Source of the DNA: Parcubacteria group bacterium
GTDB lineage: Bacteria > Patescibacteriota > Minisyncoccia > Phycocordibacterales > Zambryskibacteraceae
Length of the DNA stretch: 61,291 nt
Assembly (NCBI GenBank): GCA_028286565.1
Contig: JAQBRH010000003.1
Location: 1 to 61,291, forward strand
Direction of reading: 5' to 3'
Shown piece after piece: positions 1-61,291 of the stretch. Both the position numbers and the translations under genes were made by a program. Position 1 is the first letter of the stretch; each line of letters begins with the position of its first letter. Below the pieces are notes generated by a model that saw only the letters and a list, made by a program, of their open reading frames with translations, made no database searches and had not been told where the DNA came from.

Positions 1-1
1 G

Positions 2-1297
2 TTCTCGGCCGGAGTCGCCCGATCTACGAACAGCATCACCGTAGACCAAAACTTCTCTCCTACCTGGACCGGAGCCCACATCTTCGACAACATCACGAGA
101 TCGACGACCACGCAGGCGACGACGACGTCTCTTGCCGTGCTAGGACTCACCGCCTCGAACTGCGATGTTAAGTCAACAACGGGCGGAACATTGTTCTGCG
201 GAACAGACGCGGGTGCCGGCGCCGCTCCTCTCCCGAACTCCAAGTGGGCAACTTCGACCATCCCTAATTCAAACGGCATCTATGTGAACGGCGGAGCGGG
301 GACCGACGTCCTTATCGGTGGTGTTGCCACCACCTCGACTCAGAAGCTCGAGGTCATCGGCGGCGCCTATTTCTCCGGCAATGTCGGCATCGGTACCACC
401 ACTCCGTATGCCAAGCTCTCGGTCGTCGGAGAAATTGTCGGCGCCTACTTCACGGGGACCACAACGGCCACTTCGACCTTCGGCGGGCCGATCCAGGCGT
501 CGTCCCTTGTAAGCCTCTTGTCTTCGACCTCGGGGCTCACGTTCGGAGGCACATCCACTCCGTCGATCCTTACCCTCGATACTATCAATAGCCGAGTCCA
601 AGTCGGTCTCGGCGCCGGATCAGCCAGCCCTTCACTTCTCGTCCTCGATACCAAAAACACGTCCGGAGATCCGGCCGGCATCAACGGTGCGATGTACTAC
701 AACAGCAATATGGGAATATTCCGATGCTTTGCGAATTCCCAATGGGGAACATGCGGGTCCCAAGCTACAACCACGAAGGTGATGCTTTCGGATTGTTCTC
801 CGAAGATCACCTCGACCGATTTCGCTCCGGGCGGATCATGGTGGCAGCCTTTGGACATGGCGAACGATCTTATCGGCATGGGAGGATGGGCCTTCCAGGA
901 AGCGACGTCGTCCGAAGTGACGTGCATTGCCCACATACCGAAAAATATTTCCGCTTCCCCTAACGCCCAGCTTTGGAGCGCCTGGACATCGACCTCGACG
1001 AGTGCGCTGAGCAACGTCCTTGATATAGACATTGCTTCGATCAATCCGGCCACCGGCTCTGTTGATCCCGCCGCCTTCACGAATATTATGGCTTCAACCT
1101 CGGCCGCCAAACGCCTCACCGTCGCCGCCGCGGCCTGGGGCTCGGTGTCCACCTCGACTTCGATCGGCCTTACTCTGCCGAACACCAATGACCTGGTGGT
1201 GAGGTTTAGAAGATATGGAGCGAACGCCAACGATTCATCGAACTCGGATCTGTACCTGTGGAGCCAATGGTTAGAAGTTAAGGTAGACTCACAATAA
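2..1297 (+). CDS. secreted/surface protein, C-terminal part (5' end lies upstream of the window)
   Basis: The reading frame is open from nt 2 with no stop before the listed ORF 137..1297. The sequence is Gly/Thr/Ser-rich with motifs such as NVGIGTTTPYAKLSV. No enzyme motif recognised. Confidence 0.55.
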   Translation, partial: FSAGVARSTNSITVDQNFSPTWTGAHIFDNITRSTTTQATTTSLAVLGLTASNCDVKSTTGGTLFCGTDAGAGAAPLPNSKWATSTIPNSNGIYVNGGAGTDVLIGGVATTSTQKLEVIGGAYFSGNVGIGTTTPYAKLSVVGEIVGAYFTGTTTATSTFGGPIQASSLVSLLSSTSGLTFGGTSTPSILTLDTINSRVQVGLGAGSASPSLLVLDTKNTSGDPAGINGAMYYNSNMGIFRCFANSQWGTCGSQATTTKVMLSDCSPKITSTDFAPGGSWWQPLDMANDLIGMGGWAFQEATSSEVTCIAHIPKNISASPNAQLWSAWTSTSTSALSNVLDIDIASINPATGSVDPAAFTNIMASTSAAKRLTVAAAAWGSVSTSTSIGLTLPNTNDLVVRFRRYGANANDSSNSDLYLWSQWLEVKVDSQ

Positions 1298-1298
1298 T

Positions 1299-2081
1299 AT
1301 GAAAAAGATACTCGTCTTCGTTCTCGTCTGTATGTACACTCTGGGGCTGCCGGCGGTTGTTTCTGCCGCGTTGACCACCGGAGCCGCAACCGGCGACTAT
1401 ATAGGAATAGGATTCGATCCGTCCATCTCAAATATCGAAAGCGAATTTACTATTATGATGTGGATCAAACCAAACTCAACCATCAGCACGAACAGGGCCC
1501 TGGTCGGCACCAGGCCGAACGCCGCTAACGGCTCTTCAAATATGTCTCTTCGAACAGCGGCGGGAGCACCAGCTACCGATATCTCTCTTAGGCTCGCAAA
1601 GACAGGAGGATTGAGGTTCGACACCACAGATGCGCCTCTGTTGCCGGGCGAATGGACGTTCATTGCCGTGACTCACAGCGAATCCGCCTCAACGACGAAC
1701 CTGTATCATGGTTCGCTGCGCCAAACGGCGATCGAGAGCACGTATTCTTTTCAAAGCACGGTCACGGGCGCTCCTACCGCCTCCGGAGGAACGGACCCGT
1801 TCGTGTGGGGGAATAGATGGGCGCCGGGCGGCCCCACATCGGCGTTCACAGGCACGTTTGCCGTAGCCGCTATCATTAACAGATCGATTTCTCTCGGGGA
1901 AGTACGCGCCTGGCAGTATGCTCCGAGAAATATACCCGGGACGGTGAATCTGATGTTCTTCGGACTGGCGAGCGGCATAGGAACCCAGCCTGATTTTTCA
2001 GGATTTAAGAACATAGGCACTCCGGTCGGTTCGGTGACCTTTAACCCGGTGAACCTGCCGTTTAAGTGGTTCAAGCGTTAA
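1299..2081 (+). CDS. secreted LamG / concanavalin A-like lectin domain protein
   Basis: Has a signal peptide (MKKILVFVLVCMYTLGLPAVVSA). The pattern FTIMMWIKP...EWTFIAVTH...NLYHG is typical of Laminin-G-3-type jelly rolls. It starts 2 nt after the upstream stop. Confidence 0.6.
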   Translation: MKKILVFVLVCMYTLGLPAVVSAALTTGAATGDYIGIGFDPSISNIESEFTIMMWIKPNSTISTNRALVGTRPNAANGSSNMSLRTAAGAPATDISLRLAKTGGLRFDTTDAPLLPGEWTFIAVTHSESASTTNLYHGSLRQTAIESTYSFQSTVTGAPTASGGTDPFVWGNRWAPGGPTSAFTGTFAVAAIINRSISLGEVRAWQYAPRNIPGTVNLMFFGLASGIGTQPDFSGFKNIGTPVGSVTFNPVNLPFKWFKR

Positions 2082-2087
2082 TTAAAA

Positions 2088-2912
2088 ATGAGATACAATA
2101 CATCTATGACGAATTTCCTTAGACCGCTCACGATCATTCTCGCTCTTTCTCTCTGCCTCTCGCCGCTCTCTGTTTTCGGGCAAGCGGAAGGAGAAGTTGT
2201 GCCTGCAGATGCGCCGGTCACAGAGGTGGATCCAACGCCGGAAGGTGCGGAGCAAGTTACCATTGACAGTTCGCTTCTCGAAACAACGGTCAATCCCCAA
2301 GCCGACACCCTGACTCCGCAAGTTCCCGACGCTCCGCCTACTGATGATGCGACAACTACGCCGATCGATATTCCGCCGGATGCAGATCCGGTCTCCATGC
2401 CGGCTCCGGTTATCGCGCCCGATATAGCGCTCGTGATAGAAGTGGACGTTCTTGAAGTGACTCCTATGGATGTCGTGGAGCTCCAGCCGAAGAAAGAATA
2501 TACATTCGCTCTTCAAGGAAATACCATTCCCGCCAAGGCAACCACCGATTGGACCAAGAGCCAAACAGAAAAAGAAAAGTCTCGCCCGGTGAAGCAGGTT
2601 TCGAATGCCGTAGCGCTCGACGTTCAAAGTAACGGCGTTCTCGAGGTGTCCGGCGCGTGCACTGATCCGTACTACGTTGTTCTTCTCTACAAGAGCGCCG
2701 ATGATTATGACAAGAGTCCGGCCTCATATATATTCAACAAGGCGTTCGACTGCGTAGGCGGAAGATATTCGTACGCCATCTCCGATCTTCCGAAGGACCT
2801 CGCTTCGGGGACATACTACCTCCTCGTCGGGGGACAGGGCGCCAAGGGCGGATGGAAGCCGATCAGCTCGCTTGCGCCTATCGCCATAACCAATCAAAAA
2901 GATGCCCAATAA
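2088..2912 (+). CDS. secreted hypothetical protein (Pro/Thr/Asp-rich linker, C-terminal globular part)
   Basis: 274-aa ORF with an N-terminal signal-like hydrophobic segment. Same strand and tightly packed with its neighbours. Confidence 0.5.
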   Translation: MRYNTSMTNFLRPLTIILALSLCLSPLSVFGQAEGEVVPADAPVTEVDPTPEGAEQVTIDSSLLETTVNPQADTLTPQVPDAPPTDDATTTPIDIPPDADPVSMPAPVIAPDIALVIEVDVLEVTPMDVVELQPKKEYTFALQGNTIPAKATTDWTKSQTEKEKSRPVKQVSNAVALDVQSNGVLEVSGACTDPYYVVLLYKSADDYDKSPASYIFNKAFDCVGGRYSYAISDLPKDLASGTYYLLVGGQGAKGGWKPISSLAPIAITNQKDAQ

Positions 2913-3303
2913 CAACCGTTGGTTCAAAGGAAGCATTATCCTCCTCCTTTCCTTGGGGCTGTCGATGGCCGGTATCTCTATGAGAGGAGCCTCCCGAGAC
3001 CTCCCTGACGGCCTCGCTGATAAATTCCAAGCCGTGTTTTTAACCGACGGGCAAGTGTATTTTGGAAAGCTCGATTCATATAATTCGAGGTTCGTTCTCT
3101 TGAAGAACGTGTACTACCTGAAGGCTGCAAGCGGACTCCAGCAAAGCACAGCCGATACGAAATCCGGGCTCAACTTGATCAAACTCGGCGGAGAAGCCCA
3201 CGGGCCGGAAGGGGATATGTATATAGCCAAGGACAAGATCTTGTTCTTGGAAAATCTTAAGAATGATTCAGCCGTAGTTAAGGCCATCAAAAACACCCAG
3301 TAG
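2902..3303 (+). CDS. membrane-anchored hypothetical protein
   Basis: 133-aa ORF with one N-terminal TM segment. Overlaps the upstream gene by 11 nt. Confidence 0.45.
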   Translation: MPNNNRWFKGSIILLLSLGLSMAGISMRGASRDLPDGLADKFQAVFLTDGQVYFGKLDSYNSRFVLLKNVYYLKAASGLQQSTADTKSGLNLIKLGGEAHGPEGDMYIAKDKILFLENLKNDSAVVKAIKNTQ

Positions 3304-3331
3304 ATCCTTGATTGTTTTTGTCTCTTGTTTG

Positions 3332-3340
3332 TGGTATAAT
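3332..3340 (+). promoter_or_regulatory. extended -10 promoter (TGGTATAAT) for RNase P RNA
   Basis: tggtataat ends 6 nt before the first paired nucleotide of the P1 helix (ggtacc at 3347). Confidence 0.5.
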
Positions 3341-3346
3341 ACAGGA

Positions 3347-3677
3347 GGTACCGGTTGATCGCTCCTCTGGTAGAGATACAAGAGGGGAGGAAAGTCCGAA
3401 CATTCGGTCCTCTCTACAGCATATGCATAGAGAGAACACGAGTAGCAGGTAACGCCTGTCGGGGGTAACCCTAGAGATGCGAACAGAGACGAATCTTTGG
3501 TATGTTCGGGGCTTGCCCTGAGCGTGTCGAAGGGTGAAACGGCAAAATTCTTACTTGAATGCAAGGCCGTGCTCCGACTTCGGTCGGAGAGTGCCGCTCG
3601 AGGGCGCGAGTGATCGCGCTCCCAGATAAATGATCATCCACCGCTTCGGCGGGGACAGAATTCGGCTTATAGGTACC
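3347..3677 (+). ncRNA. rnpB: RNase P RNA, bacterial type A
   Basis: P4 strands GAGGAAAGTCCG (about 3385) and ACAGAATTCGGCTTATAG (about 3655). Also GGTAACGCCTG, GGGTGAAACGG and CAGATAAATGATC motifs. The P1 helix pairs ggtacc 3347-3352 with ggtacc 3672-3677. Confidence 0.9.
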
Positions 3678-3681
3678 CACG

Positions 3682-3710
3682 ATCCCCGGCGCTTGCGTTC
3701 GGGGATTTTG
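3682..3710 (+). terminator. intrinsic terminator after rnpB
   Basis: 7-bp stem atccccg/cggggat followed by TTTT. Confidence 0.6.
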
Positions 3711-3782
3711 TGTATCATATCGGCTTCTCCAGTCCGGTTTTTTTGGCTATAATTATGGATATTACTCTTTATCAGTCCGTCT

Positions 3783-6149
3783 ATGCACGATATTCAAGCC
3801 AGCCCGAATTCGATCAAAAAAGAGCTCCCCGCGGAGCAAACGATCTTCTCGAAGCTTGATATGGGGAGGCTTGCATACTGGACGATCTCTCTGACCGTTC
3901 TTATCCTTCCTTTTTTCTTCATCCCGTCTTCTCTGGTCACCCTCGATGTGGCGAAGGGCATCATGGCTTCGGTCGGCATCACTCTGGCCCTCATCTTTTT
4001 CGTTCTTCATATCCTTGGGCGGGGCGAGTTCTCTTTCCCGCGCAGCAAACTTGCGTATGGGATCCTCGGGGTGCCGCTTGTCCTCGGCCTCTCGTCTTTT
4101 TTCGGGAATCCGCAGGCTCCTTCCTTGTATGCGTTCGGACTCGAGTCATACGGCGCTCTCCCAGTCATCCTCGGGTTTGTCCTCCTCCTCATCACTTCTC
4201 AGATCTTTGCCGTCCGAAAGAGGATCTTTTATTCATACTTTGCCTTGATCGTCGGGTTCCTTGTGGTTGTCCTCTTTGCGGTTCTAAAACTCGCCGTCGG
4301 GCCGGACACCCTGTCCTTCGGCGTCCTTATAGGCAAGTCATCTACTCCTGTCGGCGTTTGGACCGATGCGGCGATCTTTGTGGGGCTCGGCCTTATGCTC
4401 GTGGCGGCGGCGCTTGACCTTGAACTGCCAAAGCCTACGAAAGCCGTCTTGTATGCCGTGCTCGTCGTCGGCCTCCTCCTCCTCGCTGTATTTAATTTTC
4501 AGATGCTATGGATCGTGCTCGTTCTCTTTGCCGTCGTATTTTCTCTCTACAATTTCAGATTTCGAGCGAGGATCTCCGCCGCAGCCATCATCATCTTCTG
4601 TATCTCGAGCGTCTTTCTTGCTAACCCGGTTATCTCGTCGATCGCACTTAATGATCGCATTGCGAACGCGCTTCATGTCTCAAACATCGAGGTTCGCCCG
4701 TCTCTCTTGACTACGGCGGGGATCCTTCCTCATTCGCTGAAGAAAAATCTCCTCCTAGGCACGGGTCCCGGCACGTTTAGTCCTTTGTGGAATCTGTACA
4801 AGCCGGAAGGCATCAACCTGACGCCGTACTGGGGAACGAATTTCTTGTACGGGTTCGGCCTTCTCCCCACGTTCTTTGCGACCACCGGCATCCTCGGCAT
4901 CCTCGCTTGGGTATGGTTCTTCGCCTTTTATATTCGTACGGGAATACGGGCGTTGAAAGCACCGGAAACCGGCATATCGAATTTCTTTACCGTTTCTTCG
5001 TTTTTCGGCTCGCTCTTCTTGTGGGTGGCGAGTTTCCTCTATGTGCCGAACCTCACGATCCTTCTCCTGACCTTTTTCCTCACCGGGATTTTCCTCGGCA
5101 ACTCGGTTCTCCAAGGTGCGCCCCAGCGGACGTTCGTCTTTAAAGGTAAAAAAGCGGGAGGGTTTGCGGCGGCGGTCATGGCTATCCTTGTGCTTGTCGG
5201 AGGGGCCGCCCTGGGGTATGCCCTCGTTACGCGGGGGCTTTCAAGCGTCTACTTTAATCAGGCCGTCATAGAGGCCAATAGGGACGGGGATGTCGACCGG
5301 GCCATCCAAAGCTTGCACAAGGCGGCTTCACTTTCAGATTTTGATTTCTACTATCGCACGAACGCCGAGCTCACCATGCTCCGGATGACAAAGATGGTGG
5401 AAGGCAAGGCGGTAAATGAGGAGACGGGGAAACTTGTCAGCCAATCCCTGAACACATCTCTCGGCCTCGCGGGGTCCGCCATTGCCCGCGATCCTGAAAA
5501 TTATCAGAACCACCTCACTCTCGGCAGGATATATGACGCCCTCCTCCTTCCGCCGTTCTCGTTGCCGGAAGCGTATGAGAAGGCGAAGTCTTCGTACATG
5601 AATGCGCTCGCGCTGAATCCGCATGATCCGGAGATATATCTTCTCCTGGGGAAACTCGAGATCGAACACAACAACCTCGATGCCGCAAAGGGGTACATCA
5701 TCAAAGCTCTTGCCGAAAAGAACGATTATGTGGATGCCTATTTCCTTTCTGCGCGCATCGCTATCCTTGAAAATAATATCTCCCAAGCCCTGAAGGATTC
5801 GGAAGCCTTGGCGGCCCTGTCCCCGAACAACCCGGGCGCTTTCTTTCAGCTCGGAGTATTGCATTATAGCGCCGGAGAATATAAGGCAGCGGCCGAAGCC
5901 CTGATCCGGGCAGAAATGCTCGTGCCGGACTATGCGAACGCCAAATACTTCCTCGGCCTCACATATTACAAGCTGGGAGATGCGGGGCGCGCTTTGAAGG
6001 AGTTCCAAGACTTGCAAAAGGCCAATCCTCTGAACGCTGACCTTGCCTCGGTCATAGAAAACCTTCAGAGTAACCGCGATCCTCTCTACAAGATCAGCAA
6101 TGTAAAGACACGAGGGGAGTCGGTCACTCCGCCGCTCGGCACCCGCTAG
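3783..6149 (+). CDS. polytopic O-antigen-ligase-like membrane protein with C-terminal TPR repeats
   Basis: More than 10 predicted TM helices. LLGTGPGTF motif after the large loop. The last ~250 aa are TPR-like (AYEKAKSSYMNALALNPHDPEIY..., YKLGDAGRALKEFQ). Confidence 0.7.
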   Translation: MHDIQASPNSIKKELPAEQTIFSKLDMGRLAYWTISLTVLILPFFFIPSSLVTLDVAKGIMASVGITLALIFFVLHILGRGEFSFPRSKLAYGILGVPLVLGLSSFFGNPQAPSLYAFGLESYGALPVILGFVLLLITSQIFAVRKRIFYSYFALIVGFLVVVLFAVLKLAVGPDTLSFGVLIGKSSTPVGVWTDAAIFVGLGLMLVAAALDLELPKPTKAVLYAVLVVGLLLLAVFNFQMLWIVLVLFAVVFSLYNFRFRARISAAAIIIFCISSVFLANPVISSIALNDRIANALHVSNIEVRPSLLTTAGILPHSLKKNLLLGTGPGTFSPLWNLYKPEGINLTPYWGTNFLYGFGLLPTFFATTGILGILAWVWFFAFYIRTGIRALKAPETGISNFFTVSSFFGSLFLWVASFLYVPNLTILLLTFFLTGIFLGNSVLQGAPQRTFVFKGKKAGGFAAAVMAILVLVGGAALGYALVTRGLSSVYFNQAVIEANRDGDVDRAIQSLHKAASLSDFDFYYRTNAELTMLRMTKMVEGKAVNEETGKLVSQSLNTSLGLAGSAIARDPENYQNHLTLGRIYDALLLPPFSLPEAYEKAKSSYMNALALNPHDPEIYLLLGKLEIEHNNLDAAKGYIIKALAEKNDYVDAYFLSARIAILENNISQALKDSEALAALSPNNPGAFFQLGVLHYSAGEYKAAAEALIRAEMLVPDYANAKYFLGLTYYKLGDAGRALKEFQDLQKANPLNADLASVIENLQSNRDPLYKISNVKTRGESVTPPLGTR

Positions 6150-6152
6150 AAA

Positions 6153-7829
6153 ATGGTTAAAGCGATATTCAGGTTCTTTTATAAGGAAACCGCGACGCTC
6201 CATAAGGCGGCGTATCTCTTGGGGTTCTTTGCCATCCTTTCCCAAGTGCTGGCCTTTCTCCGCGACAGGCTCCTCGCCCATGCGTTCGGAGCGAGTTCCG
6301 ACCTCGACATTTATTATGCCGCCTTTCGAATTCCGGACTTTCTCTTTGTGACGGTGGCGTCGGTCGTGTCCCTTTCGGTCATCGTGCCCTTCATCATCGA
6401 ACGGGAGAAACAAGGGCACGAAGAAGTGCGAATGTTCGTCGACAACATCTTTTCCTTCTTCTCGATCCTGATGATCGGGACGTGCGCCCTCGCCTTCTTT
6501 CTCATTCCGCACTTCTCCGGGGTCCTCTTCAAAGGATTTTCCGGCGAAGCGCTCCACCGGGTGGTGCTCCTTTCGAGGATATTCCTCCTGTCGCCGATCG
6601 CCCTCGGATTTTCGAATCTCTTCGGCTCCCTGACCCAAGCCTATAACCGGTTCATCATTTACGCCTTCGCTCCGCTTCTTTATAACCTCGGCATTATTAT
6701 AGGGATCATCGGCCTTGGCCCTCGCTACGGCATCATGGGCGTAGCCATCGGAGTGGTCTTTGGAGCCATCCTTCACGCTCTCGTTCAAATACCTTTTGTG
6801 ATAAAGATCGGATTGTTTCCTCGGATCTCGACCAAGCTTGATTTTGCATCAATAAAAAAAGTCGCCACCCTCTCTTTTCCCCGCACCCTGACGCTTTCCA
6901 TCAACCACATCAGCACCATTTTTATGGTGTCCATGGCCTCATTGATGACCGCGGGTTCGATCTCGATATTTTCCTTTGCGCTCAATATCCAATCAGTACC
7001 GCTCTCGGTTATCGGGGTCTCGTATTCCCTGGCAGCCTTTCCGACGCTCTCCAGGCACTTTGCGGATAAGAATTTGACGGCCTTTGTGGAACAAATGGCC
7101 ACGACGGCGCGGCACATCATCTTTTGGTCCCTGCCGGTGACCGCCCTCTTCATCGTCCTCCGCGCTCAGATCGTCCGCGTCCTTCTTGGGACAGGGCGCT
7201 TCAATTGGGACGATACGAGGCTTACGGCCGCCGCCCTCGCCCTCTTCGCTCTCTCGGCGGTCTTCCAGAGCTTGATGCTTCTCTTCATCCGGGCATTCTA
7301 TTCGGCCGGGCATACAAAAAAACCGTTCCTTATCAATTTGGTCTCGACGACGATCCTCATGCTCTGCGCCTACGGATTTGTGAAGATATTCTATGCTTCC
7401 CTCGGGTTCAGATATTTTATCAGCGCCCTTCTCAAGGTGGAGGATCTGCCGGGCACCGTCATCCTCATGCTCCCGCTCGGCTACTCGATCGGTACGATCA
7501 TAAACGGCATTGTTCACTGGATAGGATTTGAAAGGGACTTCGGAGGATTCTCCAAGGAGGTGAATCGTACATTGTTCGAATCGATCGGCGCGTCGGTGAT
7601 CCTCGGATATGTGTCGTACCTCGGGCTTGGATTGTTCGAACACATGTTCAATACGGATTCGCTCGTCGGCATATTCCTCCAAGGATTCTCTGCCGGCATG
7701 CTCGGCATCGCCGCCGGCGTCCTTGTCCTCTTTTTATTGAAAAGCAGGGAGCTTCGCGAAGCGTGGAATTCTATCCATGCAAAGTTCTGGCAGGCGAAAG
7801 TGGTCTCGACCGATCCGGAGATCGTTTAG
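6153..7829 (+). CDS. murJ: lipid II flippase MurJ/MviN
   Basis: N-terminus LLGFFAILSQVLAFLRDRLLAHAFGASSDLDIYYAAFRIPDFLF and ~14 TM helices are typical of MurJ. Confidence 0.85.
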   Translation: MVKAIFRFFYKETATLHKAAYLLGFFAILSQVLAFLRDRLLAHAFGASSDLDIYYAAFRIPDFLFVTVASVVSLSVIVPFIIEREKQGHEEVRMFVDNIFSFFSILMIGTCALAFFLIPHFSGVLFKGFSGEALHRVVLLSRIFLLSPIALGFSNLFGSLTQAYNRFIIYAFAPLLYNLGIIIGIIGLGPRYGIMGVAIGVVFGAILHALVQIPFVIKIGLFPRISTKLDFASIKKVATLSFPRTLTLSINHISTIFMVSMASLMTAGSISIFSFALNIQSVPLSVIGVSYSLAAFPTLSRHFADKNLTAFVEQMATTARHIIFWSLPVTALFIVLRAQIVRVLLGTGRFNWDDTRLTAAALALFALSAVFQSLMLLFIRAFYSAGHTKKPFLINLVSTTILMLCAYGFVKIFYASLGFRYFISALLKVEDLPGTVILMLPLGYSIGTIINGIVHWIGFERDFGGFSKEVNRTLFESIGASVILGYVSYLGLGLFEHMFNTDSLVGIFLQGFSAGMLGIAAGVLVLFLLKSRELREAWNSIHAKFWQAKVVSTDPEIV

Positions 7830-8638
7830 CTCAATATAAAGGGAGAGTTCTCTCCGAAAATGCTTTTGACGAGGGTGCCCATCTCTTCGGCGGCTCTCTT
7901 GAGGTGATGGGAGTCTCTGCACAGGGGTCCGGGTTCGTTTTCGCTGTAGGGAACTATCTGGAGGAAGCGGTTGCCGTCCTTGATGCCCACATGCTTAAGG
8001 TGCTCAAATTGCTCGTGGGTGTTGTAGATGATCAAAATATCCGTCGCATCGGTGTTGAGCACGTCTCTGACCGAACTTTCCATCTGCGGCAGCAACCCCG
8101 CATCTTTGTAGTGCTTGCCGTTTATCTCGATCGATCCGGGATTTAAAAAGGGTACAGAGATGGCGGCGCGCATCATCCTTTCTATTTCTTTGGGCTCTCG
8201 GCCGTTCACTTTTTTATATTCGGCCTTGTCCGTTTTTGTATCGAGCAATCGGACGAGGAGCTTTGTCTTTGAATGCGAGAGCTTTTTATAATCGAGAGGC
8301 CTGATCTCTCGCATGATGCCCATGAGGTACTCGATGTCGACCACGTCCCAAAAACGGGCGAAGTTCAAGAATTCCTTGTTGCACAAATTTTCGTAGTACA
8401 CCTGCATGGCCGAGATGTCCTGGGTCAGATAATAGGCGGCGTTCGGAAATCCCGCAGACATAGTGTAGATCTCATCGAAGGAGTTTATGAGCCCCATCTC
8501 AAGGAGCGCCGCTCCGGCTCCGGCCCCTCGCACCGCGCTCATCAGTCCGCCCGGGAGAATAAGGGCGATCCTCCTTCGGTCATGGAACGGAGCATGTTTG
8601 TTTTTTCGAGCCTTGATATGCTCTATGACGGGATGCAT
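7826..8638 (-). CDS. patatin-like phospholipase
   Basis: Oxyanion-type GGLMSAVRGAG, nucleophile elbow YTMSAGF (GxSxG-like) and a late DAG(L) motif. Its 3' end overlaps the murJ stop by 4 nt (convergent). Confidence 0.65.
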   Translation of the reverse strand: MHPVIEHIKARKNKHAPFHDRRRIALILPGGLMSAVRGAGAGAALLEMGLINSFDEIYTMSAGFPNAAYYLTQDISAMQVYYENLCNKEFLNFARFWDVVDIEYLMGIMREIRPLDYKKLSHSKTKLLVRLLDTKTDKAEYKKVNGREPKEIERMMRAAISVPFLNPGSIEINGKHYKDAGLLPQMESSVRDVLNTDATDILIIYNTHEQFEHLKHVGIKDGNRFLQIVPYSENEPGPLCRDSHHLKRAAEEMGTLVKSIFGENSPFILS

Positions 8639-8679
8639 TTCCTTTATTTATAGCACAAAATAGGCTATAAATAGCGCCT

Positions 8680-10473
8680 ATGGATCATATTCGGAACTTC
8701 TCTATCATCGCCCACATCGACCACGGCAAGTCGACCCTGGCGGACCGCATGCTTGAGATCACGGGGACCATCGAGGCGCGCAAAATGAAGGAGCAGGTGC
8801 TCGACTCCATGGAGCTCGAGCGAGAGCGGGGCATCACCATCAAGATGCAACCGGTTCGCATGCAGTACAAGAGCGAAGGCAAGGAGTACATCTTGAACCT
8901 TATCGACACCCCCGGGCACATCGACTTCTCCTACGAAGTATCGCGCGCCCTAAAGGCCGTCGAGGGGTCGATCCTCCTCGTCGATGCGACCCAGGGAGTG
9001 CAGGCCCAGACCTTGACCACGCTCGGCATGGCCCGCGACGCCGGCCTCGTCATCATCCCCGTCCTCTCGAAGATCGATTCGCCGCTTGCGAGGATCGATG
9101 ATATCAAGGCCGAGATCGTCGAACTCCTCAAGGTGAATCCGGATGAGATCTATCTTGTCTCCGGAAAGACGGGTGAAGGAGTGAAAGAGCTTTTGGAAGG
9201 GATCATCAGGAAAGTTCCTTCACCGACCGTCCTTTCGACCCCGGGATTGCGCTCCTTGGTCTTCGATTTTAAATACTCAAATCACACAGGCGTCATCGTC
9301 TTCGTGCGCGTGATGTCCGGAAGCGTGAAGAAAGGAGACAAGCTTATTTTCAAACAGACAGGCAAGGTCTTTACCGCCCTCGAAGTGGGGTTCTTTGCTC
9401 CGGAAGAAACACCCGCTGACAGGATCGGAGAAGGAGAGACCGGCTATATTGTCACAGGCATAAAAGAGCCCGGAGTGGCCTCGGTTGGAGACACCGTCGC
9501 GAGCGCTTCGGATACTTCCGAGCCGCTTCCCGGATACATGAAAGCGCGTCCGGTCGTCTGGGCCTCTATTTATCCTGAGTCTCAAGACGACTTTGTGGCC
9601 TTGAGACAGGCCCTCGAGAAGCTCCAGCTCTCGGACTCCGCTTTTTCTTTTGAAGAGGAATCTTCAGGAGTCCTTGGGCGGGGATTCAGATGCGGATTTT
9701 TGGGCATGCTCCATCTTGAGATCATTACCGAGCGCTTGCGCCGAGAATTCGACCTCGAGCTCATCATAACTTTGCCTTCGATCACCTATCATGTGACCTA
9801 CAAGAACGGAAAATCGGAAAACATTTACAGCCCGTCGTTCTTCCCCGAAGATTATGAGATCGCGCTCGTACGGGAACCGTGGGTCGATGCAACCATCATC
9901 ACCCCGCCTGTGTATCTCGGTGAGATCCTGAAGCTTCTCTATGAACACGAGGCGGAGGTGGGAGAGACGGAAAGCTTCGGCGATGCCCGAACGTCGATCT
10001 CCTTCAAGATGCCGCTTCGGGAATTGATGCGAAGCTTCTTTGATAAATTAAAAAGCGCCACCTCGGGCTTCGCGTCGATCTCTTACGACCTCTCCGGAGA
10101 TCGGGACGCGGATGTGACCCGGCTCGATATCATCGTCGCCGACGAACCGGTGGCCGCCTTTGCCAAGGTTGTCTCGCGCCGCCAAGTCGAGCAGGAAGCT
10201 GAGTCTGCTGTCGAGAAGCTCCACAAGATCCTGCCGCGGCAGATGTTCTCCATGAAGATCCAGGGCAAGGCTCTCGGCCGTATCATCTCCTCGCGCTCGC
10301 TCTCGGGTATGAAGAAAGACGTCACGCAGCACATGTACGGAGGAGACATCACTCGAAAGATGAAGCTCCGCGAAAAGCAAAAGAAGGGCAAGAAAAAGAT
10401 GGCGGAGCGCGGCAAGGGAAGCGTCTCAATCCCCCAAGAGGTCTTTTTGAAAATGATCCGATCTGACGAATAG
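8680..10473 (+). CDS. lepA: translation elongation factor 4 (LepA)
   Basis: [28 protein letters not shown] and the LepA-specific C-terminal region. Confidence 0.95.
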   Translation: MDHIRNFSIIAHIDHGKSTLADRMLEITGTIEARKMKEQVLDSMELERERGITIKMQPVRMQYKSEGKEYILNLIDTPGHIDFSYEVSRALKAVEGSILLVDATQGVQAQTLTTLGMARDAGLVIIPVLSKIDSPLARIDDIKAEIVELLKVNPDEIYLVSGKTGEGVKELLEGIIRKVPSPTVLSTPGLRSLVFDFKYSNHTGVIVFVRVMSGSVKKGDKLIFKQTGKVFTALEVGFFAPEETPADRIGEGETGYIVTGIKEPGVASVGDTVASASDTSEPLPGYMKARPVVWASIYPESQDDFVALRQALEKLQLSDSAFSFEEESSGVLGRGFRCGFLGMLHLEIITERLRREFDLELIITLPSITYHVTYKNGKSENIYSPSFFPEDYEIALVREPWVDATIITPPVYLGEILKLLYEHEAEVGETESFGDARTSISFKMPLRELMRSFFDKLKSATSGFASISYDLSGDRDADVTRLDIIVADEPVAAFAKVVSRRQVEQEAESAVEKLHKILPRQMFSMKIQGKALGRIISSRSLSGMKKDVTQHMYGGDITRKMKLREKQKKGKKKMAERGKGSVSIPQEVFLKMIRSDE

Positions 10474-10584
10474 TTACCTAAAGAGGGAAGGCAAATAGAG
10501 GGCGACGATCGAGATGATCATGAGGACCGAGAGGATGACCCAGATGGTTTGGAGCTTTTTGCGGTTTTCTTTTTTGAATAGCAT
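10474..10584 (-). CDS. possible 36-aa single-TM peptide (below the ORF-track cutoff)
   Basis: My own translation is MLFKKENRKKLQTIWVILSVLMIISIVALYLPSLFR*. It fills the gap between lepA and the ftsB-like gene. No RBS seen. Confidence 0.25.
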   Translation of the reverse strand: MLFKKENRKKLQTIWVILSVLMIISIVALYLPSLFR

Positions 10585-10633
10585 TCGACCATGGTAGCAT
10601 AGAGGGAACGAAGTGAAAACCTAGTACCATCCC

Positions 10634-11017
10634 ATGCGAGAACTCCAAGAAAAACAGAAGCGAAAAGAGCGATTGTACTCCACCCCGGTCCTCATCGGGC
10701 TCTCTCTTATCACCCTCCTCGTGCTCCGAGGGACGTTCGTCATCATGCAAAAAGAGAGAGAAAGCAGCACCTATGTGGGAAGCCTCGAAGAGAAGGTGAC
10801 CACGCTTGCGGATCGCCAGGCCAAGCTGAAAACGGACACCGCGCGCCTGTCGACGGACGAGGGGATCGATACGGAGATCAAGACCCGTTTTAGCGTGGCT
10901 AAAGCCGGGGAACACGTGGTCGTCATCGTTGATCCGAAGGAAAAGGCCTCGACTACGGAGCCGAAATCGGGTCCGTGGTACCAAGGCGTCGTCTCCTTCC
11001 TAAAGAGCTTGTGGTAA
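10634..11017 (+). CDS. septum formation initiator (FtsB/DivIC-like) protein
   Basis: N-terminal TM segment followed by a coiled coil (LEEKVTTLADRQAKLKTDTARL) and the tail DEGIDTEIKTRFSVAKAGEHVVVI, typical of the family. Confidence 0.55.
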   Translation: MRELQEKQKRKERLYSTPVLIGLSLITLLVLRGTFVIMQKERESSTYVGSLEEKVTTLADRQAKLKTDTARLSTDEGIDTEIKTRFSVAKAGEHVVVIVDPKEKASTTEPKSGPWYQGVVSFLKSLW

Positions 11018-11060
11018 GCGGTCGAGCTCGATATAATGACTGTCTAATTCAACGAAATCT

Positions 11061-11303
11061 ATGAAAAAAGTAGAAATATATTCAACCCCGTCCTGCCACT
11101 TCTGCCACATGGCCAAGGAATACTTTACTGCGAACAATGTTCCCTTTACCGACTACAACGTCGCCACTGATACGGCCAAACGAACCGAAATGCTTGAGAA
11201 GAGCGGCCAGCTCGGCGTGCCTGTCATCGTCATCGACGACCAGGACCTCATCGTCGGATTTGATCAGGAGCATCTCGCTTCTCTTTTGGGAATTCCCGCG
11301 TAG
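11061..11303 (+). CDS. glutaredoxin-like protein (NrdH/Grx fold)
   Basis: 80 aa with CHFC active site after beta-1, and the GVPVIVIDD...IVGFD motif. Confidence 0.8.
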   Translation: MKKVEIYSTPSCHFCHMAKEYFTANNVPFTDYNVATDTAKRTEMLEKSGQLGVPVIVIDDQDLIVGFDQEHLASLLGIPA

Positions 11304-11328
11304 ATATATTTATAAAGAAAAAGCCACC

Positions 11329-11676
11329 TTATCCGGGTGGCGAAGAGGAAGTCTTTTGTTGCTGAAGAAAAAGAGGTAAGGGGAGCTCCTGATGTTCTAA
11401 CTGCTCTCTAGTGAAGATCCTTTGGCTGCGCTCCTGGGTTTCCTGTTCCAGGGCTTCAAACTCTCGCCGGAGCGGAGCTTCGGGGTCAGCCAGGAACTCA
11501 TCGAGCTCTTTCAAGACGGTGAATACGATCGAACGTCTCGCTGCTCTGCCTGCCCATAGGCAAGAGCTGAGCATGATGAGTGTGATGAATCCGGCTGCCG
11601 TGGATAGGATGAGGACATCAAGCAGTGATCCCGGCGATCCGACGGGTAAGGGCGGAAACGGTCCAGGTGTAAGCAT
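11329..11676 (-). CDS. hypothetical membrane protein
   Basis: One TM segment then a charged tail. The stop codon lies in the loop of a hairpin (gccacc.../...ggtggc) that is followed by a T-run on the minus strand. The opposite-strand ORF 11411..11716 is Ser/Arg-rich and unlikely. Confidence 0.4.
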   Translation of the reverse strand: MLTPGPFPPLPVGSPGSLLDVLILSTAAGFITLIMLSSCLWAGRAARRSIVFTVLKELDEFLADPEAPLRREFEALEQETQERSQRIFTREQLEHQELPLPLFLQQQKTSSSPPG

Positions 11677-11741
11677 TAGAATGGCTCCCAGGCTCGAGTT
11701 TCTTAAATCACCCTAACACAAATGGGAAAGCTATCAAATCT

Positions 11742-11817
11742 TGGTGCCAAGACCCAGGTTCGAACTGGGGACCCTTCCCTCTTCAGGGGAATGCTCTACC
11801 AACTGAGCTATCTTGGC
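11742..11817 (-). tRNA. tRNA-Phe(GAA), CCA encoded
   Basis: Hand-folded cloverleaf: gccaaga/tcttggc acceptor, anticodon loop ctGAAga, T loop ttcgaac. Confidence 0.93.
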
Positions 11818-11835
11818 AATGTCTGTTTTCTCGAA

Positions 11836-12138
11836 TTACAGGCCCTTAAGATACTTCTGAATCGATGCTTTGTCGAGGGTCGGAGTGCTTGTGGTGGTAT
11901 CCGGATTCTCCGGGTTCTGAAGCATGCCTTGGATCTCCTGGTAGTTATTCAGGGCCGAACCGAGGTACGGCTGCAAGAAGACGTATCCGAGGATAAGCGG
12001 GACGACCACGAGGAGGATCTTGATCACGCTCCAGAAAGCCTGCCAGCGCATGTGGCCCTGGAGCTTTTGGAGTATCTTATTGTTCTCTTCCGAAAGGACA
12101 AGTGTCCGGCGAAGCAGCTCTTTTTCTTCGGGGCTCAT
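11836..12138 (-). CDS. hypothetical membrane protein
   Basis: Start moved to MSPEEKELL. An extended -10 TGCTATACT (12147-12155, minus) sits 8 nt upstream, so the transcript is probably leaderless. Confidence 0.5.
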   Translation of the reverse strand: MSPEEKELLRRTLVLSEENNKILQKLQGHMRWQAFWSVIKILLVVVPLILGYVFLQPYLGSALNNYQEIQGMLQNPENPDTTTSTPTLDKASIQKYLKGL

Positions 12139-12197
12139 GACACAAAAGTATAGCAAAACGGGGCCAATTTTCAAATAATGTGCTATATTCGGTCATC

Positions 12198-12269
12198 GCT
12201 CTCATAGTTCAATGGATAGAACAGTTCCGTCCTAAGGAATAGATGTAGGTTCGATTCCTGCTGAGAGCA
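12198..12269 (+). tRNA. tRNA-Arg(CCT)
   Basis: Acceptor gctctca/tgagagc, anticodon loop gtCCTaa, T arm gtagg-ttcgatt-cctgc. An extended -10 TGCTATATT lies at 12181-12189. Confidence 0.9.
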
Positions 12270-12277
12270 CAGATAAC

Positions 12278-12308
12278 AAAACACCCGCACGTGCGGGGGT
12301 TTTGTTTT
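12278..12308. terminator. bidirectional intrinsic terminator (tRNA-Arg / hsp20)
   Basis: Palindrome cccgcac/gtgcggg flanked by an A-run and a T-run. Confidence 0.6.
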
Positions 12309-12762
12309 ATGACTGGCCTCGGACCTTGAGCTTGGTCTGGCGATTCTTGTCTATCTTTGGGAGGTGGAGGATGAGGAGTCCGTACTTTTCTATGGCCTCG
12401 GATTCTTCGACGTCGATCTCTTCCGGTAGGTGGACCGTTCGAGAGAAGGTTCCCCAATAGAGTTCCCGGTGGATATAATCATCCATTTGGAGAGTTCGAT
12501 CTTCTTCGCGCTTGCCGCGGATAGTGACCGAGTCCCGAGTGATGGCCACATCGATGTCTTCTGGTTTGACCCCGGCGACCATAGTCTTGATGATGATCTC
12601 TGAAGGAGTTTGATAGACGTCGACGGTCAGGTGGCCTTCTTCCTCCTCTTCGTAGATCGCTCGGGCGGGAGAATGCATTTCGATGCGCTCCTCCGTCTCC
12701 TGTGATTCTTCGAGCTTCACTGCGCCGGTCAAACGTTCAAAAAACGATCGTTTGTTGTTCAT
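12307..12762 (-). CDS. small heat-shock protein, Hsp20/alpha-crystallin family
   Basis: Alpha-crystallin domain pattern: VDVYQT...IIIKTMVAGVKPEDIDV...LTIRGKREE...GTFSRTVHLP...A....GLLILHLPK. Confidence 0.85.
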   Translation of the reverse strand: MNNKRSFFERLTGAVKLEESQETEERIEMHSPARAIYEEEEEGHLTVDVYQTPSEIIIKTMVAGVKPEDIDVAITRDSVTIRGKREEDRTLQMDDYIHRELYWGTFSRTVHLPEEIDVEESEAIEKYGLLILHLPKIDKNRQTKLKVRGQS

Positions 12763-12796
12763 AATGTGCGTATTAGAATTTTATTATATCACGCGG

Positions 12797-13531
12797 CTAT
12801 ATTTGCGGAGAAGAGTCTGCGGTGGATATCGGAGGCACAAGCGTTTTTACTTTTTCAAATATAAGCATAAGCATGGTGATGCCCGACCAGACGGTGGCAA
12901 ACGTCAGGAATGTTCCGAGGTCGTTTTGTTCGATGATAAAGAGATTGAAAACGGTGTGTATGAGGACGGCGGCGACAAACGCGATCGAGACCAATATTTT
13001 CCGTTCCCTTTTTGTTTTATAAAAACTAAGGGCGAGGGCCGAACCGATGACCGAAGAAGAAACGGTGTGGAGGAGGGAAGCGCCGATGAAGCGGAGATTC
13101 CCGGTGATAACGCTGCCCGCAATATCTTTCTGAAGGAGCGGATTAAATATAAAGAGCGCATTCTCGAGGGCGACGAAGCCGAGGGCGGCGACGATCATGT
13201 AGACGAGCGGGTCGAGAGGCTCGTTGTCGTCGAGAGATCTGATGGCCACAAAATAGGCGGCGGCGAACTTGAAGCCTTCCTCGAGTGTCGCCCAGAGGAG
13301 GAAAGTGACGGGAGTTTGTCCGGGGAACAAAGAGTCGACGAACTTTTGGAGCGGGAGGACGAGGATGACCGCCGCGGATCCCGCAAGGAATGTTTTAACT
13401 ATGCGCATGCGCGGCTCCGGATCCTTGTGATCTTCGCGGAGCCAAAACGCGAGCCAGATGAGCGCCGGCGCCAGGCCTCCGAGAAGGGCAAAGATGATAG
13501 TGGGGATGTGCGTCATGTTCGTACGGGCCAC
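12797..13531 (-). CDS. PrsW-family intramembrane protease
   Basis: Multi-TM protein with EEGFKF, ALENALF and HTVSSS-type motifs in the PrsW order. Confidence 0.65.
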   Translation of the reverse strand: MARTNMTHIPTIIFALLGGLAPALIWLAFWLREDHKDPEPRMRIVKTFLAGSAAVILVLPLQKFVDSLFPGQTPVTFLLWATLEEGFKFAAAYFVAIRSLDDNEPLDPLVYMIVAALGFVALENALFIFNPLLQKDIAGSVITGNLRFIGASLLHTVSSSVIGSALALSFYKTKRERKILVSIAFVAAVLIHTVFNLFIIEQNDLGTFLTFATVWSGITMLMLIFEKVKTLVPPISTADSSPQI

Positions 13532-15651
13532 TTCTCGACCATGAGGAGAGGCTGTGAGTTCTCGTGCTCCATGCTCTGCCAGATCTCTTCGGTCACGAAC
13601 GGCATGAAGGGGTGAAGGAGCTTCAGGGAATTCTCGAGGATATAGTAGAGCGATGCTCTATATTCGGGCTTGCCCTTGCTCTCTTCGATGATCTCGTCGG
13701 CGAAGCGGTGCCAGATGTAGTGGTAGATCTTCTCGGCGGCCAAATGGATCTGATGCTTCTCGAGATCTTCGGTGACGTCTCCCGCCATTTTCTCGAACTC
13801 TTCCTTGAGGGCTTCGTTGATCTCGCCGATCTTTTCCTGCGAGAGGACGAAACGGGTGATGTTCCACACCTTGTTCGCGAAGTTCTTGTAGCCGCGGATC
13901 TTGTCTTCGGAGATCTTCGAGTCCGTGCCTTGGGCCATGCCCATGATAAGCGAGATGCGGACGGCGTCAGTGCCGAACTTGGCGCTCATATCCAGAGGGT
14001 CGATGTTGTTCCCGAGGGACTTGGAGATCTTCCTGCCTTGGCCGTCTCGGACAAGACCGTGGAGGTACACGGTCCTGAACGGCACTTGGCCGAGAAGCGC
14101 TCCGCTCATGAGGATCATGCGCGCCACCCAGAAAAAGAGGATATCGTATCCGGTTTCAAGGAGCGCAGTCGGGTGGTACATCTCAAGGTCCGGGGTCTTG
14201 TCCGGCCAGCCCAAAGTCGAAAAGGTCCAAAGGGCGCTTGAGAACCAGGTATCCAACACATCCGGGTCCTGCTCCCAGCCTTCTCCTTCGGGAGCAACGC
14301 CGACGTATAGTTCTTCGCCTTTGTACCAAACGGGGATCCTGTGTCCGAACCAGATCTGCCGCGAGACGCACCAATCCCTGAGGTTGTCGATCCAGTGAAA
14401 ATACGTTTTCTGGAAATTTTCTCCGAGGATAGTGACCGCTCCGCTTTCGACCGCCGCGCGCATCATCCTTTTTAGGGTTGTGGTCGAGCCCGAAGCGATG
14501 CCCGGGATCTCCGAGTGATCGAGCGTGAATTCTTTGTTCATGTTCATGAACCATTGGAGCTTGGGCAGAGGCTCGACGATCCCCCCCGTCCTTTCAGCGG
14601 TGGAAATATTTTGTCGAATGGCCTCTTCCTTCTCCAAGAGTCCTTCCTCCCGGAGCCAAGCGGCCACTTCTTCCCTCGCCTCGGTTGTCTTCTTGCCGTG
14701 GAGCTTGCCTTCGACGCTCATCTTCGCGTATTCGTTGATGACCTGGATCCGAGGGAGTTCGTGCCTTTCTGCGATCTCCCAGTCGGTGTGGCTATGAGCC
14801 GGAGTGACGCCAAGGGCGCCAGTGCCGAATTCGGGGTCGACCTCTTTGTCCGCGATTATCCGTATATGAAGAGGGACATCGACGAAGACGAGATCAAATT
14901 CCCGGCCGATGAATTCTTTGTATCTCGGATCATCCGGATGCACGGCCACGGCTGTGTCCCCGACCTTTGTTTCCGGACGGGTGGTCGAAATGGAAATAGG
15001 GAAGTCTTTTGAATATTTGAATGTATAGAGCTTGGCTTCCCGCTCCTCGTACACGATCTCATCATCAGAAATAGTCGTCTGGCCCTTCGGGTCCCAGTTC
15101 ACGATGCGGTTGCCTCTATATATAAGGCCTTTGTCATACAGCCGTACGAAAGCCTCCATCACCGCCTTGTAGCGCTTGTCATCCATGGTGTAGGCATAGC
15201 GCGACCAATCGACCGATGCGCCCATACCTCGGACTTGAGAGAGAATAGTTGATTTGCTTGATTCAACGAACGAATCGATCCTCTTCAAGAGTTCTTCTCT
15301 GCCGAGATCGTGCCTCGACTTGCCTTCGGCTTTCTGGGTGTCCTTTTCAACGCGGGCTTGAGTAGCGATGGCTGCCGAATCGGTCCCTGGGATCCACAAC
15401 GTACGAAAGCCCTTCATGCGAGCGAATCTTACATATATATCTTCTACAGCGAGCATGAGGGCGCTTCCCATATGAAGCACGCCGGTCACGTTCGGAGGAG
15501 GAAGGACGATCGAGAAAGTTTCTGCAGTAGGGGAGACGAGTCCGGCTTCGACGGCCTTGTCTGGGTTAAAAAAACCGCTTTCCTCCCATAAAGCGTAGAT
15601 CCTATGCTCGGTATCTGCCGGATTATACGGCTTAAGAAACTTCTCATTCAT
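13513..15651 (-). CDS. valS: valyl-tRNA synthetase (short form, 712 aa)
   Basis: PPPNVTGVLHMGSAL (HIGH region), KISKSLGN (KMSKS) and the CP1 editing region. Confidence 0.93.
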   Translation of the reverse strand: MNEKFLKPYNPADTEHRIYALWEESGFFNPDKAVEAGLVSPTAETFSIVLPPPNVTGVLHMGSALMLAVEDIYVRFARMKGFRTLWIPGTDSAAIATQARVEKDTQKAEGKSRHDLGREELLKRIDSFVESSKSTILSQVRGMGASVDWSRYAYTMDDKRYKAVMEAFVRLYDKGLIYRGNRIVNWDPKGQTTISDDEIVYEEREAKLYTFKYSKDFPISISTTRPETKVGDTAVAVHPDDPRYKEFIGREFDLVFVDVPLHIRIIADKEVDPEFGTGALGVTPAHSHTDWEIAERHELPRIQVINEYAKMSVEGKLHGKKTTEAREEVAAWLREEGLLEKEEAIRQNISTAERTGGIVEPLPKLQWFMNMNKEFTLDHSEIPGIASGSTTTLKRMMRAAVESGAVTILGENFQKTYFHWIDNLRDWCVSRQIWFGHRIPVWYKGEELYVGVAPEGEGWEQDPDVLDTWFSSALWTFSTLGWPDKTPDLEMYHPTALLETGYDILFFWVARMILMSGALLGQVPFRTVYLHGLVRDGQGRKISKSLGNNIDPLDMSAKFGTDAVRISLIMGMAQGTDSKISEDKIRGYKNFANKVWNITRFVLSQEKIGEINEALKEEFEKMAGDVTEDLEKHQIHLAAEKIYHYIWHRFADEIIEESKGKPEYRASLYYILENSLKLLHPFMPFVTEEIWQSMEHENSQPLLMVEKWPVRT

Positions 15652-15828
15652 ACGTCTTTTATACTAGCATGGAGATATACAAACATGCGCCTGTCTATAT
15701 AGGACATTATGTACGACTTATACAGAGCATAAAGGACAAATAGACAAAATACGACTAATACAAAGGATATTCTGTCAACACTACGAACTTGCGTCATCCA
15801 TTGACAATATTTTAAAAAAACGTAGTGT

Positions 15829-18411
15829 GTGAAAACCGACATGACCAAATCACGGAAACTAACTTTTCTCTCCCGCTTCGCTGCTGTGTATATGCTTGTG
15901 GCAGTGGTCTTTTCTAATTTTCCTCTGACTGCCCTTGCGGATACTCTTCTCACCGTCTCTGCGACGGCAAACGGCCAAACCGCGCTCACTCTTGCGACTT
16001 CGACCGATAGCTTCACTGTTGACCTTTCTTCGACGAACGCCACCGCCTGCCAGATGACGAGCCCCGCTCTCTCCGGTGTCACGGTCAATGCTTCGCTCGT
16101 AGTGAATCCCGGACACCCATACTATCCGCCGCTCGGAGGCAGCACGACCTTCACCTTTAACTGTACCGACGGGACCAACACCGGATCCGCGACCGTGGTC
16201 GTCTCTCTTCCTGCCGCAAGCGTCACCCCTCCTCCTCCAGGCGGAGCTGTGACCGTGGACGTGAAGGCAAACGGCTCGGACGGTCCTGTCACTCTCGCAA
16301 GCGGAGGCACCTTTACATACACTTGGACTTCGGCTAATGCGACGGCTTGCGAACAAACGTCGCCCGCGCTTACAGGGGTCTCTACTTCGGGAATTTCTAC
16401 AACCGTCGGTTCGGGTCACCCGTACTATCCATTGGTCGGAGCTCCAACGACCGTTACTATTCAGTGTACTGATGGGACAACTACCGCGACTGATTCAGTG
16501 GTCGTCGGCTTGGCTAACAACGGCGGCACCGGCTCTACCACTCCGGTGACCGTGGATGTGAAAGTGAACGGATCAGATGGCCCCACCGTCACCATCGCTT
16601 CGGGAAGTACGTATACTTACACCTGGACTTCGGCGAACGCCACCGCCTGTGAGCAGACGTCGCCCGCTCTCACCGGAGTTTCTACATTCGGATCCTCTCC
16701 TGTTGATCCTGCCCATCCGTATTATCCAGCCACTTCAACGCCGGTAACCATCACTATCCAGTGTACGGACGGTGTCACGACCGCATCCGACTCCGTGAGC
16801 GTTGCCCTTGGAGCTGTGACTCCTCCCGGAGGCGGCGGAAGCACGGTCACCGTGGACGTGAAGGCAAACGGCTCGGACGGTCCTCTTACCATTCAGAACG
16901 GAAGCCCATATACCTATACCTGGACTTCGACAAACGCCACCGCCTGCCAGCAGACCTCACCTGCGCTTACGGGCGTCGCTACTTCAGGCTCGGACGGCCC
17001 TGTCACCCCTGGCCATCCATACTATCCGGCCACCTCGACCCCGGTCACTATCACCATCAACTGTACGAACGGCTCTTCGACCGCAACCGATTCTGTGGTG
17101 ATCAGCCTCGCGAATGGCCCTGCGAATCCCGGCTGCCCGATCCCGACCATCTCAAGCGCTCTGTCGGCAAGCGTAGGAGTTAATCGACCATTTTCATACA
17201 CCATCACCGTCAATCAGGGTTCAACCACTCCGACGGTCACTGTCTCGAACCTTCCTTCGGGCCTTACCTACGACCCCGCGTCTCGCGTGATCTCCGGCGC
17301 CGTCACTCAGACCGGAACTTTCAATGTCCTCATCACCTCAGCTGATCCTTGCGGCACTGATTCACAGACGCTTGAGATCTCTGTCACTCCCGGAAGCACG
17401 AGCGGAGGCGGTGGAGGCGGTGGAGGCGGTGGAGGCGGCGGTTCTACCACTACGCCCGGCGGACATCGCCACCCTCCTACCCCCGAGGCTCCTGCTGCCT
17501 GCGATTTCCTCAAGGATTATATGAGAGCGGATTTCCAGAACGACCCGGTCGAGGTTATCAAGCTCCAGACCTTCCTCAAAGGCATCGAAGGCTATGACTA
17601 CGTGGCCATAAACGGCGTCTACGATCAGGCGACGATAAACGGGGTCAATGCCTTCCAGATGAAGTTTAAAGATGACATTCTCACTCCATGGGGCCACACC
17701 GCTCCTACGAGCTATGTATATATTTTGACCTTGAAGAAGATCAATGAGATCTATTGCCAGCACCTCCTGCCTCTCACCCCTGATGAGCAGAACGAGATCA
17801 ATGCCTTCCGAGCCCTCATTGAAGGCCTCAGAGGCCAAGGAGCGACCGTGGAAACGGTTGTGGAGACCTCTCCGGGGGGCTACGTCGAAGTTCCGGTCAC
17901 TCGTACAGAGAGTACGACCACCATCTCGACCTCGACTCCGGTCGAACTCCCGATAGTCGGACAGATCACCCCTCAAGGACAAAATCTCACGAACCTGGCG
18001 GCAGCGGTCTTCGCTCTCCCGGACGGATTCAAAGCCGGCATGCAGTGCCTCTATGAATGGCTGCTTATCCTGATTGTCCTTTATATCCTGGGTTCTGTCC
18101 TTAAAGATGTCCTTTATAAGGACACTCCGGAGAATATGAAGAAGAGGTTCCTCACTAAGTGGATAACTATTTCCCTCGGACTTGTGGTTGCGATCCTCAT
18201 CGCCTACGTTCTCGGAGAGTGGTGCATTATCCTCCCTCTCATCATCTCCCTTATCGTCTCCCTCGTCTGGATGGCCTTCTTCCCAAAGCACGGGTCGGTC
18301 AAAGCTTCTACCAGATCTTGGTACATCGTTCTCGCCGCCCGAGCCCGCAGCATGTTCTCAAAACGAGAGCCGGCGGCTATCATCATCGGCCCTACTGAAC
18401 CGAAGAAATAA
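15829..18411 (+). CDS. large surface protein: signal peptide, 4 tandem ~99-aa repeats, Ig-like domain, poly-Gly, peptidoglycan-binding-like domain, C-terminal TM helices
   Basis: Repeats start VTVDVKANGSDGP...TYTWTS.NATAC.QTSPALTGV...GHPYYP...C(T/N)(D/N)G. Also NLPSGLTYD...ISG Ig-like motif, G13 tract, IKLQTFLKG...GVYDQATINGVNAFQ (PG-binding-1-like) and 3-4 C-terminal TM helices. GTG start at 15829, with an alternative ATG at 15841. Confidence 0.75.
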   Translation: MKTDMTKSRKLTFLSRFAAVYMLVAVVFSNFPLTALADTLLTVSATANGQTALTLATSTDSFTVDLSSTNATACQMTSPALSGVTVNASLVVNPGHPYYPPLGGSTTFTFNCTDGTNTGSATVVVSLPAASVTPPPPGGAVTVDVKANGSDGPVTLASGGTFTYTWTSANATACEQTSPALTGVSTSGISTTVGSGHPYYPLVGAPTTVTIQCTDGTTTATDSVVVGLANNGGTGSTTPVTVDVKVNGSDGPTVTIASGSTYTYTWTSANATACEQTSPALTGVSTFGSSPVDPAHPYYPATSTPVTITIQCTDGVTTASDSVSVALGAVTPPGGGGSTVTVDVKANGSDGPLTIQNGSPYTYTWTSTNATACQQTSPALTGVATSGSDGPVTPGHPYYPATSTPVTITINCTNGSSTATDSVVISLANGPANPGCPIPTISSALSASVGVNRPFSYTITVNQGSTTPTVTVSNLPSGLTYDPASRVISGAVTQTGTFNVLITSADPCGTDSQTLEISVTPGSTSGGGGGGGGGGGGGSTTTPGGHRHPPTPEAPAACDFLKDYMRADFQNDPVEVIKLQTFLKGIEGYDYVAINGVYDQATINGVNAFQMKFKDDILTPWGHTAPTSYVYILTLKKINEIYCQHLLPLTPDEQNEINAFRALIEGLRGQGATVETVVETSPGGYVEVPVTRTESTTTISTSTPVELPIVGQITPQGQNLTNLAAAVFALPDGFKAGMQCLYEWLLILIVLYILGSVLKDVLYKDTPENMKKRFLTKWITISLGLVVAILIAYVLGEWCIILPLIISLIVSLVWMAFFPKHGSVKASTRSWYIVLAARARSMFSKREPAAIIIGPTEPKK
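15940..17130 (+). repeat. four in-frame tandem repeats of ~297-300 nt inside the surface-protein gene
   Basis: Unit starts gtgaccgtggacgtgaaggcaaacggc at 16249 and 16846 (16846 differs only in its third nucleotide), and gtgaccgtggatgtgaaagtgaacgga at 16546. The first unit is more diverged. Confidence 0.7.
17404..17442 (+). repeat. 9-nt microsatellite (GGAGGCGGT)x3 plus variant units, encoding Gly13
   Basis: ggaggcggt ggaggcggt ggaggcggt ggaggcggc ggt, read directly. Confidence 0.9.
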
Positions 18412-18425
18412 CCTCACTTTCTCGA

Positions 18426-18457
18426 CCCTCTCCTAGATAAGGAGAGGGTTTTGTTTT
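18426..18457 (+). terminator. intrinsic terminator of the surface-protein gene
   Basis: ccctctcc-tagataa-ggagaggg followed by ttttgttttt. Confidence 0.65.
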
Positions 18458-19503
18458 TATAAAGAAAGATTTCCTCGAGCTTTGATCTTCTCCCCTGGTT
18501 GTATAAAAAGCGGGTCCAGTGTTTTTATGTAGGCGGTGACTCCGATCATCACAGCGTTGTCCGTGGTCAAAGATTTCTCCGGCAAAAGGAGCGTGAGTCC
18601 GGCGAATGAGTTTGCAAGCTTCGCTACTTCTTTTCGCAAATATATATTATTCGCCACCCCTCCGGCGACGATCAAGGTCTTCGCTCCGCGGGATTCGAGA
18701 GCGAGGCGAGTTTTCTCTATTAATACTTCTATGGCCGCGTCTTCAAAGGCGTGAGCCACTTCTTCCTGAAGTTCGGGCGTGATCTCTTTGTCTTTTAATA
18801 AATAGAGGACAGAGGTTTTGAGGCCCGAATATGAGAAATCAAAGTCCTTGGAGTGGATCATCGGGCGGGGGAGGATCATGCTCGGAGTAAGGCCTTTCGC
18901 TCTATGAGCCTCGGCGAGACGCGAGATCTCCGGTCCGCCCGGGTATGGAAGGCCCAAGAGCCTCGCTACCTTGTCGAAGGCTTCTCCGACCGCGTCGTCC
19001 CTGGTCTTGCCTAATATTTTATATTGGCCGAAGTTCTCTATGTGGACGATCTCTGTATGGCCTCCGGAAACAAGGAGGGCAAGGGCGGGGAAGGCGAGCG
19101 CCTCCTTCACGTTGAAAATAGCCGAATAGATGTGGCCTTCCATATGGTTCACCGGAAGCACGGGCTTCTTATATGTTTCTCCGAGTTCTTCGGCGAAGAG
19201 GATGCCGGTCCAAAGGGCGGGTTCAAGCCCGGGGCCCGAAGTGACTGCGATGAGATCTATCCCTTCGAGGTTCTCCGGAATATTCGCTTCACCGAGAGCC
19301 TTCTTTAAAATGATGGGAAGATTCTTTTGATGCTCGCGCTTGGCCAGGTGGGGGACGACGCCTCCGAACTCCTGGTGGAGATCGATCTGGGAGATGAGGG
19401 AATTCCCGAGGATCTTAAACTCGGGCTTCTCGAGCCCTCCGGCAGCCTCCAAAACGGCTATAGCCGTCTCGTCACACGATGTTTCTATGGCCAGGATTTT
19501 CAT
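18457..19503 (-). CDS. tsaD: tRNA N6-adenosine threonylcarbamoyltransferase TsaD (Kae1/Gcp family)
   Basis: Canonical start MKILAIETSCDETAIAVLE, then HMEGHIYS and VSGGHTEIV. The 38 extra N-terminal codons of the listed ORF overlap tRNA-Ser and are rejected. Confidence 0.9.
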   Translation of the reverse strand: MKILAIETSCDETAIAVLEAAGGLEKPEFKILGNSLISQIDLHQEFGGVVPHLAKREHQKNLPIILKKALGEANIPENLEGIDLIAVTSGPGLEPALWTGILFAEELGETYKKPVLPVNHMEGHIYSAIFNVKEALAFPALALLVSGGHTEIVHIENFGQYKILGKTRDDAVGEAFDKVARLLGLPYPGGPEISRLAEAHRAKGLTPSMILPRPMIHSKDFDFSYSGLKTSVLYLLKDKEITPELQEEVAHAFEDAAIEVLIEKTRLALESRGAKTLIVAGGVANNIYLRKEVAKLANSFAGLTLLLPEKSLTTDNAVMIGVTAYIKTLDPLFIQPGEKIKARGNLSL

Positions 19504-19593
19504 TGGCGGAAGAGGAGAGATTCGAACTCTCGAAGGGCTTTCGCCCTTGCTGGTTTTCGAAACCAGTGCCTTCAACCACTCAGCCACTCTTCC
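19504..19593 (-). tRNA. tRNA-Ser(CGA), long variable arm, CCA encoded
   Basis: Acceptor ggaagag/ctcttcc, anticodon loop ttCGAaa, variable arm caagggcgaaagcccttc, T loop ttcgaat. Confidence 0.9.
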
Positions 19594-19663
19594 TGAAGTG
19601 CCTGGCCATCCTAGCATTTTCGGGGAAAAATGTTAATATAAGCGGCGTTTCTAGCCTTTTTAA

Positions 19664-19735
19664 GGCCCTATCGTCTATCGGTTAGGACACAAGCTTTTCA
19701 AGCTTGGAAGCAGGGTTCGACTCCCTGTAGGGTCA
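19664..19735 (+). tRNA. tRNA-Glu(TTC)
   Basis: Acceptor ggcccta/tagggtc (G2-U71), anticodon arm caagc-ttTTCaa-gcttg, T arm caggg-ttcgact-ccctg. Confidence 0.9.
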
Positions 19736-19828
19736 TGGCATACGAAATGAGCGTCCGAGAGGGCGCCATTTTCGTACCATGACCCTAAGCAAGGTGACAA
19801 TTCACCTTGCGTCAGGGAGTCGAAAGGG

Positions 19829-19881
19829 TTTTCGTTATCGAGTATGCCGAGATCGAAAACCACCCGCGACGGTAGTCGAGA
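19829..19881 (+). repeat. 53-nt conserved module, left copy (inverted partner at 23472-23524)
   Basis: ttttcgttatcgagtatgCcgagatcgaaaaccacccgcgacggtagtcgaga. The reverse complement of 23472-23524 is identical except C/T at 19847. Confidence 0.95.
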
Positions 19882-19896
19882 CTCCCTGTAGGGTCA
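19880..19896 (+). repeat. exact 17-nt duplicate of the tRNA-Glu 3' end (G57 to discriminator)
   Basis: gactccctgtagggtca is identical to 19719-19735. Confidence 0.95.
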
Positions 19897-19973
19897 CAAC
19901 GGTTCCAAGTTATATTCCTCAACGTATTTTTCGTGTGGCCAAGGGGATAAAAACCACACAGATTATATGGATA

Positions 19974-20002
19974 AGAAAAAAAGGTTCAGCCGAAGCTGAA
20001 CC
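19974..20002 (-). terminator. intrinsic terminator of the 208-aa gene
   Basis: ggttcagc-cgaa-gctgaacc with a T-run on the minus strand. Confidence 0.6.
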
Positions 20003-20048
20003 CAAAGTCGAACATATTATATGCACAAGTACGGACATCTCGTCGACC

Positions 20049-20675
20049 CTATACGGTTGGGGACGCAATCACCTCACAAAAGTTGTGATAGTACCCTCTT
20101 CGAGAGGGATTAACCCATCTGATTTGGGCCTTCGTTGGGTAAGGTCCCCTCCCGAGTTTAGGAACCGAACCATCGGAAGTGAGAGATCCGTTACAGAGTG
20201 TGTCATCCCAGAAATCTTTTCCGCTCTCAACAAAGTGCTTGAGCCTTAGAACCAGACACTCCAGAAGCGTAACTCCAGGGATTTTGTGGTAAGCAAGATC
20301 GGTTGCTGAGGCAACCCGCCTTTCTCCATCCCGGATGTCATCCCTGAAACGGAACCAAACAGCATACGCACCGTTTTTGGGATTGCGATCGTTGTGACTG
20401 ACAAGCTCGTCGAGTGAGACCTCAGTGTGCTGATTAACCGATTTGTATTTCCATCGGTAGATCTCAAGCACACGCTCCAGTGTCAATCCTTGAGGGATGA
20501 CAATCACCGAGGAAATGGGGGCTTGGTAGACGGGCACCTTAACTAGCTCAAGGCTGATGCCGAAGTGGTTCCGGTAGAACTCGCGCCATTTTTCGATTTG
20601 TAGATCTGCACGCGGGTTGTTGAAATAATCGTACCACTGCTGTGGTGAGATTGTCCCAGTAGAAATTCTTGGCAT
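20049..20675 (-). CDS. hypothetical protein (208 aa, no recognisable motif)
   Basis: Start moved to MPRISTGT, which has AGAGGA 8 nt upstream. It has its own terminator. Confidence 0.5.
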   Translation of the reverse strand: MPRISTGTISPQQWYDYFNNPRADLQIEKWREFYRNHFGISLELVKVPVYQAPISSVIVIPQGLTLERVLEIYRWKYKSVNQHTEVSLDELVSHNDRNPKNGAYAVWFRFRDDIRDGERRVASATDLAYHKIPGVTLLECLVLRLKHFVESGKDFWDDTLCNGSLTSDGSVPKLGRGPYPTKAQIRWVNPSRRGYYHNFCEVIASPTV

Positions 20676-20822
20676 GATTGGGTCCTCTAGAAGTGGTGTA
20701 ATCGCCCAATCGTGGGCAATATAGGCTTGTGTATATAAGGAGCGACTTTTCAAACAATACAACATTTACCGAGATAATTCAAGTGGTTCATAAATGAGCT
20801 GAGGTAAGATATTTACACACCC

Positions 20823-20855
20823 GGTTCCAATCCTGTACAGCATGGGTCACTTGAC
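20823..20855 (+). repeat. T-arm-like intergenic repeat R1 with attached -35 box
   Basis: ggttccaatcctgtacagcatgggtcacTTGAC. A TTGACA-N17-TATAGT promoter follows. Confidence 0.8.
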
Positions 20856-20914
20856 AATCTAATACATTGTATATATAGTGCTTTTAGCCTGCACACTCAA
20901 CCTTTGAGGGAATT

Positions 20915-21304
20915 ATGAGCAAAAAGAATCCGCTGATCCTCGTTGCTGATACCGACGGGCATTACCGCAACGAGAAAGAGCGTATGCTCCGTGCACGAGG
21001 TTTTCAAGTAGTCCTCATGGACGAGGCAAGCGAGATTCTCGAGTTCGCCGAGCAACATCATCCGGATCTGATCATAACTACGTTACTCCTGAGTGGAAAC
21101 TCCGGCTTAAACGGAGGAGATGTCTGTGCAGCCCTCCGCCGTGGAGACGCGACGCGAGACATCAGGCTCGTGATTCATACCGGAGCAGACCTCAGACCAG
21201 AGGACATGCAATATTTTATTGCTCAGGGCGCCGACGGAGTCCTGCCCAAGTCGGAATCCCTGGATGGTTTGTATTCAGTGATCTGTGAGCTTCTGCGCAC
21301 ATGA
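20915..21304 (+). CDS. stand-alone receiver (CheY-like) domain lacking the phospho-acceptor Asp
   Basis: ILVADTDG...PDLIITTLLL...RLVIHTGAD...GADGVLPKS. Aligned by eye to CheY, T87 and K109 are kept but D57 aligns with Thr. Confidence 0.6.
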   Translation: MSKKNPLILVADTDGHYRNEKERMLRARGFQVVLMDEASEILEFAEQHHPDLIITTLLLSGNSGLNGGDVCAALRRGDATRDIRLVIHTGADLRPEDMQYFIAQGADGVLPKSESLDGLYSVICELLRT

Positions 21305-21313
21305 TCAATAGGG

Positions 21314-21338
21314 CCCCGATTTCGGTCGGGGTTTTTTT
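21314..21338 (+). terminator. intrinsic terminator
   Basis: ccccga-tttcgg-tcgggg followed by ttttttt. Confidence 0.65.
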
Positions 21339-21363
21339 CATATCAAAATTCCTGAAAAGCACC

Positions 21364-21413
21364 TATATACCTATAGACTTGGTTCCAATCCTGTATAATT
21401 AGGGTCACTTGAC
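21364..21413 (+). repeat. T-arm-like intergenic repeat R2 (extended form)
   Basis: tatatacctatagacttggttccaatcctgtataattagggtcacTTGAC. A TTGACT-N17-TATAAC promoter follows. Confidence 0.8.
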
Positions 21414-21466
21414 TTTTAATAATAATTAGTATATAACGCACTCCAGTTCTTTCACTGGAGGTTTGA

Positions 21467-21751
21467 ATGATACGCAGTAGCAAGAAACAACCTCTGCGCG
21501 GCGATGACATCGTGGCTCGCTTCCCAAACGGGTTAGATGTACCATCCTTTTGGCATAGTGAAGCGCAGCAGTACGTCGTCAACATCAGAGAGCCCATCCG
21601 ACTGTATCGTGATCCGAGCAATCGATTCGATGCCTGGTGGGTAGACATTTCTTCACTGTACGAAGAGGGTGAAGAGCCGAGGTTGATAAAACCTCAGTAC
21701 GCTAAGTACCCACTTCGCGGCAGTGCCAATCAATTCGTGATCCACGGGTAA
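21467..21751 (+). CDS. hypothetical protein (94 aa)
   Basis: ORF between repeat R2 and a terminator hairpin (gatctcacgc/gcgtgagatc plus T-run at about 21800-21830). Confidence 0.45.
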   Translation: MIRSSKKQPLRGDDIVARFPNGLDVPSFWHSEAQQYVVNIREPIRLYRDPSNRFDAWWVDISSLYEEGEEPRLIKPQYAKYPLRGSANQFVIHG

Positions 21752-21829
21752 GACGACAAACAAAAAGTCTTGTACCAAACTCCAGCCTTACAGTATCTCG
21801 ATCTCACGCCGTGCGTGAGATCTTTCGTT

Positions 21830-21874
21830 TATATACCCATAGACTCGGTTCCAATCTCGTATACTATGGGTCAC
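21830..21874 (+). repeat. T-arm-like intergenic repeat R3 (extended form)
   Basis: tatatacccatagactcggttccaatctcgtatactatgggtcac. Confidence 0.8.
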
Positions 21875-21921
21875 ATAAAGAGATACATTTTTCTCAACGT
21901 ACTTTGGTATAATACAGCCCA

Positions 21922-22821
21922 ATGAAACATGTAATTGAATCTCAACAATTTACTAGAGATTTAATTGATAAACTATTCCGTCTTGCTCATAAACTTGAGA
22001 AGAAGCCTGATAACTCTTTGAAAGGCAAAATAATGGCTTCAGTCTTCTATGAACCGAGTACCAGAACTCGGTTTTCTTTTGAATCCGCGATGATCCGATT
22101 AGGGGGAAATGTAATTACGACAGAAAATGCAAAAGAATTTTCCTCTGCTGCCAAAGGAGAAACTTTGGAGGACTCAATTAGAGTAATAAATAATTATGCC
22201 GATATAATTGTTCTAAGACACCATGAACAAGGTGCTTCAAAAAGAGCTTCTTTGGTCTCTGGCGTTCCGATAATCAATGCTGGCGATGGAATTGGACAAC
22301 ACCCCACCCAAGCATTGCTAGACCTTTATACGATCGAGAGAGAATTAGGGAAAATTGATGGCACTGTCATAGCCTTGGTTGGAGACTTGAAGCACGGGAG
22401 AACCATTAGATCCTTGGCTTATTTGTTAGGGAAGTATAAAAACATCCACATACAATTTGTATCGCCGGCTGCACTACGGGTTGGAAGTGATATAAAAGAT
22501 TACCTCACACGACATAAAGTTTCTTATTCAGAAACCGATGATCTCGAATTAGTCGTCTCTAGTGTTGATGTGGTGTATCAAACAAGGATTCAAAAAGAAC
22601 GATTTACGACCACAAAAGAATACCTCAAATATAAAGGCTGTTATCAGATCGGCACAACGTTGGTAAAACAGATGAAGAAAAAGTCCATCATCATGCATCC
22701 TCTGCCAAGAGTAGATGAGATCCTTTCAGAAGTTGATGCTTCACCTAAAGCTGCTTATTTTAAGCAGGCTAGGTATGGAGTGTTGGTTAGAATGGCACTT
22801 TTAAAATATCTCTTAAGTTAG
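21922..22821 (+). CDS. pyrB: aspartate carbamoyltransferase catalytic chain
   Basis: STRTRFSFE, HPTQALLD and HPLPR motifs. An extended -10 TGGTATAAT (21905-21913) ends 8 nt before the ATG. Confidence 0.9.
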   Translation: MKHVIESQQFTRDLIDKLFRLAHKLEKKPDNSLKGKIMASVFYEPSTRTRFSFESAMIRLGGNVITTENAKEFSSAAKGETLEDSIRVINNYADIIVLRHHEQGASKRASLVSGVPIINAGDGIGQHPTQALLDLYTIERELGKIDGTVIALVGDLKHGRTIRSLAYLLGKYKNIHIQFVSPAALRVGSDIKDYLTRHKVSYSETDDLELVVSSVDVVYQTRIQKERFTTTKEYLKYKGCYQIGTTLVKQMKKKSIIMHPLPRVDEILSEVDASPKAAYFKQARYGVLVRMALLKYLLS

Positions 22822-22923
22822 CAATTGCTAATTTGTATAATTATTGAGCCACCAGTACGGTAGCTTTTTTCATATCAAAATTCCTAAGGAATTCAGAACT
22901 GGTATAATAAGCGAATACCTACT

Positions 22924-23376
22924 ATGAAATCAGAAAAATCTACAGTACTGAGAATGGACAACATGGGCATCGTGGTAGAGTCTCTCGATGAGGTTGTTTC
23001 TTTTTTCATCGAACTCGGGCTCACGCTTGAGGGGCGGGCTATGATCGAAGGAGAATGGGCCGGCCGTGTTACCGGACTGGGGGACCAGCAGGTTGAGATC
23101 GCAATGATGATCACTCCCGACGGCCACAGCCGGCTCGAACTCTCGCGATTCATTACTCCGGTTGTAGTCGCAGATCACCGCCGGGCTCCCGTGAATGCTC
23201 TTGGCTACCTGCGGGCCATGTTCACCGTAAGCGACCTCGATGAGACGCTCGGGCGTCTTCAAACGCACGGCACGGAGCTCGTCGGTGAAGTGGTTCAATA
23301 CGAGAACTCGTATCGGCTCTGCTATGTTCGAGGCCCCGAGGGGCTTCTTATCGGCCTGGCTGAGGAGCTGCAGTAG
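22924..23376 (+). CDS. VOC / glyoxalase-bleomycin-resistance family protein
   Basis: MDNMGIVVESLDEVVSFF..LG and the second-half pattern LRAMFTVSDLDETLGRL...G..L. An extended -10 TGGTATAAT lies at 22900-22908. Confidence 0.75.
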   Translation: MKSEKSTVLRMDNMGIVVESLDEVVSFFIELGLTLEGRAMIEGEWAGRVTGLGDQQVEIAMMITPDGHSRLELSRFITPVVVADHRRAPVNALGYLRAMFTVSDLDETLGRLQTHGTELVGEVVQYENSYRLCYVRGPEGLLIGLAEELQ

Positions 23377-23454
23377 CCTCCTTATATTCGAAAATTCGGC
23401 TCTGAAACATGAGTCCATTCGCCCGCCTCAACTGAGTGCGGGTTTTTTATAGTA

Positions 23455-23473
23455 GGTGCGCGATACAGGATTC
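23455..23473 (-). repeat. exact 19-nt duplicate of the tRNA-Val 3' end (G57 to discriminator plus 2 trailer nt)
   Basis: ggtgcgcgatacaggattc is identical to 23660-23678. Confidence 0.95.
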
Positions 23474-23524
23474 TCGACTACCGTCGCGGGTGGTTTTCGA
23501 TCTCGACATACTCGATAACGAAAA
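23472..23524 (-). repeat. 53-nt conserved module, right copy
   Basis: Its reverse complement matches 19829-19881 at 52 of 53 positions. Confidence 0.95.
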
Positions 23525-23661
23525 TCTTACAGATTCTGTCCACTCATTGGATCTTTTGAAAAAAGCTCTCAATGAGTCTTGCGAAGCTCCAAGTATTCGC
23601 TTCTCACCCTTTCAAATCCTGCCGCAAAGCAAGCAGTTGCTTTGCTATCGCAAATCTCGGG

Positions 23662-23734
23662 TGCGCGATACAGGATTCGAACCTGTGACCCTCTCAACGT
23701 CAATGAGATGCTCTACCAACTGAGCTAACCGCGC
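23662..23734 (-). tRNA. tRNA-Val(GAC)
   Basis: Acceptor gcgcggt/atcgcgc, anticodon arm tctca-ttGACgt-tgaga, T arm acagg-ttcgaat-cctgt. Confidence 0.9.
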
Positions 23735-23810
23735 AGAACTCATATAAATTAGCTTAAAATCGACCGCCTGGCAACTCTACACAGGCGATCTTTAAGGTAA
23801 AATAAAATCT

Positions 23811-24578
23811 ATGAAAAAGTACCTTGCAGCTCTCCTCCTGGTCTCGCTCGGAAGCTATGCATATACATACGAGCAGGCCCCGTGCAGGCGGCCCATCGCA
23901 TACGCGATCCGGTCATTCGATAACCGGTTCAACATACCCGAGGATGAGTTTCGGAGTGCGGTCCATGATGCCGAAAGCTTGTGGGAGAAGGCCGCAGGCA
24001 AAGAGCTCTTTAAGGAAGATCCAAAGGGAAGCCTCGCGGTGAACCTCATCTATGATGAGCGCCAGGCGACCTCGGACAAGAACAAAACTCTCTTCGCAAA
24101 TCTTGATCAGACCAAAGAGACAGCAGGACAAGTGAAGACCGAATACACTCTCCTGGAAGCCAAGTACGAAACTCTCATCGCTTCGTATAAAAAAGACCTC
24201 CCAAAAGGAGGACGAGACCTCGAGTCTCGGAGGCAAGAGATCAACGCCCTGGCAGCCGAGATAAACACCTTAATTAAAAAATATAATTCTCTCGTCGATC
24301 AAGCGAACCAAAAGGTGGCTACCATAAATGAATCCGCCGGCCAAGAATTCAATGAAGGGGAGTACATTTCTGATGAAGCCGGGAGGAGCATCAATATCTA
24401 TGAATTCACCACCCGTCCGGAACTTGTGCGAGTGCTCGCCCATGAATTCGGGCATGCTCTGGGGCTTGATCATAATGCGAATCCGGACTCCATCATGTAC
24501 TACCTCAATCAGAGCGAAAACGGAGTTCCTACGGCCGAGGATACGGCGAGCCTGGCCCTCTTGTGCGGCCAAAAGTAA
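23811..24578 (+). CDS. secreted matrixin-type (M10) zinc metalloprotease
   Basis: Signal peptide, HEFGHALGLDH (HExxHxxGxxH) and an SIMY Met-turn. Confidence 0.8.
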   Translation: MKKYLAALLLVSLGSYAYTYEQAPCRRPIAYAIRSFDNRFNIPEDEFRSAVHDAESLWEKAAGKELFKEDPKGSLAVNLIYDERQATSDKNKTLFANLDQTKETAGQVKTEYTLLEAKYETLIASYKKDLPKGGRDLESRRQEINALAAEINTLIKKYNSLVDQANQKVATINESAGQEFNEGEYISDEAGRSINIYEFTTRPELVRVLAHEFGHALGLDHNANPDSIMYYLNQSENGVPTAEDTASLALLCGQK

Positions 24579-24688
24579 GGGGAGAAGGGGATCAACGTCT
24601 ACTATACAGAGCTCTTTACAATCCTTCTAGGGCGTGATACAGTACGCCTAGATCGTTCTACTCATCACGCCTCACCACGGAGCAATGT

Positions 24689-25396
24689 ATGCGTATCTCT
24701 CGGTTTTTGGGCCTCCTGGCCCTCCTCAGCATCTCGGCCCCGAGCCTCAGTGCTCAGCAACCGGCTCCCTGCCCCCTGGATCGAGCCTGCTACTATGCGG
24801 CCGCCAGTCTGAGCAGTCGCAGGATCGTCGAGCCCAAGGGCTTCCAGGTATGGGGTGTGGATTCCAGCACCCACATCAAGAGCGGGTGGCTCACAGTGGC
24901 CATTCGCGGCGGATACCGCAAGTTCATCCGCGTCGAGGACATGCAGAATTTCAATTTCCAGACCGGCGTTGCCCCCGACATGGAGCGCGTCGGTTCACCG
25001 ATGGGAATTCCCTACCGCAAGGATCAACCGGCAGTACCGGCTCCTCGAATCATTCGGATCGACACGGTCTTGCGAGTCCGCGTCGACACGGTCACGCTTC
25101 AAGGGAAGATCAGGGTCGATACGGTGCCGAAGGAGATCGTCCGCATCGACACCGTCTATCAGAAAGGCTGCGGCAACACCTTCTCGTGCCACCCCGTCGC
25201 CTGGATAGCGGGAACAGTAGCCGCCGCTGGGGCAACAATTCTCGGCGTGCAGTGTGCCAGATTCTGGTGCAAGCCGAAGGAGGTCGAGATCAACAACCAC
25301 AACCGCGCATGCGCGGGGACCGAGTGCTCGAGTTCTCCGAGCCTGGCCTTCCGCCGAAGCGAGGCGAACATTCCTATCCTCAGGTTCTTCCCCTGA
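24689..25396 (+). CDS. secreted/anchored hypothetical protein in a GC-rich islet
   Basis: Signal peptide MRISRFLGLLALLSISAPSLSAQQ, short (R/K)(I/V)DTV repeats and a C-terminal TM segment. Followed by the terminator ggcgcgc-agcaat-gcgcgcc-tttttt (25404-25429). Confidence 0.55.
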   Translation: MRISRFLGLLALLSISAPSLSAQQPAPCPLDRACYYAAASLSSRRIVEPKGFQVWGVDSSTHIKSGWLTVAIRGGYRKFIRVEDMQNFNFQTGVAPDMERVGSPMGIPYRKDQPAVPAPRIIRIDTVLRVRVDTVTLQGKIRVDTVPKEIVRIDTVYQKGCGNTFSCHPVAWIAGTVAAAGATILGVQCARFWCKPKEVEINNHNRACAGTECSSSPSLAFRRSEANIPILRFFP

Positions 25397-25435
25397 GGGC
25401 CCGGGCGCGCAGCAATGCGCGCCTTTTTTCATGCT

Positions 25436-25464
25436 TTGACTTTTTAAACTTTTTGTATTATAAT
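25436..25464 (+). promoter_or_regulatory. consensus sigma-70-type promoter TTGACT-N17-TATAAT
   Basis: Counted directly. It lies 34 nt upstream of the ATG at 25499. Confidence 0.6.
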
Positions 25465-25498
25465 CGTTTCAGAAAAAGAACCCTTACAGGAGATTCAC

Positions 25499-26422
25499 AT
25501 GCGGAGACCGTCCGGTAACAAGAAATACATATACCTTGGTGTAGTGGTTTGCACTGTCTTGCTTATCCTGGGAGTAAAAACCGGGTGGGTAAAGATAACC
25601 ACACCTTCTGTAGATACGGATGGAACGAAGAACTCATCAAAGGCTGAGTCTACACTGGCCCCCGCAGTAGCCCCCAAGTCGAGCTCAGTTAAAGAGCCCG
25701 AGGCGGTGGTGGCAGAAGATTCAGAGTCCCTTATGCGCAGGTTCAATGACCTCGGTGACTCAGTTGGCCGGTTTGCTCTCGACTCTGTCGAGCAAGGTCT
25801 CCTGCGTATGATCAGGGAAACCTACCCCGGTCCGATCCTAACTCGGCAGATACACGGCGTCGTGGTCGAAAAGGATACGAGCGGTTACTGCGGAGTATTC
25901 TACGAAAATGTTCCGAGTCCGCGGATCGGCCTCACGATCAAGCGTCTTCTTTCTCCGACATCAGTAGAATGGAGGAGCACTCTCTCCCATGAGATGGGGC
26001 ATTTCTATTCTCCAGATTTTCAGAAAAGCCTCGCTACGTACACGCACACTCCACAAGTCCACTTGGACTCACTCGAAGCTTTTGTTCCTCTCTTCAGAAA
26101 TGCATACCATCATCGTGGATCCTTTGTACGCAGCGGGCAATCTGAAATCGCTGCTTACTACAAGGATTTAACAGATGGAAAAATGAGCGAGGAAGAATTT
26201 CTAGACCAGTATCTTGCGGAGGCGATGAGTTGTTACTTCGAGTTCTGCAATGATGCGAAAGGGGAATCTCTGCTCAACAAAGAAGAGGTTGAGCTTTTCG
26301 GCAGATATCTCACCTTCATAGCAGGCTCTTTCGATCGCGCAGCTCTTTTTTTGAAGCGAGTCGAGATGGCGAACGGCCTTGCTTCTTTTCTTTCTGTTGT
26401 AAAGAAAGATCAAGTACAGTAG
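25499..26422 (+). CDS. membrane-anchored protein with an HExxH (HEMGH) zinc-peptidase-type motif
   Basis: N-terminal TM segment and the single motif LSHEMGHFY. A terminator lies at 25-48 nt past 26400 (ccgacgc/gcgtcgg plus T-run). Confidence 0.45.
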   Translation: MRRPSGNKKYIYLGVVVCTVLLILGVKTGWVKITTPSVDTDGTKNSSKAESTLAPAVAPKSSSVKEPEAVVAEDSESLMRRFNDLGDSVGRFALDSVEQGLLRMIRETYPGPILTRQIHGVVVEKDTSGYCGVFYENVPSPRIGLTIKRLLSPTSVEWRSTLSHEMGHFYSPDFQKSLATYTHTPQVHLDSLEAFVPLFRNAYHHRGSFVRSGQSEIAAYYKDLTDGKMSEEEFLDQYLAEAMSCYFEFCNDAKGESLLNKEEVELFGRYLTFIAGSFDRAALFLKRVEMANGLASFLSVVKKDQVQ

Positions 26423-26446
26423 TTCCGACGCACCTGCGTCGGTTTT

Positions 26447-27373
26447 TTATGTATTTTTATGCACGTAGAGATAGATATCCTCGAGGGCCTTCACCGCGTC
26501 GCCGGAGGCGATGTTGTTCTGGTGGAAGAGCCCGTCCGTCGCGTCTCCGGCGGCCCACAGCCCTTCGAGCTTTGTTTTCTGATCCTTTGGGTCAACGGGG
26601 ATCTGTTTGTACATATTGAGGTCGATCTGTCCTTCGAGGAATCCGGTCGTAGGGACGAGGCCGATCTCGACGAAGACGCCGGCGGCGGGGATCTCATGAT
26701 CTTCTCCGGCGGCGGTGTCCGTATATATAAGAGAAGACACAAATTTGTCGCCCTTGATCTCCTTCGGGAGAGCGTTTGTTATGAGCTTCATGTTCGGGTG
26801 CTTCAAGACCGCTTCGACCGTCATCTCATCCGCCTTCACGGTCTCTGACCTGTTCAAGAGGGTAACAGATCTACAATAGGCGAGGAGCTGGGCGGCCGAT
26901 TCGAATCCGGCGTTGCCTCCTCCGATAACCACGACGTCCGCTCCGCTGAAGAGCGGTCCGTCGCACGATGCGCAGTAGGTGATGCCCTTGTTCTCGAACT
27001 CTTTGGCTCCGGGGATCTCGAGCTTCCGTCTGGTCGAGCCGGTGGCCACGAGGACGGCCTTGGCTTCAAATTTTTCTTTAGGAGTTTCCACGATGAACTT
27101 GCCTTCCTCTTTGGAGACCTTTGTTACCCGCCGGCCCGTGACGATGTGGACAGTGTCCTCGGCGTAGGCGCGAAGATGCTTCTCGAGCTCCTTGCCGAGG
27201 TCGATGCCGCTGATCTCGACCGTGCCGATCCAGTTCTGCACGCCCATGGATTCGGTCGACTGCCCGCCGAAGGATTCGGTGATGAGGACGGTCTTCAGCC
27301 TTTTCCTCGCCGCATACACTCCCGCAGAAACTCCCGCCGGTCCGCCTCCGATAATGGCTAAATCATATATCAT
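26447..27373 (-). CDS. trxB: thioredoxin-disulfide reductase
   Basis: IIGGGPAGVSAGVYAAR, redox CASCDG, and the second Rossmann motif VVVIGGGNAGFESA. Confidence 0.9.
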   Translation of the reverse strand: MIYDLAIIGGGPAGVSAGVYAARKRLKTVLITESFGGQSTESMGVQNWIGTVEISGIDLGKELEKHLRAYAEDTVHIVTGRRVTKVSKEEGKFIVETPKEKFEAKAVLVATGSTRRKLEIPGAKEFENKGITYCASCDGPLFSGADVVVIGGGNAGFESAAQLLAYCRSVTLLNRSETVKADEMTVEAVLKHPNMKLITNALPKEIKGDKFVSSLIYTDTAAGEDHEIPAAGVFVEIGLVPTTGFLEGQIDLNMYKQIPVDPKDQKTKLEGLWAAGDATDGLFHQNNIASGDAVKALEDIYLYVHKNT

Positions 27374-27439
27374 TCGACTAGTATATCTCTTTGACAGGCT
27401 CGGAGTAAACAGAAAATTCTGATAAAGAAAAAAGCCGCT

Positions 27440-27844
27440 TTATAAGCGGCTCTGCCAGTTTCTTGTTCGCGAAGTGATCAGTCTGTCGATCACTACGGCG
27501 ACGAGTACTCCATACACCGCCATGGCAAAGAGCAGGGTGTAGAAGATCAGAGGAGTGAGGTGAAGGATCACGCCGAAGAGCGCCAGGATCCAGCCAGCCC
27601 AGTTCCAATTGCCGTAACGTTCATACAGCTCATCACCCATGTAGGACTCAGCCGCAAAGATGCTCATCAAGACGCATACAGCGAAGATGAAAGCCGCCCC
27701 TCCGAACACCTTGAAGCACAAGGCTGTCAGGGTCGGATAGATAAAGAGCCACCCGAGCCTGAGGAGGACATAGTCGATCGGCCTCACTACGTACCGGTAG
27801 TAGCAGCGTTCAAGATTGTCGACGAATGCCAAGACACGTTCCAT
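27440..27844 (-). CDS. hypothetical integral membrane protein
   Basis: 134 aa with 3-4 TM helices. A terminator hairpin agccgc.../...gcggct overlaps its stop. Confidence 0.5.
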   Translation of the reverse strand: MERVLAFVDNLERCYYRYVVRPIDYVLLRLGWLFIYPTLTALCFKVFGGAAFIFAVCVLMSIFAAESYMGDELYERYGNWNWAGWILALFGVILHLTPLIFYTLLFAMAVYGVLVAVVIDRLITSRTRNWQSRL

Positions 27845-27924
27845 GGAGATCTCCTGTTCAAGTCTTTGATTACTTTACTTTTTCCTCAGGGTTTGTAAAG
27901 AAAAAGCCGCATCGTGTGCGGGGA

Positions 27925-28305
27925 TCACGCCGGGTGATCGTCGAAGGGGAGTACCCGCCCCTTTCCTCTGATGAGCGTTATGATGAACGCCACTATCCCG
28001 ACGATGATGGTGGCGCGCACGAATGCCGGCACGGCGTCCGCCGGCAGCGTGAAGCGCACGCCGGTCCAGGCGATCATCGACTCGGTCGCCACGATCATGA
28101 CCATTGCCTTGCCGTGTACGCCCTCGTATTCGTGTAGAAAGATCCACACCAAAGCGGCGATGATAACGAAGACAAAAGTTATGATGTACCCCAGGGTGTT
28201 CGGAGGCGCTATCCGCGTAATGGACGAGAACAGCGCGGGAGCGATCAGGCTTGGGGCTGCATATCTCATCCGCATGAGTGCCTTGGAAAGAGAGAACGTC
28301 TCCAT
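27925..28305 (-). CDS. hypothetical integral membrane protein
   Basis: Start moved to METFSL, which has AGGAGG 10 nt upstream. The listed longer ORF would run through the ftsZ terminator. Confidence 0.5.
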   Translation of the reverse strand: METFSLSKALMRMRYAAPSLIAPALFSSITRIAPPNTLGYIITFVFVIIAALVWIFLHEYEGVHGKAMVMIVATESMIAWTGVRFTLPADAVPAFVRATIIVGIVAFIITLIRGKGRVLPFDDHPA

Positions 28306-28336
28306 CAAACCTACGCCTCCTATATATAAAGTCAAG

Positions 28337-28365
28337 AAAAGACCCGGTTTCCCGGGTCTTTTGTT
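28337..28365. terminator. bidirectional terminator downstream of ftsZ
   Basis: gacccgg-tttc-ccgggtc flanked by aaaa and tttt. Confidence 0.65.
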
Positions 28366-28369
28366 TATA

Positions 28370-29542
28370 TTATTTGAGTTTCGATCGGCGGAGGAAGGCG
28401 GGGACCGCGTTCCAATCGTCGTCCGAGTCGTCGACCTTTGAGGGCGCCTCCGGCTTCTTTTCTTCATGCGGCCTCTCGGTGGGAGCGGGCTTTGGGACGA
28501 AGGAAGACATGCTGTTGAAGATGCGTTCCTTGGTCACTTCTTCCTGCGGAGCGTTCTGGAAGAGAGAGGTAGCCTTGCGCTGCATGCTCTCGGGGAAGGA
28601 AGCGGCGATGACGGTGATCTTCAGTTCGCCCTTCTTCAGCTTGTCATCCTTGACCGTACCGAAGATGATCTTGGCGTTCGCATCCACGGATTCGGTGATG
28701 ATCTTCGCCGCATCTTGGATCTCGAACATCCCGAGGTCGTCGCCGCCGGCGATGGAGAAGAGAACGCCCTTGGCCCCGTTGATCGAGACTTCGAGGAGAG
28801 GGGACGAGATGGCCATGCGGGCGGCTTCTTCGGCTCGGTTGTCCCCAGAGGCGACGCCGATGCCCATGAGCGCAGCGCCCGCGTCCTGCATGACCGCGCG
28901 GATGTCTGCGAAGTCGATGTTGATGAGGCCCGGAGTGGTGATGAGGTCAGAGATGCCTTCGACCGCTTGTTTCAAAATGTTGTCGCAGGTGGCAAAGGCG
29001 TTCTTCGCGGTCGTACCCTTGTCGATCGTCGCGAGGAGCCGGTCGTTCGGGATGATGATGATGGCATCGACGGCGGCCTTGAGGTCGTTGATGGCTTCTT
29101 CGGCGATCTTCATGCGCTGCTGTCCTTCAAAGAAGAAGGGCTTAGTGACGACGGCCACAGTGAGGATGCCCGCTTCCTTGGCGGTGCGGGCGATGCCCGG
29201 AGCCGCTCCTGATCCTGTCCCGCCTCCCATGCCGGAAGCGATGAAGACCATGTCGGCGCCCTTGATGGCTTCCTGGATCTCTTCTTTGGTCTCTTCGACG
29301 GCGCGCTTGCCGAGCTCGGGGTTCATGCCTGCTCCGAGTCCGCGGGTGAGGTTCTTGCCGATATGAACCTTCTTCTTGGCGAGAGAATGATGGAGGTCTT
29401 GGGCGTCGGTGTTAACGGCGATGAAATCCACTCCCTTAACCTTGGAGTTGATCATGTGGTTGAGGGCATTGTTCCCTGAACCGCCGACACCGATGACCTT
29501 GATCCGGGCGAATGCTTCTACTTCTGGTTTAATTTGTGGCAT
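28370..29542 (-). CDS. ftsZ: cell division protein FtsZ
   Basis: GVGGSGNNALNHM and the GGGTGSGAAP tubulin signature. Confidence 0.95.
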   Translation of the reverse strand: MPQIKPEVEAFARIKVIGVGGSGNNALNHMINSKVKGVDFIAVNTDAQDLHHSLAKKKVHIGKNLTRGLGAGMNPELGKRAVEETKEEIQEAIKGADMVFIASGMGGGTGSGAAPGIARTAKEAGILTVAVVTKPFFFEGQQRMKIAEEAINDLKAAVDAIIIIPNDRLLATIDKGTTAKNAFATCDNILKQAVEGISDLITTPGLINIDFADIRAVMQDAGAALMGIGVASGDNRAEEAARMAISSPLLEVSINGAKGVLFSIAGGDDLGMFEIQDAAKIITESVDANAKIIFGTVKDDKLKKGELKITVIAASFPESMQRKATSLFQNAPQEEVTKERIFNSMSSFVPKPAPTERPHEEKKPEAPSKVDDSDDDWNAVPAFLRRSKLK

Positions 29543-29693
29543 GAAATATGGACTTTTAAGCGTTCCGTGTGGCTCCTAATGGCCACATCTTACAGAAATA
29601 CCACCCAAAAAGAAACAGTTGACATTATTTAAATACGTATCGCCTTTTTTGGCTCAACATAGGGATTTTTAAGAAAAAACCCGCCGAAGCGGG

Positions 29694-30722
29694 CTACCAA
29701 TTGAGGTAGGGGTTACAGATATCCAGATGACTGTACTCACCTAGATAATCAAGCCGCTCCCCCAGGGCAGTGTCTCTCAAGTGAGTGATGTTCCTTGATG
29801 GATTTCTGGCCAGGCGAATAACATCCTGGTCAGTCATCAAGGCAAACATGAGGAATGGGTCGCCGATCTTTAGTTGAGTCAGAAATTCAAGTACCGGCTC
29901 CATCATTGCGCGCAGATCTTGCTGTGTGACCCGTACATACACGGTCATCATGAGGGAACGGAACTTCTTGAACTTGTGCCCCCATATTGAATTCTCAAAA
30001 GAGACTTTGCCGCACGCGGCCGATTCGACGATGAGTGCGGCTATGGCAGTGCTCGTGCGCTCTCTGTGATCTAAGCCGAATTCGTCAGCCAGTGCCTTCA
30101 GCTCTTGTTCGAGAGGAAACTTCATCCGACGACTGATGTCATTGTAATCCGCGAAGAGATAGGCAATTTTGTCCGCCCATCGCACTACCCATGCTTCTTG
30201 GGTCATGCCCTCTCGAGCTGTGTCCCCACTGTGCCGCATCATGCCATCGAGCGTTTCGAAGCACAGGTTGAGCCCCAGGCCCTGGCGTTCGATCTTCTGG
30301 GCGATGAGGGGCCCCATCACTTCGTGACAGAACTCCTTACGGCCCATGGCTTCGGCCAGAAAGTGTTCCCCCGGATGACCGAACGGAACATGTCCGATGT
30401 CGTGCCCTAGAGCGATCGCCCGTACGAGGTCGATGTTGAGCCCGAGCAGTTCGGCTATTACGACCGAGCACGCCACCACTTCCATCACGTGAGTCTCGCG
30501 ACTCCGAATGAAAGGGTCTATGGGGGCGGTCAAAACCTGAGTCTTGAAGCGCAGAAGTCTAAATGCCTTAGATGAAGTGATCTTAGCCTCATCCGAGACA
30601 AAAAGATTCTTCATGGTCAGCGGATCACTGTCCGAAGAGAATTGGCGCCTCCCTTCTCCTGTTCGCAGATGAGCAAGGCAGCCATGAAGGCCGCTTATTT
30701 CCTCCCAAACTTGTTTGTACAT
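29694..30722 (-). CDS. dGTPase-like HD-domain dNTP triphosphohydrolase
   Basis: RSRETHVMEVV....IAELLG, GHDIGHVPFGHPGEHFL and ADKIAYLFADYNDI, in the order seen in Dgt/SAMHD1-type enzymes. GAGGAGG RBS present. A terminator (cccgc-cgaa-gcggg plus T-run) lies directly after the stop. Confidence 0.7.
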   Translation of the reverse strand: MYKQVWEEISGLHGCLAHLRTGEGRRQFSSDSDPLTMKNLFVSDEAKITSSKAFRLLRFKTQVLTAPIDPFIRSRETHVMEVVACSVVIAELLGLNIDLVRAIALGHDIGHVPFGHPGEHFLAEAMGRKEFCHEVMGPLIAQKIERQGLGLNLCFETLDGMMRHSGDTAREGMTQEAWVVRWADKIAYLFADYNDISRRMKFPLEQELKALADEFGLDHRERTSTAIAALIVESAACGKVSFENSIWGHKFKKFRSLMMTVYVRVTQQDLRAMMEPVLEFLTQLKIGDPFLMFALMTDQDVIRLARNPSRNITHLRDTALGERLDYLGEYSHLDICNPYLNW

Positions 30723-30773
30723 GTTACCTCCTCAAAGGTCGGGGTCTATGCCGATACTACTCCTTTCGAAAAC

Positions 30774-31988
30774 TTAAGGCAAAAATTGGGAGATCCATTC
30801 GCCGACTTTGGAGAAGAAGGTCTTGCCTCCCTTGGTGATCTTGTCTATCTGCGAGGGGCCGATAGATGAGAGGTCGTGGCCGGTGTTGAAGCCGAGGAGA
30901 GCCAATCCGTACGCCGTCGCCCACGACGAGTCCTTGGTCTTCTCCTTTTGCTGGTCCGGTTTTTCTTCTCCGAAATGCACGTCACCGAGATGCGCAGGGA
31001 GCTTCAATGAGGTTTCTGCAGAGCCCCGAATAGTATGTAAAGACGATCCTCCTCCGATGATGATCACACCGGCCGGGAGAAGGGCGTTCCTGCCGATCCT
31101 CTTTAGGTGTCCTTCTATGAGCTCGAGACAGTCCGAAAGGCGGGCGTGGATGATGTCCTCGAGCTTCTTTTTTGAATAGACGGCGTTCGTGATGGCTCCG
31201 AGCTTGATCGATTCGGCTTCTTCGAGGCCGACCTTGAGGCCGAGGGCGATGTCGTTCGTTATATCCGTGCCGCCGATAGGGAAGACCTCGAGGGAGATGG
31301 GGTTCGAGTTCTCATAGACGACCATGGAGAGAGTCTCCGCGCCCAGGTTCACAAGGACGCAGCCGGCTTTCTTCTGTTTCTTCGAAAGAGTGACGAAGGA
31401 GGCGGCGATCGGAGCGGCGACGACGTCGGTCACTTCGATGCCCGCATCCTCGATCGTTTTGATGAGGTCTTGGATATGGTGTTCGAGGCACATGATGAAG
31501 AGCACCTTCACATCCACTTTCTGCGCCTTCAAACCTTGGACCCGGCCCCAGACCACCTTGCCGTCGGTTTTGTATTCGACGGGAATAGTGTTGATGATCT
31601 TTTTATTTAAAACGACCGCGTGAGGGATAGCGGTCTCTGCGGCTTCGCCGGCCTTGTCGAGGTCGAGAGGAGTGATCTCAAGATCCGCTCGAGAGACTAT
31701 GGCGGAGCCGGTCGCGGTCACGCCCGAGAGCCCGATGCCTCCGACCGATGCGTAGGCCCGCTTGACCTGTACTCCCGCCATCTTTTCCGCCTGCCTGACC
31801 GCCAAGAGGAGCGAACGGGTGGCTTCCTCGTGGTTCGCGATATAGCCTTCATGGACGCCCTTGGATTCGCTTTGTCCCGTGCCTATGACCTTGAGCTGGC
31901 TGCGGCCGTTCATCGCCACTTCTTCGGCAATAACCACCCTCGTCCATGAGGTGCCGATGTCTATGCCTGTAGTGATGTGACGAGCCAT
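30774..31988 (-). CDS. ftsA: cell division protein FtsA
   Basis: Actin-fold start GIDIGTSWTRVVIAE and the later IIIGGGSSL motif. Confidence 0.9.
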   Translation of the reverse strand: MARHITTGIDIGTSWTRVVIAEEVAMNGRSQLKVIGTGQSESKGVHEGYIANHEEATRSLLLAVRQAEKMAGVQVKRAYASVGGIGLSGVTATGSAIVSRADLEITPLDLDKAGEAAETAIPHAVVLNKKIINTIPVEYKTDGKVVWGRVQGLKAQKVDVKVLFIMCLEHHIQDLIKTIEDAGIEVTDVVAAPIAASFVTLSKKQKKAGCVLVNLGAETLSMVVYENSNPISLEVFPIGGTDITNDIALGLKVGLEEAESIKLGAITNAVYSKKKLEDIIHARLSDCLELIEGHLKRIGRNALLPAGVIIIGGGSSLHTIRGSAETSLKLPAHLGDVHFGEEKPDQQKEKTKDSSWATAYGLALLGFNTGHDLSSIGPSQIDKITKGGKTFFSKVGEWISQFLP

Positions 31989-32040
31989 AAAGATAAATAG
32001 AAAAGACGCGAGACAGAAACTCTAAAGCGAGGGAACAAAA

Positions 32041-32397
32041 CTAGACGTTGAATTTCTTGCGGAACTTCTGTTCTGCTTTTTCCATTGTAGCCCCATGTTC
32101 CATTCCTTTCAAATGAAGAAGACCGTGGACAAAGAGAAATCCGACCTCATTCTTCGCCAATTTGAGATGTATGAAAATTTCTCCGCTGTCTTTTGTAAGG
32201 GGGAACGAGAGCACGTTCGTCGGTTTGTCTTTTTGCCTGTAGGTCAGGTTCAGCCGGTGAGAAAGCGCGTCGCCGCAGAACACGAGCGAGAGTTCGTAAG
32301 ATTTGCCGAGGATCGCGTTCTTTATTTCCTCAAAAGGAATACCCCGCAGAGAGCGGGGCGAAGTCCTGGTGGTGTTTTTGATAGAAAAGGTAGGCAC
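32041..32397 (-). CDS. ybeY: rRNA maturation endoribonuclease YbeY
   Basis: HGLLHLKGMEH (HxxxHxxxxxH zinc site); 118 aa. Confidence 0.85.
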   Translation of the reverse strand: MPTFSIKNTTRTSPRSLRGIPFEEIKNAILGKSYELSLVFCGDALSHRLNLTYRQKDKPTNVLSFPLTKDSGEIFIHLKLAKNEVGFLFVHGLLHLKGMEHGATMEKAEQKFRKKFNV

Positions 32398-32406
32398 CTT
32401 TGTGGT

Positions 32407-32661
32407 TTAGCGCTTGCGCTTGCCGAACTTGGGGGTTTCGGCGATCTTGCCGAGCTTGATGAGCTCAGCGGTCTCATCTTTCTTCTTGAGGTAGGCGAGG
32501 GTCTTGGCGCGCTTCACATTCTCGGACTTTTCGCGCTCGTGGTATCGCTTGGAGCGGACACGGGGAAGGACGCCGGCGCCCTGGACGCGCTTTTGGAATC
32601 GGCGAAGGACCGAGAGATTGTTCTCGCTCGCGCCCTTTATAACTTCAATATTGACTGCCAT
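32407..32661 (-). CDS. rpsU: 30S ribosomal protein S21
   Basis: Start moved to MAVNIEV. LRRFQKRVQGAGVL..VRSKRYHEREKSE pattern and a basic tail. Confidence 0.8.
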   Translation of the reverse strand: MAVNIEVIKGASENNLSVLRRFQKRVQGAGVLPRVRSKRYHEREKSENVKRAKTLAYLKKKDETAELIKLGKIAETPKFGKRKR

Positions 32662-32706
32662 ATAGAGGGATAATCTAACACAAGGGCCGTATTTAGGCAA
32701 CAAGTC

Positions 32707-33861
32707 CTAGAACGGCAGGTGCTTGAGGTAGTCGGGTAGGTCGTCCATCGAAATCGTGTCCTGGGCTCGGGTGGAGACGTTCCTGACGGTGACGGTGTGG
32801 TCGAGAGCTTCCTTGTGGCCCACGATGAGGAGGTAGGGAACGCGGAGTTCCTCCGAGGCGGCGAGCTGGGCGGTGATCTTGTCCTTGCCGAGGAAATGAT
32901 AGACAGGGATCCGATGAGTGCGGAGAAGCTCGATCAAGGGAAGGGATTTCAATTTGGCCTCGTGGCCGAGATGTATCAAATAGAATTTTGGCTTGGGCAG
33001 ATCTTTGTATATCTTCTCCGGGCCGTCCTTCTTCGCATGGGCAAAGATGGTCATCGAGGCCGAAGGCAATTCTTTCTTAAATCCGACACGCTTGGTGAGC
33101 CGGGAGTAGCGCGAACCTTCAGCGAGGACCATCTCGCTGTCGGCGTCGCGGATGGCGAAGATAGTGTGCGAGCTGTAGTGCTTGCTCCCGATGAGACGGC
33201 AGTCGAGGCGGAATTCGACGCCGAGGGACTCCAAGCATTCGAGCATTTCCTTGAAGTGGGCGCGCGAAGGAGAGGTAAGGGAGGCGATCGACGAGGGAAG
33301 CTGGCCCTTGATCTCTTCGGGCAGAGCGAGCTTTAAAAGTTCAAAGACGTCCTCTTTGATCCTCTTTTTGTGCTCGGGAGGGATCTCGGCCGCAACTTTC
33401 CTGACGAAGGCGTGAAGCTCTCGTTCGTAGGCTTGTACGGAATCTTTGTCTCCGACCGAGTTTACTTCTACGACGAGGCGCTTGTGGCCTTCTTCCATGA
33501 GGATGGTGAGGCCGGTGCGGATGAGGATGGCCTCGGCGACGGCCGAAGGGAATCCGAGCACGTGGAGGCAGTAATCATGGGCGCGCTTCTCCGGCTTCCT
33601 ATAAATGACTGACAGAGGGTGCGGGAGTGAGGCAAAGTCGTTCTCCGCATACATGCGGAGGAAAGCGGCCTTCTCGGCGGCGTCGTGGGTGCGGAGAGGT
33701 TTCGCCCCTTCAACTTCTATCCTGCAATCCTCGGTAAGCTTGAGATCAATGTCTTTTACCTTCGGATAGTTGATAGGAGTGAATCCAAAATGGGCAGCAA
33801 GATAGATCGGTCTGTCGAATTCATGTAAAAGGTAGGCCGGCTTCTTAGTTTGTTTGGACAT
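32707..33861 (-). CDS. histidyl-tRNA-synthetase-like class IIa protein with degenerate catalytic motifs
   Basis: The HGTP-type anticodon-binding C-terminus is present (FYLIHLG...VPYLLIVGHKE...TVTVRN). The HisRS-like core order is retained, but motif 2 reads YRKPEKRAHDY and motif 3 reads EGSRYSRL. Confidence 0.55.
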   Translation of the reverse strand: MSKQTKKPAYLLHEFDRPIYLAAHFGFTPINYPKVKDIDLKLTEDCRIEVEGAKPLRTHDAAEKAAFLRMYAENDFASLPHPLSVIYRKPEKRAHDYCLHVLGFPSAVAEAILIRTGLTILMEEGHKRLVVEVNSVGDKDSVQAYERELHAFVRKVAAEIPPEHKKRIKEDVFELLKLALPEEIKGQLPSSIASLTSPSRAHFKEMLECLESLGVEFRLDCRLIGSKHYSSHTIFAIRDADSEMVLAEGSRYSRLTKRVGFKKELPSASMTIFAHAKKDGPEKIYKDLPKPKFYLIHLGHEAKLKSLPLIELLRTHRIPVYHFLGKDKITAQLAASEELRVPYLLIVGHKEALDHTVTVRNVSTRAQDTISMDDLPDYLKHLPF

Positions 33862-34462
33862 CGATGTTTTTTGCTCCGGGCCAGATTGCCGGAGGCCAGA
33901 ATCGCACGATCGGACGGCCGATGATGTTTGCCGAAGGGACCGGACCCCAGAGTCGAGAGTCGGCGGATCCGGCGCGGTTGTCTCCCATGACGAAGTATTC
34001 GCTCGGTCCGAGGGCGAGCGTCGAAGAATCGGATTTGGTGAACTGGATGTACGGCTCGTTCAAGACGAATCCCTGCGGGTTCGCCGGATTTTTGATCGTG
34101 ACCGCGCCGCTCTTGATCTCGACCGTCTCGCCTGGGAGGCCGATCACCCGCTTGATGAAATATTTTGAAGGATCCTTGGGATATTTGAAGATGAGGACCG
34201 ATCCGCGGGCAGGAGTGGTGAAGTGATACGTGAGCTCGTCGACGATCAGGTACTCGCCGGTGTGAAATGTGGGGTCCATCGATGCGCCGTCGACGATGAA
34301 CGGCTGAGCCACGAACATCCTGAACGGAACGACGACGAAGACCGCGAGGAGGAGGAGCTTGCCGAGCTCGACAGCGAACGAAGTATGTTTCTCTTTTGGA
34401 AGAGCGGGAGGAACATGCGGAGAAGCGATCGGAGTTGGAGTGTCTTCGTGCATAATTTTCAT
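33845..34462 (-). CDS. lepB: signal peptidase I
   Basis: GASMDPTF, RVIGLPGE and GDNRAGSADSR boxes. Confidence 0.9.
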   Translation of the reverse strand: MKIMHEDTPTPIASPHVPPALPKEKHTSFAVELGKLLLLAVFVVVPFRMFVAQPFIVDGASMDPTFHTGEYLIVDELTYHFTTPARGSVLIFKYPKDPSKYFIKRVIGLPGETVEIKSGAVTIKNPANPQGFVLNEPYIQFTKSDSSTLALGPSEYFVMGDNRAGSADSRLWGPVPSANIIGRPIVRFWPPAIWPGAKNIDVQTN

Positions 34463-34501
34463 TGCATTGTATTATCTAAGTTCATTTGACACAATAGGCG
34501 C

Positions 34502-35029
34502 ATGTATATCGTCGTAGGTTTAGGCAACCCGGGAGAAGAATACGCACACACTCGGCACAATACGGGAAGGCTTTTGCTCGCGGAGCTTGCAAAAAAAGAC
34601 ATCCAAGGAGTGAAGCTCGTACACCTTGATACCTTCATGAACAAGTCGGGAAGCGGAGTAGCAAAAGCTGTGAAGTCGAAGAAAGCAGCTGAAAAACTTG
34701 TGGTTGTCTACGACGATCTTGATCTGCCACTGGGCGTCATGAAAGTCTCGTTCGATCGGGGATCCGGCGGACACAAGGGGATCGAATCCATCGTCCGGGC
34801 TCTTGGCACGGGCGCGTTCATCCGCATCCGGATCGGCATCAGCCCGACCACTCCGGGCGGGAAGATCAAAAAACCAAAAGGCGACGCAGCGGTCGAGAAG
34901 TTCATCCTCGGCGAATTCAAAAAATCCGAACTTGAGATAGTAAAAAAGGTATTCAAACGCGCAGAGACTGCGGTCGAATACCTTGCATCAGACGGACTCC
35001 AGAAAGCGATGACCGAGTGCAACGGGTAG
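34502..35029 (+). CDS. pth: peptidyl-tRNA hydrolase
   Basis: VGLGNPGEEYAHTRHNTG and GGHKGIESI. Confidence 0.93.
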   Translation: MYIVVGLGNPGEEYAHTRHNTGRLLLAELAKKDIQGVKLVHLDTFMNKSGSGVAKAVKSKKAAEKLVVVYDDLDLPLGVMKVSFDRGSGGHKGIESIVRALGTGAFIRIRIGISPTTPGGKIKKPKGDAAVEKFILGEFKKSELEIVKKVFKRAETAVEYLASDGLQKAMTECNG

Positions 35030-35031
35030 GT

Positions 35032-35496
35032 CTAGGACTCGGCTTCCTTTGAAGTTTCTACAAAGGAGAGCTTGAGTCGATATGCGTAGTCCGCGATCGT
35101 GGCAGCGGCTTCCACGTGGGGGATCTCGTGTTGCTCGAGCCACTGGTAGCGACGAAATGTGTAAGCGAAGTTTCGCTCAACTCCATCCAGGAAATGCCAG
35201 TCCTGATCCCGGCCACCGCCCAGCTCGAACTTGAAGAAGGTGCCGATGAAACCCGTCAGCATTTCTTCGACATTCAGGAACTCCTCCACGGTGATCCCGT
35301 CGTTCTTGAGCAGAAAGCTGAAAACCTCAGTTGCTCTATGAATTCGTTCGGGGTCGATGGACTCCACGCCAGTTCGATGAAGGTATTCGAACCAGCGTAC
35401 AAACAGTTCTTCTTCCCGACGCTTCCGGTGGTAGATAGGGTCCTGAGCGGCGATCATCCTGGACTCGTTCGCGAGCAGATCGAGATCTTGTGACAT
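35032..35496 (-). CDS. hypothetical protein (154 aa, orphan)
   Basis: Start moved to MSQDLDLL, which has GGAGA upstream. No motif recognised. Confidence 0.5.
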   Translation of the reverse strand: MSQDLDLLANESRMIAAQDPIYHRKRREEELFVRWFEYLHRTGVESIDPERIHRATEVFSFLLKNDGITVEEFLNVEEMLTGFIGTFFKFELGGGRDQDWHFLDGVERNFAYTFRRYQWLEQHEIPHVEAAATIADYAYRLKLSFVETSKEAES

Positions 35497-35591
35497 TCGG
35501 GTCTCCGGTCTTGGGTGAGCACTTCTGGCCTTCACCCTACGCTTTTCATATAAAAATTTCAATAAAGAAAAATTCCCGCAGTGAAGGGGAA

Positions 35592-36101
35592 TTAGAGAAC
35601 GTAGCCGGTCTCGGTGACACAGTCCGCGTACGATACCCGGCGAAAGAAGGCGCGGATGGCTCGGGGAAGCGCTTCGTGGAGCGCCGCGAGCTTCTCATCG
35701 GTCATCAAGCCGTGAAGCTCGAGCAGGAGCGCCAGGTTCTCCTGGGCGGTCGTTGGATCAGGATAGGCGGCGAACTGCGGGTTTTGATCGGACCCATGAT
35801 GCTCTGCGAGGATCTTTTGCGCCACCAGGGTCTCGAGGGCTTCGGTGATGGCCGGATATGTTCGGTCCTCGCCGCATTCGAACCCCAGTCCTCGAATATG
35901 CGCCAAGGCGAGGTCTTCGAGAAAGAAGGGGAAGACGCGGTGGAGGTATTTCTCCGGGAAGATCAGAGGCTGATCCTGATCGGAAGAATCCGCGAGCCAT
36001 CGCCTGCCCACTTCGATCCCCGCAAGCACGAAGCGGAAAACAAGTTCGCGCTGAGGGTGGAGGTCGATGGACGGTAGTACTGAAACTATGGTCGGGCGCA
36101 T
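35592..36101 (-). CDS. hypothetical protein (169 aa, orphan)
   Basis: GGAGG lies 5 nt upstream of the ATG. Its own terminator (attcccc/ggggaat plus T-run) follows the stop. Confidence 0.5.
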   Translation of the reverse strand: MRPTIVSVLPSIDLHPQRELVFRFVLAGIEVGRRWLADSSDQDQPLIFPEKYLHRVFPFFLEDLALAHIRGLGFECGEDRTYPAITEALETLVAQKILAEHHGSDQNPQFAAYPDPTTAQENLALLLELHGLMTDEKLAALHEALPRAIRAFFRRVSYADCVTETGYVL

Positions 36102-36200
36102 GAAGCCTCCATGAATGAGCGGTATGTCTCTGAGTACATTACTCCTCCTGCATTTTTTTTCAAACCCTTCGGTAGGCTCAGGATAAATAAAAAGCGACCA

Positions 36201-36662
36201 TTATGCGGTCGCGGGGGTTCCTTTGTCTCTCACTGCAGTGTAGAAAGCCGTGATAGCAGAGTCCAGGTCCTTTTCAGAGAACCCTACCGCAACCCCGCTC
36301 GCGAGTTTCAGGCAGTCTTGCATGATCTCTGTGCGATCGAACTCGCGAAGATGCATAAAGTGCCACGAAAGGTTTTTCCCGTCTGAGTGCTCGGTGAACG
36401 CTCTCTCGTAGAGAGTGACCGCCGGACAATCCTTGGTCTCTTCGTCGTACGAGTAGAGCTTGCAGTGACCAAGCCCTAGCGTCTCGGCAAAGACCGGAAG
36501 ATGCTTGTGTGTGTCCTTTACTGAAAGCCAGCGGGTGCGGTCGGCTCGGTCTACCATGTCGAGATAGACCAAAGAATGCAGGAGGCGTACTAGGTTGATC
36601 GCCCGCTGCTCATCGTTCGTCGCATCGAGGACAAAATTTACGCCGGTTGATCGAATGGACAT
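36201..36662 (-). CDS. hypothetical protein (153 aa, orphan)
   Basis: Start moved to MSIRSTG, which has CAGGAG upstream. Its own terminator gcgacc.../...ggtcgc plus T-run overlaps the stop. Confidence 0.5.
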   Translation of the reverse strand: MSIRSTGVNFVLDATNDEQRAINLVRLLHSLVYLDMVDRADRTRWLSVKDTHKHLPVFAETLGLGHCKLYSYDEETKDCPAVTLYERAFTEHSDGKNLSWHFMHLREFDRTEIMQDCLKLASGVAVGFSEKDLDSAITAFYTAVRDKGTPATA

Positions 36663-36723
36663 TGCGCACTCCTGTTTGGAAGGATCTGAGTTCACCTTAC
36701 TCTTCTTCAAAATTTTTTCAAAC

Positions 36724-36749
36724 AAAAACCCCGCGAAAGCGGGGTTTTT
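36724..36749. terminator. bidirectional terminator after rpsA
   Basis: aaaaa-ccccgc-gaaa-gcgggg-ttttt. Confidence 0.7.
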
Positions 36750-36799
36750 GCCACCCTCTCCTTGCCTAGGAGAGGGTCGAGACGCAGTCCGGGGTGAGG

Positions 36800-37909
36800 T
36801 TATTTCTTCTCGACGTAGGAGAGAGCCATTTTCTGTTCTTTCGGATCGAAGAGAGTGATCTTGAAGGAATAGGTCTTGCCCATCTCCAACTTCTCGCGGA
36901 GCTTGTCTTCGCCGCCAAATTCAGAAACATGAACGAGTCCAGCCACACCTTCCTCGATCGAAGCAAGGGCGCCGTGCTTGTTGAATTTGATGATAACACC
37001 TTCGACCACGTCGTCCTTTTTGTATTTCTTCTCGGCGCCCTTCCAAGGATTTTCCTTGAGAGCCTTGATAGAGAGGGAGATCTTGTCGTCCTTGATCTCG
37101 ATGATCTTGACTCGGACCTTCTCGCCGATCTTGAACATGGTCTTTGGATTCTCGACGAGGCCCCAGTCGATCTCGGAGATGTGGACCAAGCCTTCGAGGC
37201 CTTCTTCGAGCTTCACGAACACTCCGAAGTCGACGAGCCCGGTCACTTCGCCCGTGAGTTCGTCGCCGAGGGCGTATTTCTGGATGATGTTCTCTTTGTT
37301 CTTGGCCTCAGGAGACTTCTCGGAGAAGATCAGCTTGCCTTCCTTTGGATTGGCGCCGATGATCTGGACCGAAAGCTTCACTCCGACGAGCTTCTTCAAC
37401 TCTTCGAGAATTCTGTCCTTGTCTCCGTCAGTAACGCGAGGGTAGTGTTCAGGCTTGAGCTGAGACGCCGGGAGGAATCCGCTGATCCCTTGCCAGTTGA
37501 TGATAAGTCCGCCCTTGTTCGCATCGGTGATAGGGAGTTCGTAGACGCGCTTCTCATTGATCGCTTCTTCGGCTTCGGACCAAATGAGGGCCTGGCGAGC
37601 CTCCTTCAAGGAGATCTCGATGTAGCCGTCCTTGCCTCCGATGTGCACGACCTTTCCCGCGACGGTGTCGCCCGGGTTAATTTTCTTGATGATGTCTCGG
37701 GCGTTGATGAACTCTCGGCCGAAGATGATGCCGGTTCCGAACGGATGGAGGTCGATGTAGACCGCCCCCTTGTCTATGGATATGACCGGTCCTTCGACGA
37801 CGTCGTCCTCTGATGGAGGGGTAGGGGTCGTCTCGACGAGCTGGCCCATCAGGGAGGTGTCGACGACAGGCTCCTTCTTCACTTTCTCTTTCTTTTCTTT
37901 TGTGGGCAT
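36800..37909 (-). CDS. rpsA: 30S ribosomal protein S1 (four S1 domains)
   Basis: Repeated S1/OB pattern (G..V.G.V..I...G..V.L). Start moved to MPTKEKKEK. Confidence 0.85.
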   Translation of the reverse strand: MPTKEKKEKVKKEPVVDTSLMGQLVETTPTPPSEDDVVEGPVISIDKGAVYIDLHPFGTGIIFGREFINARDIIKKINPGDTVAGKVVHIGGKDGYIEISLKEARQALIWSEAEEAINEKRVYELPITDANKGGLIINWQGISGFLPASQLKPEHYPRVTDGDKDRILEELKKLVGVKLSVQIIGANPKEGKLIFSEKSPEAKNKENIIQKYALGDELTGEVTGLVDFGVFVKLEEGLEGLVHISEIDWGLVENPKTMFKIGEKVRVKIIEIKDDKISLSIKALKENPWKGAEKKYKKDDVVEGVIIKFNKHGALASIEEGVAGLVHVSEFGGEDKLREKLEMGKTYSFKITLFDPKEQKMALSYVEKK

Positions 37910-38091
37910 TTTTAAAGCTCTTCTCGGTCCGGGGCTTGATGAGTGGTTGCCAGAAGCCCGCGGGGATAACAAGAAGAGGAACTGCTAAAAGATGCGTCTA
38001 TACCGTACCAGAAATATATACAAATGCAAAGGCCCCGATGTGTCGGGGCCGATGCAGTACTAGCGTGAAGCCGTACTGCGAAGCGAGGAGA

Positions 38092-38571
38092 TCAGGTGAC
38101 GTGCGCGCCGGCGATGCTGTGGATCGCGAGGCGGATCTCGGTGGTGTAGCCGGCTCGATCACACGGCGTGAGCGGAATGAACCGCGCGACGAGGGGCTGC
38201 TCTGCAGTGATCCGTTGTGCGAGCGCGAGTACGGGGCTGTTCATCCGTGTCGCGCAAGGTGACCGCGGCGTCGTGGGGGAAGCGGCTGCTTCCGTCGTTG
38301 CCTGCGGCGAGGCGGTGCCTGTGCCGAACTTGGCGCCCTGCTCGATGCGCGTCTGGTCGACCATCTTGCCGCGCGCGGCTCGCATGAAGGCGAGGCTGAT
38401 GCTCGGCGTCGGTGATGCCTGTACCACATAGACGACGTCGAGGGCCGGCGCGGGGCCGAGCGTTAGGTCGGACGTGGCCAATGGCTCCTGAGCGGATGCT
38501 GCGGAAGCGGGAGGAGCGGCGGCGCACATGAGCGCAAAAGCGGTGAGGACTGCGGTTCGAACGGGTCGCAT
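38092..38571 (-). CDS. secreted hypothetical protein in a GC-rich islet
   Basis: Signal peptide MRPVRTAVLTAFALMCAAAPPASAASAQEP, GGAGA RBS and the terminator ggccccg.../...cggggcc on the minus strand. Confidence 0.5.
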   Translation of the reverse strand: MRPVRTAVLTAFALMCAAAPPASAASAQEPLATSDLTLGPAPALDVVYVVQASPTPSISLAFMRAARGKMVDQTRIEQGAKFGTGTASPQATTEAAASPTTPRSPCATRMNSPVLALAQRITAEQPLVARFIPLTPCDRAGYTTEIRLAIHSIAGAHVT

Positions 38572-39206
38572 GGTCTGTCTCCTCTGGAAGGTGCACTGCG
38601 GGAGTTAGGAGTCCTCTCTACATCAAAGTAAATGTAGAAAATAATAAATTCCTTGTCAAGTCAAGGTGTGCACAAGAAAGGTATAAAAGAAGAGGCCCGA
38701 CTGCGTGATGCAGTCGGGCCAGTGCCGCGAGGGACGCCGCGGCGGGCGAAAAGGAAGAAGATGATCTCTTGGCGAAAGGTTCCGGGCAGTCGCGCCGCCC
38801 TTCCTTGGAAGGGCGGTTGGCGCGGCGGCCGAAGTAATACGCAGTCCAATCTTGGATCAGCTCGGGGCTTGGCCTAGGGCCCGCCCCGAAGGCGTCCATC
38901 GGAGATCGAACTGGAGGCAGGGGCCTCGGTTCCCATCGTGGTTAGTTGGCGAGCCCGGACAGTTGTTCCTAGGGAACCTTTTTCCGGGTAATAACGCTAC
39001 TCCTCCTTGCGCCGCGAGGCATCTCTTCAGATGAATTGTGATCAGGGGGCCGAATGCCCCGCTGATCTCTCATTGAAAGAACGAGTCCACATCATAGCAT
39101 ATACAAAAATATTGTCAAGCATATCAGCAATTTCTCGGTGTGGGTAGCGAAAAATATACCTATGTATAGCCATATTGTGATAATAAAAAGCCCCACATGT
39201 GTGGGG

Positions 39207-39593
39207 TTAAATGGATCTTGTGCCGGGAATGAATAACCGGCAGCTCGGCGAGCGTTTCCAATCGAAGAAATACCTCTTCTTCGATATGGTGTCGATGCGG
39301 ACCCAGATCTTGTAGATGCTTCCGGCCTCGAGCTCTGGGGGTAGTACGCTCCATAGCTCAGCAGGATTCCTTTCCTTGAACGAGACTCTGTACAAGGCCG
39401 GAATGGAGTCCGTCGTCCGCTTAATTGCGGTAACCGTGCCGCAGATGGGCTGCGAAACAGTTTCCGCTTTGGCAGGTCGGGTAAGCCAGAGCATGGCCGC
39501 TATTCCGAGGAATATGGTCACGAACCATGCGATCATTTTCCTCTTGTTCGCGTCGGGCATTTCAGGATATGGAGTCTCCTGTTTTTCTTTCAT
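39207..39593 (-). CDS. membrane-anchored hypothetical protein
   Basis: 128 aa with an N-terminal TM segment. The terminator ccccaca-catg-tgtgggg follows. Confidence 0.5.
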   Translation of the reverse strand: MKEKQETPYPEMPDANKRKMIAWFVTIFLGIAAMLWLTRPAKAETVSQPICGTVTAIKRTTDSIPALYRVSFKERNPAELWSVLPPELEAGSIYKIWVRIDTISKKRYFFDWKRSPSCRLFIPGTRSI

Positions 39594-39694
39594 TCAAACC
39601 TCCCATTGAAGACAAAGAGCATGCCTTACACAGTTGAGCATACAAATACCCCTTAACTCAAACAAAAAAGTGGATAAGAAAAAGAAATCGAAGT

Positions 39695-39868
39695 TTATCC
39701 GATCTCTTGAGGCTCGGCGCGCTCTCTTTTCAGCTGGGGCCGCGAAGGGGATGAGCTGAGATAGGACAGAGCCATAATGAAGAGAACGAGCGCAATCACT
39801 ATCAACAACAGTCCGACACCGGCGCCTTTGTCCGAAGGCGATCCGGAAGGTATGGATCTTTTAGTCAC
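39695..39868 (-). CDS. possible 57-aa single-TM protein (GTG start, below the ORF-track cutoff)
   Basis: My own translation is VTKRSIPSGSPSDKGAGVGLLLIVIALVLFIMALSYLSSSPSRPQLKRERAEPQEIG*. GGGAGA lies upstream. Confidence 0.25.
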   Translation of the reverse strand: MTKRSIPSGSPSDKGAGVGLLLIVIALVLFIMALSYLSSSPSRPQLKRERAEPQEIG

Positions 39869-39992
39869 GAGTCTTTCTCCCAGAGAGAGTCTAATAAAAA
39901 GATATCACATTTTATGATAATGTCAAATTACGCGTATGTGGAAGCTCTTAAAATCATGGATTTGGCGGGGTAGATGTGTTAAAATAAGGAAT

Positions 39993-40583
39993 ATGGTCAT
40001 CACCTACCAAGGCCTCGAATCGTTCCGGATCACCCAAGGCGACCTCGCCATGGCGCTTAATCCGGCTTCCTCTCGAGCCGGAGCGGACATCACCCTTATC
40101 AGCTCAAGCGCCTTTGCCACAGACGGCAAGGGGTTCGTCATCAACGGCCCGGGCGAGTATGAGGTCAAAGATGTCGGCATCAAAGGATTCCTCTCGGAGT
40201 CGAACTACTCTTCCGATTCAGGACAAGCTGAAAAGAGATACAACACGGTTTACCAGATCAATCTCGAAGGCATGAACCTCTGCTTCCTCGGGGCTCTTTC
40301 GAATGCCGAACTCTCCTCTGAGGCCAAGGAGGCGATCGAGGATGTCGACGTGCTCTTTGTGCCGATCGGCGGGGACGGAGTGCTCGACCCTGCGGCCGCC
40401 TACAAGCTGGCGGTGTCTTTAGAACCGGCGATCATCATCCCCATGCACTATACGGAGAAGACCCTTGCGCAGTTTTTAAAGGAAGGCGGAGAAGAAAAGA
40501 ACGCCCCGGCGGATAAGCTTGTCCTTAAAAAGAAGGACCTCGAAGGCAAAGAAGGGGAGATAGTCGTCCTTAAAGAAGAATAA
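39993..40583 (+). CDS. MBL-fold (UPF0173-like) hydrolase homolog
   Basis: Starts MVITYQGLESFRI. The overall pattern resembles short metallo-beta-lactamase-fold proteins, but the HxHxDH box is not evident. Confidence 0.45.
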   Translation: MVITYQGLESFRITQGDLAMALNPASSRAGADITLISSSAFATDGKGFVINGPGEYEVKDVGIKGFLSESNYSSDSGQAEKRYNTVYQINLEGMNLCFLGALSNAELSSEAKEAIEDVDVLFVPIGGDGVLDPAAAYKLAVSLEPAIIIPMHYTEKTLAQFLKEGGEEKNAPADKLVLKKKDLEGKEGEIVVLKEE

Positions 40584-40603
40584 TTCTAATTCATCATACA
40601 AAC

Positions 40604-40957
40604 ATGAGACACTATCTCGCCACAGTCCATACGCGATCCCACTCTCACAAAAAGCGCTTCGCCTTTCTTATCTCCGGAGGCATCACGCTTTCCATATTCA
40701 TGATCTGGTCATTGTTTACATTTTCTTCATTCGGAAATGATGCGACCCTTGCAGAAAACGCCGCGCCGATAGAAAATACTGGTCCAAGCCCTTTTGAAAG
40801 TCTTCAAGGAGGAGTGGCAGCTTCGGTCGCCTCCCTAAAGGATCAATTCAATGCGGTGAAGGGGAACGTCAAGGCGGTCAACCTCCAGTCCGAATACGAA
40901 CGGATGCGCACTGACGCCTTAAATTCAAATTCCGGCACGAGCACGTATGGCAACTAA
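40604..40957 (+). CDS. membrane-anchored hypothetical protein
   Basis: 117 aa with one TM segment. Overlaps the gyrA start by 11 nt. Confidence 0.45.
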
Positions 40958-43397
40958 CGAAGAACACACACCAAAGCACGACACCGTCGTCCCGCGCTCG
41001 ATCGTCACAGAGATGAAAGAGTCGTTCATCGACTATGCCATGTCGGTCATCACTGACCGCGCTCTTCCTGATGTCCGCGACGGTTTGAAGCCGGTGCATC
41101 GACGCATCCTCTTCTCGATGAACGAGAAGGGTCTCACTTCGAGCGCAAAGTCCAGGAAATCCGCGACGGTGGTCGGAGACGTGCTCGGTTCGTATCATCC
41201 GCACGGAGACGCTTCTGTCTATGATGCGATGGTCAAGCTCGCTCAGGATTTCTCCACGCGCTACCCGCTCATCATCGGACAGGGAAACTTCGGTTCGATC
41301 GACGGAGACGGAGCGGCCGCCTATCGATACACCGAGGCCAAGATGAGCAAAGTGGCTTCGGAACTTTTAAATGATATAGACAAGGACACCGTCGACTTTA
41401 AGGCAAACTACGACGGCACGAAGAAGGAGCCGGTCGTCCTCCCGGCCGCCCTTCCGAATCTCCTCTTGAACGGGACCTTGGGCATCGCCGTCGGTATGGC
41501 CACGAACATTCCTCCGCACAACCTCGGAGAAGTGGTGGATGCGACCATCGCCCTTATCGAGAACCCTGAAGCGGCGACCGAAGATCTCCTCGAACATGTG
41601 AAGGGCCCCGACTTCCCGACGGGAGGCATTATCTTTAATCAAAAGGATATCCATCATGCCTATGCGACCGGGCGCGGAGGCATCGTCGCGCGAGGCGTAG
41701 CGGAGATCACCGAGAACAAGGCGGGGAACTTCCAGATCATCGTTACGGAGATCCCGTATCGCGTGAACAAGTCCGCTCTCATCGAAAAGATCGCTGACCT
41801 CGTTCGAGAAAAGAAGCTCGACGGCATCAAAGGCCTTCGCGATGAATCGACCAAAGACATCCGCATCGTCCTCGATCTCAAGTCCGGCTCTCAGCCGCAG
41901 AAAATTTTAAACAGCCTCTACAAATATACGCAGCTCGAAGATACCTTCCATGTGAACCTCGTGGCTCTCGTCGACGGAGTGCCGCAGACGCTTTCTTTGA
42001 AGTCGATGCTCCAGGAATTTATCAAGCATCGCCAAGTGGTGGTGAAGCGGCGGGCGGAATTCGAATTGAAGAAGGCTCTGGCCCGCGAGCATATCCTCCT
42101 CGGACTTTCGAAAGCCCTCGACCATATCGAAGAGGTGATCAAGATCATCCGCGCCTCGAAGGCCGTCGAAGACGCAAAGCTTAACTTGATGAAGCGCTTC
42201 AAGTTCTCGGACCTCCAGGCCGATGCCATCCTCGAAATGCGCCTCCAAAAGCTCGCGGGTCTTGAGAGAAAGAAGATCGAAGACGAGCTCAAGGAAGTGC
42301 AGGAGTTCATCAAATTCCTGGAAGATCTCCTCGCCTCGCCGAAGAAGATGCTCGCCGTGGTCAAAACCGAACTCATGGCCGCTCGGGATAAATACGGAGA
42401 TGCTCGCCGCACCAAAGTGGTGAAGGGTGGAGCAAAGATCCTCTCGGTCGAAGACATGATCGCCGAAGAAGACAACGCCCTCGTCTTGACCTCGGGCGGA
42501 TACATCAAGCGCACGAACCCAGACGAATATAAGCGCCAGAAGCGCGGCGGCGTCGGCGTGGTCGACCTCGACACCAAGGAAGAGGATTTTGTCACGCATC
42601 TCTTGGTCGCCTCCACGCACTCGGACCTCCTTTTCTTTACGGACAAGGGCAAAGCCTACAAGATCAAGATGTACGATATCCCCGAAGGCAAGCGCGCCAC
42701 TCGAGGCAAGTCGATCATGAACTTCATCTCGCTCTCCGACGATGAGAAGATCACCTCGATCCTCCCTATGTCCAAAGAATCCAAAGAGATCCAGGGTTCG
42801 ATCCTCATGGTGACATCCGACGGAACTGCGAAAAAGGTGGATGCCAAGTCGTTCCACGATGTTCGTTCATCAGGCATCATCGCCATCAAGCTCGCGCCCG
42901 GAGACAAACTCGTCTCCGTCTCTCTCGTCTGCACCGGAGATGATGCGACGATCGTCACGCGAGACGGCCAGTCCATCCGCTTTAAGGAATCGGATATTCG
43001 TGAAATGGGGCGCGGAGCAGCCGGCGTCCGAGGCATCAAGCTCGGCAAAGGAGATACGGTCATCGGCGCTCACGAGATCAAGAAAGCCTGGAAGACCGCG
43101 CACCTCCTCGTCATCTCGGCAAACGGCTACGGCAAGCGCACCGAACTTTCTGAATACAAAGTGCAAGGCCGCGGCGGATCGGGCATCCTCACCTCCAAGG
43201 TCACCGACAAGACCGGGCACGTCATGGCTTCTCAGATCGTCACCGAAGAAGAAGAGGAAGTGGTCGCTATCTCAAAGAAAAGCCAAGTGGTCCGCGTCGA
43301 CATCAAGGAGATCCCGGTCCTCGGCCGCCAGACCCAAGGCGTTCGCATCATGAAGCTCCGAGAAGGAGACTCCCTCGCTTCCCTTATCTGCCTCTAG
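40947..43397 (+). CDS. gyrA: DNA gyrase subunit A
   Basis: [17 protein letters not shown], the active-site AAYRYTEAK region and C-terminal beta-pinwheel repeats. Confidence 0.95.
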
Positions 43398-43449
43398 TCC
43401 AAGGACCCGCCTTGGACTGGGGATAACTTTTAATAAAAAGGCCCGCCCA

Positions 43450-44217
43450 CTATACAAGTGAGAGGGTCTGGCGCGCCAGAGTCTGCGCGATGGCTGCGTG
43501 GAGATTTTTGCGGAGGATGGTGACGAGGGTGAAGCGCGAGAAGAGCTGCTGCCCGTCGATCGAGAACCCGACATGCAAGGGGTACACACCCTTGGCCCAG
43601 CCTGACGGGCTGAAGCCGAGCGTCCGAAGCATCGGAGAGAACGAGCTGTCTTCTCCGAACATCTCGTTTAGCGTCGTGCGTCCGATCCTGATCGCGCCCT
43701 CGTCGCCTCTGCCGATCATTCGGCACGGCTGGACTCCCAGATGTGTTCCGAGCTTATCGATGATCCGCAGATCGAAGAGGTATGAGGTCTCTACGTTCGC
43801 CGCCCAGTACTCGTTGCGTTCCGAGTCCAGTTTCAATCCGCGCAAAAGCGAGATCATGTGAGTGTTCGGACCGATGCCGCGCGGACGCGGGTCGTCCTTT
43901 CGCAGCCTGCTGGACGCTTTCCAAGGCAGGAGAGCATACAGCGTGTGATCAAAGGGGACCGGAAAGTCCTCTTTGTATCCTTCGATCTGTTTGGTGCGTA
44001 GTTCGAACGAATTCAGGTCTCCTCGAGATTTGACCTCGATCCGGGCGTTGATCTCTTCGGAGAAGATATCGGCGAGCTCGGGCCGTCCGTGCGGAGTGAT
44101 CTGGCACCCGAGGGCCTGGGCCATCAGATGCTCATAGATCCGTCCGGCTTTGCCTTGTGTATCTTTCCGGCGCGAACGCCGGTAGTTGTACCGTGCGTTC
44201 GATCGCATAATCCCCAT
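43450..44217 (-). CDS. hypothetical protein with a PD-(D/E)xK-like nuclease motif
   Basis: ELADIF-x10-IEVKS, preceded by a helix with a conserved Glu (IYEHLMAQAL). The rest is unrecognised. Confidence 0.4.
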   Translation of the reverse strand: MGIMRSNARYNYRRSRRKDTQGKAGRIYEHLMAQALGCQITPHGRPELADIFSEEINARIEVKSRGDLNSFELRTKQIEGYKEDFPVPFDHTLYALLPWKASSRLRKDDPRPRGIGPNTHMISLLRGLKLDSERNEYWAANVETSYLFDLRIIDKLGTHLGVQPCRMIGRGDEGAIRIGRTTLNEMFGEDSSFSPMLRTLGFSPSGWAKGVYPLHVGFSIDGQQLFSRFTLVTILRKNLHAAIAQTLARQTLSLV

Positions 44218-44341
44218 TGTAAAGGTTCGTGGTTCTATAAGGATTATAGATTCATGACGAGTGAGTGCCTAGTAGACAAAGCTTCTCTACAACATATAAT
44301 CACCTCAGACTAGGCTTTGAACCTTATACATAGAGGATCCA

Positions 44342-45472
44342 ATGGCTCGTGTACGATATGTCATTGATCATGAGCGCGCCGAATGGGTCGTCCGTTCTCT
44401 CATCGACGCGTGGAGGCGGAAGCTTCCTCCGTTCGATCACGCGGAACCCGTGCCCGGCAGGCTCCCGAAGACCCTTGAGCCCGGAAGCGTGCAGCATGCT
44501 ATCTGGCTCATGGTCGGTCTCCTCTATATGAGGGGCAGGATCGACAGTGCCCAAGCGTTCTTGAGGCTCTGCAAGGTCTTCGACGAGCATCCGTGGATGT
44601 TCGATGTACAGACCTTTGCGGGCACCCTGAGCGAAGAGGTCAGGCTTCGGATGCACGAGATCTTGAAGGAGAACGGACTCGGATTCAATGTTCGGGAAAC
44701 CGTTCGGTTCTGGGACTTCAACCTGAAAAAGGTCAATAGGTTCTGGGAAGGAAATCCTCTTCGTATCTTTGGTGAGGCGAAGGACTACGCTGAACTTTGC
44801 CGGATCTTCATGATAGGGAAGGGTGATCCGGACCTGTCGACGGGCTTCATGGGACTTCGCGAGAAGATGGTGAGCATGTATCTCTATTTCCTCATCAATG
44901 CGAAGCTTGTGGAGCCGATGATGCATCCGGGGCCGGTCGACACTCACAATATCCGAGTGCTCGCATCCACCGAGGCGGTGAAAGCCGTCACCATGGAACC
45001 GGGAACGAGATACGAGTTCTATCAAGTATCTCCGGTGATCCGCGAAGTGTACCGCCTCTATTGCACGACAGTGGACGATGTCCTCGATTTCGCGAACGCG
45101 CTCTGGTATCTTTCCCGCGATTTCTGTTCGCGGAGCCAGGGTAACGCCTCGACGACCGGCGGCTATCGCGGCCGGGCGACGGAGGTCACAGCTAAGCGAA
45201 TCAGCTGGACCGAAAGCAAGACCGAGATCTATCATTCGACCTGCGGTCTCTGTCCGGTCGAAAGCGTTTGTGGGTGGAGCCTTCCATCGGCCCGCCAGTA
45301 CAATCAGGGCTTCCTTGAGATCCGTAGTGCCCGGCCGAAGCCTCATGCGCATCAGGAAACTCTGCTCGAGGTTCCTCGCGCCATCGTAAGCCGCGGTCCG
45401 AAACCCGTCGCTTCAAGATGGGCAGGAATAGAAGAGTTCAAGCACATGCACCAGGAAACACTGGACAAGTAA
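44342..45472 (+). CDS. HhH-GPD (endonuclease III / DNA glycosylase)-like protein
   Basis: GLREKMVSMYLYFL...PGPVDTHNIRVL (helix-hairpin-helix, Lys, catalytic Asp) and a C-terminal CGLCPVESVC (Cx2Cx5C) Fe-S-loop-like segment. AGAGGA RBS present. The terminator cccgtac-act-gtacggg-ttttt lies at 45473-45495. Confidence 0.5.
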   Translation: MARVRYVIDHERAEWVVRSLIDAWRRKLPPFDHAEPVPGRLPKTLEPGSVQHAIWLMVGLLYMRGRIDSAQAFLRLCKVFDEHPWMFDVQTFAGTLSEEVRLRMHEILKENGLGFNVRETVRFWDFNLKKVNRFWEGNPLRIFGEAKDYAELCRIFMIGKGDPDLSTGFMGLREKMVSMYLYFLINAKLVEPMMHPGPVDTHNIRVLASTEAVKAVTMEPGTRYEFYQVSPVIREVYRLYCTTVDDVLDFANALWYLSRDFCSRSQGNASTTGGYRGRATEVTAKRISWTESKTEIYHSTCGLCPVESVCGWSLPSARQYNQGFLEIRSARPKPHAHQETLLEVPRAIVSRGPKPVASRWAGIEEFKHMHQETLDK

Positions 45473-45503
45473 CCCGTACACTGTACGGGCTTTTTCTTTT
45501 TCC

Positions 45504-46052
45504 TTGTATACTAATTCTATGTTCACAAGTCCCAAACAAAATATTTTGGAGTTCGGGTTTCTTCCCGGACAAAAAGTGGCGGACCTCGGCTCCGGCGCCG
45601 GACACTATACGCACGCTCTCTCGGCCGCGCTCGGCAAGGACGGAAGAGTGATATCGGTCGACCTCGATCCGGCCCTCCTCGTGAAGGTCTACAAAGAAGG
45701 ACGCCTCGAAGGCAGAGACAATATTCGCCCGATAGACGGCAATGTGGAAGAGATGCGGGGCACGAAGATCGCCGATGAGGCGCTCGACGGAGCGGTCTTC
45801 GGCAACATCCTTTTCTTTTTGAAGGATAAGGGTACGGCGATCCAAGAAGCCAGACGAATCGTTAAAAAAGGAGGGAAGATCGGGGTTGTCGAATGGTCGG
45901 ACTCTTCATACCTTGCGCGGATAAAAACCGAAGGAGTGAACGAGGTCATCGGTGAAGATAAGGTGAAAGATCTTTTTAAATCCGAAGGCTTCGAGTTCGA
46001 ACGATCGTTCCCGGCCGGAGAGCACCACTACGGACTTATCTTTAAAAAGTGA
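45504..46052 (+). CDS. class I SAM-dependent methyltransferase (small-molecule/RNA type)
   Basis: Motif I VADLGSGAGHYT, then VISVDLD, then ARRIVKKGGKIGVVEW. Confidence 0.75.
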   Translation: MYTNSMFTSPKQNILEFGFLPGQKVADLGSGAGHYTHALSAALGKDGRVISVDLDPALLVKVYKEGRLEGRDNIRPIDGNVEEMRGTKIADEALDGAVFGNILFFLKDKGTAIQEARRIVKKGGKIGVVEWSDSSYLARIKTEGVNEVIGEDKVKDLFKSEGFEFERSFPAGEHHYGLIFKK

Positions 46053-46066
46053 TAGTATAAACGTAC

Positions 46067-47347
46067 ATGTCCAAGTTTCAGATCATTCTCCTTGCGGTCT
46101 TCGGGGTCTTTATCGTGCTCGCGGTCCTCTTGTTCTCCGTCTCTCGCGGATCTTCGAGCGCCTCAGCCACCGTGGTGGTCTGGGGGAACATGCCTTTCTA
46201 TGATTTCTCCTCTCTATTGAACAATGCGGGCCTCAACGGCAACAGCAAGCTTGTTATCAAATACGTCGAGAAGCCCGAGGCGACCTTCGATGCGGATTTT
46301 ACCGAGGCTCTGGCCGTCGGCAGCGGGCCCGATCTCGTCCTCCTCCCTCAGTCGAAGATCTGGAAAGAGCGCAACAAGCTCCTTCTCATCCCGGCAGCTT
46401 CGATCGCTCCAAAAGATTTTATCAGTACGTTCGTCGATGAAGCGGACCTCCTCCTCACAAGCGCGGGTACGTACGGCCTGCCTCTCTATATTGATCCGTT
46501 GGTCATGTATACCAACCGCGATCTCCTCTCCAAAGCTTCCTTTGCGAATCCTCCAAAGTATTGGGACGAGATCTATGACTATGCGAACAAGCTGACCGAA
46601 CGGGATAATGCGGGAAATGTCTCCACGAGCGCCATCGCCCTCGGCGAAGCCAAGAACATCCCGAATGCCAAGGATATCTTGTCTCTCCTCATGCTCCAGG
46701 CGGGAACTCCGATCACCTATTTCCAAGGCGCCGACCTTCATTCGGCTCTCGAGGACAGCTTCAACCTCCCTCTCCTTCCGGCTGCCGCGGCTCTCGACTT
46801 TTATACCCAATTCTCAAACCCCGCCAAGCCCTATTATTCGTGGAATCGCTCGCTCCTCCCGGCTAATACCGCCTTCACTTCTGGGAAGACCGCTCTCTAC
46901 CTCGGATACGCAAGCGAACTCACCCTCTTGAAGGCAAAGAATCCAACCCTTTCCCTCGGCGTCTCTCTCGTCCCGCAATCGCGGGTGTCCGGCAAATCTC
47001 TGACATACGGCAGGCTTGAAACTCTCTCGGTGGTCAAAAATACGCCGAACGCCGCGGCCGCCCTCGAAGCCGCTCTTCTGCTTGTCTCTCAGAACTCCGC
47101 CCGCGCGCTGACTCAGATCAATTTCTTGCCTCCGGCCAGGCGCGATCTTCTTTCGGAGCGCCAGGCTGATCCGAACCAGGCGACGTTCTACACAGCCGCC
47201 CTCCAATCCAAGGGCTGGATCGACCCGGATGATATAAAAACAGAAAAACTTTTCACCGACATGATCGAAAGCGTGACCTCGGGCCGGGCTCGAACCGACG
47301 AAGCTATTTCTAGCACGAGCTTCGCTTTAGACTCACTTGCAAAATGA
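46067..47347 (+). CDS. membrane-anchored extracellular solute-binding-protein-like protein
   Basis: N-terminal TM segment, a periplasmic-binding-protein-type length and a pattern (VVVWGN..., DLVLLPQ, YGLPLYIDP). Confidence 0.55.
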   Translation: MSKFQIILLAVFGVFIVLAVLLFSVSRGSSSASATVVVWGNMPFYDFSSLLNNAGLNGNSKLVIKYVEKPEATFDADFTEALAVGSGPDLVLLPQSKIWKERNKLLLIPAASIAPKDFISTFVDEADLLLTSAGTYGLPLYIDPLVMYTNRDLLSKASFANPPKYWDEIYDYANKLTERDNAGNVSTSAIALGEAKNIPNAKDILSLLMLQAGTPITYFQGADLHSALEDSFNLPLLPAAAALDFYTQFSNPAKPYYSWNRSLLPANTAFTSGKTALYLGYASELTLLKAKNPTLSLGVSLVPQSRVSGKSLTYGRLETLSVVKNTPNAAAALEAALLLVSQNSARALTQINFLPPARRDLLSERQADPNQATFYTAALQSKGWIDPDDIKTEKLFTDMIESVTSGRARTDEAISSTSFALDSLAK

Positions 47348-47742
47348 TGCGTACGCTTTCTCACATCGCCGCAACGATCTGTCTTCTTCTTTTGTTCGGT
47401 ATGCCGATTCTTGTATTAGGAGCACCGCCTTGTTCAGGCCCAAATTGTCTTATTCCTTGTGATGGGCCGGAATGCGGTTTTGACCACTTGGTCCAGCTTG
47501 GGATCGCTATCATCAACAACCTTATTATCTATGCGACCATCCTCACCGTGGCCGTCCTTGCGTACGCCGGGTTCACACTCGTCACGTCGGGAGGGGACGA
47601 GGGAGCGTTGAAGAAGGCCAAAGGCATGTTCTGGTCGGTTGTTAAGGGATACGTGTGGATACTCATCGCTTGGATTCTCGTCTATACTGTTATGAACGCC
47701 TTGGTAGACCCTTCATACAATTCTGTCCTTGGTAAACCATAA
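47344..47742 (+). CDS. small T4SS-pilin-like (TrbC/VirB2-type architecture) protein 1, Cys-rich N-terminus
   Basis: Signal peptide, CSGPNCLIPCDGPEC, then two hydrophobic helices separated by GGDEGALKKAKG. Confidence 0.6.
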   Translation: MMRTLSHIAATICLLLLFGMPILVLGAPPCSGPNCLIPCDGPECGFDHLVQLGIAIINNLIIYATILTVAVLAYAGFTLVTSGGDEGALKKAKGMFWSVVKGYVWILIAWILVYTVMNALVDPSYNSVLGKP

Positions 47743-47743
47743 A

Positions 47744-48169
47744 ATGAAAAAATATCTTCCAGGAATTCTCGCGGTTATCTTCCTACTCATGATTTCTGTT
47801 TCGGTGGCGTATGCTCAGCCAGCTCCCGGCAGCGGTACCGTGCCTGCCAACCCCCCGGGACACGGTACAGTGCCAGGAAGTAATGTCAGTGTTACCCCGA
47901 TCCTCACGAACCCATTTTCCAAAGGAGGCAATTCCCTCATCGACCTCTTCAATGCCATTCTAAAAAATATCGTTCTGCCGATCGGCGGAGTGATCATTAT
48001 CCTCGCTTTCATCTACTCGGGGTTTCTCTATGTCTCGGCTCAAGGGGATGAGAACAAGGTCAGTACGGCGCACCGCGCCTTCCTCTACACCGCGGTCGGG
48101 GCGGCCATTCTCCTCGGAGCCGAAGCGATCTCGGTTGTGATATCCAATACTATAAGCAGCCTGAAATGA
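47744..48169 (+). CDS. small T4SS-pilin-like protein 2
   Basis: Start moved to MKKYLPG. Signal peptide and two helices separated by AQGDENKVSTAHR. Confidence 0.6.
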   Translation: MKKYLPGILAVIFLLMISVSVAYAQPAPGSGTVPANPPGHGTVPGSNVSVTPILTNPFSKGGNSLIDLFNAILKNIVLPIGGVIIILAFIYSGFLYVSAQGDENKVSTAHRAFLYTAVGAAILLGAEAISVVISNTISSLK

Positions 48170-48492
48170 AATATTTTTTCCTCGCTCTCCTTGTTCCGTT
48201 TTTCGCCCATGCGGCGCCGTCGGATTTTACCGGGGTGGTAAATTTGTTCCTCTCACTCGTGAATGCGGTCATCCCCGTCCTCATGGGGCTCGCCTTCCTC
48301 CTCTTTCTGTGGGGGATCGCCCAGTTCATCAGGAACGCCGCGGATACGAAGTCTCATGAGGACGGCAAACAGATGATGATCTGGGGCATCATCGCTCTCT
48401 TTGTGATGGTCTCGTACCTCGCCATTGTTCATGCGGCGCAAGGAGATGTGTTCGGGAGATCGTTCGGACGACCGAGCTTGCCAGAAAATTAG
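48166..48492 (+). CDS. small T4SS-pilin-like protein 3
   Basis: Signal peptide and two helices separated by NAADTKSHEDGKQ. Confidence 0.6.
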   Translation: MKYFFLALLVPFFAHAAPSDFTGVVNLFLSLVNAVIPVLMGLAFLLFLWGIAQFIRNAADTKSHEDGKQMMIWGIIALFVMVSYLAIVHAAQGDVFGRSFGRPSLPEN

Positions 48493-48502
48493 AATAACAA
48501 TC

Positions 48503-48904
48503 ATGAAAAAAATACTTATAGGATCGATCGCCCTCGCACCCTTTGTCGCTTTTGCCGCTCCGTTCAACGGTCTCCTCTCTCTTATTCACCAGATAGGATC
48601 TGTTATCAAGGCCCTTATCCCCATTGTGGCCGGCCTCGCCTTGCTCTACTTTTTCTGGGGCCTCGCGAAATTCATCCTCAATGCAAACGATGAGAAGAAG
48701 CATGAAGAGGGCAAGAACATCATGATCTGGGGCATCATCGCTCTCTTTGTGATGGTTTCCGTCTGGGGCATCGTCGCATTTATTCAGAGTAATCTTGGCC
48801 TGCCTGTAACATCCACCGGAGGATCCTCTGTTACTCCGGGTTCTTCTGGCGGCGGAGCTTTCGATCCGAATTGTGGAATCGCTGCGGGCCAGGATCCTTG
48901 CTAA
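48503..48904 (+). CDS. small T4SS-pilin-like protein 4
   Basis: Start moved to MKKILIGS. Same architecture (NANDEKKHEEGKN loop). Confidence 0.6.
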   Translation: MKKILIGSIALAPFVAFAAPFNGLLSLIHQIGSVIKALIPIVAGLALLYFFWGLAKFILNANDEKKHEEGKNIMIWGIIALFVMVSVWGIVAFIQSNLGLPVTSTGGSSVTPGSSGGGAFDPNCGIAAGQDPC

Positions 48905-49001
48905 TCCACACCCACCTGGCATTTTCTTCGGATGAGGGTATGATTAATCTGTTACCCAATGATTTAAAGGGGATATTAAAAATAACGAATCTATTACGTT
49001 A

Positions 49002-49358
49002 ATGAAAAAGATCTTACTTAGTGCTCTCGCCTTCGCTCCGGCTTTCGCCTTCGCTCAGTCCGGACCTCAACTCGGCGGCATCTTCACCCTTATGAACAAT
49101 GTGAAGAGGCTCGTTGACCTCGCCCTTCCGCTTGTCGTCGGTCTCGCTCTCCTCGGATTCTTCTGGGGTCTTATGAAGTTCATCTTCGCCGCAGCCGATG
49201 AAGAGAAGCGCAAAGAAGCCCGCCAGATCATGATCTACGGAGTCATCGCCCTCTTCGTCATGGTCGCCGTATGGGGACTCGTCGGATTCGTCGGTAACGC
49301 TCTCGGCATCGCTCCCGGTCAGGACAGCGGGCACATTCCTACCGTTCAGGGACTCTAA
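49002..49358 (+). CDS. small T4SS-pilin-like protein 5
   Basis: Same architecture (AAADEEKRKEARQ loop). Confidence 0.6.
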   Translation: MKKILLSALAFAPAFAFAQSGPQLGGIFTLMNNVKRLVDLALPLVVGLALLGFFWGLMKFIFAAADEEKRKEARQIMIYGVIALFVMVAVWGLVGFVGNALGIAPGQDSGHIPTVQGL

Positions 49359-49370
49359 GATATTCCTTTC

Positions 49371-49658
49371 GTGGCAGCCGCACAGCTCTCCATCGCTCCG
49401 TTCTTGAACAAGGTCAACCAGTTCATCCTTAATCCGCTCATCGGGCTTCTCTTCGCGGTCGCTCTCTGCATCTTCATTTACGGGATCGTCCTCTTCATCA
49501 AAGATTCGAACGACAGCACGGCTCGAGAGAAGGGCAGAAGGAGCATCCTCTACGGACTTGTGGGAATGTTCATCATGTTCAGCGCCTACGGAATAGTGCG
49601 GGTCATCCTCAATACCTTCGATCTGAATACTCCGCCTTACATAGATAAGAAACTCTAG
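49371..49658 (+). CDS. small T4SS-pilin-like protein 6 (GTG start, no signal peptide)
   Basis: Two helices separated by DSNDSTAREKGRR. Followed by the terminator ccccgc-atct-gcgggg-ttttt (49662-49686). Confidence 0.5.
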   Translation: MAAAQLSIAPFLNKVNQFILNPLIGLLFAVALCIFIYGIVLFIKDSNDSTAREKGRRSILYGLVGMFIMFSAYGIVRVILNTFDLNTPPYIDKKL

Positions 49659-49737
49659 ATCAAAACCCCGCATCTGCGGGGTTTTTGGCATGAAAAAAGC
49701 CGGAAGCGCGCGAAGCGCTTCCGGCGGCGTTGCTTGA

Positions 49738-50457
49738 TCAGCAACGGGTCTTGCAGAGGTATACGGTGATCAGCTGGTCCTTCCCGATCGGGTTGAACGC
49801 ATAGATCCGAGACTTCCCGAATTCCGCGTCGTGGTTCGGACGAATGCTGTCCGTCTTCACATCCGTTTTCACGACGACAGTGTCGTTCAGGTCCGAAGGC
49901 CAGATCGCGAGATCGTACCCAGCATACTTGGAGGGTACTCTCCAGGGACGGGTGAATTCTCCCTTCTTTGCGTAAAAACCTACGCTGTCGCGTTCCGGAG
50001 TCGGCGGCGGAAGAGGGTGAAGCCGGAGGTAAGCGGCCTGCTTCGCCACCTCCACCGCTTCTACTTCCTTGCTGTGTTCCATCGCCTTCGAGCCGATGTT
50101 CGAGATGAGGAGGATGACGAACGCCCCGATCACAAGCCCTGTCCACGTCTTCTCATCTGCAGGCCAGAGGATGAAGATCGCTGCTGCGAGTGCGATGAGC
50201 CAAACATACCAGCTTGGCTTCAGATATCCGAGCACGTTCGGCCAGGAGAAGAAGAGGATGAGAAGGAAGATGATCGCCGCGAGCGTGCCGGTGATCAGTC
50301 TACCTTGGTGTTTCCCAATGTTTTCCTGGGTCTTCTCCCAAAACGTTTGGGCTGGTGCCGGAGCCGCCTGAGCGGCGGTAGAGGCAGGTGCTGCAGAGGG
50401 CGCCGCGGGTGCGGGCCGTGCAGATCTTGGTCGTGCGGGTCGAGGGGTTGTGGCCAT
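49738..50457 (-). CDS. membrane protein downstream of the SPFH gene
   Basis: Start moved to MATTPRP, which has GGAGG 7 nt upstream. Ala/Pro-rich N-terminus, 3-4 TM helices and a beta-rich C-terminal domain. Confidence 0.55.
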   Translation of the reverse strand: MATTPRPARPRSARPAPAAPSAAPASTAAQAAPAPAQTFWEKTQENIGKHQGRLITGTLAAIIFLLILFFSWPNVLGYLKPSWYVWLIALAAAIFILWPADEKTWTGLVIGAFVILLISNIGSKAMEHSKEVEAVEVAKQAAYLRLHPLPPPTPERDSVGFYAKKGEFTRPWRVPSKYAGYDLAIWPSDLNDTVVVKTDVKTDSIRPNHDAEFGKSRIYAFNPIGKDQLITVYLCKTRC

Positions 50458-50567
50458 GGTAGACCTCCAATGATGTATGTGATGAGCTTCTTTTTGCATT
50501 ATATCATCTTTATATTAAAAAGTCAATATATAAAAACCCCTACTGTCGATCGACAGTAGGGGGAATC

Positions 50568-51671
50568 TTAGGCGGCGTTTGCCTCTCCGAGTACTTTTTC
50601 GAGTACGGCCATGAGCTCGATTGCTCCTCCGGCAACAATCAGTTTCGGGTTTTGGAAAGCAGTCTGAAGCACGTCGAGCTTGCGGGCCATGATGGCGTGA
50701 GGCTTCTGCATCTGCTCGGCAACCTTCTGGATCGCTTCAGCTTCAGCATTACCCTTTACCGTGATCGCGTGGGCCTCGGCGTCAGCCTTGAGACGGATCC
50801 CTTGAGCTTCAGCTTCTTCCTGGCTGATCTTTTCTTCACGCTTCTTCAAGGCCACTGCGGCGTCAGACATCGCCTCGTTCACTCGACGACCCGGGAAGAG
50901 ATTGACGATGGTGGTGTCGTCGATGACTATGCCGAGCGGCTTGCCGTGCTTGGCGATCATCTCCTGGGTTTTTGCGTTCTTCATGTGGTTGAGAAGCAGA
51001 TCGAGCTGCTTTTCCCCCACGAACTCTACGAGAAGGACTTGGACATAGCCGCTGATCTCTTCCTTCACTCGAATACTTTCTCCGAGCGTCGTCTTCGTGA
51101 GGATGCTCTGAAGCAGAGACTCCTCGAGGTCGCGAAGCCAGCCAAAGACCTTCTCGATGTCCCCGTCGGCGTTCTGGATGAACTGAAAGAGCTTGCCCTT
51201 CACGAGATGGATCTTGATGGTGAAGCTAGCTTCGGAAGTGAGGCGCAGACTCAGCGGATCCTTTATGATCGCCTCGTAACGAGCCTTGTCCGATCTCTCA
51301 ATCTCACTGAGCTTTAGAGTCGGGCCATTCTTGATCTCATCCTCGGTCGGCTTCCAGCTGTAGAACAGCGCCTGATCAGCGGGAGCATGAGTGATGTGGA
51401 TCGGTGTTACCTGCCATCCTTCGAGCGGCTGATCATCATAGCGCTGAACATCCTCGGGTTCCCCTGGGAACTGCCGCTGTTCGGCGACCGTTGAGAACCT
51501 GCGCATCTTTTGGATAAAGCGCCACACGAGATGCGGCCCGCTTCCTTCCTCGCGGCTTGGGTTGCCGAGAGAGGATATGGCGCCGACCTCATTCGCCTCG
51601 TTGATCATGATCGAGGATATGAAGTAGAGCAACAGTATAATGATTACGCCAATGGGGATTTGCACCCACAT
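50568..51671 (-). CDS. SPFH/Band-7 (flotillin/stomatin-like) protein
   Basis: N-terminal TM segment, SPFH core and a C-terminal AEA-rich coiled coil (AEAQGIRLKADAEAHAITVKGNAEAEAIQ). Confidence 0.75.
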   Translation of the reverse strand: MWVQIPIGVIIILLLYFISSIMINEANEVGAISSLGNPSREEGSGPHLVWRFIQKMRRFSTVAEQRQFPGEPEDVQRYDDQPLEGWQVTPIHITHAPADQALFYSWKPTEDEIKNGPTLKLSEIERSDKARYEAIIKDPLSLRLTSEASFTIKIHLVKGKLFQFIQNADGDIEKVFGWLRDLEESLLQSILTKTTLGESIRVKEEISGYVQVLLVEFVGEKQLDLLLNHMKNAKTQEMIAKHGKPLGIVIDDTTIVNLFPGRRVNEAMSDAAVALKKREEKISQEEAEAQGIRLKADAEAHAITVKGNAEAEAIQKVAEQMQKPHAIMARKLDVLQTAFQNPKLIVAGGAIELMAVLEKVLGEANAA

Positions 51672-51760
51672 GATGGCTCCTTGAGGCTTGGCCTCTTTGA
51701 AAGTTAACGTACACGTTGGTCTATCGTGATTTTATCACAAAAAACATAAAAGTCAAATAT

Positions 51761-51844
51761 TGGTGCCGGGGAGAGGACTTGAACCTCCACACCTTGCGGT
51801 ACCAGTTCCTAAAACTGGCGTGTCTACCATTTCACCACCCCGGC
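51761..51844 (-). tRNA. tRNA-Leu(TAG), CCA encoded
   Basis: Acceptor gccgggg/ccccggc, anticodon loop ttTAGga, long variable arm. An extended -10 TGCTACTAT (51854-51862, minus) lies upstream. Confidence 0.9.
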
Positions 51845-52007
51845 AATGCGAGCATAGTAGCACAGCTTTTGTGGTCACGAATAGTTTCCTCGCCGCCACT
51901 CGGAAACTTTCTCGACCCCGGCTCGGTATCTCGCGTACTCGCTCGATATGCCTGCGCCTCGCACAAAATACATAAACATCCCGACTGCTCGGGATTTTAT
52001 GATTTTG

Positions 52008-52080
52008 TGCGCCCGGTAGGAATCGAACCTACGACCATCTCCTTAAGAGGGAGCTGCTCTACCAACTGAGCTACGGGCGC
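52008..52080 (-). tRNA. tRNA-Lys(CTT)
   Basis: Acceptor gcgcccg/cgggcgc, anticodon loop ctCTTaa, T arm gtagg-ttcgatt-cctac. Confidence 0.88.
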
Positions 52081-52132
52081 AAATATGGGACAAACAAAAC
52101 TATATCTAAAAACAGCCTATTATTCAATCGAG

Positions 52133-52203
52133 TGCGGGTACCGGGAATCGAACCCGGGTCTCAGCCTTGGGAAGGCCGCATTCTGCCACTAAACCATACC
52201 CGC
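52133..52203 (-). tRNA. tRNA-Gly(CCC)
   Basis: Acceptor gcgggta/tacccgc, anticodon loop ttCCCaa, T arm ccggg-ttcgatt-cccgg. Confidence 0.85.
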
Positions 52204-52424
52204 AGAAAAATAATGATACCTTCTTTGTCCGGGAGTATCTATTCTTTGTTCTTGAATGGAGGAAGCTCTTGCTGCATTCGCCGTATCCATTCGGCGGGGA
52301 CCGGGCGGGGAGTCGGGTGCGGGATCTTCTTTATATAGAGGTAGATAAGGGCCGCGCTTATCGCGAGACAGAGAGTGATGATGACTATTTGAGTCTCTAG
52401 ATTTTTTATATGCATAATTGTTGA

Positions 52425-52958
52425 TTATTGATTGACGATCGCATACGTCTGAGCGTTCCATCCGTGGAATGAATACAGCGGATTACCGTCCACCCATTTT
52501 GTCCCCGCGTGCTGGATATCGTATCGGGAGGCGTTCTCCATTCGGGCTGCCAGAGCATAGCTTGTCCCATCGCTCCAATATGCATATGTAGCCGGACCAG
52601 CTGTTGTACTCCAGGGCCACATACATACATTGACCGGATCGTGCGACTGAGCGCTGATGTATCCCGAGCTCCATGTGTACGCCCCATTATCAGGCATCCA
52701 ATTTGTGGCTTGCCAGCAATCTGCGAACCAGGTGTTTCCATTGTATGTGGTAATCGGATAATGCCCTGATGTATCCGCATACAATCTGAGAGCGGTGACC
52801 ATTTGCCTCAGGGTTTGGATCCTCTGAGCATCTCGAGCCTTTGAGCGCGCGCTTTGAAGACTTGAGAGGATGATGGACGAAAGAAGGCTGATGATAGATA
52901 TCACCACCAAGAGTTCGATCAGGGTGAAACCGCGGTTCTTTCTCGAAGATATCTTCAT
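52425..52958 (-). CDS. type IV pilin / pseudopilin (prepilin N-terminal methylation motif)
   Basis: RGFTLIELLVVISIISLLSSIIL, the class III signal peptide. Confidence 0.85.
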   Translation of the reverse strand: MKISSRKNRGFTLIELLVVISIISLLSSIILSSLQSARSKARDAQRIQTLRQMVTALRLYADTSGHYPITTYNGNTWFADCWQATNWMPDNGAYTWSSGYISAQSHDPVNVCMWPWSTTAGPATYAYWSDGTSYALAARMENASRYDIQHAGTKWVDGNPLYSFHGWNAQTYAIVNQ

Positions 52959-53255
52959 TTAATTATTATTGTTCGGCAAGGGGAGAGCGGGAATGTGCCG
53001 CTGCATTTCGCGGATCAGGCTTTGGGACGCCGGTCCGATCTGACCCTGAGGGCCGCGAGCTTTGAAAAAAAATACTCCGAGCGCGATCAAGAAAATAACC
53101 GAAGCGACGGCGAGAAGGACCTTCTTCGCGTTATCCTCGGTCGAAACGATGCCCGTTCTCATCACCATCTTTGCCATCCATGAAATGCTCGCTTGTCGGA
53201 AGGAGGGACGAATAAGCTCTGTCACATCCTCGCCGATGAATTCTACGTTTGTCAT
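52959..53255 (-). CDS. membrane-anchored hypothetical protein
   Basis: 98 aa with a central TM segment. Its stop codon directly abuts the pilin start codon. Confidence 0.45.
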   Translation of the reverse strand: MTNVEFIGEDVTELIRPSFRQASISWMAKMVMRTGIVSTEDNAKKVLLAVASVIFLIALGVFFFKARGPQGQIGPASQSLIREMQRHIPALPLPNNNN

Positions 53256-53320
53256 GGAGGAATTATACCTTGTAAATCAAAGGGAGAAAATCTTATAGTT
53301 GTGCTAAGGTAGATGACGTC

Positions 53321-53394
53321 GACCTAGTCGCCAAGTGGTAAGGCAAAGCTCTGCAAAAGCTTCATCGGCGGTTCGATTCCGCCCTAGGTCTCCA
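53321..53394 (+). tRNA. tRNA-Cys(GCA), CCA encoded
   Basis: Acceptor gacctag/ctaggtc, anticodon loop ctGCAaa, T arm ggcgg-ttcgatt-ccgcc. Confidence 0.9.
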
Positions 53395-53413
53395 TGCTCC
53401 GTGGAGCAGATTT

Positions 53414-53495
53414 GCCCGGGTGGCGGAATTGGTATACGCGCACGACTTAAAATCGTGTCTCGAAAGAGATGTGGGATCGTTGCCCACCCCGGGCA
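53414..53495 (+). tRNA. tRNA-Leu(TAA) with a non-canonical T loop
   Basis: Acceptor gcccggg/cccgggc, anticodon loop ctTAAaa, variable arm tctc-gaaa-gaga, T arm gtggg-ATCGTTG-cccac. Confidence 0.8.
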
Positions 53496-53822
53496 CTAGA
53501 GATCTTTGCTTATTTCGTCGAGCCTCTGGCGATTCCTTTCGCCGTAATCGATGCGCCAGGTTAGCTGGGGGACGATGCCGATGCGGGACTTTTCTCGCAC
53601 GAATCCGTGAAGCTCTCCGCCTTTCCTCATGAGGAACTTGAGGGCGGTGTCCTCTTCTTTCTCCGGCAGGGTGGTGAAGAAAAGATTGGCCGCTTTGCCC
53701 GACGGAGCGAGCTCAACACGAGTGACGGTGATGAGGGACGCCGGAGTAGCCTCGCGCAAGACAAAATCCGCGGCGATCTTTCTCAATATTTCTTCCATCT
53801 TCTCTTTTTTTAAGGCTTTCAT
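53496..53822 (-). CDS. rbfA: ribosome-binding factor A
   Basis: LITVTRVELAPSGKAANLFF and VPQLTWRIDYG, the RbfA pattern. Confidence 0.85.
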   Translation of the reverse strand: MKALKKEKMEEILRKIAADFVLREATPASLITVTRVELAPSGKAANLFFTTLPEKEEDTALKFLMRKGGELHGFVREKSRIGIVPQLTWRIDYGERNRQRLDEISKDL

Positions 53823-53846
53823 ATTATGTATAGTGAGCTGGTCGAA

Positions 53847-55349
53847 CTATTTAGTAACCCGTACAAAAGCTTCGAGGACGTCTCCCGGCGCGATCTCGAT
53901 CTTTGATTCGATAAGAGCCCCGAACTCGCTGCCTTCGTTCACTTTATCCGCGGCGATCTTGTTCTGCTGAAGCTCTTTCACTTTCCCTCGGCCGACCTCT
54001 TCATCTTTCCGCAGGATCTTTATTTCGGCGCCGAGCTCGAAGGTTCCGGTGTTCGCTCGGGCTCCGAGCACCTGCTTGTCCTTCTGCACACTGAATATCT
54101 TCAATACCTTTGCGGAGCCGGAAACCTCGTCGACCTCGATGCTTGGTTCGGATCCTCTGAGGAGTTCGGCTACCCGTTCGGTCAGTTTATAAATGATGTC
54201 GAAGCTTTCGATTGCGATGTTCGATCGTTCGGCGAGAGCCGCGGCTTGGGGATCGGTTTTTGTATGGAAGGCGAAGACGTGCGTACCCTCGGTGGTAAGG
54301 GCGGTCTTCACATCATTCTCGCTCACTGTACCGACACCCGAGAGCACCACTCGAGGCACGATGCGCTCGCGGCCGAGCTTGCCCACCTCATATATGATGG
54401 CTTCGAGGCTTCCGGCCGCATCGGCTTTAATGATAAGGGAGATGGTGGCCATGTTCTCCGGAGCGGAGGCGGCGGTCGATGTCCCTTGGTGCACCGCTTC
54501 GCTGTCCGCATAGAGCTTGGCGGCTTTTTTGTCCTCAAAGAGCTCGAAGATCGCGCCGACCGGCGGCGGATTGTCCCAGCCGACAAATTGGACCGGACTC
54601 GAAAAGCTGAGCTCGTCGACTTGGTTCCCCTCGGCGTCGAGGATGTATCGAAGAGGGGCGATGGCTCCCGTCGATGCGGCGACCATGCCTTTTTTGACCG
54701 TGCCGTCTTTGATGATGCCTATGGCGGTAACCCCGATCTTTGCATCGAGTCGCGATTCAATGATGATGCCCGTGCCCCACTTCGATGTGTCGCCGGTACA
54801 GCCTTCGATCTCGGCGATGAGGAAGATCATGTCCAAGAGTTCTTTCACTCCGACCCCGGTCTTTGATGAAAGGGGAACGACGGGGATGTTGCCCCCGTAT
54901 CCTTCGACAAAGATATCCGCTTCGGCCAGGCTCTGTTTGGTGCGGTCGAGGTTTGCACTCGGCTTGTCGATCTTGGTTATGGCGACCACATACGGAATAC
55001 CGCTCTCCTTTATGCGGGCATAGGCTTCGAGGGTTTGGGGCTTCACTCCGTCTTCAGCGGAGACGATAAGGACGCCGATGTCCGCGACGGATGCGCCGCG
55101 GGTGCGAATGCCGTGGAAGGCTTCATGGCCCGGAGTGTCGAGAAAGGTGGCTTTGGCCTTTGTGCCGTCTTCCTTTGTGTGCTCGATCTCATAGGCGGTG
55201 ACGTGCTGGGTGATGCCTCCGGATTCGGTTTCGGTCACATTGGATTTTCTGATATAGTCGAGAAGCGTCGATTTGCCGTGATCGATGTGTCCCATTACTG
55301 CTACTACCGGAGGGCGGGTAGACCTTGAATGTGTGGTCAAAAGTGTCAT
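53847..55349 (-). CDS. infB: translation initiation factor IF-2 (short N-terminus)
   Basis: [17 protein letters not shown] and DTPGHEAF. Start placed at MTLLTTH; a GTG at 55388 is an alternative. Confidence 0.9.
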
Positions 55350-55410
55350 AGAGGGCCTTAGAATAGCACTATTTTGGCTAAAAAACACGGCGCATACTAG
55401 AATCTAAGCA

Positions 55411-56544
55411 ATGGAATTTTTCAAGAAAAAAAGGATATTTCTCGACCACGCATCGGCCACTCCGGTCCTAAAGGAGGCGCGCCTGGCGATGGAAAAATAT
55501 TTTACCGATGAATTTTATAATCCGTCGGCTATTTATGCTGAAGGGGTGAAGGCGAGGCGAGACCTCGGAGCTTTTCGAGAGAAGGTGGCCCGGCACCTCC
55601 ACGCGGGAGCCAAGGACATCGTGTTTACGAGCGGAGGCACTGAAAGCGACAACCTCGCCATTCTCGGGACCTTTGAAAAAGCGGCCGAAAGCGTACTCCT
55701 GCCTCATCTCGTCATCTCCGAGCTCGAGCATCCGGCTATCCTCGAGGCGGCCGAAGAAGTGAAGCGCCGCGGGGGCGACTATACGATAGTCCGCGCGGAC
55801 GAAGAAGGGATCATCCGGCCCGAGAAAATAGAAAAGGCCATCACGAAGGATACGGTTCTCGTGTCTGTGTCCATGGCGGCCGGCTCGATCGGCGTCGTTC
55901 AGCCAATCTCCAAGATCGGGCGCCTTATTCGAGAGGCCAGGAAGAAAAATAATTCCTCATATCCCTATTTCCATACGGACGCCACCGCCGCCGCGAACTA
56001 TGCGTCGCTGAACGTCGACGCGCTTTCCGTCGACCTCCTGACGCTCGACGGGGCGAAAATGTACGCACCGAAAGGCTCTGGCGTGCTGGTCGTCCGTCCG
56101 GGGATCGAGTTGTCACCGATGATCGTCGGAGGAGGCCAAGAGCGCGGGCTTCGAGCCGGTACGGAAAATCTCCCTTCGATCGCGGGGTTTGCCGCCGCTT
56201 TCGACGTGGCAGTCCGCGATAGGGAAAAAGAATCTCTGCGACTCCTCGCTCTTCGCAACAAGCTCCTCGCTGCGGTACAGAACATCAAAGGGTCATTTGT
56301 CATCGGGTCTCCGGATAATCTTCTTCCGAATGTTCTTGCGGTCTCCTTTCCCGGCCAGATCTCCGAGTTTCTGGCCATATCGCTCGATCAAAAGGGGATC
56401 TGCGTCTCGGCCGGAGCGGCGTGCCAGAGCCAAAATGATTCGACGGACGACCTTGCGCTACGCTTTTCGCTCGGAAGATCGACCACCGAAAAAGATATCG
56501 AGAACACCATAACCGCATTGAAAGAGATCGTAATGCGGGCATAA
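55411..56544 (+). CDS. cysteine desulfurase (class V aminotransferase, IscS/NifS-like)
   Basis: IFLDHASATP, PLP-Lys region DGAKMYAPKGSG, and active-site loop SAGAACQS. Confidence 0.85.
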   Translation: MEFFKKKRIFLDHASATPVLKEARLAMEKYFTDEFYNPSAIYAEGVKARRDLGAFREKVARHLHAGAKDIVFTSGGTESDNLAILGTFEKAAESVLLPHLVISELEHPAILEAAEEVKRRGGDYTIVRADEEGIIRPEKIEKAITKDTVLVSVSMAAGSIGVVQPISKIGRLIREARKKNNSSYPYFHTDATAAANYASLNVDALSVDLLTLDGAKMYAPKGSGVLVVRPGIELSPMIVGGGQERGLRAGTENLPSIAGFAAAFDVAVRDREKESLRLLALRNKLLAAVQNIKGSFVIGSPDNLLPNVLAVSFPGQISEFLAISLDQKGICVSAGAACQSQNDSTDDLALRFSLGRSTTEKDIENTITALKEIVMRA

Positions 56545-56569
56545 AGCTCGTGTGCTATAATCACATATT

Positions 56570-57403
56570 ATGGCCACGATGGAAGAACTTACAAAGACAC
56601 AAATGGTTCTCCTCACTCTCTTGGTGAGCTTTGTCACGTCGATCGCGACGGGTATTATCACCGTTTCCCTTCTCGCCCAGGCTCCTTCGAGCGTCACTCA
56701 GACCATCAACCGCGTCGTTGAACATACGATCGAGAAGGTCGCTCCTGCTACGCCTTCTTCGAATACAACGACCGTTAAGGAGGTGACCGTGGTCAAAGAG
56801 GAAGACGCGATCATCAGCTCTATAGACAAGTCGGCTCAAGCGGTTGTCCGCATCAAGAGTCCGGTCGCCGACGACGGATCGCAGAGCTTCTACGCCCTCG
56901 GGGTGGTGATCTCCAAAGACGGGCTGGTGGTCTCCGACAAGCGAAATCTGGTCCTGAACGGCACATACTCGGTTACTCTTCCGGACGGCACCACTCTCCC
57001 GGCTACCGTCTCCGCCATCAGCGAAGACGACAACCTCGCGCTCTTCAAGATCAAGGGAGACCCTTCACATACGAATAATTTCAAATTCATCGCTTTCTCG
57101 CCGAACGAACTCAAGCTCGGTCAAACTATCATCGCCGTCGAAGGCCGGGACAAGAACACCGTCGGTATCGGCCGGGTGGTCTCCATCAGCTCTCGAACGG
57201 AAAAAGACGCCAAGGGGAACGACCTCAAGGTCCCGTATGCGATCGACACGGACCTTAGCTCCGGAGAGATCCAAGGCTCGCCTCTTTTTAACCTCTCGGG
57301 CGAGCTCGTCGGCATTAAAACCTCGACCGTCGATCTCATCGTTCCCGCCGGACTGTATACCTCTTCCATCCCGATGAAGAGAGTTGTCGACAAGGCAAAG
57401 TAA
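56570..57403 (+). CDS. membrane-anchored trypsin-fold (HtrA-like) protein, probably catalytically degenerate
   Basis: The fold pattern is retained ([29 protein letters not shown]). His and Ser triad positions appear substituted in an alignment done by eye. Confidence 0.55.
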
Positions 57404-57438
57404 GTTTAGAATCTAGGCCCCGTTACCTATACATAGCC

Positions 57439-60111
57439 ATGCCTCCATTCAGCCATTTTACGAGCAAAGCCAAAGAAGCCATCAGAAAAGCCCACGAGCT
57501 GGCTATTGAGCGCGGGCAGAACCACGTCAACCCGATGCACCTCTTGGCGGCGCTCATCATCCAAGAGGAAAGCATGGTCCTCTCCATCCTCGACAAGATG
57601 GAAGTCGACACCATCCTCCTCACCGACACGGTCCTCGAAACCATCGAGAATCCCGAGGTCATCCAGACTCTCGCTCCGTCGTATCAGATCTACCTTACCC
57701 CCGAGCTCGCTCATATTTTGGAATCAAGCTCCAAGGTCGCCGAATCTCTCGGAGACGAATTTGTCTCGACCGAACACCTCTTCCTTTCCGTATTGAACGT
57801 GCCCGGCGAGTCGCGCGAACTCCTTACCAAGTTCAAGATCGATCAGGACCGCGTCGTGAAGGTGATCGACGAGCTGAAACGATCGACCTCTTCCGAACCG
57901 AAGACGGAGAAAAAATTCAAATCTCTCTCGAAGTTTGCCCGTTCGCTTACCAAGCTTGCCAAGGCGAACAAACTCGACCCGGTCATCGGGCGTGATGAAG
58001 AAATTTCCCGCATTATCCAGATCCTTTCCCGCCGAACGAAAAACAATCCTATCCTCATCGGTGAAGCCGGAGTGGGGAAGACCGCCATCGCCGAGGGCCT
58101 GGCCATCCGCATGGCAAACGGGAACGTCCCCGAATCTCTCCGGGACAAAGAGCTCGTGTCCCTCGACCTCGGCCTCCTTATAGCCGGCACTAAATATAGA
58201 GGAGAATTCGAAGAGCGATTAAAAAATATCATCAAGGAGATCGAGAAATCCGAAGGCAAGATCATTCTCTTTATCGACGAGATCCATACTATCGTCGGCG
58301 CCGGAGCCGCCGAAGGATCGATCGATGCCTCGAACATGCTCAAGCCCGCTCTCGCCCGCGGTGAACTTCGGGCCATCGGCGCCACCACGCTCCGCGAATA
58401 TCAAAAACATATAGAAAAGGATCCCGCCCTTACGCGCAGATTTCAGCCGGTCCACGTGAACGAGCCGTCGATCGAAGACGCCATGACCATCCTCCGCGGT
58501 TTGAAAGAACGCTACGAGCTCTACCACGGCGTGCATATCACCGACGATGCTATCCGGGCCGCCGTCACTCTTTCGTCGCGCTACATCACCGACAGATTCC
58601 TCCCGGATAAAGCCGTCGACCTCATCGATGAAGCTGCATCGTTCTTAAAGATCTCCCTTGAGAACATGCCGCCGGTCCTCCAGGACACGCAGTCCAAAGT
58701 GATGAAGCTCGAGATCGAGCGCGAAGCCTTGAAGAAGGACAAGAATGCGAAGGCCAAGCTCCGCATCAAAGAGATCGACAAGGATATCGCGGACCTCAAG
58801 GAGAAAACCTCCGAGATCGAACTTAAGTGGAAGAACGAGAAGGAGACCGTCGCAGCCATTAAAGATATCAAAAAGAACCTCGAGACGCTTCGCCTCGAAG
58901 CCGAAGCCGCCGAAGCTCGGGCCGACCTCTCGAAAGCCGCCGAACTCCGCTACGGCCAGATCCCGCTCCTCGAGCGCGACCTCGACACCAAGGCCAAGCG
59001 CCTGAAGAAGCTCCAAAGCTCGCGCCGCATTCTCCGAGAAGAGATCACCGAGCAGGACATCGCGGACATCGTGAGCCGATGGACGGGCATCCCCGTTTCC
59101 CGCATGCTCGAAGAAGAAGCCGAGAAGCTCGGGCGCATTGAAGAATTCCTCAGAAAGAGGATCGTGGGACAGGAAGAAGCGGTCCAAAAGATCGCGGATA
59201 CTATCAAACGAAGCCGCGCGGGCATCTCGGATCCGAACCGCCCCATCGGCTCCTTTATGTTCCTCGGTCCGACCGGGGTCGGGAAGACCGAACTCACCAA
59301 GGCTCTTGCCGAATTCATGTTCGACGATGATAAGGCTCTCATCAGGGTCGACATGAGCGAATACATGGAGAAGCACTCGGTCTCGAAATTGATCGGCGCG
59401 CCTCCCGGCTACGTCGGCTTCGACGAAGGTTCTCCATTTACCGAAACCGTCCGCCATCGCCCGTATTCGGTCATTCTCTTCGACGAGATCGAGAAGGCTC
59501 ACCCGGAAGTCTTTAACATTCTCCTCCAAGTCCTCGACAACGGGCGCCTGACCGACACCAAGGGCCGGGCCGTCAACTTCAAGAATACGGTCATCATCCT
59601 GACCTCGAACGTCGGCGCCGAATACATCGACCGCATGCAGTCGATCGGATTCTCCAAGGGCGGAGAGAAAGAAAGCTACGACGGAATGAAGGACAAGCTG
59701 ATGAACTCCCTGAAGAACCAATTCCGTCCGGAGTTCCTCAACCGCCTCGACGAGATCGTTGTGTTCGACGTGCTTTCAAAGGAGACCATCCATTCTATCG
59801 TCAAGATCCAGATCGAAGCGGTGCAAAAGCGCCTCGCCGAGAAGGAGATCGAACTCGTCGTCTCGGACCCGGTCGTCGATCTTCTCGCAGAGGAGGGGTA
59901 CAATCCTGAATTCGGTGCCCGACCGCTGAAGCGCCTCATTCAAACCAAGATCTTGAATCCAGTGGCCACGATGATGATCGGGAACAAGGTTCTCTCCGGC
60001 GGAACGGTCATGGTCGGGAGGAAGGGCAAGGAGCTCGCTTTTGAAGTAGTGAAAGGCAAGCGATCCGGCACTGTCACAAGCCTCCCGAAACACAAGACCG
60101 AAGCCAAGTAA
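57439..60111 (+). CDS. clpB: ATP-dependent chaperone ClpB
   Basis: Two AAA+ modules ([20 protein letters not shown]), a middle coiled-coil domain and a Clp N-domain. Confidence 0.95.
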
Positions 60112-60177
60112 AGTTGCCCCGCTCTCTCAGTGGTGCAACAATGATCGGAGACGTACAACTCTCACCGAGGTATCCTC

Positions 60178-60549
60178 ATGCCCGAAATCTGGGTCCGCGC
60201 CGAAGGCAGGACGCTTGAAAATCTGTGCGACGAACTGCTCAGGGTCGACACCGGCACTCCGAAGATCGGGCAGACCCTGCCCTTGATCAAAGGGTCAGTC
60301 GGGGTCATCAAGAGCGACGCCACATGGGAGAAATTCCTCGAGACCACGAACAGATGGTCAGCGAAGACCTGCACGCTCGGCTTGCGGGGTGAAGGGGAAG
60401 AGGCTCTCCAGGGGCGAACCTGGAAGCTCGAACATTTCCGCGGATATAGCTTTCTCGAAACTCACCAGTGGTTCGAGAAAGATCTGGAAAAGCGGCCCCC
60501 CGCGGATTTCTCCACGCTTCCCACGCGGAACAACAGACGTTTTGCCTGA
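60178..60549 (+). CDS. hypothetical protein (123 aa)
   Basis: ORF followed by the terminator gaccggt-ac-gccggtc-tttttt. Confidence 0.4.
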   Translation: MPEIWVRAEGRTLENLCDELLRVDTGTPKIGQTLPLIKGSVGVIKSDATWEKFLETTNRWSAKTCTLGLRGEGEEALQGRTWKLEHFRGYSFLETHQWFEKDLEKRPPADFSTLPTRNNRRFA

Positions 60550-60607
60550 CCGGTACGCCGGTCTTTTTTCTTGAGAAATAGAGCCTTTTTAGTTATAGTA
60601 GGTTCGC

Positions 60608-60693
60608 GCGTCGATGGCGGAGTGGTCAATCGCACTAGACTGTAAATCTGGCGCCTTCGGGCTTCGTTGGTTCGAATCCAACTCGGCGCACCA
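60608..60693 (+). tRNA. tRNA-Tyr(GTA), long variable arm, CCA encoded
   Basis: Acceptor gcgtcga/tcggcgc, anticodon loop ctGTAaa, T arm gttgg-ttcgaat-ccaac. A terminator follows (cccgc-tttgt-gcggg plus T-run). Confidence 0.88.
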
Positions 60694-60766
60694 TAAAAAC
60701 CCGCTTTGTGCGGGGTTTTATATACCTCTTGCCAAAATAGCTCCTCTCGGGTAATCTTATAACCCT

Positions 60767-60940
60767 ATGGCACAGCAGCATCTCATAAAGCTCGTCTCCG
60801 TCGGAGATTCAAAGGGCGTCGGCAAAGGCCACGTCTATTATTCCCGCAAGAACAAGAAATCGGTCGAACGCAAGATCGAGGTCAAGAAGTTCAACCCGAT
60901 CGCCAAAAAGCATACAACTTATAAGGAAAAGAAGGCCTAG
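60767..60940 (+). CDS. rpmG: 50S ribosomal protein L33 (57 aa, below the ORF-track cutoff)
   Basis: My own translation is MAQQHLIKLVSVGDSKGVGKGHVYYSRKNKKSVERKIEVKKFNPIAKKHTTYKEKKA*, which matches the L33 pattern (IKLVS...YYT.KNK......L..KK(Y/F).P....H..YKE.K). Confidence 0.85.
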   Translation: MAQQHLIKLVSVGDSKGVGKGHVYYSRKNKKSVERKIEVKKFNPIAKKHTTYKEKKA

Positions 60941-61022
60941 ATCAAAGAAACAAAAACCCGCCAGAAGGCGGATTTTTGCTAAATAGTTGCAGAGATATTT
61001 GCATCTAGTGCTATGATATTAG

Positions 61023-61291
61023 TATGAAAATAACCCGGGTTACTCGGATGTTATCGGTCTTGTTTGTATTTGGAGTCTTGAACTTTATACTCCCATTCCA
61101 CATCACCCACGCTTCCGCCGCCACCTACTATGTTGCCAATGCCGGCAATGATTCATGTGACGGAACCTCTCAAACCATCGGCACCTCGGGCTCATGTTCC
61201 TGGAAGACCATTGCCAAGGTAAATACTTCCTCCTTTAATCCCGGAGATTCGATCCTCTTTAACAAAGGTGATATCTGGAGAGAACAACTCA
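61023..61291 (+). CDS. secreted protein, N-terminal part (beta-helix-type start), 3' end beyond the window
   Basis: Signal peptide, then ATYYVANAGNDSCDG...SWKTIAKVN...PGDSILFNKGDIW, typical of right-handed beta-helix (pectate-lyase-fold) proteins. Confidence 0.5.

Follow-up and report, generated by a model that had tools for sequence, protein, structure and literature searches.

Two intact tRNA genes, tRNA-Glu(UUC) and tRNA-Val(GAC), point toward each other in the 61,291-nt stretch of Parcubacteria DNA analysed here (the window), and each was found by both ARAGORN and Rfam. As the original prediction had stated, repeat comparison shows that each is accompanied by an exact duplicate of its own 3' end (Table 1): the last 17 nt of tRNA-Glu recur downstream of it, as do 19 nt at the tRNA-Val end (17 nt of the gene plus 2 trailer nt, 23660–23678), and both duplicates start at G57 in the T loop. 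No other long extra copy of any of the window's 11 tRNAs exists, and the chance expectation for an exact 17-mer ≤400 nt from a fixed site is ~2e-8.

Table 1. Coordinates of features at the tRNA-Glu/tRNA-Val locus, counted from the first nucleotide of the window.
Feature	Coordinates	Strand	Remarks
tRNA-Glu(UUC), intact	19664–19735	+	last 17 nt (19719–19735, G57–A73) are proximal repeat a
Spacer, Glu insert	19736–19779	+	terminator-like hairpin: GC stem 19751–19766, then ATTTT
a'A, Glu insert, TGACCCTA	19780–19787	+	exact reverse complement of tRNA-Glu positions 66–73
Hp1, Glu insert	19788–19812	+	25-nt hairpin exactly at acceptor/T-stem junction of a'; stem covaries across family
a'T, Glu insert, CAGGGAGTCGAA	19813–19824	+	exact reverse complement of tRNA-Glu positions 54–65
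Module M1, Glu insert	19825–19879	+	AGG, Hp2 (19828–19860), CACC, Hp3 (19865–19879)
Inverted repeat, 57 nt	19829–19885 / 23468–23524		
Distal a, Glu insert	19880–19896	+	direct repeat of tRNA-Glu G57–A73
Low-GC variable region	19897–23454		3.6 kb, outside both inserts
208-aa ORFan	20049–20675	-	
D1 repeats	20823–20850, 21381–21408, 21847–21874		
Asp-less receiver	20915–21304	+	
D2 repeats	21333–21353, 22865–22885		
94-aa unknown	21467–21751	+	
pyrB-like carbamoyltransferase	21922–22821	+	
VOC/glyoxalase	22924–23376	+	
Distal a, Val insert	23455–23473	-	direct repeat of tRNA-Val G57–A73 plus 2 trailer nt
Module M1, second copy	23474–23524	-	lacks 5' AGG; fused directly to M2
AGG linker + module M2 (GGTGAG type)	23525–23610	-	hairpin with conserved loop GAATACTTGGA; ends in CTGTAAGA
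Decayed a' region, Val insert	23611–23661	-	
a'T, Val insert, GCAGGATTTGAA	23611–23622	-	10/12 matches
Hp1, Val insert, loop AACTGCTT	23623–23646	-	
a'A, Val insert, TTTGCGAT	23647–23654	-	6/8 matches; then 7-nt spacer
tRNA-Val(GAC), intact	23662–23734	-	

The duplicates are direct repeats of tRNA 3' parts, such as arise when DNA inserts into a tRNA gene and the gene is restored, but do they bracket the 3.6 kb between them as one element, as had been proposed? Each lies 3' of its own tRNA and is co-oriented with it, so the inserted DNA is the 144 or 186 nt between the tRNA and its duplicate, and since a shared module sits within that interval, the duplicate closes a short insert and does not open an island. 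The window therefore holds two separate small gene-less inserts, 19736–19896 behind tRNA-Glu and 23455–23661 behind tRNA-Val, each running from an intact tRNA to a direct repeat of that tRNA's 3' end. Once these short inserts are taken as the elements, the three misfits listed in the original prediction vanish: the inward orientation of the duplicates follows from the convergence of the tRNAs alone, and their short distance from the tRNAs is the norm (70–320 nt in 22 other cases).

Read from the tRNA, the insert consists of a (the tRNA 3' part), a spacer or terminator, a' (the reverse complement of the tRNA 3' part) split by the hairpin Hp1, a two-hairpin module, and a again. The inverted copy a', which had been missed earlier, is in the Glu insert a perfect 20-nt complement of a, so that a fold into a target-mimicking hairpin is possible; its a'A half is of complement type, carrying an A across from T71 where the real 5' strand has G. 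The outer stem of the Glu spacer prolongs the palindrome that a' makes with the 3' end of the tRNA, and this stem and the first 8 nt of the spacer can be aligned with the closest relative; the CAAC that follows the distal copy is the native tRNA-Glu trailer in the relative L001. In the Val insert a' is decayed, the 7-nt spacer between a'A and the tRNA holds no terminator, and M1 is joined to an M2 module whose motif is also found behind tRNA-Phe in L026 and L067. The "53-nt module" previously noted is real, but it is actually a 57-nt inverted repeat, 96% complementary, that adjoins both duplicates; the M1 copies at the two tRNAs are identical at 52 of 53 nt.

The 3.6-kb region itself belongs to neither insert and is a variable region 3' of tRNA-Glu in this clade. 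Its composition is foreign, as predicted (GC 0.39–0.48 versus ~0.54 for the window), but the duplicates are not its edges: each has its partner in the tRNA that it copies, the region and the DNA on its far side contain no additional 3' copy of Glu or Val type, and the region thus lacks the matching second copy that marks the boundary of a tRNA island. In relatives the interval 3' of tRNA-Glu, to which the region corresponds, varies from about 0.1 to 7.9 kb; a local rearrangement probably placed tRNA-Val on the far side. Its five gene units, described as unrelated, share sequence, three of them a 45-nt promoter-upstream repeat and two a 21-nt repeat. The earlier statement that no recombinase is present was borne out: neither the five proteins of the island nor any of the roughly 60 ORFs of the 61-kb window gave a Pfam match to an integrase, transposase or reverse transcriptase, and Phage_integrase, Resolvase and Recombinase domains are absent from the inserts, the island and the rest of the window. 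Nor does a gene for a recombinase, transposase, reverse transcriptase or HUH protein recur near the other elements (below), and no phage or plasmid match and no free or phage-borne form of the insert was found; these absences count against reading the inserts as mobile elements.

Inserts of this layout form a family that recurs across independent Parcubacteria assemblies. Among 183 non-redundant tRNAs of related loci, 22 have a downstream direct 3' duplicate (at least 13 nt, within 400 nt) versus 1 with an upstream one, and inverted copies of at least 10 nt are likewise found downstream (18) rather than upstream (2); inserts thus lie behind roughly one tRNA gene in eight (~12%), with a patchy distribution. 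All 12 module matches in metagenomes lie just downstream of a tRNA, and these tRNAs represent nine species (Asp, Ala-GGC four times, Ile, Val-CAC twice, Ser, Gln, Glu and Val-GAC), while 22 of 25 covariance-model hits are 0–235 nt downstream of a same-strand tRNA. The M1-type junction between module and a is fixed at C56|R57 in the T loop, distal a beginning at position 57 in 13 of 13 M1 copies. Hp1 and the module are common to many different tRNAs (one Hp3 variant was found behind Glu, Val, Gln and Val-CAC), while a and a' are in every case those of the local tRNA. Re-matching of a and a' behind a new tRNA species is a feature for which a mobile element gives no account. The module turns over at an orthologous site: in the closest relative M3 takes the place of M1 at the orthologous tRNA-Glu between conserved flanks. 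Two genomes with flanks only ~60% identical share an Ala element at 98% identity. This, the Hp3 variant common to several tRNAs, the near-identical M1 copies of the window and the exchange of M1 for M3 all speak for mobility. Tandem arrays occur at L049 (three identical units), L067, L086 and L092, and L019, also named among the arrays, has a cargo-bearing copy. No duplicate of the 3' part, at a threshold of 13 nt, accompanies the orthologous tRNA-Glu genes in L001, L008 and L009, although these genomes are distant (TsaD 62–69% identical). The inserts are apparently undescribed; cmscan at E ≤ 1 on 19000–24500 returned only tRNAs and chance hits, with no match to any Rfam family, rtT (RF00391) included, and the same was true of L067.

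Across the family the inverted a'/a pair is present and the hairpins covary, with 98% of cells pairing and double changes at 18 of 20 pairs; the covariation score is 0.65 compared with 0.14 after shuffling, in an alignment fitted to its own covariance model. Hp1 lies exactly at the 65/66 junction and has a constant length of 22–25 nt, and the loops and linkers (Hp1 loop ACTGCT, GAAAGG, CACC) are conserved while the stems covary. Such loops and linkers resemble RNA more than a DNA site, a point against the inserts being mobile elements. Folding is more favourable on the tRNA-sense strand for 23 of 29 elements (p = 5e-5), a bias that could partly reflect base composition. At 22 sites where distal a differs from the tRNA, a' agrees with the tRNA 15 times and with distal a 3 times; the two copies decay independently once formed, in keeping with neutral decay.

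Several known systems resemble the inserts in part. The 178-bp repeats of E. coli tyrT/tyrV (rtT RNA, rttR) also lie downstream of a tRNA gene as tandem units of ~180 nt, each ending with the last 19 nt of the tRNA from A58 of the T loop, so that a unit of ~100–200 nt ending with a tRNA 3'-part copy that starts in the T loop is found in both cases; they also carry an inverted segment partly complementary to the 3' end of the tRNA (GGGGAAGGATGAGAA, 13/15 to positions 54–68). They differ in having no sequence or Rfam similarity to the inserts, in being known from one tRNA locus in enterobacteria, whereas the inserts share modules across many tRNAs, and in showing no hairpin of the Hp1 type; rtT is known as a processed RNA. 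To our knowledge, mobility of the tyrT repeats has never been shown.

CTX-phi and other IMEX likewise have no recombinase of their own and carry close inverted target-like sites that fold into a target-mimicking hairpin, as the inverted pair of the inserts is able to do. Integrated CTX-phi has a new dif site on one side and inverted attP2/attP1 on the other (PMC3442271), and because integration regenerates a functional target, tandem copies accumulate; the inserts similarly leave intact tRNAs and form arrays. The IMEX target is dif, used by host XerC/XerD, whereas that of the inserts is a tRNA gene and the window contains no Xer gene, and the inserts are gene-less and only 110–200 nt long. Their hairpin reproduces one half of the T arm, the 3' one, and so falls short of a complete site with two arms for a recombinase; this too speaks against mobile elements. 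Integron attC sites are imperfect palindromes conserved in structure rather than sequence, arrayed beside a fixed site in empty and gene-bearing units, sometimes in integrase-less arrays, and recombine as one single-stranded and one double-stranded partner (PMC4792948). The inserts, in contrast, lack IntI and attI and apparently the R/L box consensus, their stems copy the adjacent tRNA, and the genes of the window island have their own promoters; no integrase, the gene that in integrons adjoins attI and Pc, was found anywhere in the window, and by eye no GTTRRRY core at the insert junctions.

Islands, prophages and tycheposons in tRNA genes share with the inserts a 3'-part direct repeat that runs to the gene end and a restored tRNA, and in them older copies are pushed outward by serial insertion and partial tRNAs lie scattered through the islands (10.1101/2020.12.28.424599; Williams 2002 via PMC9897764). 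Classical tRNA islands, however, span kilobases and carry the gene for a recombinase of the tyrosine or large serine type, whereas no integrase gene lies beside an att site in the inserts, the island or the window. We know of none with an inverted target copy split by a conserved hairpin. MITE-like repeats (REP/BIME, Correia and fungal mitochondrial double-hairpin elements) are also short, non-coding, hairpin-rich and multi-copy and use an enzyme in trans, but their terminal repeats are fixed and their target duplications short, while the inverted repeats of the inserts copy the target and differ per tRNA. Two further candidates were rejected. The guides of an IS110 bridge RNA, which lies beside the recombinase gene of its element, pair with the adjacent left and right halves of the target, each on a different strand; here a (57–73) and a' (54–73) cover the same segment and pair together, and there is no recombinase gene. 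IS200/IS605 and TnpB elements make no target duplication and their guide is the flank after the right end; a remnant of these or of a TnpB omega-RNA does not accord with the 17–19-nt duplication, the opposite-facing copies within 4 kb and the absence of Y1 transposase and TnpB by Pfam.

Could the inserts instead be small-RNA genes, transcribed together with the tRNA and released by the enzymes that process it, as with E. coli rtT/RttR? We regard this as rather unlikely. The a' and a pair would then mimic the acceptor/T-stem helix, with Hp1 at the point from which the D and anticodon arms of a real tRNA branch off; the RNA would gain defined ends and perhaps a tRNA-linked regulatory role, and the local match would be functional rather than an insertion footprint. 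The exact position and constant length of Hp1, the conserved loops with covarying stems, the better folding of the tRNA-sense strand and the Ala element, conserved as much as its tRNA, all agree with this, as does the lack of a terminator between tRNA and a' in many M1 copies; in E. coli the order a / a' / a is shared by the tyrT repeats, where the annotated span of RttR reaches from the end of the tRNA up to the repeat, and this RNA is expressed and responds to stress (10.1101/2024.07.17.603846). Against it, compensatory changes between a' and distal a are wanting (3 of the 22 informative sites), many copies, the Glu one among them, have a terminator ahead of a', rtT and other Rfam families give no match, and the re-matching of the 20-nt arms to each tRNA is left unexplained. 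Nor do the patchy presence, the orthologous tRNA-Glu genes without an element and the unrelated module types that close relatives carry at the same tRNA fit such a gene.

That the 3.6 kb is one integrated island ending in both duplicates, formed by site-specific recombination at both tRNAs with the recombinase since lost, is quite improbable and already contradicted by the repeat geometry: duplicates from different tRNAs that are mutually inverted cannot be attL and attR of one element, the partner of each is 144 or 186 nt away, and identical short inserts occur at tRNAs with no adjoining island. Low GC, the ORFan and accessory genes, a contig of the closest relative that breaks exactly at the Glu repeat and the well-known tRNA-flanked islands with partial tRNAs and serial integration (the tycheposon study cited above) would suit it. 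Local duplication of the tRNA 3' end and trailer by slippage or unequal crossing-over, with the hairpins as ordinary terminators, is very unlikely, even though direct repeats favour unequal crossing-over and both L049 and E. coli tyrT show tandem units; the sequence 3' of the tRNA differs from that 3' of the repeat, the same module stands behind nine tRNA species in unrelated assemblies, and slippage does not yield an inverted copy with an inserted conserved hairpin. An assembly chimera at repeated tRNA-like sequence might be feared in a metagenome-type assembly such as this, but it is extremely improbable given the same architecture and precise junctions at >30 loci from independent projects and assemblers.

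With slightly more confidence than doubt, we lean toward the inserts being non-autonomous elements that insert at tRNA tails, maybe through a folded target-mimicking hairpin, with the 3.6 kb lying outside both. Such elements would enter a tRNA gene and restore its 3' part, the displaced 3' part being left as the distal repeat, and they would be moved by an enzyme encoded elsewhere. In a single-stranded tRNA-sense intermediate the a'/a pair could fold into a hairpin imitating the target duplex, a mimicry that would parallel those of CTX-phi with dif and of integron attC.

Exact copies of the 3' ends of tRNA-Glu and tRNA-Val are present in the window, as the original prediction had it, and both do begin at G57 of the T loop (see table). 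Each copy lies 3' of its own tRNA and in the same orientation as that tRNA; these two are the only ones among the window's 11 tRNAs with such a 3' copy, and no further Glu- or Val-type 3' copies were found in or beyond the 3.6-kb island (positions 19897-23454). The duplicates had also been thought to bracket that island, a view that we abandon: because a block of two hairpins (Hp2 and Hp3, together called the module, with types M1 to M4) sits between each tRNA and its duplicate, the repeat pairs enclose 144 nt (Glu) and 186 nt (Val) of DNA, not 3.6 kb. Below, a denotes the 3' part of a tRNA gene, a' its reverse complement, which is split by hairpin Hp1, and distal a the downstream copy of the tRNA 3' part. 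The Val insert contains a decayed a' with Hp1, a module of type M2, a copy of M1 and the repeat, in that order, and its M1 is identical to that of the Glu insert at 52 of 53 positions.

Features of the window, with coordinates on the forward strand
Feature	Position	Strand	Description
860-aa protein gene	15829-18411	+	repetitive protein
tRNA-Glu(UUC)	19664-19735	+	ARAGORN, Rfam
Glu insert, terminator-like hairpin	19736-19779
Glu insert, TGACCCTA	19780-19787		exact complement of tRNA positions 66-73
Glu insert, Hp1	19788-19812		25-nt hairpin
Glu insert, CAGGGAGTCGAA	19813-19824		exact complement of tRNA positions 54-65
Glu insert, AGG, Hp2, CACC, Hp3	19825-19879		module M1; the 17-nt repeat follows
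Glu repeat	19880-19896		last 17 nt of tRNA-Glu, exact
Val repeat	23455-23473		last 17 nt of tRNA-Val plus 2 trailer nt, exact
tRNA-Val(GAC)	23662-23734	-	ARAGORN, Rfam
Inverted repeat	19829-19885, 23468-23524		57 nt, 96% complementary
D1	20806-20850, 21364-21408, 21830-21874		45-nt repeat, GGTTCCAATCnnGTAn6GGGTCAC
Receiver gene	20915-21304	+	stand-alone pseudo-receiver
D2	21333-21353, 22865-22885		21-nt exact repeat
Motif GGTGAGAAAGCGAATACTTGGAGCTTTCGCAAGAC	23560-23600		35-nt motif
Pilin gene	47729-48169	+	TrbC/VirB2 type
Pilin-like gene	52425-52958	-	type IV, N-terminal methylation motif

By its TsaD matches the window belongs to a genome of Parcubacteria type (Patescibacteria). Similar inserts recur in related genomes, for which we compared 80 loci around TsaD from species-representative genomes and five more from relatives. 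When copies of the last 24 nt were sought in the 400-nt flanks of 183 non-redundant tRNAs, 22 tRNAs had a direct copy 13 nt or more in length within 400 nt downstream and 1 had one upstream, and inverted copies of at least 10 nt numbered 18 downstream and 2 upstream. Set next to each other, the cases run in a common order, from a through spacer-terminator, Hp1-bearing a' and module to a again, and their modules are of types M1, M2 (which ends in CTGTAAG), M3 and M4. An exact 22-mer of the module had no match in viral or metagenome contigs; a gapped M1 pattern matched 12 metagenome contigs, each time 40-150 nt behind a tRNA (Asp, Ala-GGC four times, Ile-UAU, Val-CAC twice, Ser-UGA, Gln, Glu and Val-GAC), and in all 12 both a and a' match the local tRNA. 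A covariance model built from 13 M1 copies gave 25 matches in the 1.3 Mb searched, 22 of which lie 0-235 nt downstream of a same-strand tRNA; of the other three, one (locus L092) has its upstream tRNA cut off by the contig end, in another (L026) the contig end removes the place where the tRNA would be, and the last (L014) is weak (E = 0.91). Distal a starts at position 57, right after Hp3, in 13 of 13 M1 copies. We found no description of such elements in the literature on candidate-phyla bacteria.

Two further observations concern tRNA tails and their surroundings. The 35-nt motif GGTGAGAAAGCGAATACTTGGAGCTTTCGCAAGAC, with a conserved 11-nt loop GAATACTTGGA, is near-invariant across distant genomes (it also occurs at L026 7536-7570 and L067 15733-15767), and the window copy lacks one stem A·T pair, a compensated deletion. 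At L014 12822-13300, a gene for a 72-aa GIY-YIG nuclease lies between tRNA-Phe and a partial tRNA copy of more than 50 nt in which a hairpin in turn interrupts the anticodon loop; this tRNA-tail insert, which bears a nuclease gene, is of another kind.

The inserts are predicted to fold strongly. As RNA, tRNA plus insert is far more stable than shuffled sequences, with z = -10 for Glu and -3.4 for Val, and RNAalifold finds compensatory changes in Hp1 and Hp2. In an alignment of 25 sequences 98.2% of cells pair, both partners have changed in 18 of 20 pairs, and covariation scores 0.65, compared with 0.14 for shuffles and at most 0.11 when partners are slid, values to be read with the fact that the alignment was fitted to its own model. 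Covariation of Hp3 is visible by eye (CGAC/GTCG, CCAC/GTGG, GTCGA/TCGAC, GGCTAC/GTAGCC). Conserved parts are ACTGCT, the loop of Hp1, and two linkers, GAAAGG and CACC. With a length of 22-25 nt, Hp1 lies precisely where the acceptor and T stems meet. In 23 of 29 elements the tRNA-sense strand folds more stably than the opposite one (mean -6.3 kcal/mol, p = 5e-5), which points to the sense strand as the one that folds, this strand bias carrying a composition caveat. In a' an A stands opposite T67/T71, where the tRNA itself has a G·T pair, so a' is of the complement type and not a copy of the real 5' strand.

Comparisons between loci give signs of mobility and turnover. In the closest relative (L006, TsaD 89% identical) we find the same tRNA-Glu, followed by the same 8 nt at the start of the trailer, the same repeat and remnants of a', and the module is M3, unrelated to M1; that repeat is precisely where the L006 contig stops. 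Two genomes share an Ala-GGC element at 98% identity (129/131), with flanks that are 56-63% identical, and the Hp3 variant CGCGACGGTAGTCGAG occurs behind Glu and Val in the window, behind Gln in L093 and behind Val-CAC in L089. Arrays are found as well: at L049 8400-8906 three tandem units of 123 nt, all identical, lie behind tRNA-Arg (104 nt of insert and a 19-nt repeat of the tRNA 3' part in each), each with the layout terminator, a', module, a, and L067, L086 and L092 carry tandem arrays of mixed type. Behind tRNA-Ser(ACU) at L019 2090-3700 the inner unit is empty, and in the outer one a and a' are separated by two genes for small membrane proteins, and M3, a different module, and a 21-nt repeat form its end; cargo can therefore be carried. 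We asked whether changes in a' and in the distal repeat compensate for each other at the 22 sites (position 60 or higher) where the distal repeat differs from the tRNA, with a negative result: a' complements the tRNA at 15, the repeat at 3 and neither at 4. The two parts thus decay independently, with no co-evolution; they would be formed at insertion and drift afterwards.

The reading with most support makes each of the two short inserts a copy of a non-autonomous element with tRNA tails as its insertion site; how such elements move we can only infer. A direct repeat of a tRNA 3' part is a footprint known from textbooks (PMC9897764; for tycheposons, 10.1101/2020.12.28.424599), and what is new here is the small size, the absence of genes, the covarying hairpins, the split complement of the target and the many tRNA species used in one bacterial lineage. 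On a bolder and less probable reading, the attachment site of each cassette would be the folded hairpin a'-Hp1-module-a, a copy of the local tRNA's 3' half; new cassettes, empty or gene-bearing, would enter beside the tRNA and push older ones outward, and the target-matching arms would be re-templated or re-converted at each new tRNA. If the inserts are mobile, an empty Glu site would read tRNA-Glu directly joined to CAACGGTTCC, and a Glu circle junction would read ...GGTAGTCGA joined to GACTCC...TGGCATACG. Integrated CTX-phi is built in the same way as the integrated inserts, with a regenerated target, the body, an inverted copy of the target, a short spacer and a copy of the target; in its single-stranded genome two dif-like sites in inverted orientation fold into a hairpin, and host XerC recombines it with dif (PMC3442271). 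Integron attC likewise provides one folded single-stranded partner (PMC4792948). It is conceivable, if rather doubtful, that Parcubacteria tRNA genes serve as docking sites for undescribed recombinase-less mini-cassettes, a distinct system resembling integrons or IMEX (Xer-exploiting integrative elements of the CTX-phi type). As we see them, the weak points of mobility are that only half of the T arm is imitated and that the helper enzyme and the re-matching of a and a' at each tRNA are unaccounted for.

That the island has no recombinase was anticipated, and Pfam indeed detects neither an integrase or transposase nor a reverse transcriptase or HUH protein, whether there or among the roughly 60 ORFs across the window. 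ORF clustering of genes within 5 kb of about 34 elements returned only syntenic housekeeping genes as recurrent neighbours. The only recombinases near any tRNA-tail repeat are two large serine recombinases a few hundred nt downstream of tRNA-Arg (L045 14480-15556 (-), just past a 13-nt T-arm duplicate, and L091 1-1491 (-)), and they are not recurrent. Viral contigs scanned for the module, the island repeat D1, a GGTGAG motif, the Hp1 core and the junction gave no match, nor did blastn of the Glu insert against phage and plasmid records; Rfam at a permissive threshold returned only tRNAs, and the window's TsaD, M10 peptidase and P0002 have no exact protein on record. We reject the idea that the module end is a double-stranded half-site for a serine integrase, given the sequence covariation in Hp3. 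Inspection by eye led us to reject a bridge RNA, an omega-RNA and a hammerhead core, as well as a retroviral-type primer-binding site (there is no CCA complement).

The main rival explanation is that the inserts are a processed small RNA, and it and insertion as a mobile element are not mutually exclusive. A parallel is the E. coli tyrT/tyrV locus (L098, NC_000913.3 1286700-1287330). It contains three 178-bp units, each ending in the already known copy of the last 19 nt of tRNA-Tyr (from A58) and each holding an inverted GGGGAAGGATGAGAA, 13/15 complementary to tRNA positions 54-68, so the units have the a, a', a layout of the Parcubacteria inserts. The E. coli rttR annotation runs from the tRNA end to the repeat, and RttR is expressed, its mode of action being unknown (10.1101/2024.07.17.603846). 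On the mini-cassette reading, the tyrT/rtT repeats would be a fossil of that process.

The island itself is best explained as an ordinary variable region beside tRNA-Glu. In relatives the interval from the tRNA-Glu 3' end to TsaD ranges from about 0.1 to 7.9 kb and differs in gene content. Comparison of the window with L001, L008, L009, L010 and L012 shows that the usual tRNA order is Val(-) Ser(-) Glu(+), mutually adjacent; in the window (19504-23735) the Ser-Glu block is turned, Val lies 3.9 kb off on the far side of Glu, and TsaD abuts Ser. The island is poorer in GC (0.39-0.48) than the window (about 0.54). One of its proteins is a 208-aa ORFan, which gives no context because it has one distant homologue only; Pfam describes the others as an Asp-less receiver, a carbamoyltransferase, a VOC protein and an unknown of 94 aa. 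The receiver, stand-alone in this low-GC island, has Thr (DLIITT) at the expected phospho-accepting Asp. The five gene units had been called unrelated, which is not fully so: three of the intergenic regions share D1 and two share D2. D1 precedes the receiver, 94-aa and pyrB genes and abuts the -35 box; D2 comes after terminator-like sequences 3' of the receiver and pyrB genes, and both repeats are absent from every related locus. D1 is T-loop-like (15/16 to tRNA-Val) and ends in GGGTCAC like tRNA-Glu, and it lacks the T stem; it may represent decayed tRNA ends of older cassettes or, at least as likely, a shared promoter/operator module, and D1 and D2 together may likewise be such a module or very decayed cassette boundaries. 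Elsewhere in the window, the 860-aa protein has at least 4 copies of a ~90-aa repeat, a 13-glycine run, a weak peptidoglycan-binding domain match and C-terminal membrane segments, and is probably surface-exposed; two pilin-type genes are listed in the table.

Should the inserts be mobile, no smaller element that targets tRNA genes would be on record, and they would be gene-less DNA that uses an essential gene as a safe landing site and brings a replacement for the part it displaces, and arms that always match the local tRNA would raise the question of how re-matching occurs. The family may also explain where the 178-bp repeats behind E. coli tyrT, long a puzzle, come from. It accounts for contig breaks and false "island boundaries" beside tRNAs in candidate-phyla genomes, and island-finding programs based on tRNA-fragment repeats should expect these short inserts.

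Follow-up and report, generated by a model that had tools for sequence, protein, structure and literature searches.

We show that a single Patescibacteria contig contains, at two loci, members of a family of insertions at the T-loops of tRNA genes in CPR/Patescibacteria, which are protein-less, non-autonomous and only about 110-200 nt long. In these elements, the 3' arm of a guide complementary to the tRNA 3' end pairs with a copy of the tRNA and thereby closes a junction made up of GAAAG, a helix P1, ACCCG, a hairpin P2 and a lone A. The window examined is the whole 61,291-nt stretch of contig JAQBRH010000003.1, in which one copy lies behind tRNA-Glu(UUC) and the other behind tRNA-Val(GAC) on the opposite strand (Table 1).

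The Glu and Val copies

The original prediction described a mirrored copy of the tRNA-Glu 3' end downstream of the gene, and every sequence feature that it named was found in place and lies far beyond chance. The last 17 nt of tRNA-Glu, GACTCCCTGTAGGGTCA, are matched twice in the window and in none of 100 shuffles. The mirrored form of these 17 nt, interrupted by a perfect 9-bp hairpin, reads TGACCCTA-A-GCAAGGTGA-CAAT-TCACCTTGC-GT-CAGGGAGTC at 19780-19821, a string that occurs once in the window and likewise in none of 100 shuffles. Helix P0 of this copy forms between T'b bases 19813-19821 and bases 19880-19888. The element behind tRNA-Val has the same layout with Val-specific arms, as had been claimed, although these arms are imperfect (GCGAT, CAGGATT), and about 82 additional nt separate its GAAAGGG from the core module. 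The module shared by the two copies had been given as 53 nt; it is 51 nt by exact match (19829-19879, repeated at 23474-23524 on the minus strand with one mismatch, where no such repeat is expected by chance) and approximately 58 nt when the invariant GAAAGGG is included. While 50 of these 51 core bases are alike, the guide arms of the two copies are unrelated and their H hairpins differ at about 9 of 22 positions by manual count.

The inserts measure 144 nt and 185 nt, no ORF was found inside the element in the window, and a covariance-model search returned these two known copies only. The 3.5 kb between the inverted copies was considered as the cargo of a composite element and rejected, as the genes identified there are pyrB and those for a glyoxalase and a response regulator, with no mobility genes among them; the Glu and Val copies are treated here as two independent insertions. 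Rfam also places a class A RNase P RNA in the window.

Table 1. Positions of the two elements and their parts in the window
Feature	Position	Strand	Basis
tRNA-Glu(UUC), intact host tRNA	19664..19735	+	ARAGORN; Rfam tRNA, 57.6 bits
T (Glu), tRNA positions 57-73, first copy of 17-nt direct repeat	19719..19735	+	exact repeat, 0 by chance
Spacer (Glu), long hairpin lengthening the T/T'a inverted repeat by 14 nt	19736..19779	+	sequence; fold
Terminator-like stem inside the Glu spacer	19751-19766	+	terminator scan
T'a (Glu), reverse complement of tRNA 66-73	19780..19787	+	sequence
H (Glu), 9-bp hairpin separating the two guide arms, loop CAAT	19789..19810	+	9/9 pairs covary in family
T'b (Glu), reverse complement of tRNA 54-65	19813..19824	+	fold; covariation
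GAAAGGG (Glu), junction GAAAG and first G of P1	19822..19828	+	24/24 copies
P1 (Glu), GGUUUUCG/CGAAAACC around a variable inner hairpin	19827..19861	+	7/8 pairs covary
Junction ACCCG, P2 hairpin CGAC-GGUA-GUCG and lone A (Glu)	19862..19879	+	P2 covaries in variant copies
Post (Glu), tRNA 57-73 repeated, giving the 3' strand of P0 and of the acceptor-like stem	19880..19896	+	exact repeat; fold
tRNA-Val(GAC), intact host tRNA	23662..23734 (at its widest 23659-23735)	-	ARAGORN; Rfam
T (Val), tRNA positions 57-73 plus 2 nt, first copy of 19-nt repeat	23660..23678	-	repeat search
T'a (Val), ttGCGATa, imperfect complement of acceptor 3' strand	23646..23653	-	sequence
H (Val), GCAAAGCAA-CTGC-TTGCTTTGC	23624..23645	-	sequence; fold
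T'b (Val), GCAGGATTT, then GAAAGGG	23607..23622	-	sequence; fold
Optional domain of about 82 nt, three hairpins, within P1 (Val)	23525..23606	-	common to two class-2 elements of a Saccharibacteria MAG
Core module (Val): P1 3' part, ACCCG, P2, A	23474..23524	-	50/51 nt match to Glu copy
Post (Val), second copy of tRNA 57-73 plus 2 nt	23455..23473	-	repeat search

A family of folded insertions behind tRNA genes

Genome and metagenome scans, along with covariance-model searches, identified about 30 further loci in Saccharibacteria, Paceibacterota and their CPR relatives. When one genome per species was scanned for exact words, 14 true loci emerged, all of them from CPR (Saccharibacteria, Paceibacterota and Lloydbacteria), a metagenome scan added about 19 more, and a covariance model built from 24 distinct copies recovered diverged copies that the word scans had missed. 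All copies with upstream sequence available are located just 3' of a tRNA gene and on its strand. Seven tRNA types are targeted, namely Glu, Val, Gly (UCC, GCC), Arg (UCG, GCG, UCU), Lys (CUU, UUU), Pro and Gln, and the target-matched pairing first noticed on two tRNAs is real and recurs on many different ones. Tandem arrays and partial units also occur, and three scans of viral contigs gave chance matches or none.

The copies fall into two classes. In class 1, the guide is split by the hairpin H. Class-2 elements, from Saccharibacteria, carry an unbroken 17-nt guide; GAA comes next, then a junction of another kind that ends in GUGACC, and finally T with part of the native terminator. They show the same folding (z = -5 to -6).

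That the family represents insertions follows from the tRNA-Gly(UCC) site, which, among related genomes, is empty at two loci (L010 and L042) and filled at a third (L027): in the former, the tRNA is directly followed by ATAAAATACTTTGACCC.GATGCGAAAGCATTTGGGTC, and the identical flank stands after the post segment in the latter. The host tRNA stays intact upon insertion. We also sought an empty site at the window's own locus through homologues of TsaD, and the second-closest homologue has a different synteny; the closest TsaD relative, at 89% identity, is from a Patescibacteria MAG, which together with the class A RNase P RNA marks the window as part of a Patescibacteria chromosome. The left end of the duplication is base 57, within the T-loop, in every class and variant, and its right end is base 73 plus 0-4 nt in most copies. 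The resulting direct repeats of the tRNA 3' end are exact over 17 and 19 nt in the window and span 9-37 nt at other loci. The extent is 9-14 nt where the post segment has decayed, up to 34 nt by manual count in one copy (L055:520-631), and 40 nt or more in class-2 elements, and the right boundary ranges from base 73 to more than 40 nt past it. In several copies the downstream tRNA copy decays past base 65-67.

Along the tRNA strand, the layout is tRNA, spacer, T'a, H, T'b, GAAAG, P1, ACCCG, P2, A and post. The spacer often contains a terminator-like hairpin or a GCGAAGC mini-hairpin, and H is a 9-bp hairpin with a variable stem and the loop consensus aaCTGCtt, from which the CAAT of the Glu copy deviates. 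T'b, the complement of tRNA bases 57-65, continues into TCGAA, which complements the universal T-loop TTCGA. P1 consists of GG plus 5 nt paired with 5 nt plus CC and encloses a variable hairpin, P2 has the consensus CGAC-GGYA-GUCG, and together with P0 these helices form a three-way junction with conserved joining strands. The fold drawn in the original prediction is the minimum-free-energy fold of 19736-19900, at -80 kcal/mol (z = -9.4, with none of 200 shuffles as good), and the Val copy adopts the same minimum-free-energy fold (z = -4.0).

Covariation was measured in two alignments, one of 24 distinct copies made with MAFFT and one of 29 distinct copies, variants included, that was fitted to the covariance model and hence leans toward it. 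In the first, 96.6% of pair cells form pairs compared to 81.5% after shuffling (0 of 500 shuffles reach the observed value), 19 of 29 pairs have changed on both sides, and the best slid control is 48% paired. The corresponding values for the model-fitted alignment are 97.9% compared to 78.9%, 25 of 29 pairs and 50.5%; here all four P2 pairs covary, as exemplified by CGGC/GCCG in L050. The collection of homologues that had been proposed as a check therefore supports H, P1, P2 and the helix between T'b and the tRNA copy. The compensatory changes read from two H hairpins hold for all 9 pairs across the family, and the T-like stem drawn around the module (T'b with tRNA 57-65) is backed by covariation and by G:U wobbles. 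GAAAGGG, which lay outside every search pattern, is invariant in 24 of 24 copies; the invariance of the core, on the other hand, is partly an ascertainment artefact, as the word scans demanded CCACCCGCGAC(GG)NAGTCGA. On the tRNA strand G:U pairs outnumber A:C by 20 to 8, and P1 shows a U:G to C:G change between L016 and L049, copies at tRNA-Arg(tcg) that closely resemble each other; these observations together identify the tRNA strand as the one that folds. The folded single strand that had been proposed thus exists, with a conserved three-way junction defined by the covarying H, P1, P2 and T'b:tRNA-copy helix.

The 7-bp acceptor-like stem of the original prediction fared less evenly. It is unbroken over at least 7 bp in 7 of 20 copies, compared to 4-7% of mismatched element/tRNA pairs, so T'a is target-matched but often degraded, and the stem is not conserved generally. 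T'a is absent in L028, and in L035, L036 and L046, where the distal post segment is lost or diverged, it matches the upstream tRNA and not the downstream copy. ARAGORN and a relaxed Rfam search, both suggested as checks for a tRNA-like fold, detected only the host tRNAs, with no tRNA, tmRNA or tRNA-like structure match in the window elements even at E<=10. Of the proposed tRNA-mimicking minihelix, the T-like stem is conserved and covaries; as only about one copy in three has a clear acceptor-like stem, a tRNA mimic is not established. The structural side of the original prediction is largely borne out, and its tRNA-mimic idea only in part. Class-2 elements, with an unbroken 17-nt helix and no arm at the 65/66 position, indicate that the general rule is a guide:target helix that closes the junction and not a tRNA shape. 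T'a is also not a copy of the tRNA 5' acceptor strand: position 2 of tRNA-Glu is G, forming a G2:U71 wobble, and T'a has A there, which complements U71 exactly. In the loci where T and post are not identical within P0 (L008, L036, L020, L049), T'b suits the upstream tRNA better in 4 of 5 cases by manual reading, and the guide may, tentatively, move along with the upstream T copy.

Across tRNAs, the guide arms, H and the core are combined in varying ways. The identical 22-nt H GCGAGCAAACTGCTTTGCTCGC is found with differing arms and targets at three loci (L006, L020 and L051), and another H is common to a Saccharibacteria Gly copy and a Paceibacterota Arg copy whose cores differ. Since point mutation cannot yield these combinations, the guide arms must be rewritten or exchanged as units. 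Simple snap-back copying was rejected as the origin of the mirrored segments: it suits the unbroken class-2 guide but cannot put a conserved H within class-1 guides. Variant cores retain the order P0, GAAAG, P1, a short joiner and P2, with NGUAA or GNNA loops, and expanded variants exist. The domain of about 82 nt in the Val copy also occurs in two class-2 elements of L027, a Saccharibacteria MAG, with 87% mean column identity over the three sequences, and is a conserved optional domain that is shared across phyla and element classes. In L013, an 85-aa GIY-YIG ORF is situated inside the P1 inner hairpin, with its stop codon in the P2 loop. The family of this ORF has 2649 matches in CPR bacteria, and at all five loci that were inspected it lies roughly 100 nt downstream of tRNA-Gln. 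As the enzyme of the element family GIY-YIG is at best a candidate: L013 is the only class-1 copy that has it, and a tblastn search of the window and of the further loci collected by then yielded no other.

Possible modes of mobility

The feature is real and non-random, and we could assign it to no known family. Rfam 15 at the gathering score gave no match for the element in the window, and at E<=10 the window elements and two further loci (L043 and L049) returned only host tRNAs and chance-level matches; the models searched include hammerhead, twister, pistol, hatchet, HDV-like ribozymes and group I/II introns. Neither did we find a description of the family in the literature, of which our coverage is incomplete, and within that coverage the claim that no element with this layout has been described holds. 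A hammerhead was rejected by eye, since its order of GAAA / 1 nt / CUGAUGA is not that of the junction (GAAAG / 5 nt / 1 nt). An archaeal-type bulge-helix-bulge intron at 56/57 was also rejected, as its splice point would fall within the 4-bp UCGA helix. Among 60 ORFs of the window, a Pfam scan revealed no transposase, integrase or reverse transcriptase and no integrase remnant. The Y1 HUH transposase TnpA is absent from the 61-kb window, no transposase or recombinase was noticed in the inspected stretches of the other loci, and our searches linked no reverse transcriptase or nuclease to the family.

We tentatively favour, at somewhat less than an even chance, a non-autonomous guide-bearing mobile element that would be active as RNA. 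The sense strand would be the active form, most likely as RNA made by read-through from the tRNA promoter, and the guide would choose its target by pairing with bases 54-73 of the tRNA. Target base 57 would then be joined to the core's 3' end, and a copy-type process would fix a DNA copy. If the first break always falls at 56|57 and the second at a variable point, such a process would duplicate everything from base 57 to that variable point. The catalyst would be supplied in trans or would be the junction itself. RNA-like traits are counted in favour of this reading: the conserved single-stranded junctions, the optional domain, the expanded variants and the ORF in the P1 loop of L013. Neither window copy has a promoter-like site on the element strand, and many copies have a terminator-like hairpin between tRNA and guide, so that read-through into the element would be limited. 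Counted against an RNA-based process are also its lack of an account of how two guide arms are rewritten around an unchanged H and the fact that we know of no precedent for a 53-nt junction as a strand-transfer catalyst. A bolder form of the proposal, which we consider rather improbable, is a programmable protein-less mobile RNA in which a three-way-junction core bears a split guide for the 3' 17-20 nt of the tRNA, becomes linked to base 57, perhaps through catalysis of its own, settles in the DNA beside an intact tRNA, and has its arms rewritten upon moving to a new tRNA.

The main rival to the RNA reading is that single-stranded DNA of the sense strand folds into a recombination or transposition site for an enzyme supplied in trans, for instance a tyrosine recombinase or an HUH/Y1 transposase, with the guide pairing to the target strand and the copies being non-autonomous derivatives. 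We regard this as unlikely, albeit with analogues in the short guide beside the IS608 hairpin and in the folded attC and CTX attP sites. The strand asymmetry of the pairing suits single-stranded DNA as well as RNA, and the terminator-like spacers would block transcription into the element. The mini-hairpin GCGAAGC, which is unusually stable as DNA, recurs in the spacers and in the loops of P1, a hint that the element has a single-stranded DNA form. Furthermore, terminal partial units stop in or just past the H loop (L042, L056 and L010), as if H were a breakpoint, and tandem arrays suit rolling-circle or Campbell-type insertion. Against it, no such enzyme was seen in the window or in the inspected stretches of other loci, no copy was found in viral contigs, and IS200/IS605 elements make no target duplication and use guides of 4-5 nt beside two similar hairpins. 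The purine-rich conserved junctions, GNRA-like loops, optional multi-hairpin domains and an ORF in a loop are also more typical of structured RNAs.

Two further explanations fit less well than the RNA and single-stranded DNA readings. The copies may be a host or commensal small RNA gene that is not now mobile, in which a minihelix trimmed by RNase P and 3' tRNA-processing enzymes would serve as a decoy, regulator or processing aid. This reading, the structured-RNA option of the original prediction, appears more doubtful still: compensatory changes conserve the structure across phyla, Saccharibacteria units end in the tRNA copy and then a terminator-like hairpin as a tRNA gene does, H leaves at the 65/66 boundary where other arms exit a real tRNA, and an RNase P RNA is encoded in the window, but most copies have a weak acceptor-like stem or none at all, T'a can match the upstream tRNA only, and the downstream copy has in several cases lost its distal part. 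Tandem and truncated copies at many tRNAs are typical of selfish insertions, presence varies between relatives, and tRNA detectors miss the element. Finally, scars of integrase-type islands or prophages, in which attL and attR would have been joined after deletion of the cargo, are very improbable, for although on either side of the insert the tRNA 3' end is directly repeated, in repeats that begin in the T-loop with a variable 3' extent, like the T-loop-type class of att sites that exists at tRNA genes, independent deletions would not give one compact architecture with compensatory changes at about 30 loci or an inverted guide matched to each tRNA, and neither an integrase remnant in the window nor matches in viral contigs were found.

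If the guide truly selects the target, the family, at about 110 nt and without an own protein, would rank among the smallest known insertion systems guided by a nucleic acid, and its target sequence could be read directly from the element. It would then also represent a new kind of mobile element in CPR bacteria, whose mobile elements are little described, and would account for stray tRNA 3' fragments in their genomes. The re-templating of two guide arms around an unchanged hairpin is a question that the family raises, and its conserved junction is a candidate for a new ribozyme or protein-binding RNA motif.

Comparison with known systems

Integrative elements with tyrosine integrases and T-loop att sites share with the family insertion at the tRNA 3' end, restoration of the tRNA, and a repeat of the displaced 3' fragment that starts in the T-loop. 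The family, however, is only 110-200 nt long, has neither integrase nor cargo between its repeats, and contains a covarying folded core and an inverted copy of the target within the element.

The logic of IS200/IS605 transposition is a hairpin whose flanking bases are complementary to the target. Elements of this group (IS608-type), as well as the non-autonomous PATEs derived from them, resemble the family in having a hairpin with adjacent bases that pair to the target or cleavage site, in using one strand, and in giving rise to small ORF-less derivatives. Guides in IS200/IS605 are 4-5 nt long, the two end hairpins are related, no target is duplicated and TnpA is needed, whereas here H is flanked by arms of 8 and 9 nt (a split guide of 17-20 nt), H and P2 are dissimilar, and the duplication is at least 17 nt in the window. 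The bridge (seek) RNAs of IS110/IS1111 likewise set the target through element-encoded guide segments beside a stem and are reprogrammable. The bridge RNA loops base-pair not only with both DNA strands but also with the donor ends, and the DEDD recombinase is encoded by the same element; in contrast, both arms of the family complement the same strand, and the element in the window has no ORF or recombinase.

Group I/II introns also use an internal guide (or EBS) that pairs with the flanking host RNA gene and carry optional peripheral domains, and the GIY-YIG ORF of L013, which lies in a peripheral hairpin and has its stop codon within the core, resembles the homing-endonuclease ORFs in intron loops. 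The family differs in that there is no Rfam match to these introns (no RF00028), the core of 53 nt is far too small, and the upstream tRNA is complete without splicing and the insert is flanked by a duplication. Residence in RNA genes, a presumed dependence on a host promoter, and a precise first but variable second junction are shared with R2-type site-specific non-LTR retroelements and target-primed reverse transcription, from which the family departs in being bacterial, about 150 nt long and devoid of an encoded reverse transcriptase or endonuclease.

Among structured RNAs, some copies are similar to tRNA-like structures and minihelices (the tmRNA domain, viral TLS and mascRNA) in that the 3' strand of the helix is the acceptor/T-stem strand ending at the discriminator base, but the family has no T-loop or elbow, its helix of about 17 bp is too long, and the acceptor-like part is not conserved. 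The two guide arms that bind one target strand around a hairpin are reminiscent of the H/ACA guide pocket, although no ACA box is present in the family and H/ACA RNPs are not known from bacteria. DDE-type MITEs are defined by element-specific terminal inverted repeats and a target-site duplication of fixed length; in the family described here, by contrast, the inverted repeats (T'/T) differ with each tRNA target and the length of the duplication varies.

A second class of tRNA-3'-linked elements

Class-2 elements carry a guide that forms a 17-nt complement of tRNA 57-73 (the last 17 bases of the tRNA) without interruption. Their three-way junction differs from that of class 1, the family of the window's two copies, and ends in GUGACC, which is followed by a copy of tRNA 57-73 and part of the native terminator. 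An optional ~82-nt domain, comprising three hairpins (TGAGAAGCGAA..CTTGGAGCTTCGCAAGAC..GGACAGAATCTGTAAGATT), is hosted by elements of two different classes and is kept across the Parcubacteria-like genome of the window and a Saccharibacteria MAG (L027). At L056:11303-11402, a 65-nt insert between tRNA-Pro and tRNA-Gly precedes a diverged copy of tRNA-Pro 57-73, and may represent a further degenerate element type.

Features and their locations
Feature	Location	Strand	Remark
~82-nt domain	window 23525-23606; L027:3511-3600; L027:6952-7040	-	three hairpins
Class-2 elements	L042:1950-2080; L020:1885-2035		3'-linked to tRNA
Class-2 elements	L027:6890-7110; L027:3440-3640	-	3'-linked to tRNA
47-nt repeat	window 20809-20855, 21367-21413, 21833-21879	+	three copies, 5' of three genes
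860-aa ORF	window 15829-18411	+	internal tandem repeats, ~300 nt (100 aa) each
~80-aa GIY-YIG ORF	L013:4467-4721	-	also L057, L060, L063, L064

Hairpin H and the 47-nt repeat

In three arrays (L042, L056 and L010), the last unit is incomplete and ends in or just past the loop (CTGC) of H, the hairpin between the guide arms of class 1. Together with a 31-nt insertion in this loop in L010, these partial units suggest a breakpoint or a hot spot for insertions at H.

The genes downstream of the 47-nt repeats in the window are a response regulator, a small ORF and pyrB. Within the repeat, GGTTCCAATCCTGTA differs from the tRNA-Val T arm by one mismatch and (T)AGGGTCAC equals the tRNA-Glu 3' end plus one base; promoter-like hexamers (TTGAC...TATA) lie 3' of the repeat. 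The repeats may be tRNA-end-derived promoter modules or remnants of old insertions.

Two ORFs and an intron-like insert

The GIY-YIG ORF family is highly conserved, with 2649 matches at ~80% identity across CPR bacteria. A tRNA-Gln gene lies ~100 nt 5' of the ORF in all five loci examined, where a second copy of the ORF is often found 5' of the tRNA-Gln, and the two spacers compared (L013 and L057) share a structured sequence, ACTTCTTCACC...AGAAGAAGT. The 860-aa ORF of the window contains a Gly-rich GGCGGTGGA run, and its only Pfam match, a weak one, is to peptidoglycan-binding. Elsewhere, a Saccharibacteria tRNA gene (L024:263-565) is split in its anticodon loop, where an insert of ~230 nt resembles a group I intron.

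Follow-up and report, generated by a model that had tools for sequence, protein, structure and literature searches.

In the stretch of DNA analysed here (hereafter the window; 61,291 nucleotides from a Parcubacteria group bacterium), a 53-nt module at 19829-19881 (+) recurs as its reverse complement at 23472-23524 (-), and each copy adjoins a duplicate of the 3′ end of a tRNA gene. The locus raises the question of what the module belongs to: an inverted repeat around the segment in between, as an earlier note on this DNA considered possible, or something tied to the tRNA genes themselves. The two copies agree at 52 of 53 positions, the single difference being C/T at 19847. There is no third copy, since a search allowing up to three mismatches gave exactly two matches in the window, as against none in 100 shuffles, and the covariance model of the whole element described below matched at these two places only.

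The module and its two tRNA genes

The junction between module and tRNA duplicate at G57/A58, already pointed out in the earlier note, was confirmed for both tRNA-Glu (duplicated nt 58-73) and tRNA-Val (nt 58-75). Seventeen nt of tRNA-Glu (GACTCCCTGTAGGGTCA) are present again at 19880-19896 and 19 nt of tRNA-Val (GGTGCGCGATACAGGATTC) at 23455-23473, so that both modules lead straight into a tRNA copy, which runs from G57/A58 to N73 in the Glu case and to C75 in the Val case. The module was also rightly taken to be non-coding: the two ORF-track entries that share VVFDL(G/D)ILDNEN are the same repeat read on opposite strands.

On the forward strand the intact tRNA-Glu(UUC) gene (19664-19735; ARAGORN, and Rfam tRNA at 57.6 bits) contains the upstream copy of the direct repeat, i.e. 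nt 58-73, at 19720-19735 as judged from the coordinates. It is followed by a spacer (19736-19779) with a terminator-like hairpin, GCGTCC-GAGA-GGGCGC, and then CATTTTCG; by sequence and fold, the hairpin lies in a near-perfect palindrome reaching into the 3′ strand of the tRNA acceptor stem, and a terminator scan gave a match at 19751-19766. Next comes TGACCCTA (19780-19787), antisense to tRNA-Glu nt 66-73 and a perfect Watson-Crick complement, whereas the tRNA's own 5′ strand has a G-U pair. Hairpin A (19789-19810) keeps its 8-bp stem (alignment and RNAalifold; nine covarying pairs) and has the loop ACAATT, the usual loop of the family being AACUGCUU. The 5′ strand of stem B, CAGGGAGTC, antisense to nt 57/58-65, and the junction strand J1, GAAAG, occupy 19813-19826. 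The module itself (19829-19881) then brings hairpin C (19827-19861), the junction strand J2, ACCCG (19862-19866), mini-hairpin D, CGAC-GGTA-GTCG (19867-19878), and A, G and A58; its 20-mer that is invariant family-wide lies at 19861-19880. The downstream duplicate of tRNA-Glu nt 58-73 (19881-19896) would provide the 3′ strand of stem B and of an acceptor-like stem, both of which are predicted in the fold of the Glu element. As a whole, the element (19776-19899) scores 118.7 bits with the family covariance model and has a folding z of -7.9. The suggestion that the module end imitates the T loop holds in part: the terminal ..GUCGAG-A does resemble UUCGA-A, but in the conserved fold mini-hairpin D takes GUCG as its 3′ strand, and the final G has the C of UCGAAAG as its partner.

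The Val element lies on the reverse strand (23454-23658) and scores 72.4 bits, a value lowered by an insert of 82 nt. The intact tRNA-Val(GAC) gene (23662-23734; ARAGORN and Rfam) has its nt 58-75, the upstream repeat copy, at 23660-23677. The left part of the element (23609-23652) comprises antisense to the acceptor 3′ strand (23646-23652), hairpin A with the canonical loop AACTGCTT (23624-23645), the 5′ strand of stem B (23614-23621) and a degenerate J1 (23609-23613 plus the preceding base), which reads TGAAAG for CGAAAG. The extra 82-nt module (23525-23606), found here in the Val element only, has a homologue among the internal modules of a larger tRNA-tail element of another kind at three other loci (L039, L012 and L044). 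In the Val element a module of another element type has thus been joined to the 53-nt module. The latter follows at 23472-23524, with the 20-mer at 23473-23492, and is succeeded by the downstream duplicate of tRNA-Val nt 58-75 (23455-23472).

Each insertion in the window therefore carries both a sense and an antisense copy of the 3′ end of its tRNA. Only two of the 11 tRNAs in the window carry an element; the other nine have plain trailers or terminators, and none of these native trailers already carries the antisense. The tRNA-Glu and tRNA-Val genes converge, and it is for this reason that the modules are inverted, the window probably holding two independent insertions. Near-identity of the modules beside quite different hairpins A may well reflect recent copying of the module alone between the Glu and Val elements. 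In the sole other assembly of the source DNA (L001/L089) the contig ends inside the repeat, and the proteins flanking the Glu and Val sites are not on record elsewhere, so that source relatives offer no empty-site variant. Empty sites would be expected to read ..GGTTCGACTCCCTGTAGGGTCA joined to CAACGGTTCC.. and ..GGTTCGAATCCTGTATCGCGCACC joined to TACTATAAAA.., and an excision circle would be expected to show ..CGGTAGTCGAG, ACTCCCTGTAGGGTCA and TGGCATACG.. in direct succession.

A family of tRNA-tail elements in Patescibacteria

The last 20 nt of the module, CACCCGCGACGGTAGTCGAG, have exact matches at 87 further loci, all in Patescibacteria where labelled: they were found in 40 species-representative genomes, all of them Patescibacteria, and in 47 metagenome contigs. 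The family comprises about 100 copies elsewhere, a sample that the exact 20-mer search biases towards conserved cores. A tRNA gene on the same strand was present within 400 nt upstream in 64 of the 80 unique copies, and 12 of the other 16 are cut by a contig end; the module is thus no generic interspersed repeat scattered over loci unrelated to tRNAs, and its connection with tRNA 3′ duplicates extends well beyond the window. In nearly all cases the 20-mer stands at a distance of 65-356 nt behind a tRNA, whose sequence is repeated after it from A58 onwards. The targets cover 21 anticodons and 13 amino-acid identities, with different tRNAs being occupied in different genomes. In the CPR (Patescibacteria) there is a previously undescribed family of tRNA-tail elements with the 53-base repeat as its conserved core, and a full-text literature search returned no description of such an element. 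The module itself is likely to be the most conserved, 3′-terminal building block of non-coding mosaic insertion elements of about 110-210 nt.

The order of parts within an insertion is spacer, tRNA 3′ antisense, hairpin A, UCGAAAG, variable hairpin C, ACCNG, mini-hairpin D and tRNA duplicate. The direct repeat most often extends from A58 to N73 plus 0-2 nt and is mostly 16-19 nt long. Only 21 of 54 pairs have an exact downstream tRNA copy. The acceptor part of this copy decays while the core stays intact, and the antisense arm fits the functional tRNA (361 Watson-Crick pairs, 38 mismatches) better than the decaying duplicate (316 and 70). The acceptor antisense is missing or poor in many copies (e.g. 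L007a, L008, L029, L038 and L040). About 40% of the copies have a canonical terminator between tRNA and element, and some copies sit inside tRNA operons (e.g. L007). A CCA at the junction between tRNA and element, as a proof of RNA origin, was rejected: it is not consistent and was found at L042 and L009 only. At the position of hairpin C, which is lost in L004, extra DNA can be found: L023 has a GIY-YIG gene there, L065 about 245 nt and the Val element its 82 nt.

Comparison of related sites points to insertion. At L018, tRNA-Gly(tcc) is directly followed by the native flank, whereas at L039 the same tRNA is followed by 128 nt, a 17-nt duplicate and then the flank as in L018; the flanks of the two loci are 94-98.6% identical, as expected for a clean insertion. 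Tandem units occur at L020, L028 and L054/58, and the number of units varies between one and two in contigs that are 96-98% identical. Decayed and truncated copies were also found. Moreover, copies on the same contig behind different tRNAs can have identical cores and differing hairpins A (1.00 versus 0.50 at L007; 1.00 versus 0.77 at L053), Pro and Gly copies at L017 have a derived core variant in common, and at L020 one left part occurs with different cores. Many copies lie at contig ends, which means that the element breaks assemblies; in addition, it gives rise to false ORFs and to partial calls of tRNAs when CPR genomes are annotated.

Searches for a known family or an enzyme were negative throughout. 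With Rfam 15, the window gave tRNAs and RNase P only at the gathering score, and there was nothing over either element at E <= 10 on either strand or over the variant cores of six loci at E <= 0.05; the module matches no family and a known RNA family was rejected. An origin from a phage or plasmid was rejected likewise, as blastn gave no match against 50,697 phage and 72,556 plasmid records, and IMG/VR contained neither the exact 20-mer nor the module halves. There is no ORF inside the element. Among the neighbours of the copies, only syntenic housekeeping genes (YraN, CCA-adding enzyme and ExoIII) recur as protein families, so that a recurrent neighbouring recombinase or reverse transcriptase was rejected; the 38 long ORFs of the window have no recombinase, reverse transcriptase or transposase domain, and the island ORFs of 208 aa and 94 aa match nothing in Pfam, NCBIfam or PHROG. 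The GIY-YIG nuclease was discarded as the enzyme of the element, being nested in a single copy only, inside hairpin C of L023. The abundant GIY-YIG family of about 80 aa to which it belongs (2649 clusters) otherwise lies behind tRNA-Gln with a different leader and without the element, and the covariance model detected no element at 14 such GIY-YIG/tRNA-Gln loci. Autonomous members with an endonuclease gene, as in a homing-endonuclease-driven family, were accordingly not found.

Fold, proposed mobility and competing explanations

RNAalifold predicted four helices for the family, and all four covary. With the covariance model 96.6% of the cells were pairing, versus 75.8% for shuffled sequences and 32-50% when the partners were slid, and double changes occurred in all 29 model pairs, these counts being taken from an alignment fitted to that model. 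Diverged copies retain mini-hairpin D with substitutions that compensate each other, such as CGGC/GCCG and GGCTAT-GTA-ATAGCC. Over hairpins A, C and D together, G-U outnumbers A-C by 19 to 3, which indicates that the tRNA-sense strand is the folding strand, although this tolerance cannot tell RNA from single-stranded DNA. The junction strands (GAAAG, ACCNG and AG) are short, invariant and flanked by variable helices. On the tRNA-sense strand, then, the antisense and sense tRNA pieces are predicted to pair into a multi-helix junction with invariant joining strands. Pairing of the hairpin A loop with the tRNA D loop was rejected, the antisense signal not exceeding the control.

Our best reading, to which we give a probability of about 0.6, is that of a non-autonomous mosaic mobile element acting via a folded single strand at tRNA 3′ ends. 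No enzyme, excised form or transcript was seen, so that mobility is deduced from comparative patterns only. Insertion would spare the tRNA and add a spacer (often with a terminator), an optional antisense of nt 66-73, hairpin A and the antisense of nt 58-64, then UCGAAAG, at least one hairpin module (here hairpin C, ACCNG, mini-hairpin D and AG) and the tRNA duplicate from A58 to N73 or slightly beyond. Propagation may proceed through a folded single-stranded intermediate of tRNA-sense polarity, either RNA that a reverse transcriptase copies or single-stranded DNA, and an enzyme supplied in trans would recognise this intermediate by its fold. The tRNA-derived arms would give homology to, or pairing with, the target, so that integration at T-loop position 57/58 (equivalently after N73) would regenerate a whole tRNA and leave nt 58-73, displaced or copied, behind as a direct repeat. 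An antisense arm that fits each new tRNA cannot result from simple copying of the whole element; retargeting by a few substitutions (T stems being similar) or a templated step must be assumed. Furthermore, the terminators between tRNA and element in about 40% of the copies argue against obligatory co-transcription and hence against a simple RNA intermediate.

The design of the junction, with a target-antisense arm and a target copy, suggests that targets are chosen by base pairing, which, if so, would open a way to a new ribozyme, a new mechanism of recombination or retro-integration, or a programmable insertion tool. A bolder version, which we consider tentatively, is a class of mobile elements guided by structure and base pairs, in which a three-way-junction core of roughly 70 nt, with an antisense 'guide' on one side and the last 16 tRNA nt in sense on the other, would by their pairing home to the T loop/3′ end of essentially any tRNA gene via RNA or single-stranded DNA, the core possibly being catalytic or a handle for a trans-acting enzyme. 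If so, ultra-small bacteria would possess an insertion system that spares tRNAs and is programmable by nature. CPR bacteria (Patescibacteria) have tiny genomes and are thought to be poor in mobile DNA. A widespread family of elements that settle at tRNA genes and do not inactivate them would be new with respect to Rfam 15, to the collections searched (phage, plasmid and IMG/VR) and to the publications covered by the literature search.

Since the 20-mer has long been conserved across CPR classes, a host function is also conceivable. The element might be a host-selected structured RNA, i.e. a non-coding RNA acting in cis or trans (tRNA-like decoy, processing signal or regulator) that is transcribed with the tRNA or after it and engages the 3′ half of the tRNA, or else the duplicate, through its antisense arm, having spread by duplication and concerted evolution instead of transposition. 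Such an RNA would fit the covarying helices with their invariant joining strands, the G-U excess on the tRNA-sense strand, the better match of the antisense arm to the functional tRNA and the copies within tRNA operons, as well as the minimum-free-energy fold of tRNA-Glu plus element, in which the downstream copy closes a cloverleaf that has the element inserted in its T loop. This explanation nevertheless seems unlikely in view of the sporadic distribution (elements at two of the 11 window tRNAs, and at other tRNAs in other genomes), the clean insertion polymorphism, the tandem arrays and truncated copies, and the canonical terminators that separate many copies from their tRNA; moreover, the full-length fold would disrupt the upstream tRNA.

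In the same fold both G57/A58 junctions meet at one three-way junction, as might be expected of a T-loop intron or a small self-cleaving and ligating ribozyme that cleaves at G/A58 and joins tRNA nt 1-57 to the downstream copy. Short invariant junction strands with variable, 'programmable' helices are found in small ribozymes, and hairpin C can be lost (L004) or take up large inserts (L023 and L065), as a peripheral intron loop can. However, the decay of the acceptor part of the downstream copy beside an intact core rules this copy out as an obligatory exon, the upstream tRNA is whole without it, and no Rfam ribozyme or intron matched on either strand at E <= 10, making this possibility quite improbable. 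For a group I intron, with its P1-P10 core and obligatory 3′ exon, there is no RF00028 match and the core of only about 70 nt is at odds with it; as to the hammerhead (CUGANGA ... GAAA ... UH), the strands GAAAG, ACCNG and AG include no CUGANGA, and the junction order is unlike its core.

It is highly improbable that the elements are scars of classical integrase islands, i.e. attP arms left after deletion of the cargo, with crossover in the T loop. A direct repeat that starts in the T loop and reaches the 3′ end of the tRNA, as found here around the insert, is reportedly the signature of T-loop-type tRNA integration; the window elements flank a low-GC segment of 3.6 kb with three decayed tRNA-Glu-like 3′ fragments, and some copies have the extra DNA at hairpin C, which would also suit this reading. 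Yet none of the about 100 copies has an integrase (tyrosine or serine recombinase) in or beside it, most copies are free of cargo, one conserved core serves 21 different tRNA targets, and double-stranded attP arms would not show arm-core covariation or compensatory changes in three internal hairpins.

Least probable is that the functional unit is the segment between the two modules, either invertible or a composite transposon: the 53-bp inverted repeat (98% identity, 3.58 kb apart), the lower GC of the segment (0.37-0.50 versus 0.55-0.60), its cassette-like genes with their own promoters and terminators and two further convergent pairs (L066 and L086) would suit it, but the convergent tRNA genes fully account for the inverted geometry, most copies are single, tandem or in direct orientation, also in tRNA operons without an island, and the segment between the L066 pair has no obvious island character. 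The inverted repeat around an island is therefore not supported as the main point of the locus, although recombination between the 53-bp repeats might still invert the 3.6-kb segment. The three 45-nt repeats of the island are absent from the other loci.

Comparison with known systems

Integrases that use tRNA genes reportedly fall into sublocation classes that include crossover in the T loop, in a scheme attributed to Williams. The mobile element favoured here resembles such integrative elements in its site at the tRNA 3′ end, in leaving the tRNA intact and in the direct repeat from T loop to 3′ end around the insert. It differs in measuring about 130 nt rather than kilobases, in lacking integrase and cargo, and in having one core for at least 21 tRNAs, an att core that is also present in antisense and a single-strand fold with covariation.

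With MITEs and REP/BIME mosaic repeats the element shares small size, lack of coding capacity, multiple copies, non-autonomy, recombining hairpin modules and the breaking of assemblies, as well as, for MITEs, insertion polymorphism and a flanking duplication. Unlike these, it has no terminal inverted repeats of its own or from a parent: the left end is a variable spacer, the right end is the 20-mer, and the only inverted segments are target-derived. It also keeps strictly to tRNA 3′ ends and to the orientation of the tRNA, its arms come from the target, and its 16-19-nt 'duplication' always starts at A58.

IS200/IS605 elements have guide tetranucleotides beside subterminal hairpins, and group II introns rely on EBS-IBS pairing. 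In both, as here, a short sequence at the foot of a hairpin is complementary to the flanking target, and insertion occurs beside the paired segment. The pairing of our element, however, covers 7-16 nt rather than 4-6, and the element contains a copy of its target. Its two end hairpins are dissimilar, hairpin A (9 bp, loop AACUGCUU) being unrelated to hairpin D (4-6 bp, loop G(G)UA), and this, together with the direct repeat and the lack of TnpA and TnpB, also sets it apart from IS200/IS605-derived PATEs and omega-RNAs; there is no intron reverse transcriptase and no Rfam intron match.

The Mauriceville/Varkud retroplasmids of Neurospora have a 3′ tRNA-like structure, their reverse transcriptase starts at tRNA 3′ ends and tRNA sequences are captured, according to the passages of PMC9925561 that deal with them (citing Chiang & Lambowitz 1997). 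As far as these passages go, the joining of tRNA 3′ sequence and the possibility that any tRNA donates its 3′ end are common to both, and a tRNA-like acceptor/T-arm fold at the 3′ end of the unit, as predicted for the Glu element, may be so too. Unlike the plasmids they describe, our element has no linked reverse transcriptase, is located in a bacterial chromosome rather than a mitochondrial plasmid and has no consistent CCA, and its antisense arm has no counterpart there.

Finally, integron attC sites and the CTX-phage attP(+) differ from the element in their recombination apparatus and target. The element has no recognisable IntI/Xer-type core or adjacent integrase: RYYYAAC...GTTRRRY boxes, intI/attI and cassettes do not characterise it, no GTTRRRY-type core being found at the junctions (..GTCGAG/A..), intI being absent and most copies not lying beside cassettes. 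Its target is a tRNA gene, and it may act as RNA or as DNA. Like these sites, however, it keeps structure over sequence in most of its length, has branch hairpins, a variable terminal structure and tandem arrays, and would rebuild from sense and antisense segments a duplex copy of its target on one strand.

The Glu and Val elements of the window

The 53-nt module at 19829-19881 (plus strand) equals the reverse complement of 23472-23524 except for a single C/T difference at 19847 (52/53), as the earlier note had stated, and a search of the 61 kb allowing up to 3 mismatches returned only these two copies (none in shuffled sequence). The note's further claims, that both modules run into duplicates of tRNA 3′ ends and that the two ORFs sharing VVFDLxILDNEN are one repeat translated from opposite strands, hold as well. 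That is, tRNA-Glu(UUC) lies at 19664-19735 (plus strand) and tRNA-Val(GAC) at 23662-23734 (minus strand), both identified by ARAGORN and Rfam, and the last 17 nt of tRNA-Glu (G57-A73) are repeated at 19880-19896 (plus strand) and the last 19 nt of tRNA-Val (G57-C75) at 23455-23473 (minus strand). In the direction of either tRNA the order is tRNA, insert (~145 nt behind tRNA-Glu, ~187 nt behind tRNA-Val), module and tRNA 3′ duplicate, and the modules are inverted because the two tRNA genes converge. The other nine tRNAs in the window have ordinary trailers, the bacterial class A RNase P RNA at 3343-3685 (Rfam, 111.9 bits) is an ordinary gene, and the genes are otherwise housekeeping, e.g. MurJ, LepA, LeuRS, FtsZ/FtsA, GyrA, IF-2 and ClpB. 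The first observation was right and worth attention; the suggested inversion of the island is a secondary idea.

Each insert contains an antisense copy of the 3′ end of its own tRNA, split at the same place in both by a hairpin (hairpin A). The layout is TGACCCTA, hairpin A, CAGGGAGTC-GAAAGG in the Glu insert and TGCGATA, hairpin A, CAGGATTT-GAAAGG in the Val insert, where 82 additional nt separate GAAAGG from the module; the stems of the two hairpins A are kept with different sequences. In both inserts the antisense arm is a perfect Watson-Crick complement to the tRNA 3′ strand, rather than a duplicate of the tRNA 5′ strand with its G-U pairs. When folded as RNA, the Glu insert is predicted to form (z = -7.9) an acceptor-like stem, hairpin A, a stem B in which the antisense pairs with the tRNA duplicate, and a three-way junction holding the module. 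In the predicted minimum-energy fold of tRNA-Glu plus insert (z = -10), the downstream copy closes the cloverleaf, with the entire insert protruding from the T loop.

Distribution and conserved fold of the family

The 20 nt at the 3′ end of the module (CACCCGCGACGGTAGTCGAG, the 20-mer) match exactly at 40 loci in the set of species-representative genomes, every one of them in Patescibacteria (Saccharibacteria, Paceibacterota, Lloyd-, Taylor- and Nomurabacteria, Minisyncoccia), and in 47 metagenome contigs; the IMG/VR, phage and plasmid collections gave no match. A same-strand tRNA lies within 400 nt upstream in 64 of the 80 unique copies (21 anticodons, 13 amino-acid identities), so that the module is tied to tRNAs and is not an interspersed repeat unrelated to them. 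In these 64 the median distance from tRNA end to 20-mer is 109 nt, and a contig end cuts 12 of the other 16. After the 20-mer, every copy continues with A and the T-stem 3′ strand of a tRNA; upstream of the 20-mer stands (N)UCGAAAGG, itself preceded by the complement of that strand.

At two loci (L034, 1248-1321, and L075) ARAGORN assigned the element-bearing tRNA the anticodon UUA ('Stop'); in a CPR genome this might be a suppressor-type tRNA or a misread one. In public MAGs, many copies of the family lie no more than 250 nt from a contig end. The sole other assembly of the DNA studied here, a Logan contig (SRR13312974; loci L001/L089), corresponds to 19852-22980 of the window and begins 30 nt within the module, which is exactly the k-1 overlap for k=31 and indicates that the repeat breaks de Bruijn assemblies.

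The RNAalifold consensus of 34 aligned copies consists of hairpin A (9 bp, with AACUGCUU as the usual loop), an 8-bp stem B (including UC of UCGAAAG paired with G-A58), a variable hairpin C and the mini-hairpin D (CGAC-GGUA-GUCG), with joining strands J1 (GAAAG), J2 (ACCNG) and J3 (A). The module comprises hairpin C, J2, hairpin D and J3, its 5′ two-thirds being the variable hairpin and its 3′ third invariant. A covariance model built from this alignment gave 120 matches among 88 sequences and, in the window, only the two elements. In the covariance-model alignment, standard pairs occupy 96.6% of cells versus 75.8% after shuffling and 32-50% with the partners slid, and both-side changes are seen at 29/29 pairs, figures that lean towards the model because the alignment was fitted to it. 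Independent support for the fold comes from diverged copies without the exact 20-mer, which keep hairpin D with other sequences (CGGC/GCCG, GCCGA-AGTAA-TCGGC, GGCTAT-GTA-ATAGCC, CCCT-GCA-AGGG). Across hairpins A, C and D there are 19 G-U pairs against 3 A-C mismatches, and it is therefore the tRNA-sense strand that folds, as RNA or single-stranded DNA. The element thus keeps a conserved single-strand fold of tRNA-sense polarity.

Insertion, mosaicism and the segment between the elements

A tRNA-Gly(tcc) locus common to two loci (L018 and L039; flank identity 94% and 98.6%) is empty in L018, where ATAAAATACTTTGACCC.. directly follows the tRNA, and filled in L039, where the tRNA is followed by 128 nt of element, the 17-nt duplicate ACTCCCTTATCCCGCAC and then the same flank. 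The junction is fixed between G and A58 and the tRNA is left intact; the direct repeat mostly runs from A58 to N73 plus 0-2 nt, and is longer with tandem units or co-duplicated flank. Tandem arrays occur (L020, with 130-nt units; L028; L054/58), the number of units varies between contigs 96-98% identical, and truncated and decayed copies are present. Of 54 pairs, 21 have an exact downstream duplicate; within the duplicate, the T-stem part that makes up one side of stem B is retained at 92% versus 84% for the acceptor part, and the antisense arm is a closer match to the functional tRNA than to the decaying duplicate. Since the tRNA upstream is complete and the copy downstream decays, the element cannot be an obligatory intron.

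Copies behind different tRNAs of one contig can have identical cores while hairpins A and antisense arms differ (hairpin A identity 0.50 in L007 and 0.77 in L053, core identity 1.00 in both). The Pro and Gly copies of L017 have a common derived core variant, CACCTAGGGCGG, and in the converse case (L020) one left part is followed by two different cores. An alternative terminal module, ..GGGGTCGNGAG-hairpin-CTTGTGACCGA running into A58, is found in L031, L082, L028 and L039, and a larger element of this kind in L039 has an internal module to which the 82 extra nt of the Val element are homologous. The element is thus insertion-polymorphic, multi-copy, non-coding and mosaic. The Val element is such a mosaic, into which the module was recently copied, the simplest donor being the Glu element at a distance of 3.6 kb; hence the 52/53 identity beside unrelated flanks.

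The element types ending in CTTGTGACCGA before A58, without the 20-mer (L031 3545-3770; L082 ~1407-1556, minus strand; L028 1880-2030; L039 6896-7095, minus strand), follow the same logic of antisense arm, hairpin modules and tRNA copy from A58, and in the last, 20 contiguous nt are antisense to tRNA nt 54-74 and the direct repeat measures 41 nt. Beyond the duplicate, several loci carry one more spacer and hairpin A with no core after it, complete in L020 (~5000-5035) and L024 (~95-135) and cut within the AACTGC loop in L064 (843-863) and L087, which hints at a preferred breakpoint or terminus within hairpin A. In L017 (~2566-2660), L053 (7664-7747) and L052, full tRNA and element are separated by extra partial tRNA copies (from ~nt 45 to nt 73) with a GCGAAGC mini-hairpin before them; GCGAAGC/GCGNAGC mini-hairpins, which are unusually stable as DNA, recur in spacers and hairpin C loops. 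A short palindromic repeat, GCCACAGGTCGGACCTGTGGC with variants, inserted in the terminator after the tRNA-Gly duplicate (L053 8040-8110 and 9200-9290; L016 ~215-300) may be another small hairpin repeat of these genomes.

The segment between the Glu and Val elements (19897-23454) has a GC content of 0.37-0.50 versus 0.55-0.60. It encodes a 208-aa (minus strand) and a 94-aa protein, both without a match in Pfam, NCBIfam or PHROG, a stand-alone receiver-domain protein, a glyoxalase-family protein and, in the lowest-GC stretch (~0.37-0.42), an aspartate/ornithine carbamoyltransferase-like protein. Three 45-nt direct repeats (20806-20850, 21364-21408 and 21830-21874; 71-84% identical), absent from all other loci fetched, each stand shortly before a promoter-like site with one gene, and each hold a decayed tRNA-Glu-like 3′ fragment (GGTTCCAATCCTGTA..GGGTCAC, corresponding to G52-C74, with G57C and an insert of 5-6 nt). 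The 3.6-kb segment therefore looks like small cassettes serially accreted at tRNA-Glu. An exact 21-nt direct repeat, TTTTTTCATATCAAAATTCCT, occurs at 21333-21353 and 22865-22885, immediately after two terminators, at apparent cassette boundaries.

Proposed propagation and comparison with known systems

Neither the copies and their immediate surroundings nor the window encode a recombinase, reverse transcriptase or transposase. In one copy (L023), a GIY-YIG gene sits within hairpin C and takes its stop codon from the TAG of hairpin D. This protein family (2649 clusters, ~80 aa) otherwise lies behind tRNA-Gln, with a different structured leader and without the element, which makes L023 a nested insertion. 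At further loci (L090 2487-3240, L100 2444-3249; also L093, L094, L096, L102), tRNA-Gln is flanked by small GIY-YIG genes, one type on the 5′ side and following a 22-nt duplicate of the tRNA 5′ end (cut in the D loop), the other (~80 aa, very abundant) directly 3′ behind a conserved structured leader starting at N74; they look like another family of tRNA-linked selfish genes in CPR.

We favor, with a probability of about 0.6, a non-autonomous mobile element acting through a folded single strand. It would propagate via a folded single-stranded intermediate, with an enzyme supplied in trans and the tRNA-derived arms giving pairing or homology with the target. Any specific route is much less probable than this, and two fit the anatomy equally well. 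In the first, a small circle with one copy of nt 58-73, perhaps folded single-stranded DNA by analogy with integron attC or CTX-phage attP(+), would integrate Campbell-style into the tRNA gene. The second is modelled on Neurospora retroplasmids, whose reverse transcriptase, according to PMC9925561, can begin synthesis both at a tRNA-like structure located 3′ and at the 3′ ends of tRNAs. Here a reverse transcriptase would start at the tRNA or pre-tRNA 3′ end and, on reaching the T loop, stop or switch to element RNA as template (this RNA ends in ..UCGAG, which is similar to UUCGA); the resulting hybrid cDNA would recombine with the tRNA gene. The fixed A58 boundary and the variable right boundary would both follow from this route, but CCA at the junctions is inconsistent and terminators often precede the element. 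Neither route accounts for matching of the antisense arm to a new tRNA, for which stepwise retargeting among tRNAs with similar T stems would be the least demanding assumption. That the conserved junction and guide-like arm mark a new mechanism is less likely than not, but a genuine possibility.

No Rfam family matches the element on either strand, the elements contain no terminal inverted repeats, integron-type core or similar hairpins at both ends, and no description of the family was found in Rfam 15, the phage, plasmid and IMG/VR collections or the literature searched. We file it as a small non-autonomous insertion element, which resembles tRNA-integrating islands, MITE/BIME-type repeats, folded-strand recombination sites and tRNA-like retro-elements in separate respects, but does not fit the definition of any of them in full.
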